Assembly (NCBI GenBank): GCA_028718445.1
Contig: JAQULY010000166.1
Coordinates: 1-10,327 of the forward strand
DNA length: 10,327 bases
Reading direction: 5' to 3'
From: Kiritimatiellia bacterium
GTDB taxonomy: Bacteria; Verrucomicrobiota; Kiritimatiellia; RFP12; JAAYLN01
A program made the translations under genes and the position numbers. Below, piece after piece: positions 1-10,327 of this stretch. Under the pieces are notes generated by a model. That model had not been told where the DNA came from, searched no databases, and saw nothing but the letters and a program-made list of their open reading frames with translations. Position 1 is the stretch's first letter; the number at the start of each line of letters is the position of its first letter.

Positions 1-241
1 CGGCGGGTGAATGCAATCGGACGGGCTGGCCGGAAATCAGGATTTCGCCAGGGTAGTCCGAAAAGCAGCCAGCCAGCATCTTCATGAGGGTGGACTTGCC
101 GGCGCCGTTTTCGCCCAGAAGGGCGTGCACTTCTCCGGCGTAGACGCTGAAATCCACACCGTCAATCGCGACGGTGCCCGGAAAGCTCTTCCGGACCGCT
201 CGCATCTCCAGCGCCAGCCCCAACTGTGAAGGTTCAGCCAC
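1..241 (-). CDS. ABC transporter ATP-binding protein, N-terminal part only (gene runs off the left edge of the window)
   Basis: Reverse-strand translation from a GTG at 241 (GAGAGG SD 9 nt upstream) or the ATG at 205 reads (M)[79 protein letters not shown]. This is a canonical ABC ATPase N-terminus (LEMRxxxKxFPG, Walker [10 protein letters not shown]) of the sugar/ribose-type importer ATPases. It has the same frame and strand as the flotillin gene, 39 nt downstream of its stop. Confidence 0.8.
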
Positions 242-280
242 GCGGCCGGCCCTCTCTGCGTTTGGCGCCACGCATCCTCA

Positions 281-1795
281 TCATGCCGGCTTGGCCTTCG
301 CGGGCGCGGCGGCGGTTTCGGCCGGCGTCGGCGGAGTGTCTACGCCCATCTTGCCGAGGAATGCCGGCAGATCGAGTCCGACCTGCCTGGCCAGTTCGTG
401 CATGGGCGGGAGGGCGCCCATCAGACGCTGTCCCAGATTGGCCAGTCCGCCGCCCTGGCCCCCGCCATCCCAGACCACCACCTTTTCGATCGGCAGATCC
501 TGGATGGCCTGAGCCTGCACACGCGCGACATCCATGAGTTTTTCGACCAGCAACAGCGCCGCGGCCTGTTCGGCGGAGGTGCAGGCCTTGACCAACGAGG
601 CATAGCCTTCCGACTTGGCATCGAGCACCGCCTGCACGCCCTTGGCCTCGGCGGTCATCTTGGCCAGCACGGCTTCGGCTTCGCCCTGGGCCACGCGGAT
701 GGACTGCTGCTTCTGCGCCTCGGCCGCGATCAGCACGCGCTCGCGTTCGGCATTGGCCGGCACGACCACCTCGGCGTTGAGACGCGCCTGTTCGCGCTGG
801 GCGCGCGCCTCTTCGGCCTTCTTGTGGGCCAGTTCCTGCGCCACGCGGATGGCGCCGTCGGCCTCCTTGCCCGCCGACTCGGCGCGGTTGCGCGCCTGTT
901 CCTCGGCGACCTTCTGATTGGCGCGCGAGGCCGCCTTGTTGGCGTTGGCTTCCGTCTCCGTCTGGACGGCTTCGGCGTCCAGCGTGGCGGACTGCATGCG
1001 CTTGTCGCGGCTGGCGGTGGCTTCGCCGATTTCGGCGGTGGCATTGGCGGCGGCGACGGCCACGCGTGTGTCGCGCTGACGTTCCGCCACGCCCGTCTGG
1101 CCCATCTTCTCCTGCTCGGCGACGTCAATATTGGCCTGGTTGATAGCCTCCGCCGCGGCGCGCCGCCCCAGTGCCACAATGTAGCCGGAGTCGTCCTCGA
1201 TATCGCGGATGTTGACGTTGATCAGGAAGAGGCCGATTTTCTCCAGTTCACCCGAGACGGCTTCGTTGACCTTGCCCAGGAAGGCCTGGCGGTCGCGGTT
1301 GATCTCCTCGATGCGCATGGTGGCGATCACCGCGCGCATCTGCCCGAGGATGATATCCTGCGCCTGGTTCTGTATATCCTGCGCGGACTGCCCCAGCAGG
1401 CGCACGGCGGCGTTCTCCATGATGCCGGGCTCGACCGAGATGGCGGCGGTGACGGTGGTCGGCACGCTGACGCGGATGTTTTCCGCCGAAAGCGCGCTCT
1501 TGAGATCCACCGGCACCACGAAGGGTTCCAGATCGAGATAGTCGTAGGCCTGGAAGAGCGGCATGACGAAGGCCGCGCCGCCATGGATGCACTTGGCGGC
1601 GCCGCGATTGGTCTTGCCGTAGATCACCAGGATGCGGTTGGAGGGGCAGCGACGGTAGCGCCGCGCAAAGGTGATGAACGAAATCACTAGCACCAACCCC
1701 AGCAGCGTCCAGAGAAAAACCGCCGGCGAAGACGAATCGGCGTCACGGTAGCGGGTGGTCTGCGCCAGTAGAAGAAAGCAAACGGCGGTGTTCAT
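281..1795 (-). CDS. yqiK: Flotillin-like SPFH/band-7 protein (YqiK family), 504 aa
   Basis: N-terminal TM segment followed by FARRYRR. An SPFH core follows (VIYGKTNRG...VMPLFQAYDYLDLEPF...IRVSVPTTVTAAIS). A long Glu/Ala/Arg/Gln-rich coiled-coil region (AEAEA-type) and a Gly-rich C-terminal tail complete the bacterial flotillin/YqiK architecture. An AGGAG SD lies 5 nt upstream of the ATG at 1795. The gene ends with a double stop, TGATGA. Confidence 0.9.
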   Translation of the reverse strand: MNTAVCFLLLAQTTRYRDADSSSPAVFLWTLLGLVLVISFITFARRYRRCPSNRILVIYGKTNRGAAKCIHGGAAFVMPLFQAYDYLDLEPFVVPVDLKSALSAENIRVSVPTTVTAAISVEPGIMENAAVRLLGQSAQDIQNQAQDIILGQMRAVIATMRIEEINRDRQAFLGKVNEAVSGELEKIGLFLINVNIRDIEDDSGYIVALGRRAAAEAINQANIDVAEQEKMGQTGVAERQRDTRVAVAAANATAEIGEATASRDKRMQSATLDAEAVQTETEANANKAASRANQKVAEEQARNRAESAGKEADGAIRVAQELAHKKAEEARAQREQARLNAEVVVPANAERERVLIAAEAQKQQSIRVAQGEAEAVLAKMTAEAKGVQAVLDAKSEGYASLVKACTSAEQAAALLLVEKLMDVARVQAQAIQDLPIEKVVVWDGGGQGGGLANLGQRLMGALPPMHELARQVGLDLPAFLGKMGVDTPPTPAETAAAPAKAKPA

Positions 1796-1828
1796 GGGGA
1801 CTCCTGAGTTTGTCTGTATGAAATGGAA

Positions 1829-2434
1829 TCAGACGAAGGTTTGGGGCTCGACCTCGACCAGCGTCTGGCCGATGCGGCGCACGATCCTGACGCTGGCGCC
1901 GGCCTTGATTGCTGCGCCATGCAAGGCGCGCGCCTTGATGTGGCTGAGCGTGCCGTCAACGACGGCGCGCACTTCGCCGATGCCTTGCGCGGGGATGTCG
2001 AGGTAGACGGTCGCTTCGCTGCCGATGGCATGGTCCAGGTCGCGGTTGCCCGAATGGGCCAGTCTGGGCAGCAGGTAAAGCAGCAAGCCGACGCAAACAA
2101 GTCCGGCCAGACCCCAAAGCATGGAGATGCCCAGCGTGCGAACCAGCGGCACGCCCCGGTCAAGGTATAGGGCGCCGGACCAGGAAAAGAGCACGAAAAA
2201 GGCCAGCAGGGCGCGCACACTCAGCAGCTTGAAGGCCAACACCGTGGCATCGGCGTCGCTGACATCGGTTTGGCCGGTAACCGCCTCGGAGTCCAGTTCG
2301 GTGTCAGTGTCGGTGTCGGCGTCGAGCCCCATGAAGGCGGCCACAAGCTGCCACAGAAATGGAATGCTCAAGACGACGGCGACACCGTAGAACCAACGGT
2401 TAAGGCTGGTCAAAGCTTGCCACCATTCGGACAT
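1829..2434 (-). CDS. yqiJ: YqiJ/DUF1449-type (NfeD-like) inner-membrane protein, flotillin partner; ~201 aa
   Basis: TM helices, an acidic D/T-rich linker, further TM helices and a C-terminal OB-fold-like soluble domain, all located immediately upstream of the flotillin gene (yqiJK arrangement). The start is chosen at ATG 2434 (MSEWWQ...) because GGGAGG lies 7 nt upstream. The ORF-track start at 2479 is a GTG and is unlikely. Confidence 0.75.
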   Translation of the reverse strand: MSEWWQALTSLNRWFYGVAVVLSIPFLWQLVAAFMGLDADTDTDTELDSEAVTGQTDVSDADATVLAFKLLSVRALLAFFVLFSWSGALYLDRGVPLVRTLGISMLWGLAGLVCVGLLLYLLPRLAHSGNRDLDHAIGSEATVYLDIPAQGIGEVRAVVDGTLSHIKARALHGAAIKAGASVRIVRRIGQTLVEVEPQTFV

Positions 2435-2491
2435 TGTCATGCCTCCCGATTGCTGCCCTGCACAAGACGCGCAAGGCACAAAGTCGAAATC

Positions 2492-2520
2492 AGTCTAGGC
2501 GAAAAGGGCAGGGCGGTCAA
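2492..2520 (-). promoter_or_regulatory. Candidate sigma-70 promoter for yqiJ-yqiK: -35 TTGACC, 17-bp spacer, -10 TAGACT
   Basis: On the minus strand TTGACC sits at 2520-2515 and TAGACT at 2497-2492, separated by 17 bp. The -10 lies ~58 nt upstream of the yqiJ ATG. This is a hexamer match only. Confidence 0.35.
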
Positions 2521-2535
2521 ACGGGAATGCGCGGT

Positions 2536-2739
2536 CCCTAAACTGCGAGAGTTGCGCCCTTGTGCCACCGAACGATGCACGTTCATCGCGCGGAGACGGC
2601 TCGCGAGGACGCTCGCCCTCCACCAGTTTATCAATGCGCGAGTAGACAAGCGTCTTGGGCGAGGCTCTGCCGAGCCGCAAGCGCAAGGGCGAGCGCATGG
2701 GTAGGCGGCAGAGTAAGCTGCAATTCTCGCAGTTTAGGG
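2536..2739. repeat. 204-bp element bounded by 20-bp terminal inverted repeats (19/20 match); MITE-like or a paired regulator-site element
   Basis: The left arm 2536-2555 is ccctaaactgcgagagttgc. The right arm 2720-2739 is gcaattctcgcagtttaggg, whose reverse complement ccctaaactgcgagaattgc differs at one position. The 164-bp interior contains smaller hairpins, for example ggctc-tgcc-gagcc. The element sits 5 nt after the pilD stop and 16 bp upstream of the predicted yqiJ -35. Confidence 0.6.
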
Positions 2740-2743
2740 CGGG

Positions 2744-3571
2744 TCAAGCAGGCTGCAACATGCGCAGGTACATCCGGACCAGTGTCGGTCCCGTGAACAT
2801 CCACACCAGGGCGGCGGCGGCAATGAAGGGACCGTAAGGAATGCGGCTCTGCAACTGTCGCTTGCCGCACAGAATCAAACCGATGCCGACGAACGATCCG
2901 AAGAACGACGATCCGATCACCGAGAACAGGACCGCCTGCCAGCCGAAGAAGGCGCCGATTGCCCCCATCAGTTTCACGTCGCCGAAGCCCATGGCCTCGC
3001 GCCGGAACGCCCACCTGCCGACCGTGGCCACCAGCCAGAGCGTGCCGAAGCCGACGGCGCAGCCGATGCCGGAGCGCAACAGCGCCTGCCAGTGGTCGGT
3101 GGTGTCGTGCAGCAGGGGCACAAAGGGGCTCAGCGCCAGGCCCAGCAGCATGCCGCCGATGGAGACGCGGTCGGGTATGATCAGATGCTCGATATCCACG
3201 AAGGTGCCCAGCAGGAGACCGAAAACCACCAGCCAATAGACCGGTATCAACAACGGTCTGTCCGCGAACCTGAGCGCGACAGCCAGAAACAGCGCGGCGG
3301 TCAGCACCTCGACCAGCAGGTACCGCGCGGAGATGGGCGCGCGGCAATAGCGGCAGCGCCCGCCCAGGCACAGCCAGCTCAACACCGGGATGTTGAGATA
3401 CCAAGGGATCGGCCGGCGACAGTTCGGGCAGAAGGAGCGTGGACGCACCACGGACAACTCCAGCGGGATGCGATAGATGCAGACATTCAGAAAACTCCCC
3501 ATACATGCGCCCAGCAGCGCTACGAAGGGCAACAGGACGGGGGCCAGTAACGCCAGTTGTTCGGGTTGCAT
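2744..3571 (-). CDS. pilD: Type IV prepilin peptidase / N-methyltransferase (peptidase A24, PilD), ~275 aa
   Basis: Starting at ATG 3571 the protein reads MQPEQLALLAPVLLPFVALLGACMGSFLNVCIYRIP... It carries the tetra-Cys zinc motif CPNCRRPIPWYLNIPVLSWLCLGGRCRYCRAPIS. The catalytic Asp regions are present (IIPDRVSIGG and GFGDVKLMGAIG), and the protein is polytopic. The upstream in-frame extension to 3787 is not PilD-like and has no support. Confidence 0.88.
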   Translation of the reverse strand: MQPEQLALLAPVLLPFVALLGACMGSFLNVCIYRIPLELSVVRPRSFCPNCRRPIPWYLNIPVLSWLCLGGRCRYCRAPISARYLLVEVLTAALFLAVALRFADRPLLIPVYWLVVFGLLLGTFVDIEHLIIPDRVSIGGMLLGLALSPFVPLLHDTTDHWQALLRSGIGCAVGFGTLWLVATVGRWAFRREAMGFGDVKLMGAIGAFFGWQAVLFSVIGSSFFGSFVGIGLILCGKRQLQSRIPYGPFIAAAALVWMFTGPTLVRMYLRMLQPA

Positions 3572-3748
3572 GCGCCGATTATGCACGGCTCCCGCGTCCG
3601 AATAAAGCGTAGACTGATCCCACCGGTGATGGGTCAGTGAGATGGGAGCGCGAGTGGGGTGCATGTGAACCCGAGCGATTCGTACGCGTTTTTCGTGGGC
3701 ATTTGAGCGCCGATTGCGGTGGACGCTTGAGACGTGTCTCCTCGTTGT

Positions 3749-3787
3749 CCGTAATCGTCGCCCGTAATCGTCGCCCGTAATCGTCAA
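3749..3787. repeat. 13-bp tandem direct repeat ccgtaatcgtcgc, 3 copies (third degenerate)
   Basis: Read directly from the sequence: cc-gtaatcgtcgc-cc-gtaatcgtcgc-cc-gtaatcgtcaa. It lies in the pilD / activator divergent intergenic region. Confidence 0.7.
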
Positions 3788-3925
3788 CCGAAATGGATAA
3801 ATGAAGTGAAGAGGACGCCGGGAGAGGGCTGAAGGTCCGAGGTCTGAGGGTAGTCAGTAGTCGGCAGGCAGTCGGCAGTAGGCGGAGCGCTGGACACACC
3901 AAATCGCGACACCTAGCCGGATGCG

Positions 3926-4005
3926 GTCTTTGTCGCACGCTTCGTCCCACGCTTTGTCGGTTACGCTGGTCGTCCGGCTTTGTCGCGCCGTAGTGCCGCA
4001 GGCAC
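3926..4005. promoter_or_regulatory. Three phased direct repeats CTTTGTCG(C/G) at 3928, 3952 and 3978, plus the palindrome GTGCC-gca-GGCAC (3993-4005), upstream of the sigma-54 activator gene
   Basis: The repeats are spaced 24 and 26 bp apart, roughly 2.5 helical turns. The 13-bp perfect palindrome lies 75-85 bp upstream of the proposed start at 4079. These are candidate transcription-factor sites. Confidence 0.3.
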
Positions 4006-4078
4006 GCAGGCGGAAGCACCGAAGCTGCTTCAGCGACCGACCGCCTTGTGGTCTGAAACGAGCGGGGTGCTTGATTCC

Positions 4079-5515
4079 ATGGCGGAGAAGCGTCATCATG
4101 CCCTCATGCGGAAGGGCCGCCAACGCAATGCAGGCGCGCAGACGGGAGCGGAGAGCATTCTCGAGAGCATCTCGGACGGCGTGTTCACCGTGGACGCCGA
4201 CTGGCGCATCACCTCTTTCAACCGCGCCGCGGAGACGGTCACCGGCATTCGCCGGCGCGATGCCATCGGTAAGACCTGCTCGGACGTGTTCCGCGCCAGC
4301 ATGTGCGAGACGGATTGCGCCCTCCGACAGACGGTCAGGAGTGGCAAGCCCATCGTCAACAAAGCCGCGTTCATCGTGAATGCCGCCGGCCGCCGGATAC
4401 CCATCTCCGTCTCGACGGCCATTCTGCGCGACGCGCGCGGACGCATCACGGGTGGCGCGGAGACTTTCAGGGACCTCAGCCTGGTGGAGGAACTGCGCAA
4501 GGAGTTGGAGGGCCGTTGCCAGATCGGCGACCTGGTCAGTCGCAGCGCCGCAATGCGACGGACGTGCGAGTTGCTGCCGCAGCTCGCGCCCAGCGATGCG
4601 ACCGTGCTGATTCATGGCGAGACAGGTACGGGCAAGGAGTTGCTGGCGCGGGCCATACACAACCTCAGTCCGCGCCGGAACAAGCCATTCGTGCCGGTCA
4701 ATTGCGGCGCGCTGCCAGACACTTTGCTGGAATCCGAGCTGTTCGGCTATGTTAAAGGCGCCTTCACGGGTGCCACATGCGACAAGCCCGGACGCTTCGC
4801 CATGGCGGAGGGAGGCACGGTCTTTCTGGACGAGATTGGCGATATCAGCCCGGCGATGCAGGTGCGACTGCTGCGCGTGCTCCAGGAAAAGACCTACGAA
4901 CCGCTTGGCGCCACGCGTACGCGCCGTGCCGACGTGCGCGTCATCGCCGCCACCCACCGTGACCTGGCTGCGCTGATCCGCAAGGGTCAGTTCCGGGAGG
5001 ATCTCTTCTACCGCCTGAATGTCGTCAAACTGGAGCTACCGCCGCTGCGCAAACGCAAGGAGGATATTCCCCTTCTCGTCGAACACTTCATCGCGCGCTT
5101 CAACCGTCGGCAGGGCAAAACGGTGACTGGTGTGGCCCCCGATGTGATGGCGCTGCTCATGGCGCACGATTACCCCGGCAACGTGCGCGAACTGGAAAAC
5201 ATAGTCGAACGCGCCTTCGTCCTCCGCGGCGCTGGCCGAATTGAGCGCGCGCATCTGCCGCCCGAACTCACCGGCCTGCCGGCCGTGTCCGCGGCGACGC
5301 CGGGCGACACGATCGCCGCGCAGACGCGCGCCGCGGAAGCTCAAGCCATTCGCGCCGCCCTCGAGCACAATGGGTTCAACCGCCTGGCTGCCGCCCGCGA
5401 GTTGGGCCTGCATAAGAGCACGCTCTTCCGCAAGCTCAAGACGCTGGGCATCGAGGCGCCCGAGCAGGATGGCCGGTCGCGGCCTGGCGCTCAACGCCCA
5501 ACGCGCGGCGTTTAG
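4079..5515 (+). CDS. Sigma-54-dependent transcriptional activator (bacterial enhancer-binding protein) with N-terminal PAS sensor: PAS - AAA+ sigma-54 interaction - Fis-type HTH; ~478 aa
   Basis: PAS region: ILESISDGVFTVDADWRITSFNRAAETVTG... AAA+ region: Walker A GETGTGKELLARAIH, ESELFGYVKGAFTGA (GAFTGA), Walker B GTVFLDEIGD, and the R-finger/sensor motifs. C-terminal HTH: AAARELGLHKSTLFRKLKTLGI. The start is set at the first ATG (4079, M34 of the track ORF). The track start at 3980 is a TTG. The alternative ATG at 4106 has no better RBS. Confidence 0.9.
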   Translation: MAEKRHHALMRKGRQRNAGAQTGAESILESISDGVFTVDADWRITSFNRAAETVTGIRRRDAIGKTCSDVFRASMCETDCALRQTVRSGKPIVNKAAFIVNAAGRRIPISVSTAILRDARGRITGGAETFRDLSLVEELRKELEGRCQIGDLVSRSAAMRRTCELLPQLAPSDATVLIHGETGTGKELLARAIHNLSPRRNKPFVPVNCGALPDTLLESELFGYVKGAFTGATCDKPGRFAMAEGGTVFLDEIGDISPAMQVRLLRVLQEKTYEPLGATRTRRADVRVIAATHRDLAALIRKGQFREDLFYRLNVVKLELPPLRKRKEDIPLLVEHFIARFNRRQGKTVTGVAPDVMALLMAHDYPGNVRELENIVERAFVLRGAGRIERAHLPPELTGLPAVSAATPGDTIAAQTRAAEAQAIRAALEHNGFNRLAAARELGLHKSTLFRKLKTLGIEAPEQDGRSRPGAQRPTRGV

Positions 5516-5531
5516 CGCGAGTTCGGTGGCG

Positions 5532-5553
5532 ACAGTCGCGTGCGGGCGACTGT
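5532..5553 (+). terminator. Hairpin directly after the activator stop (stem acagtcgc/gcgactgt, loop gtgcgg), with a second tggcca-centred hairpin following; weak or atypical intrinsic terminator
   Basis: An 8-bp perfect stem with a 6-nt loop lies 17 nt after the TAG at 5513-5515. The downstream tract aataatgg is A/T-containing but is not a proper U-run. Confidence 0.3.
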
Positions 5554-5727
5554 AATAATGGCGTACAGTCGTGGCCATGCGACTATCGCGGGGCATTAGC
5601 CCTTTCCACATCGCAAGCGTAAAGCCTTAATGGTCAAGGAGTAACAGCGCGCGGTTGTGCCCCGTCCAGGTTTGGCACGCTTCGTGATATCCATACGAGT
5701 GCACAACCACGATAAGGAATGCGGAGC

Positions 5728-6180
5728 ATGCGTGTGGCGCTGACAACCTGGAATGGAAGAATTTCGCCGGTCTTTGACGTGGCGCGCCAGGTCGAGTTGC
5801 TGGAGATAGACAAGGGGCGCGTGGTCGGCAGGCGTTCCGCGGGTTTGCCGGGAACCGACCCGCTGGGCCAGGCGAACGCGCTCTCGGCATTGCAGCCCCA
5901 GGTGCTGATCTGCGGCGCCGTCTCGGGTTCGCTTGCCGCCATGCTGACTTCCGCGGGAATGCAGCTCATCGCCTTTACCGCCGGCGAGAGCGGCAAGGTG
6001 CTGGATGCCTGGTTGGCGGGAGCGCTACCGAATCCGGCGATGACAATGCCGGGGTGCGGCGGCGGACGGCGCGGACGCTGCGGCGGCCGAGGACGCGGCT
6101 GTCGGGCGGGATGGAGGCGCGGTGCGGCCATGCCGCAAATGCGCGATTGCAGTCGGATGCTTGAAAGGGAAGAGACATGA
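5728..6180 (+). CDS. NifX/NafY/NifB-C-terminal-like (dinitrogenase FeMo-cofactor biosynthesis domain, Nitro_FeMo-Co-like) small protein with an Arg/Gly/Cys-rich C-terminal tail; ~150 aa
   Basis: MRVALTTWNGRISPVFDVARQVELLEID...VLICGAVSGSLAAMLTSAGMQLIAF.AGESGKVLDAWLAGAL aligns to the NifX-like fold pattern (ISPHFGRAPYF-IVD ... VIAGNIGPNAF-AL--AGI-V ... G-V-EAL-A---G-L). The tail reads MPGCGGGRRGRCGGRGRGCRAGWRRG. The start at the second ATG (5728) places AAGGA 9 nt upstream; ATG 5719 is also possible. The stop overlaps the next start (ATGA at 6177-6180). Confidence 0.7.
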   Translation: MRVALTTWNGRISPVFDVARQVELLEIDKGRVVGRRSAGLPGTDPLGQANALSALQPQVLICGAVSGSLAAMLTSAGMQLIAFTAGESGKVLDAWLAGALPNPAMTMPGCGGGRRGRCGGRGRGCRAGWRRGAAMPQMRDCSRMLEREET

Positions 6181-6539
6181 AAATCGCGATCACAGCCACT
6201 GGCGATGCGTTGACGAGCGGACTCGATCCGCGTTTTGGACGCGCACGCTATTTCATCGTCGTGGACACGGAGTCGGACGCCTTCACGGCGCACGACAACC
6301 GGCAGAACCTGAACGCCGCGCAGGGCGCGGGCATCCAGGCAGCGCAGAACGTCGCCGGGCTGGGCGCGCAAGCCGTGATCTCGGGCAACGTCGGGCCGAA
6401 GGCCTTCCGCGCGCTCAACGCGGCGGAAATCGCCGTCTACCTATGCGGCGAAGGCACCGTCGCGGATGCCGTGCGGCGCTTCAAGGCCGGCGAGCTCAAA
6501 CGGGCCGACGATGCCAATGTCGAGGGACACTGGGCGTAA
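6177..6539 (+). CDS. NifX/NafY-like dinitrogenase iron-molybdenum cofactor biosynthesis-domain protein (Nitro_FeMo-Co family), 120 aa
   Basis: MKIAITATGDALTSGLDPRFGRARYFIVVDTESDAFTAHDNRQNLNAAQGAGIQAAQNVAGLGAQAVISGNVGPKAFRALNAAEIAVY...GTVADAVRRFKAGEL closely matches stand-alone NifX-like proteins. A GGGA SD lies 6 nt upstream. The ATGA overlap with the upstream gene suggests translational coupling. Confidence 0.85.
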   Translation: MKIAITATGDALTSGLDPRFGRARYFIVVDTESDAFTAHDNRQNLNAAQGAGIQAAQNVAGLGAQAVISGNVGPKAFRALNAAEIAVYLCGEGTVADAVRRFKAGELKRADDANVEGHWA

Positions 6540-6615
6540 ACAATCTGATGCCCGTACAAACACAAGTGTGCGCGGGCGGACGAAAACAAAAACGACAAAA
6601 CCAGAGAGGTGCAAT

Positions 6616-6999
6616 ATGCCTGGAGGCAATGGAATGGGACCCATGGGAATGGGACCGATGACGGGGCGCGCAGCCGGATTCTGCGCGGGTTATGGGATGC
6701 CCGGCTACGCGAATCCAATGCCCGGACGCGGTTTCGGGATGGGCTTCGGCCGGGGCTTTGGCGGGCGCGGGGGCGGGCGCGGTTTTCGCAACCGTTTCTT
6801 CGCCACGGGAATGACCGGTTGGCAACGCGCCGCGACGGGTTGGGCGCCCGCGGTCGGCATGATGCCGCCGGAGTCCTACGCACCGGGCAAGGAACAAGTG
6901 CTGGCGGCACTGAAGAGCCAGGCCGAGTACACCGAGAGCGCGTTGGGCGATATCCGCAAACGCATCGAGGAACTCGAGTCCGCTCCGGAAGACAAGTAG
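6616..6999 (+). CDS. DUF5320-like Gly/Met/Arg-rich small protein with a C-terminal coiled-coil, 127 aa
   Basis: It starts at ATG 6616, with a GAGAGG SD 6 nt upstream, and reads MPGGNGMGPMGMGPMTGRAAGFCAGYGMPGYANPMPGRGFGMGFGRGFGGRGGGRGF... The protein ends in an amphipathic helix, EQVLAALKSQAEYTESALGDIRKRIEELES. The N-terminal MPxGxGxGPMG...GR.AG.CAG signature is that of the DUF5320 family as I recall it. The upstream part of the track ORF (6466-6615) is not supported. Confidence 0.72.
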   Translation: MPGGNGMGPMGMGPMTGRAAGFCAGYGMPGYANPMPGRGFGMGFGRGFGGRGGGRGFRNRFFATGMTGWQRAATGWAPAVGMMPPESYAPGKEQVLAALKSQAEYTESALGDIRKRIEELESAPEDK

Positions 7000-7012
7000 C
7001 GGGAGGTGTAAA

Positions 7013-7255
7013 ATGCCAAGAGGCGATGGAACTGGCCCGATGGGCGCCGGTCCAGGCAGCGGACGCGGTAGGGGGGGGGGCGGCATGGGCATGGGCGCGG
7101 GTCGCGGACGAGGCCGCATGGGAGGCCTTGGCCTTGGCGCGGGCGGCAACTGTGTCTGCCCGAAGTGCGGCAGGAGCGTTCCTCACGAGCGCGGTCAGCC
7201 GTGCGCCGGCCTGTCATGTCCTGTCTGTGGCGCCACGATGACAAGAGGGAACTGA
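7013..7255 (+). CDS. DUF5320-like Gly/Arg-rich mini-protein with a C-terminal C4 zinc ribbon, 80 aa
   Basis: A GGGAGG SD lies 6 nt upstream of ATG 7013. The protein reads MPRGDGTGPMGAGPGSGRGRGGGGMGMGAGRGRGRMGGLGLGAGG, followed by CVCPKCG-x18-CPVCG (CxxC...CxxC). It contains a G10 homopolymer at 7071-7080. Confidence 0.68.
   Translation: MPRGDGTGPMGAGPGSGRGRGGGGMGMGAGRGRGRMGGLGLGAGGNCVCPKCGRSVPHERGQPCAGLSCPVCGATMTRGN
7071..7080. repeat. Homopolymeric G10 tract inside the CDS 7013-7255 (encodes RGGGG)
   Basis: The sequence ggta-gggggggggg-cggc is read directly. A +/-1 slippage would frameshift before the zinc ribbon. Confidence 0.9.
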
Positions 7256-7264
7256 CGCCCCCTT

Positions 7265-8242
7265 ATGACGAACGCCCGCAAGCACTTGTTCGGCCCCGTG
7301 CCCTCCCGACGCTTCGGGCGTTCGCTGGGCGTTGACCTGACGCCATTCAAGACCTGCACGCTGGACTGTATCTTCTGCCAATTGGGGCGGACGACCAACC
7401 GGACGCTGGCGCGCCAGGAGTATGTTCCGACCGCTGAGGTCGAGGCCGAGATAGACGCCTGGCTGAAGGATGGCGGCAAGGCCGACTACATCACGCTGGC
7501 GGGATCGGGCGAGCCGACGCTCCACAGCCGGTTCGGCGAGGTGATACGCTACGCGCGCGAGCGTGCCGGCATGCCCGTAGCGCTGCTCTCCAATGGCACA
7601 CTGTTCGCTTTACCCGAGGTGCGGGAGGCGGCTCAAGCGGCATCGGTCGTCAAGTTATCGCTAAGCGCCTGGGACCAAGACTCCTTCGAGCATGTCAACC
7701 GGCCGCATCCGGGGCTGAATCTGGCGAGGATGGTCGAGGGGTACCGCGCCTTTCGTCGCGAGTTTCAGGGCAAGCTCTGGATGGAGGTTTTCCTGATCGG
7801 TGGAACGAATTCCGTGCCGCGGGATGTGGAGAGGATCGCGGCGCTTGTCGAATCCATCGCTCCTGACGAGATCCATCTCAACACGGCGGTGCGGCCGCCG
7901 GCCGAGGAGTTTGCGTTCCCCGTGCCGCGCAGGGAGATGGAGGCACTTGCGGGATTGTTCACTCCCGCCGCCAAGGCGATTGCCGAGTTCCCATCCGACA
8001 AGTCGGCCGACGTCGCAGCGAACGAGGGGACCATCCTGGCCATGCTGAGGCGGCGTCCCTGCACGGCGCAACAGATTGCCGGGGTATTCGGCATGCACCC
8101 GAACGAAGTCTCCAAGTACGTCGGCAAGCTATTGCGGACGGGCAAGGTTCGCGCTCAGACCACGGGCCCGGATGTGTACTACGTTGCCGGTTGCGGTCGG
8201 GACGCGTCTCGCGAAGGAAGCACTGGAAAGAGAGAACGATGA
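7265..8242 (+). CDS. Radical SAM superfamily enzyme (single CX3CX2C cluster: CTLDCIFC), family unassigned; 325 aa
   Basis: The N-terminus reads LFGPVPSRRFGRSLGVDLTPFKTCTLDCIFCQLG. A SAM/glycine-rich stretch ITLAGSGEPTL follows, then a TIM-barrel-like remainder and a small C-terminal helical domain. It lacks the extra Cys clusters of NifB, MoaA and SPASM enzymes. Its stop overlaps the next start (ATGA at 8239-8242). Confidence 0.88.
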   Translation: MTNARKHLFGPVPSRRFGRSLGVDLTPFKTCTLDCIFCQLGRTTNRTLARQEYVPTAEVEAEIDAWLKDGGKADYITLAGSGEPTLHSRFGEVIRYARERAGMPVALLSNGTLFALPEVREAAQAASVVKLSLSAWDQDSFEHVNRPHPGLNLARMVEGYRAFRREFQGKLWMEVFLIGGTNSVPRDVERIAALVESIAPDEIHLNTAVRPPAEEFAFPVPRREMEALAGLFTPAAKAIAEFPSDKSADVAANEGTILAMLRRRPCTAQQIAGVFGMHPNEVSKYVGKLLRTGKVRAQTTGPDVYYVAGCGRDASREGSTGKRER

Positions 8243-10068
8243 TTATCGCAGTTGCCAGCGGCAAGGGTGGAACGGGCAAGACGACCTTCGCGGTGAACCT
8301 GGCGTATGCGCTTGCCCAGCGCGGCGAGCGGGTGCGCTTGCTGGATTGCGACGTCGAAGAGCCCAACGACCATCTGTTCGTGAAACCTGGTTTCACCGAA
8401 GAGCACGACGTAGTGGTTCGGAAACCGGTGTGGGATGCGGCCAAGTGCACGGCCTGCGGCAAGTGCGCGAAGGCCTGCCACTACAACGCCATCGCACTGA
8501 TCAAGGGGAAGGTGCTGATTTTCAACGAACTGTGCCATTCCTGCGGCGTTTGCAGCTTCGTCTGTCCCGAAGGCGCGCTGACGGAGCGCGATGTCGCGAT
8601 CGGAACCGTGCAGGCGCAACCCGATCCTTCAAAGCATGTGCCGTTCGCGTTTGCGCACGGCACGCTGAACATCGGCGAGGCGCTGGCACCGAACGTCGTA
8701 AGGGCCGTCAAGGAGCACCTCGATCCGCGGGCGATCAATATCGTTGACGCCTCGCCGGGCACGGCCTGTCCCGTCGTCGCGGCCGTGAGAGGCGCCGAGG
8801 CGGCCCTGCTGGTGACGGAACCGACGCCATTCGGCCTGAACGATCTGAAACTGGCCGTCGGGTTGACACTGAAGATGGGCGTGCCTACGGGCATCGTGGT
8901 CAACCGCTCCGATGGGGAGGACAAGCTGATTGCCGAGTACGCCAAGGCGGCCGGTTTGCCGATCGCCGGCCGCATTCCCTTCAAGCGGGAGTATGCGGAG
9001 GCCTATTCGGGGGGAGCCATCCTGGTGGATGTTTTTCCCGAATTGCGGAAGAACCTGTTGGAGATTTACGACAACCTGCGCACCGCCAGGCCGGCCGTGC
9101 CGGTGGCAGCCGCATTCGAGCTGACATCCGGCGCGCCACCGCCCTTGGCGCGCGGCACGGCGGAGCGCTACACGGAGATCACGGTGATAAGCGGCAAGGG
9201 CGGCACCGGCAAGACCACGTTGGTCGCCGCGCTGGCGCACCTGGCGCGCGAGAAGGTGCTGGCCGACAACGACGTGGATGCCGCCGATCTGCACCTGCTG
9301 CTGGCGCCGCGGGTGCGCGAAATGCACGATTTTGCCGGCGGCGCGAAGGCGACGATCGAACCGGCGAAATGCGTGGTCTGCGGCCGGTGCGCGAAGGCCT
9401 GTCATTTCGACGCCATCCGCCAGGACGGTCTGGTCAACGGCATGGAGGAGGCAACCTACCGCATCGAGCCGCTGGCCTGCGAAGGGTGCGGGTTGTGCGT
9501 GCTGGTCTGTCCGGTGCAGGCCATCGCCAGCGAGCGCAGCGTGACCGGACAATGGTTTGTGTCTGGCACGGCGCAAGGTCCCATGGTGCATGCGCGTCTC
9601 GGCATCGCCGAGGAGAACTCCGGCAAGCTGGTCGCTCAGGTTCGCGACCGGGCAGCGAAGCTGGCGGAAGAACTGAAGCTGCCTTTGATTATGGGGGATG
9701 GGCCGCCCGGCACGGGCTGCCCGGTGATCGCCTCCGTTACGGGCACGGATTTAGTGGCCATTGTCACCGAGCCTACGGTCTCCGGCGTGCATGACATGGA
9801 GCGCGTGATGAAACTGGCGGCGCACTTCCGCGTGCCGACGGTGGTGGTGATCAACAAGGCCGACTTGAATACTGAGCAGGCGCGTCGCATCGAGGACATA
9901 GCCAAGGCACACGGATCGCGGGTGATTGGACGGATACCTTTCGACCGCTCCGTCAACGACGCGCTGATGGCGGGCAAGACGGTGATCGAATACGGACGAA
10001 GCGGCGCCGAAGAGTCCATCAGGGGAATCTGGAAGCGCCTTCAGGACGCGCTTGCGAGAATCGGTTAG
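8239..10068 (+). CDS. Tandem fusion of two MinD/ParA-superfamily P-loop ATPase modules, each with an inserted 2x[4Fe-4S] ferredoxin domain (COG1149-like x2); 609 aa
   Basis: Module 1: MIIAVASGKGGTGKTT...CTACGKCAKACHYNAI...CHSCGVCSFVCPEGAL...DASPGTACPV. Module 2 (from ~aa 320): ITVISGKGGTGKTT...CVVCGRCAKACHFDAI...CEGCGLCVLVCPVQAI...DGPPGTGCPV. Each module has the deviant Walker A KGGxGKT, two CxxCxxCxxxCP motifs and a GT(A/G)CP motif. The start is set at ATG 8239 (MIIAV...) with a purine-rich GGAAAGAGAG upstream. The track start at 8191 is a non-ATG codon. Confidence 0.9.
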   Translation: MIIAVASGKGGTGKTTFAVNLAYALAQRGERVRLLDCDVEEPNDHLFVKPGFTEEHDVVVRKPVWDAAKCTACGKCAKACHYNAIALIKGKVLIFNELCHSCGVCSFVCPEGALTERDVAIGTVQAQPDPSKHVPFAFAHGTLNIGEALAPNVVRAVKEHLDPRAINIVDASPGTACPVVAAVRGAEAALLVTEPTPFGLNDLKLAVGLTLKMGVPTGIVVNRSDGEDKLIAEYAKAAGLPIAGRIPFKREYAEAYSGGAILVDVFPELRKNLLEIYDNLRTARPAVPVAAAFELTSGAPPPLARGTAERYTEITVISGKGGTGKTTLVAALAHLAREKVLADNDVDAADLHLLLAPRVREMHDFAGGAKATIEPAKCVVCGRCAKACHFDAIRQDGLVNGMEEATYRIEPLACEGCGLCVLVCPVQAIASERSVTGQWFVSGTAQGPMVHARLGIAEENSGKLVAQVRDRAAKLAEELKLPLIMGDGPPGTGCPVIASVTGTDLVAIVTEPTVSGVHDMERVMKLAAHFRVPTVVVINKADLNTEQARRIEDIAKAHGSRVIGRIPFDRSVNDALMAGKTVIEYGRSGAEESIRGIWKRLQDALARIG

Positions 10069-10095
10069 GCTAAACGAATTGGAGCAACAACATGC

Positions 10096-10112
10096 CATGT
10101 CACGTTGACATG
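10096..10112. promoter_or_regulatory. Perfect 17-bp palindrome CATGTCA-cgt-TGACATG, 28 nt after the end of the cluster
   Basis: Read directly. It has no GC-rich stem or T-run, so it is not a typical terminator. It overlaps a potential small-ORF start (ATG 10092, with GGAG 7 nt upstream). Confidence 0.3.
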
Positions 10113-10327
10113 CACAGCCTGCCCAAAGATGGGCGCCTTTCGAGCGACTGGCCGCGCCGTACGATGGCTGGTTCGACAGCGATAGAGGTCGGCGCAACAA
10201 CTGGTCGCTCAAGTAAGAAGAAAACGGATGGTTAATGACGACCATAGGGCGCAAGAGTACCGACGACATTCGTGAAGTCACATGAAAAAGCAAATCGCAA
10301 CGCCGCAGGACGATCCGCTTTTCGGAC

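Follow-up and report, generated by a model that had tools for sequence, protein, structure and literature searches.

A Kiritimatiellia bacterium, a member of the PVC superphylum, appears to carry an orange protein (orp-type) locus. We put a probability of about 0.65 on reading positions 4079-10068 as such a locus, with a redox-regulated operon and a role in metal-sulfur cluster chemistry. The window we analysed is the whole 10,327-nucleotide stretch (contig JAQULY010000166.1, assembly GCA_028718445.1). In it, a PAS/sigma-54 activator precedes six tight, co-directional genes, all open reading frames on the + strand and together spanning 5728-10068. Genes 1 and 2 and genes 5 and 6 meet in ATGA overlaps (6177-6180 and 8239-8242, respectively), and the remaining gaps are 76, 13 and 9 nt. 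A sequence-only reading of the same DNA had described this packing, with gaps of 9-76 nt, and had named the parts as NifX-like, DUF5320-like, radical SAM and double MinD-ferredoxin proteins. The packing was found as described, and Pfam profile searches bore out the parts list. That reading also held that no function had been assigned to such neighbourhoods. It was right that a biochemical function is unassigned but overlooked the ORP system of Desulfovibrio, to which, as judged by sequence comparison, the cluster and its activator are homologous gene for gene.

In Desulfovibrio, Orp3, 4, 5, 8 and 9 form a physical complex that is under sigma-54/OrpR control and has both Fe-S and Mo-Cu-S clusters (PMC6345978, PMC8359166, PMC3897727). 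Our comparisons were with the systems of Desulfovibrio/Nitratidesulfovibrio vulgaris Hildenborough (DvH) and D. alaskensis G20 (Orp3, 4, 5, 7, 8, 9 and OrpR). The proposed identity of the locus rests on its parts: the activator resembles OrpR, gene 1 Orp7 and gene 2 Orp8, genes 3 and 4 bear the Orp5 motif, and gene 6 corresponds to Orp4 plus Orp3. The locus goes beyond the studied Desulfovibrio clusters in three respects: its radical SAM enzyme, which has a winged-helix tail, its two Orp5-type genes instead of one, and the fusion of Orp4 to Orp3.

The activator and its promoter region

The OrpR-like sigma-54 enhancer-binding protein is encoded at 4079-5515 on the + strand (start codon ATG at 4079, translation confirmed) and has PAS, Sigma54_activat/AAA+ (with GAFTGA) and HTH_8 domains in Pfam. 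Over 421 residues it shares 51.5% identity with D. alaskensis OrpR. Its PAS domain holds the cysteine triad C67-x-D69-x6-C76-x3-C80, coded at 4277-4318, and the motif C-x-D/E-x6-C-x3-C is present in all of the high-scoring cluster-adjacent activators (31/31). In DvH OrpR, the C-x-D-x6-C-x3-C triad binds a redox-sensing [4Fe-4S] cluster, and the regulator responds to redox potential, not metals (PMC8359166). Redox control of the cluster by the PAS activator, as suggested from the sequence earlier, is plausible given this identity and the triad.

Immediately past the activator stop codon, a repeat search found a perfect palindrome, ACAGTCGC-N6-GCGACTGT (5532-5553), a putative upstream activator site whose equivalent is kept at the same location in nine PVC relatives. 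An imperfect copy, TACAGTCG-N8-CGACTAT (5564-5586), makes a putative second site. DvH orp promoters have paired palindromic OrpR sites too, of a sequence unlike that at 5532-5586. A predicted sigma-54 type -24/-12 promoter, TGGCACGCTTCGTGAT, lies at 5673-5688 on the + strand, 40 nt upstream of the gene 1 ATG. Its -12 element reads TGA here and TGC in all relatives, among which the TGGCA and (G/T)TGC blocks are invariant; Desulfobacterota loci have the canonical TGGCAC-N5-TTGCT at the equivalent position. We found no IHF-like site in the stretch that separates the promoter from the palindromes. By homology to Desulfovibrio, the activator would carry a redox-sensitive Fe-S cluster on its triad, bind the two palindromes and open the promoter, so that the six genes would be made as one transcript when conditions are reducing and be switched off once the redox potential rises.

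Six genes and their Desulfovibrio counterparts

The first two genes encode NifX-fold proteins. Gene 1 (5728-6180, + strand) is the divergent one: its Nitro_FeMo-Co score of 26.9 bits barely passes the Pfam cut-off of 26.3, and it is related to DvH Orp7 (25.9% identity over 116 residues, E 1.4e-8), to the ORP family of gene 2 (97% probability over 102 columns, hhalign) and to the N-terminal domain of a fusion protein, P0363 (37% identity). The domain terminates in a conserved MPGC, after which comes a Cys/Arg/Gly tail. Gene 2 (6177-6539, + strand; Nitro_FeMo-Co, 80.7 bits) is the orange protein (Orp8) orthologue; over 119 residues it shares 59.7% identity with DvH Orp8 and 57.1% with D. alaskensis ORP. 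Its best match among solved structures is 2WFB, the D. gigas ORP (E 5.7e-20). A Mo-Cu-S cluster is known to be bound by ORP homologues (PMC6345978), and from its homology the gene 2 product would be a NifX-fold, non-covalent cluster carrier.

Two small Orp5-type genes follow. Gene 3 (6616-6999, + strand) is a DUF5320 protein (79.1 bits, Pfam) whose N-terminal motif, MPGGNGMGPMGMGPMTGRAAGFC, is followed by an RGG/FG-rich middle part and, towards the C terminus, a coiled coil. The N-terminal motif is common to N. liaohensis Orp5, in which 14 of the first 23 residues are identical; DvH Orp5 begins MPYGDGT. Gene 4 (7013-7255, + strand) opens with the like motif MPRGDGTGPMGAGPGSGRG but matches no Pfam family. 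Both genes had been called DUF5320-like, which is correct for gene 3 and true of gene 4 in its N-terminal motif alone: the resemblance covers the first 21 residues (hhalign, 95%), beyond which the protein is Gly/Arg-rich and then forms a CVCPxCG..PC..CPxCG ribbon. All six cysteines of the ribbon are kept in 24/24 distinct homologues taken from like gene clusters. Gene 4 is missing from the public annotation (the NCBI accession numbers pass over it), and its exact sequence was absent from the protein collection in which we looked for it.

Gene 5 (7265-8242, + strand; Radical_SAM, 59.2 bits, Pfam) encodes a radical SAM enzyme whose C-terminal domain is an ArsR/SmtB-like winged helix. Its conserved cysteines are those of the CX3CX2C cluster motif (C31/C35/C38) and Cys266, invariant inside the winged helix, and no others.

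Gene 6 (8239-10068, + strand) is an Orp4-Orp3 fusion with two CbiA/MinD (MinD/ParA) halves by Pfam. Each half has a deviant Walker A motif, GKGGTGKT, of the type usual for MinD/ParA, two CxxCxxCxxxC [4Fe-4S] ferredoxin motifs and one cysteine in PGTxCP (C177 and C494, invariant alignment columns). Identity to the D. alaskensis proteins is 42.8% for the N half (with MinD-Fd 1) and 44.7% for the C half (with MinD-Fd 2), and the halves match N. liaohensis Orp4 and then Orp3, so that operon order is kept in both comparisons. ATPases of this type are fused in 13 further species loci and split in the remainder. The closest solved structure is an archaeal MinD, the match being confined to the Walker A region. 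The product is, by its motifs, a pseudo-dimeric MinD-type ATPase with four predicted [4Fe-4S] sites. A decayed methyltransferase gene lies 3' of gene 6. Neither an MrpORP nor a NifU gene is present within the window, which stops 259 nt past gene 6.

Neighbourhoods in relatives and kindred systems

The sequence-only reading stated that such neighbourhoods recur in anaerobes, and they do. Among 23 well-flanked loci (different species, at least 8 kb either side of the radical SAM gene), the arrangement is conserved: genes for MinD-ferredoxin proteins (19 loci), ORP-like NifX (18), the activator (17) and DUF5320 (15) recur, almost always on one strand with the radical SAM gene, which is linked to ORP-type genes in 19/23. 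Relatives add cofactor-maturation genes, namely a HydG equivalog (447 bits), an AcsV/RACo-like activase and NifU_N, and one Desulfobacterota locus (L086) has the whole set together with NifU and an Mrp scoring 371 bits on the MrpORP model. Across the 80 loci screened, partners were Fe-S, radical SAM, NifU, Mrp, HydG-like and methyltransferase genes.

With Desulfovibrio ORP, the Kiritimatiellia locus shares the OrpR-type activator with its cysteine triad, the sigma-54 promoter and paired palindromes, the orange protein orthologue (57-60% identity), an Orp7-like protein, Orp5-type small proteins, and Orp4- then Orp3-like MinD-ferredoxin ATPases in the order kept. It differs in that its genes form a single co-directional unit with Orp4 and Orp3 fused, in having two Orp5-type genes (one with the six-Cys ribbon) and an inserted radical SAM/winged-helix gene, in the want of MrpORP and an IHF-like site in the window, and in its host, which is not a member of the Desulfobacterota. 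A second kind of cluster, DUF134 - NifX - MinD-ferredoxin x2 - NifX - Zn-ribbon (relatives of MTH1175, TM1290 and PH0822, for which structures exist), shares the NifX-fold and MinD-ferredoxin core and the small Cys-rich partners, and it is in clusters of this type that the proteins closest to D. gigas ORP are encoded. There, however, a DUF134 regulator replaces OrpR/sigma-54, and the radical SAM gene is missing in the two examined. With P-loop ATPases of the Mrp/Nbp35/ApbC, CooC and NifH family, gene 6 has in common a deviant Walker A (GKGGxGKT) and an ATPase logic that depends on dimers. In those relatives, cysteines near switch II bind a bridging metal or cluster, whereas each half of gene 6 holds an inserted 2x[4Fe-4S] ferredoxin domain and a single invariant cysteine (PGTxCP).

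What the locus may do

Metal-sulfur cluster assembly or remodelling is the role our analysis favours. Together, the six products would use ATP and SAM to build, remodel or pass on a metal-sulfur cluster that sits on NifX-fold carriers. NifU and Mrp(ORP) proteins, neighbours in relatives, may deliver Fe-S units; DvH MrpORP passes Fe-S clusters to Orp3/Orp4 in vitro (PMC6345978). The radical SAM enzyme may work on whatever the Orp7-like carrier presents, and the fused ATPase could give ATP-gated transfer or low-potential electrons, like its NifH, CooC and Nbp35 relatives. A functional link between radical SAM and NifX-fold proteins, proposed earlier, is borne out by their adjacency in many loci and their fusion in P0363 (Orp7-like domain) and P0389 (Nitro_FeMo-Co); other relatives of gene 5 are fused to NifU_N (P0026) or a methyltransferase (P0391).

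It was from these same parts that a split NifB-like module had been proposed, in which the radical SAM and NifX-fold proteins fuse Fe-S units and insert a SAM-derived carbide to give a nitrogenase-like cofactor precursor. We find this quite unlikely. The label proved unspecific: NifB models do not figure in the NCBIfam matches of gene 5 (the best, TYW1, reaches 36.9 bits against a cut-off of 318), PFL-AE, viperin and TYW1 fit its fold as well as NifB does, and identity to NifB is 14-16%. With C31/C35/C38 and C266 alone conserved, gene 5 has no ligands for the K1 and K2 clusters of NifB, and the observation that auxiliary clusters are lacking was sound. So was the observation that nif genes are lacking nearby, nifHDKEN being absent both from the window and from the gene families that were screened across 80 loci. 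Set beside NifB, NifX and NafY of nitrogenase cofactor biosynthesis, gene 5 differs in bearing a winged helix, and in its relatives the NifX-fold domains are separate or fused N-terminally, an order opposite to that of NifB. It is also unlikely that the enzyme modifies proteins by, for example, cross-linking, methylation or a glycyl radical. The Gly/Arg-rich products of genes 3 and 4, or the MPGC tail of gene 1, would be its substrates, yet an Orp5-type gene is absent upstream in 30/64 loci and the fusion partners are NifX-fold, NifU and methyltransferase domains, never small proteins. Nor has gene 5 a SPASM/twitch cysteine set; it scores 22 bits on the PFLA model (cut-off 232), and its C-terminal domain has the three-helix-plus-wing order of a wHTH, not the strand-first order of peptide-recognition elements.

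For the Desulfovibrio complex, a cell-division or positioning device has been proposed, in which the MinD-like ATPase would, with its partners, determine where the septum or another structure forms, the clusters being redox sensors only. In DvH, losing ORP expression has a single reported phenotype, altered cell morphology (PMC8359166), and it is seen on loss of OrpR; MrpORP sits at the cell poles, and a putative MinD-like amphipathic helix lies at the C terminus of Orp3/Orp4 (PMC6345978, PMC8359166). The MinD/ParA-type Walker A in both halves of gene 6 would fit. We nevertheless regard a positioning role as quite improbable here: min, fts and par genes are missing from the linked partners screened in 80 loci, NifH, CooC and Nbp35 of the same ATPase class handle metal clusters, and the ORP authors themselves describe the role as unclear. 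Hardly credible, to our minds, is the sequestration, methylation or export of thiometallates, arsenic or the like that form in sulfidic habitats. ORP as isolated does hold a Mo-Cu-S cluster (PMC6345978), extra genes in some relatives encode an ArsP-type arsenic efflux protein (134 bits), SAM methyltransferases, TrmO-like and DsrE proteins and ZnuABC-like transporters, and the decayed methyltransferase gene would accord with it. Such genes are accessory, though (ArsP in 3/23 well-flanked loci, each methyltransferase type in at most 5/23), the window has no intact one, and the redox-sensing DvH regulator does not answer to metals (PMC8359166).

Several observations count against our reading of the locus and its role: the TGA of the -12 element, palindromes unlike the DvH OrpR sites, the missing IHF-like site, the absence of MrpORP and NifU from the window, the generic fold matches of gene 5 and a DvH phenotype confined to morphology. 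The canonical Desulfovibrio loci examined also do without the radical SAM enzyme; no such gene is near the three Desulfovibrio-type orp loci compared. Where it is conserved, as in this Kiritimatiellia locus, the radical SAM enzyme points to metal-sulfur cluster assembly as the probable job of the ORP system.

The cluster and its Desulfovibrio counterparts

The window is an entire 10,327-bp contig from a Kiritimatiellia metagenome-assembled genome. Its six genes are tightly packed on the + strand, and with one correction, to gene 4, we recovered them as the sequence-only reading had drawn them: open reading frames, Pfam and hhalign together reproduced its coordinates, overlaps, gaps and domains. 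Genes 1 (5728-6180) and 2 (6177-6539) overlap by an ATGA at 6177-6180, as do genes 5 (7265-8242) and 6 (8239-10068) at 8239-8242; the remaining gaps are 76, 13 and 9 nt. Upstream, also on the + strand, the activator gene runs from an ATG at 4079 to 5515 and encodes PAS, Sigma54_activat and HTH_8 domains (Pfam). The Pfam family Nitro_FeMo-Co (PF02579) is matched by gene 2 at 80.7 bits and by gene 1 at 26.9 bits, against a cut-off of 26.3; profile–profile comparison (hhalign) identified gene 1 as a divergent NifX fold with 97% probability over 102 columns. Gene 5 scores 59.2 bits on Radical_SAM, and the 609-residue product of gene 6 comprises two CbiA/MinD halves with four Fer4 stretches (both Pfam).

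Two DUF5320-like proteins had been proposed. Gene 3 (6616-6999, + strand) is one, matching positions 1-99 of the DUF5320 profile (PF17253, Pfam) at 79.1 bits. Gene 4 (7013-7255, + strand) encodes an 80-residue, Gly/Arg-rich protein with a six-cysteine ribbon that has no match in a Pfam search, and its profile–profile match to DUF5320 (95%) is limited to N-terminal residues 1-21. The public annotation skips this gene. The other five cluster proteins carry the consecutive NCBI accessions MDD5706386-90, in which MDD5706388 (DUF5320) is followed by MDD5706389 (radical SAM) with no gap in numbering. The exact gene 4 sequence has no match in a collection of 15 billion proteins, and its homologues, 24 distinct sequences, retain the motif and the cysteines. 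Public labels for the cluster genes are generic, such as ‘NifB/NifX family’ and ‘P-loop NTPase’.

Terminator matches in the region number six against 5.4 expected, which is chance level, and a scan for sigma-70 promoters gave zero matches; there is thus no sign of internal breaks. An Rfam scan of the whole window came back empty. Long - strand reading frames in the region, 8629-9591 and 6437-7186 among them, we dismissed as by-products of a 63-68% G+C content, because every + strand gene has conserved homologues. The - strand genes further upstream, encoding a flotillin/Band_7 protein (281-1795), an NfeD-like membrane protein (1829-2479, a sub-threshold match) and an A24 prepilin peptidase (2744-3787), appear unrelated to the cluster. 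At the other edge, positions 10130-10195 read WAPFERLAAPYDGWFDSDRGRR, a remnant of a Methyltransf_11 N-terminus that is 68% identical over 22 residues to the protein of a related locus (L002); it looks like a decayed methyltransferase gene, since a stop codon interrupts the frame, and in relatives the Methyltransf_11 gene comes after the radical SAM gene. A last + strand reading frame (MKKQIATPQDDPLFG...) begins at 10283 and runs off the contig end at 10327, with no match among the accessory proteins tested.

In NCBIfam, the ATPase and the proteins with a NifX fold partly matched ‘MrpORP’, and this first pointed to the orange protein (ORP) system of Desulfovibrio. There the operons orp3-4-5 and orp7-8-9 are controlled by sigma-54, IHF and the activator OrpR, and encode a complex of Orp3, 4, 5, 8 and 9 (PMC8359166, PMC6345978, PMC3897727). 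We rebuilt DVU2109 from its published alignment and used it as a query to fetch three canonical loci, from D. alaskensis (L091), D. vulgaris Hildenborough (DvH; L092, orp1) and N. liaohensis (L094), which were compared with the window by BLASTP. The activator is 51.5% identical to D. alaskensis OrpR over 421 residues. Over its full 119 residues, gene 2 is 59.7% identical to DvH Orp8 and 57.1% to the D. alaskensis orange protein, and the best solved structure for it is the orange protein of D. gigas (2WFB, E 5.7e-20); sequence searches of solved structures gave no near match to the products of genes 1, 5 and 6. Gene 1 matches DvH Orp7 at 25.9% over 116 residues (E 1.4e-8), and both proteins close with ‘MPGC’ followed by a Cys/Arg tail. 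The N-terminal half of gene 6 finds as its top match the first MinD-ferredoxin protein, Orp4-like (42.8%, D. alaskensis), and the C-terminal half the second, Orp3-like (44.7-46.9%, with D. alaskensis at 44.7%). Orp5 begins MPYGDGT in DvH, as read from a promoter figure and a primer, and MPGMNGTGPVGRGPGAGRGMGRC in N. liaohensis; genes 3 and 4 open with the same Orp5 motif, MPxGxGTGPxGxGPxxGRG, with 14 of 23 residues identical to N. liaohensis Orp5. Against the family models, Orp5 reaches 24.7 bits on DUF5320 and Orp7 21.3 bits on Nitro_FeMo-Co.

By these comparisons with the canonical loci, the regulator and five of the six genes have counterparts, as judged by sequence, in the ORP system, the exception being the radical SAM gene. 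An OrpR-type activator, Orp8, Orp7-type and Orp5-type proteins and the Orp3 and Orp4 ATPases are all present, which gives the cluster a known relative. There are differences too. No radical SAM gene lies nearby in any of the three Desulfovibrio-type loci. No gene for MrpORP (Orp9) was found in the window, which ends 259 nt past gene 6. Orp3 and Orp4, two MinD-like ATPases in Desulfovibrio that have two [4Fe-4S] ferredoxin motifs apiece, are here the halves of one protein. The ATPase is likewise fused at loci from 13 further species and split at others, which supports an Orp4–Orp3 heterodimer; among the fused proteins, invariance extends to the two Walker A motifs, to all 16 cysteines of the ferredoxin motifs and to a single PGTxCP cysteine in each half (C177 and C494).

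The small proteins deserve a word of their own. The 21-residue N-terminal motif MPxGxGTGPxGxGPxxGRGxG is common to DUF5320 proteins, gene 4 and Desulfovibrio Orp5; it is encoded at 6616-6684 and 7013-7075 in the window and in the stretch 5861-6202, on the - strand, of L094. The related ‘MPGC’ ends the Orp7-like domain of gene 1, at about 6049-6060. In its central part the gene 3 protein is rich in RGG/FG, a trait of eukaryotic proteins that undergo phase separation.

A probable redox-sensing activator and its DNA

In Desulfovibrio the PAS activator OrpR responds to redox potential by means of a [4Fe-4S] cluster; C52, C61 and C65 hold the cluster, and D/E54 is close by (PMC8359166, PMC6345978, PMC3897727). 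The activator of the window preserves the spacing of this triad, C67-S-D69-x6-C76-x3-C80, in the stretch CSDVFRASMCETDC encoded at 4277-4318, and C-x-D/E-x6-C-x3-C is present in all 31 of the cluster-adjacent activators scoring above 540 bits.

When the region between activator and gene 1 was aligned for ten PVC loci, a TGGCA...(G/T)TGC block proved invariant outside the -12 element of the window. This block is a candidate sigma-54 -24/-12 promoter, TGGCACGCTTCGTGAT, at 5673-5688, 40 nt ahead of the gene 1 ATG; Desulfobacterota loci have a canonical TGGCAC-N5-TTGCT at the equivalent place. The -12 element itself (5685-5687) reads TGA, against TGC in all nine aligned PVC relatives; the promoter could be weakened, the strain could vary here, or the assembly could be in error. 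Directly after the activator stop codon comes a perfect 8+8 palindrome, ACAGTCGC-N6-GCGACTGT (5532-5553), followed by a second, TACAGTCG-N8-CGACTAT (5564-5586). Both are putative activator sites and both are conserved in relatives; they share the paired layout of the OrpR sites of DvH and differ from them in sequence. The DvH system is also under IHF control, whereas the interval between palindromes and promoter (5587-5672) holds no match to the IHF consensus WATCARNNNNTTR with one mismatch or fewer. By analogy with the Desulfovibrio experiments, we infer that redox-dependent sigma-54 activation and complex formation probably carry over to the present cluster.

The radical SAM enzyme and the company it keeps

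Gene 5 is the member that the canonical loci lack. In an alignment of 46 homologues, no cysteines are invariant beyond those of CX3CX2C (C31, C35 and C38) and C266, which sits in the C-terminal winged helix. The family is large, about 1030 clusters at 50% identity (E<=1e-30), and no curated family fits it; the best of 19 NCBIfam matches, TYW1, reaches 36.9 bits where the cut-off is 318. The AlphaFold model is confident (pLDDT 88.6), and Foldseek finds it about equally like a number of compact radical SAM cores, with NifB at E 1.6e-10, TYW1 at 7e-10 and viperin at 1.5e-9. In the same model the C-terminal domain is a three-helix-plus-wing wHTH of the kind found in ArsR/SmtB-type repressors.

Two known enzyme types bear on what gene 5 might be. 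The sequence-only reading had seen a split NifB. Its pairing of NifX-fold proteins and a radical SAM enzyme stands; membership of NifB does not, for the ligands of the K1 and K2 auxiliary clusters are missing from the 46 homologues, no NifB model figures among the 19 NCBIfam matches, the fold matches NifB no better than it does PFL-AE or viperin, and nif genes are absent both from the window and from the gene families that were screened at 80 related loci. The marks of a SPASM/twitch peptide maturase are missing too: the extra conserved cysteines of an auxiliary-cluster set are absent and the C-terminal domain is ArsR/SmtB-like, not PqqD-like. The wider thought that the enzyme matures a precursor peptide encoded by a small gene beside it is weakened, because at only 34 of 64 loci do the 1 kb ahead of the radical SAM gene contain a gene bearing the Orp5 or MPGC motif, an arrangement that is frequent and not obligatory.

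Natural fusions are informative about its partners. In P0363 the radical SAM enzyme is joined to an Orp7-like domain that shares 37% identity with gene 1 (E 2e-22), and in P0389 to a Nitro_FeMo-Co domain; in two further homologues the enzyme is joined to NifU_N (P0026) or to a class I methyltransferase (P0391). Together with the fusion of Orp4 to Orp3, those with Orp7-type, NifU and methyltransferase proteins name partners for joint testing.

The same associations recur in gene neighbourhoods. When the radical SAM alignment was run against a single genome from each species, it yielded 255 relatives, the best 80 of which come from Kiritimatiellia, Verrucomicrobiota and Lentisphaerae and, in many cases, Desulfobacterota. 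Six-frame reading frames of these 80 loci were searched with the window proteins and accessory proteins, and neighbours were counted at the 23 loci where 8 kb or more flank the radical SAM gene on both sides. MinD-ferredoxin genes are found at 19 of the 23, ORP-like NifX genes at 18, the activator at 17, DUF5320 at 15, NifU_N at 14, Orp7-like and gene-4-like genes at 13 each, an Mrp-type ATPase at 11 and a RACo/AcsV-like activase at nine; nearly all are co-directional. One Desulfobacterota locus (L086) reads activator, Orp7-like, DUF5320, radical SAM, ORP, Mrp, two MinD-ferredoxin genes, two NifX genes and NifU, its Mrp scoring 371 bits on the MrpORP model NF041136 across the whole P-loop part.

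Accessory genes in the relatives, none of them intact within the window, encode a HydG equivalog, an AcsV/RACo-like reductive activase, NifU_N, PanD, a cystathionine-lyase family enzyme, a CoA-disulfide-reductase-like flavoprotein, TrmO-like and class I methyltransferases, an ArsP-type efflux protein and ZnuABC-like transporters. Close relatives have the HydG equivalog (447 bits, cut-off 312) inside their extended ORP/radical SAM cluster, at 11211-12719 of L002 and also in L008, L010 and L033. Neither hydE nor hydF is in the gene list of L002, the one locus with called genes that we inspected, and this suggests that a HydG-type synthon maker may be employed outside [FeFe]-hydrogenase maturation.

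OrpR is not the only regulator in play. Clusters with the proteins most closely related to D. gigas orange protein (L088 7942-11917 and L090 7985-11905) run small protein, NifX, two MinD-ferredoxin genes, NifX and Zn_ribbon_8; no radical SAM gene is present and OrpR does not adjoin either, and in front of L088 lies a DUF134 gene. In the cultured Kiritimatiellota strain Pontiella sulfatireligans F21 (L069 9442-13677), a possible experimental entry point, the order is Rrf2, radical SAM homologue, HD, DUF134, DUF5320, ferredoxin and MFS. Besides OrpR, then, no fewer than two types of regulator, DUF134 and Rrf2, are connected with the ORP core.

A proposed role and what it means

Years of work on the Desulfovibrio ORP complex have dealt with its regulation, its Fe-S delivery and its Mo-Cu-S cluster. 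With the system already known and its regulator well studied, this is therefore not a new kind of system. What is new against the literature we found is that the PVC superphylum has the system, that it includes a conserved radical SAM/winged-helix member, which also occurs in fusions, that Orp4 is fused to Orp3, and that sequence probably places Orp5 in the DUF5320 motif family and Orp7 in the NifX fold. The term ‘radical SAM’ is absent from the ORP papers we found, no newer ORP paper surfaced, and DUF5320 receives passing mentions only, in unrelated papers.

On our reading, NifX-fold carriers hold a metal-sulfur cluster that this system probably assembles or remodels, the radical SAM enzyme acting on the Orp7-like carrier and the fused ATPase perhaps behaving as its NifH, CooC and Nbp35 relatives do. 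Modification of Gly-rich proteins, a part in cell division and metalloid handling are each weaker accounts. A bolder form of the cluster-assembly reading, to which we would give roughly one chance in five, holds that ORP-type systems are a widespread radical-SAM-dependent, NifB-independent assembly line for a new metal-sulfur cofactor of anaerobes, possibly heterometallic or organometallic. On such a line the radical SAM enzyme would receive a precursor cluster from the Orp7-like NifX-fold protein, with which it forms a single polypeptide in some genomes; the product would be carried by the orange protein; and the Orp4–Orp3 ATPase would serve as an insertase or reductase in the manner of NifH or CooC. 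Lack of the cofactor would then lie behind the altered cell shape seen in Desulfovibrio, as an indirect consequence.

The ORP system, with the same type of redox-sensing activator, thus extends beyond the sulfate reducers: it occurs widely in Desulfobacterota as well as in the PVC superphylum. In these groups a dedicated radical SAM enzyme and a NifU scaffold regularly accompany it, as do HydG-like and reductive-activase genes in some genomes, company that moves the most economical hypothesis for its function from cell division towards cofactor assembly.
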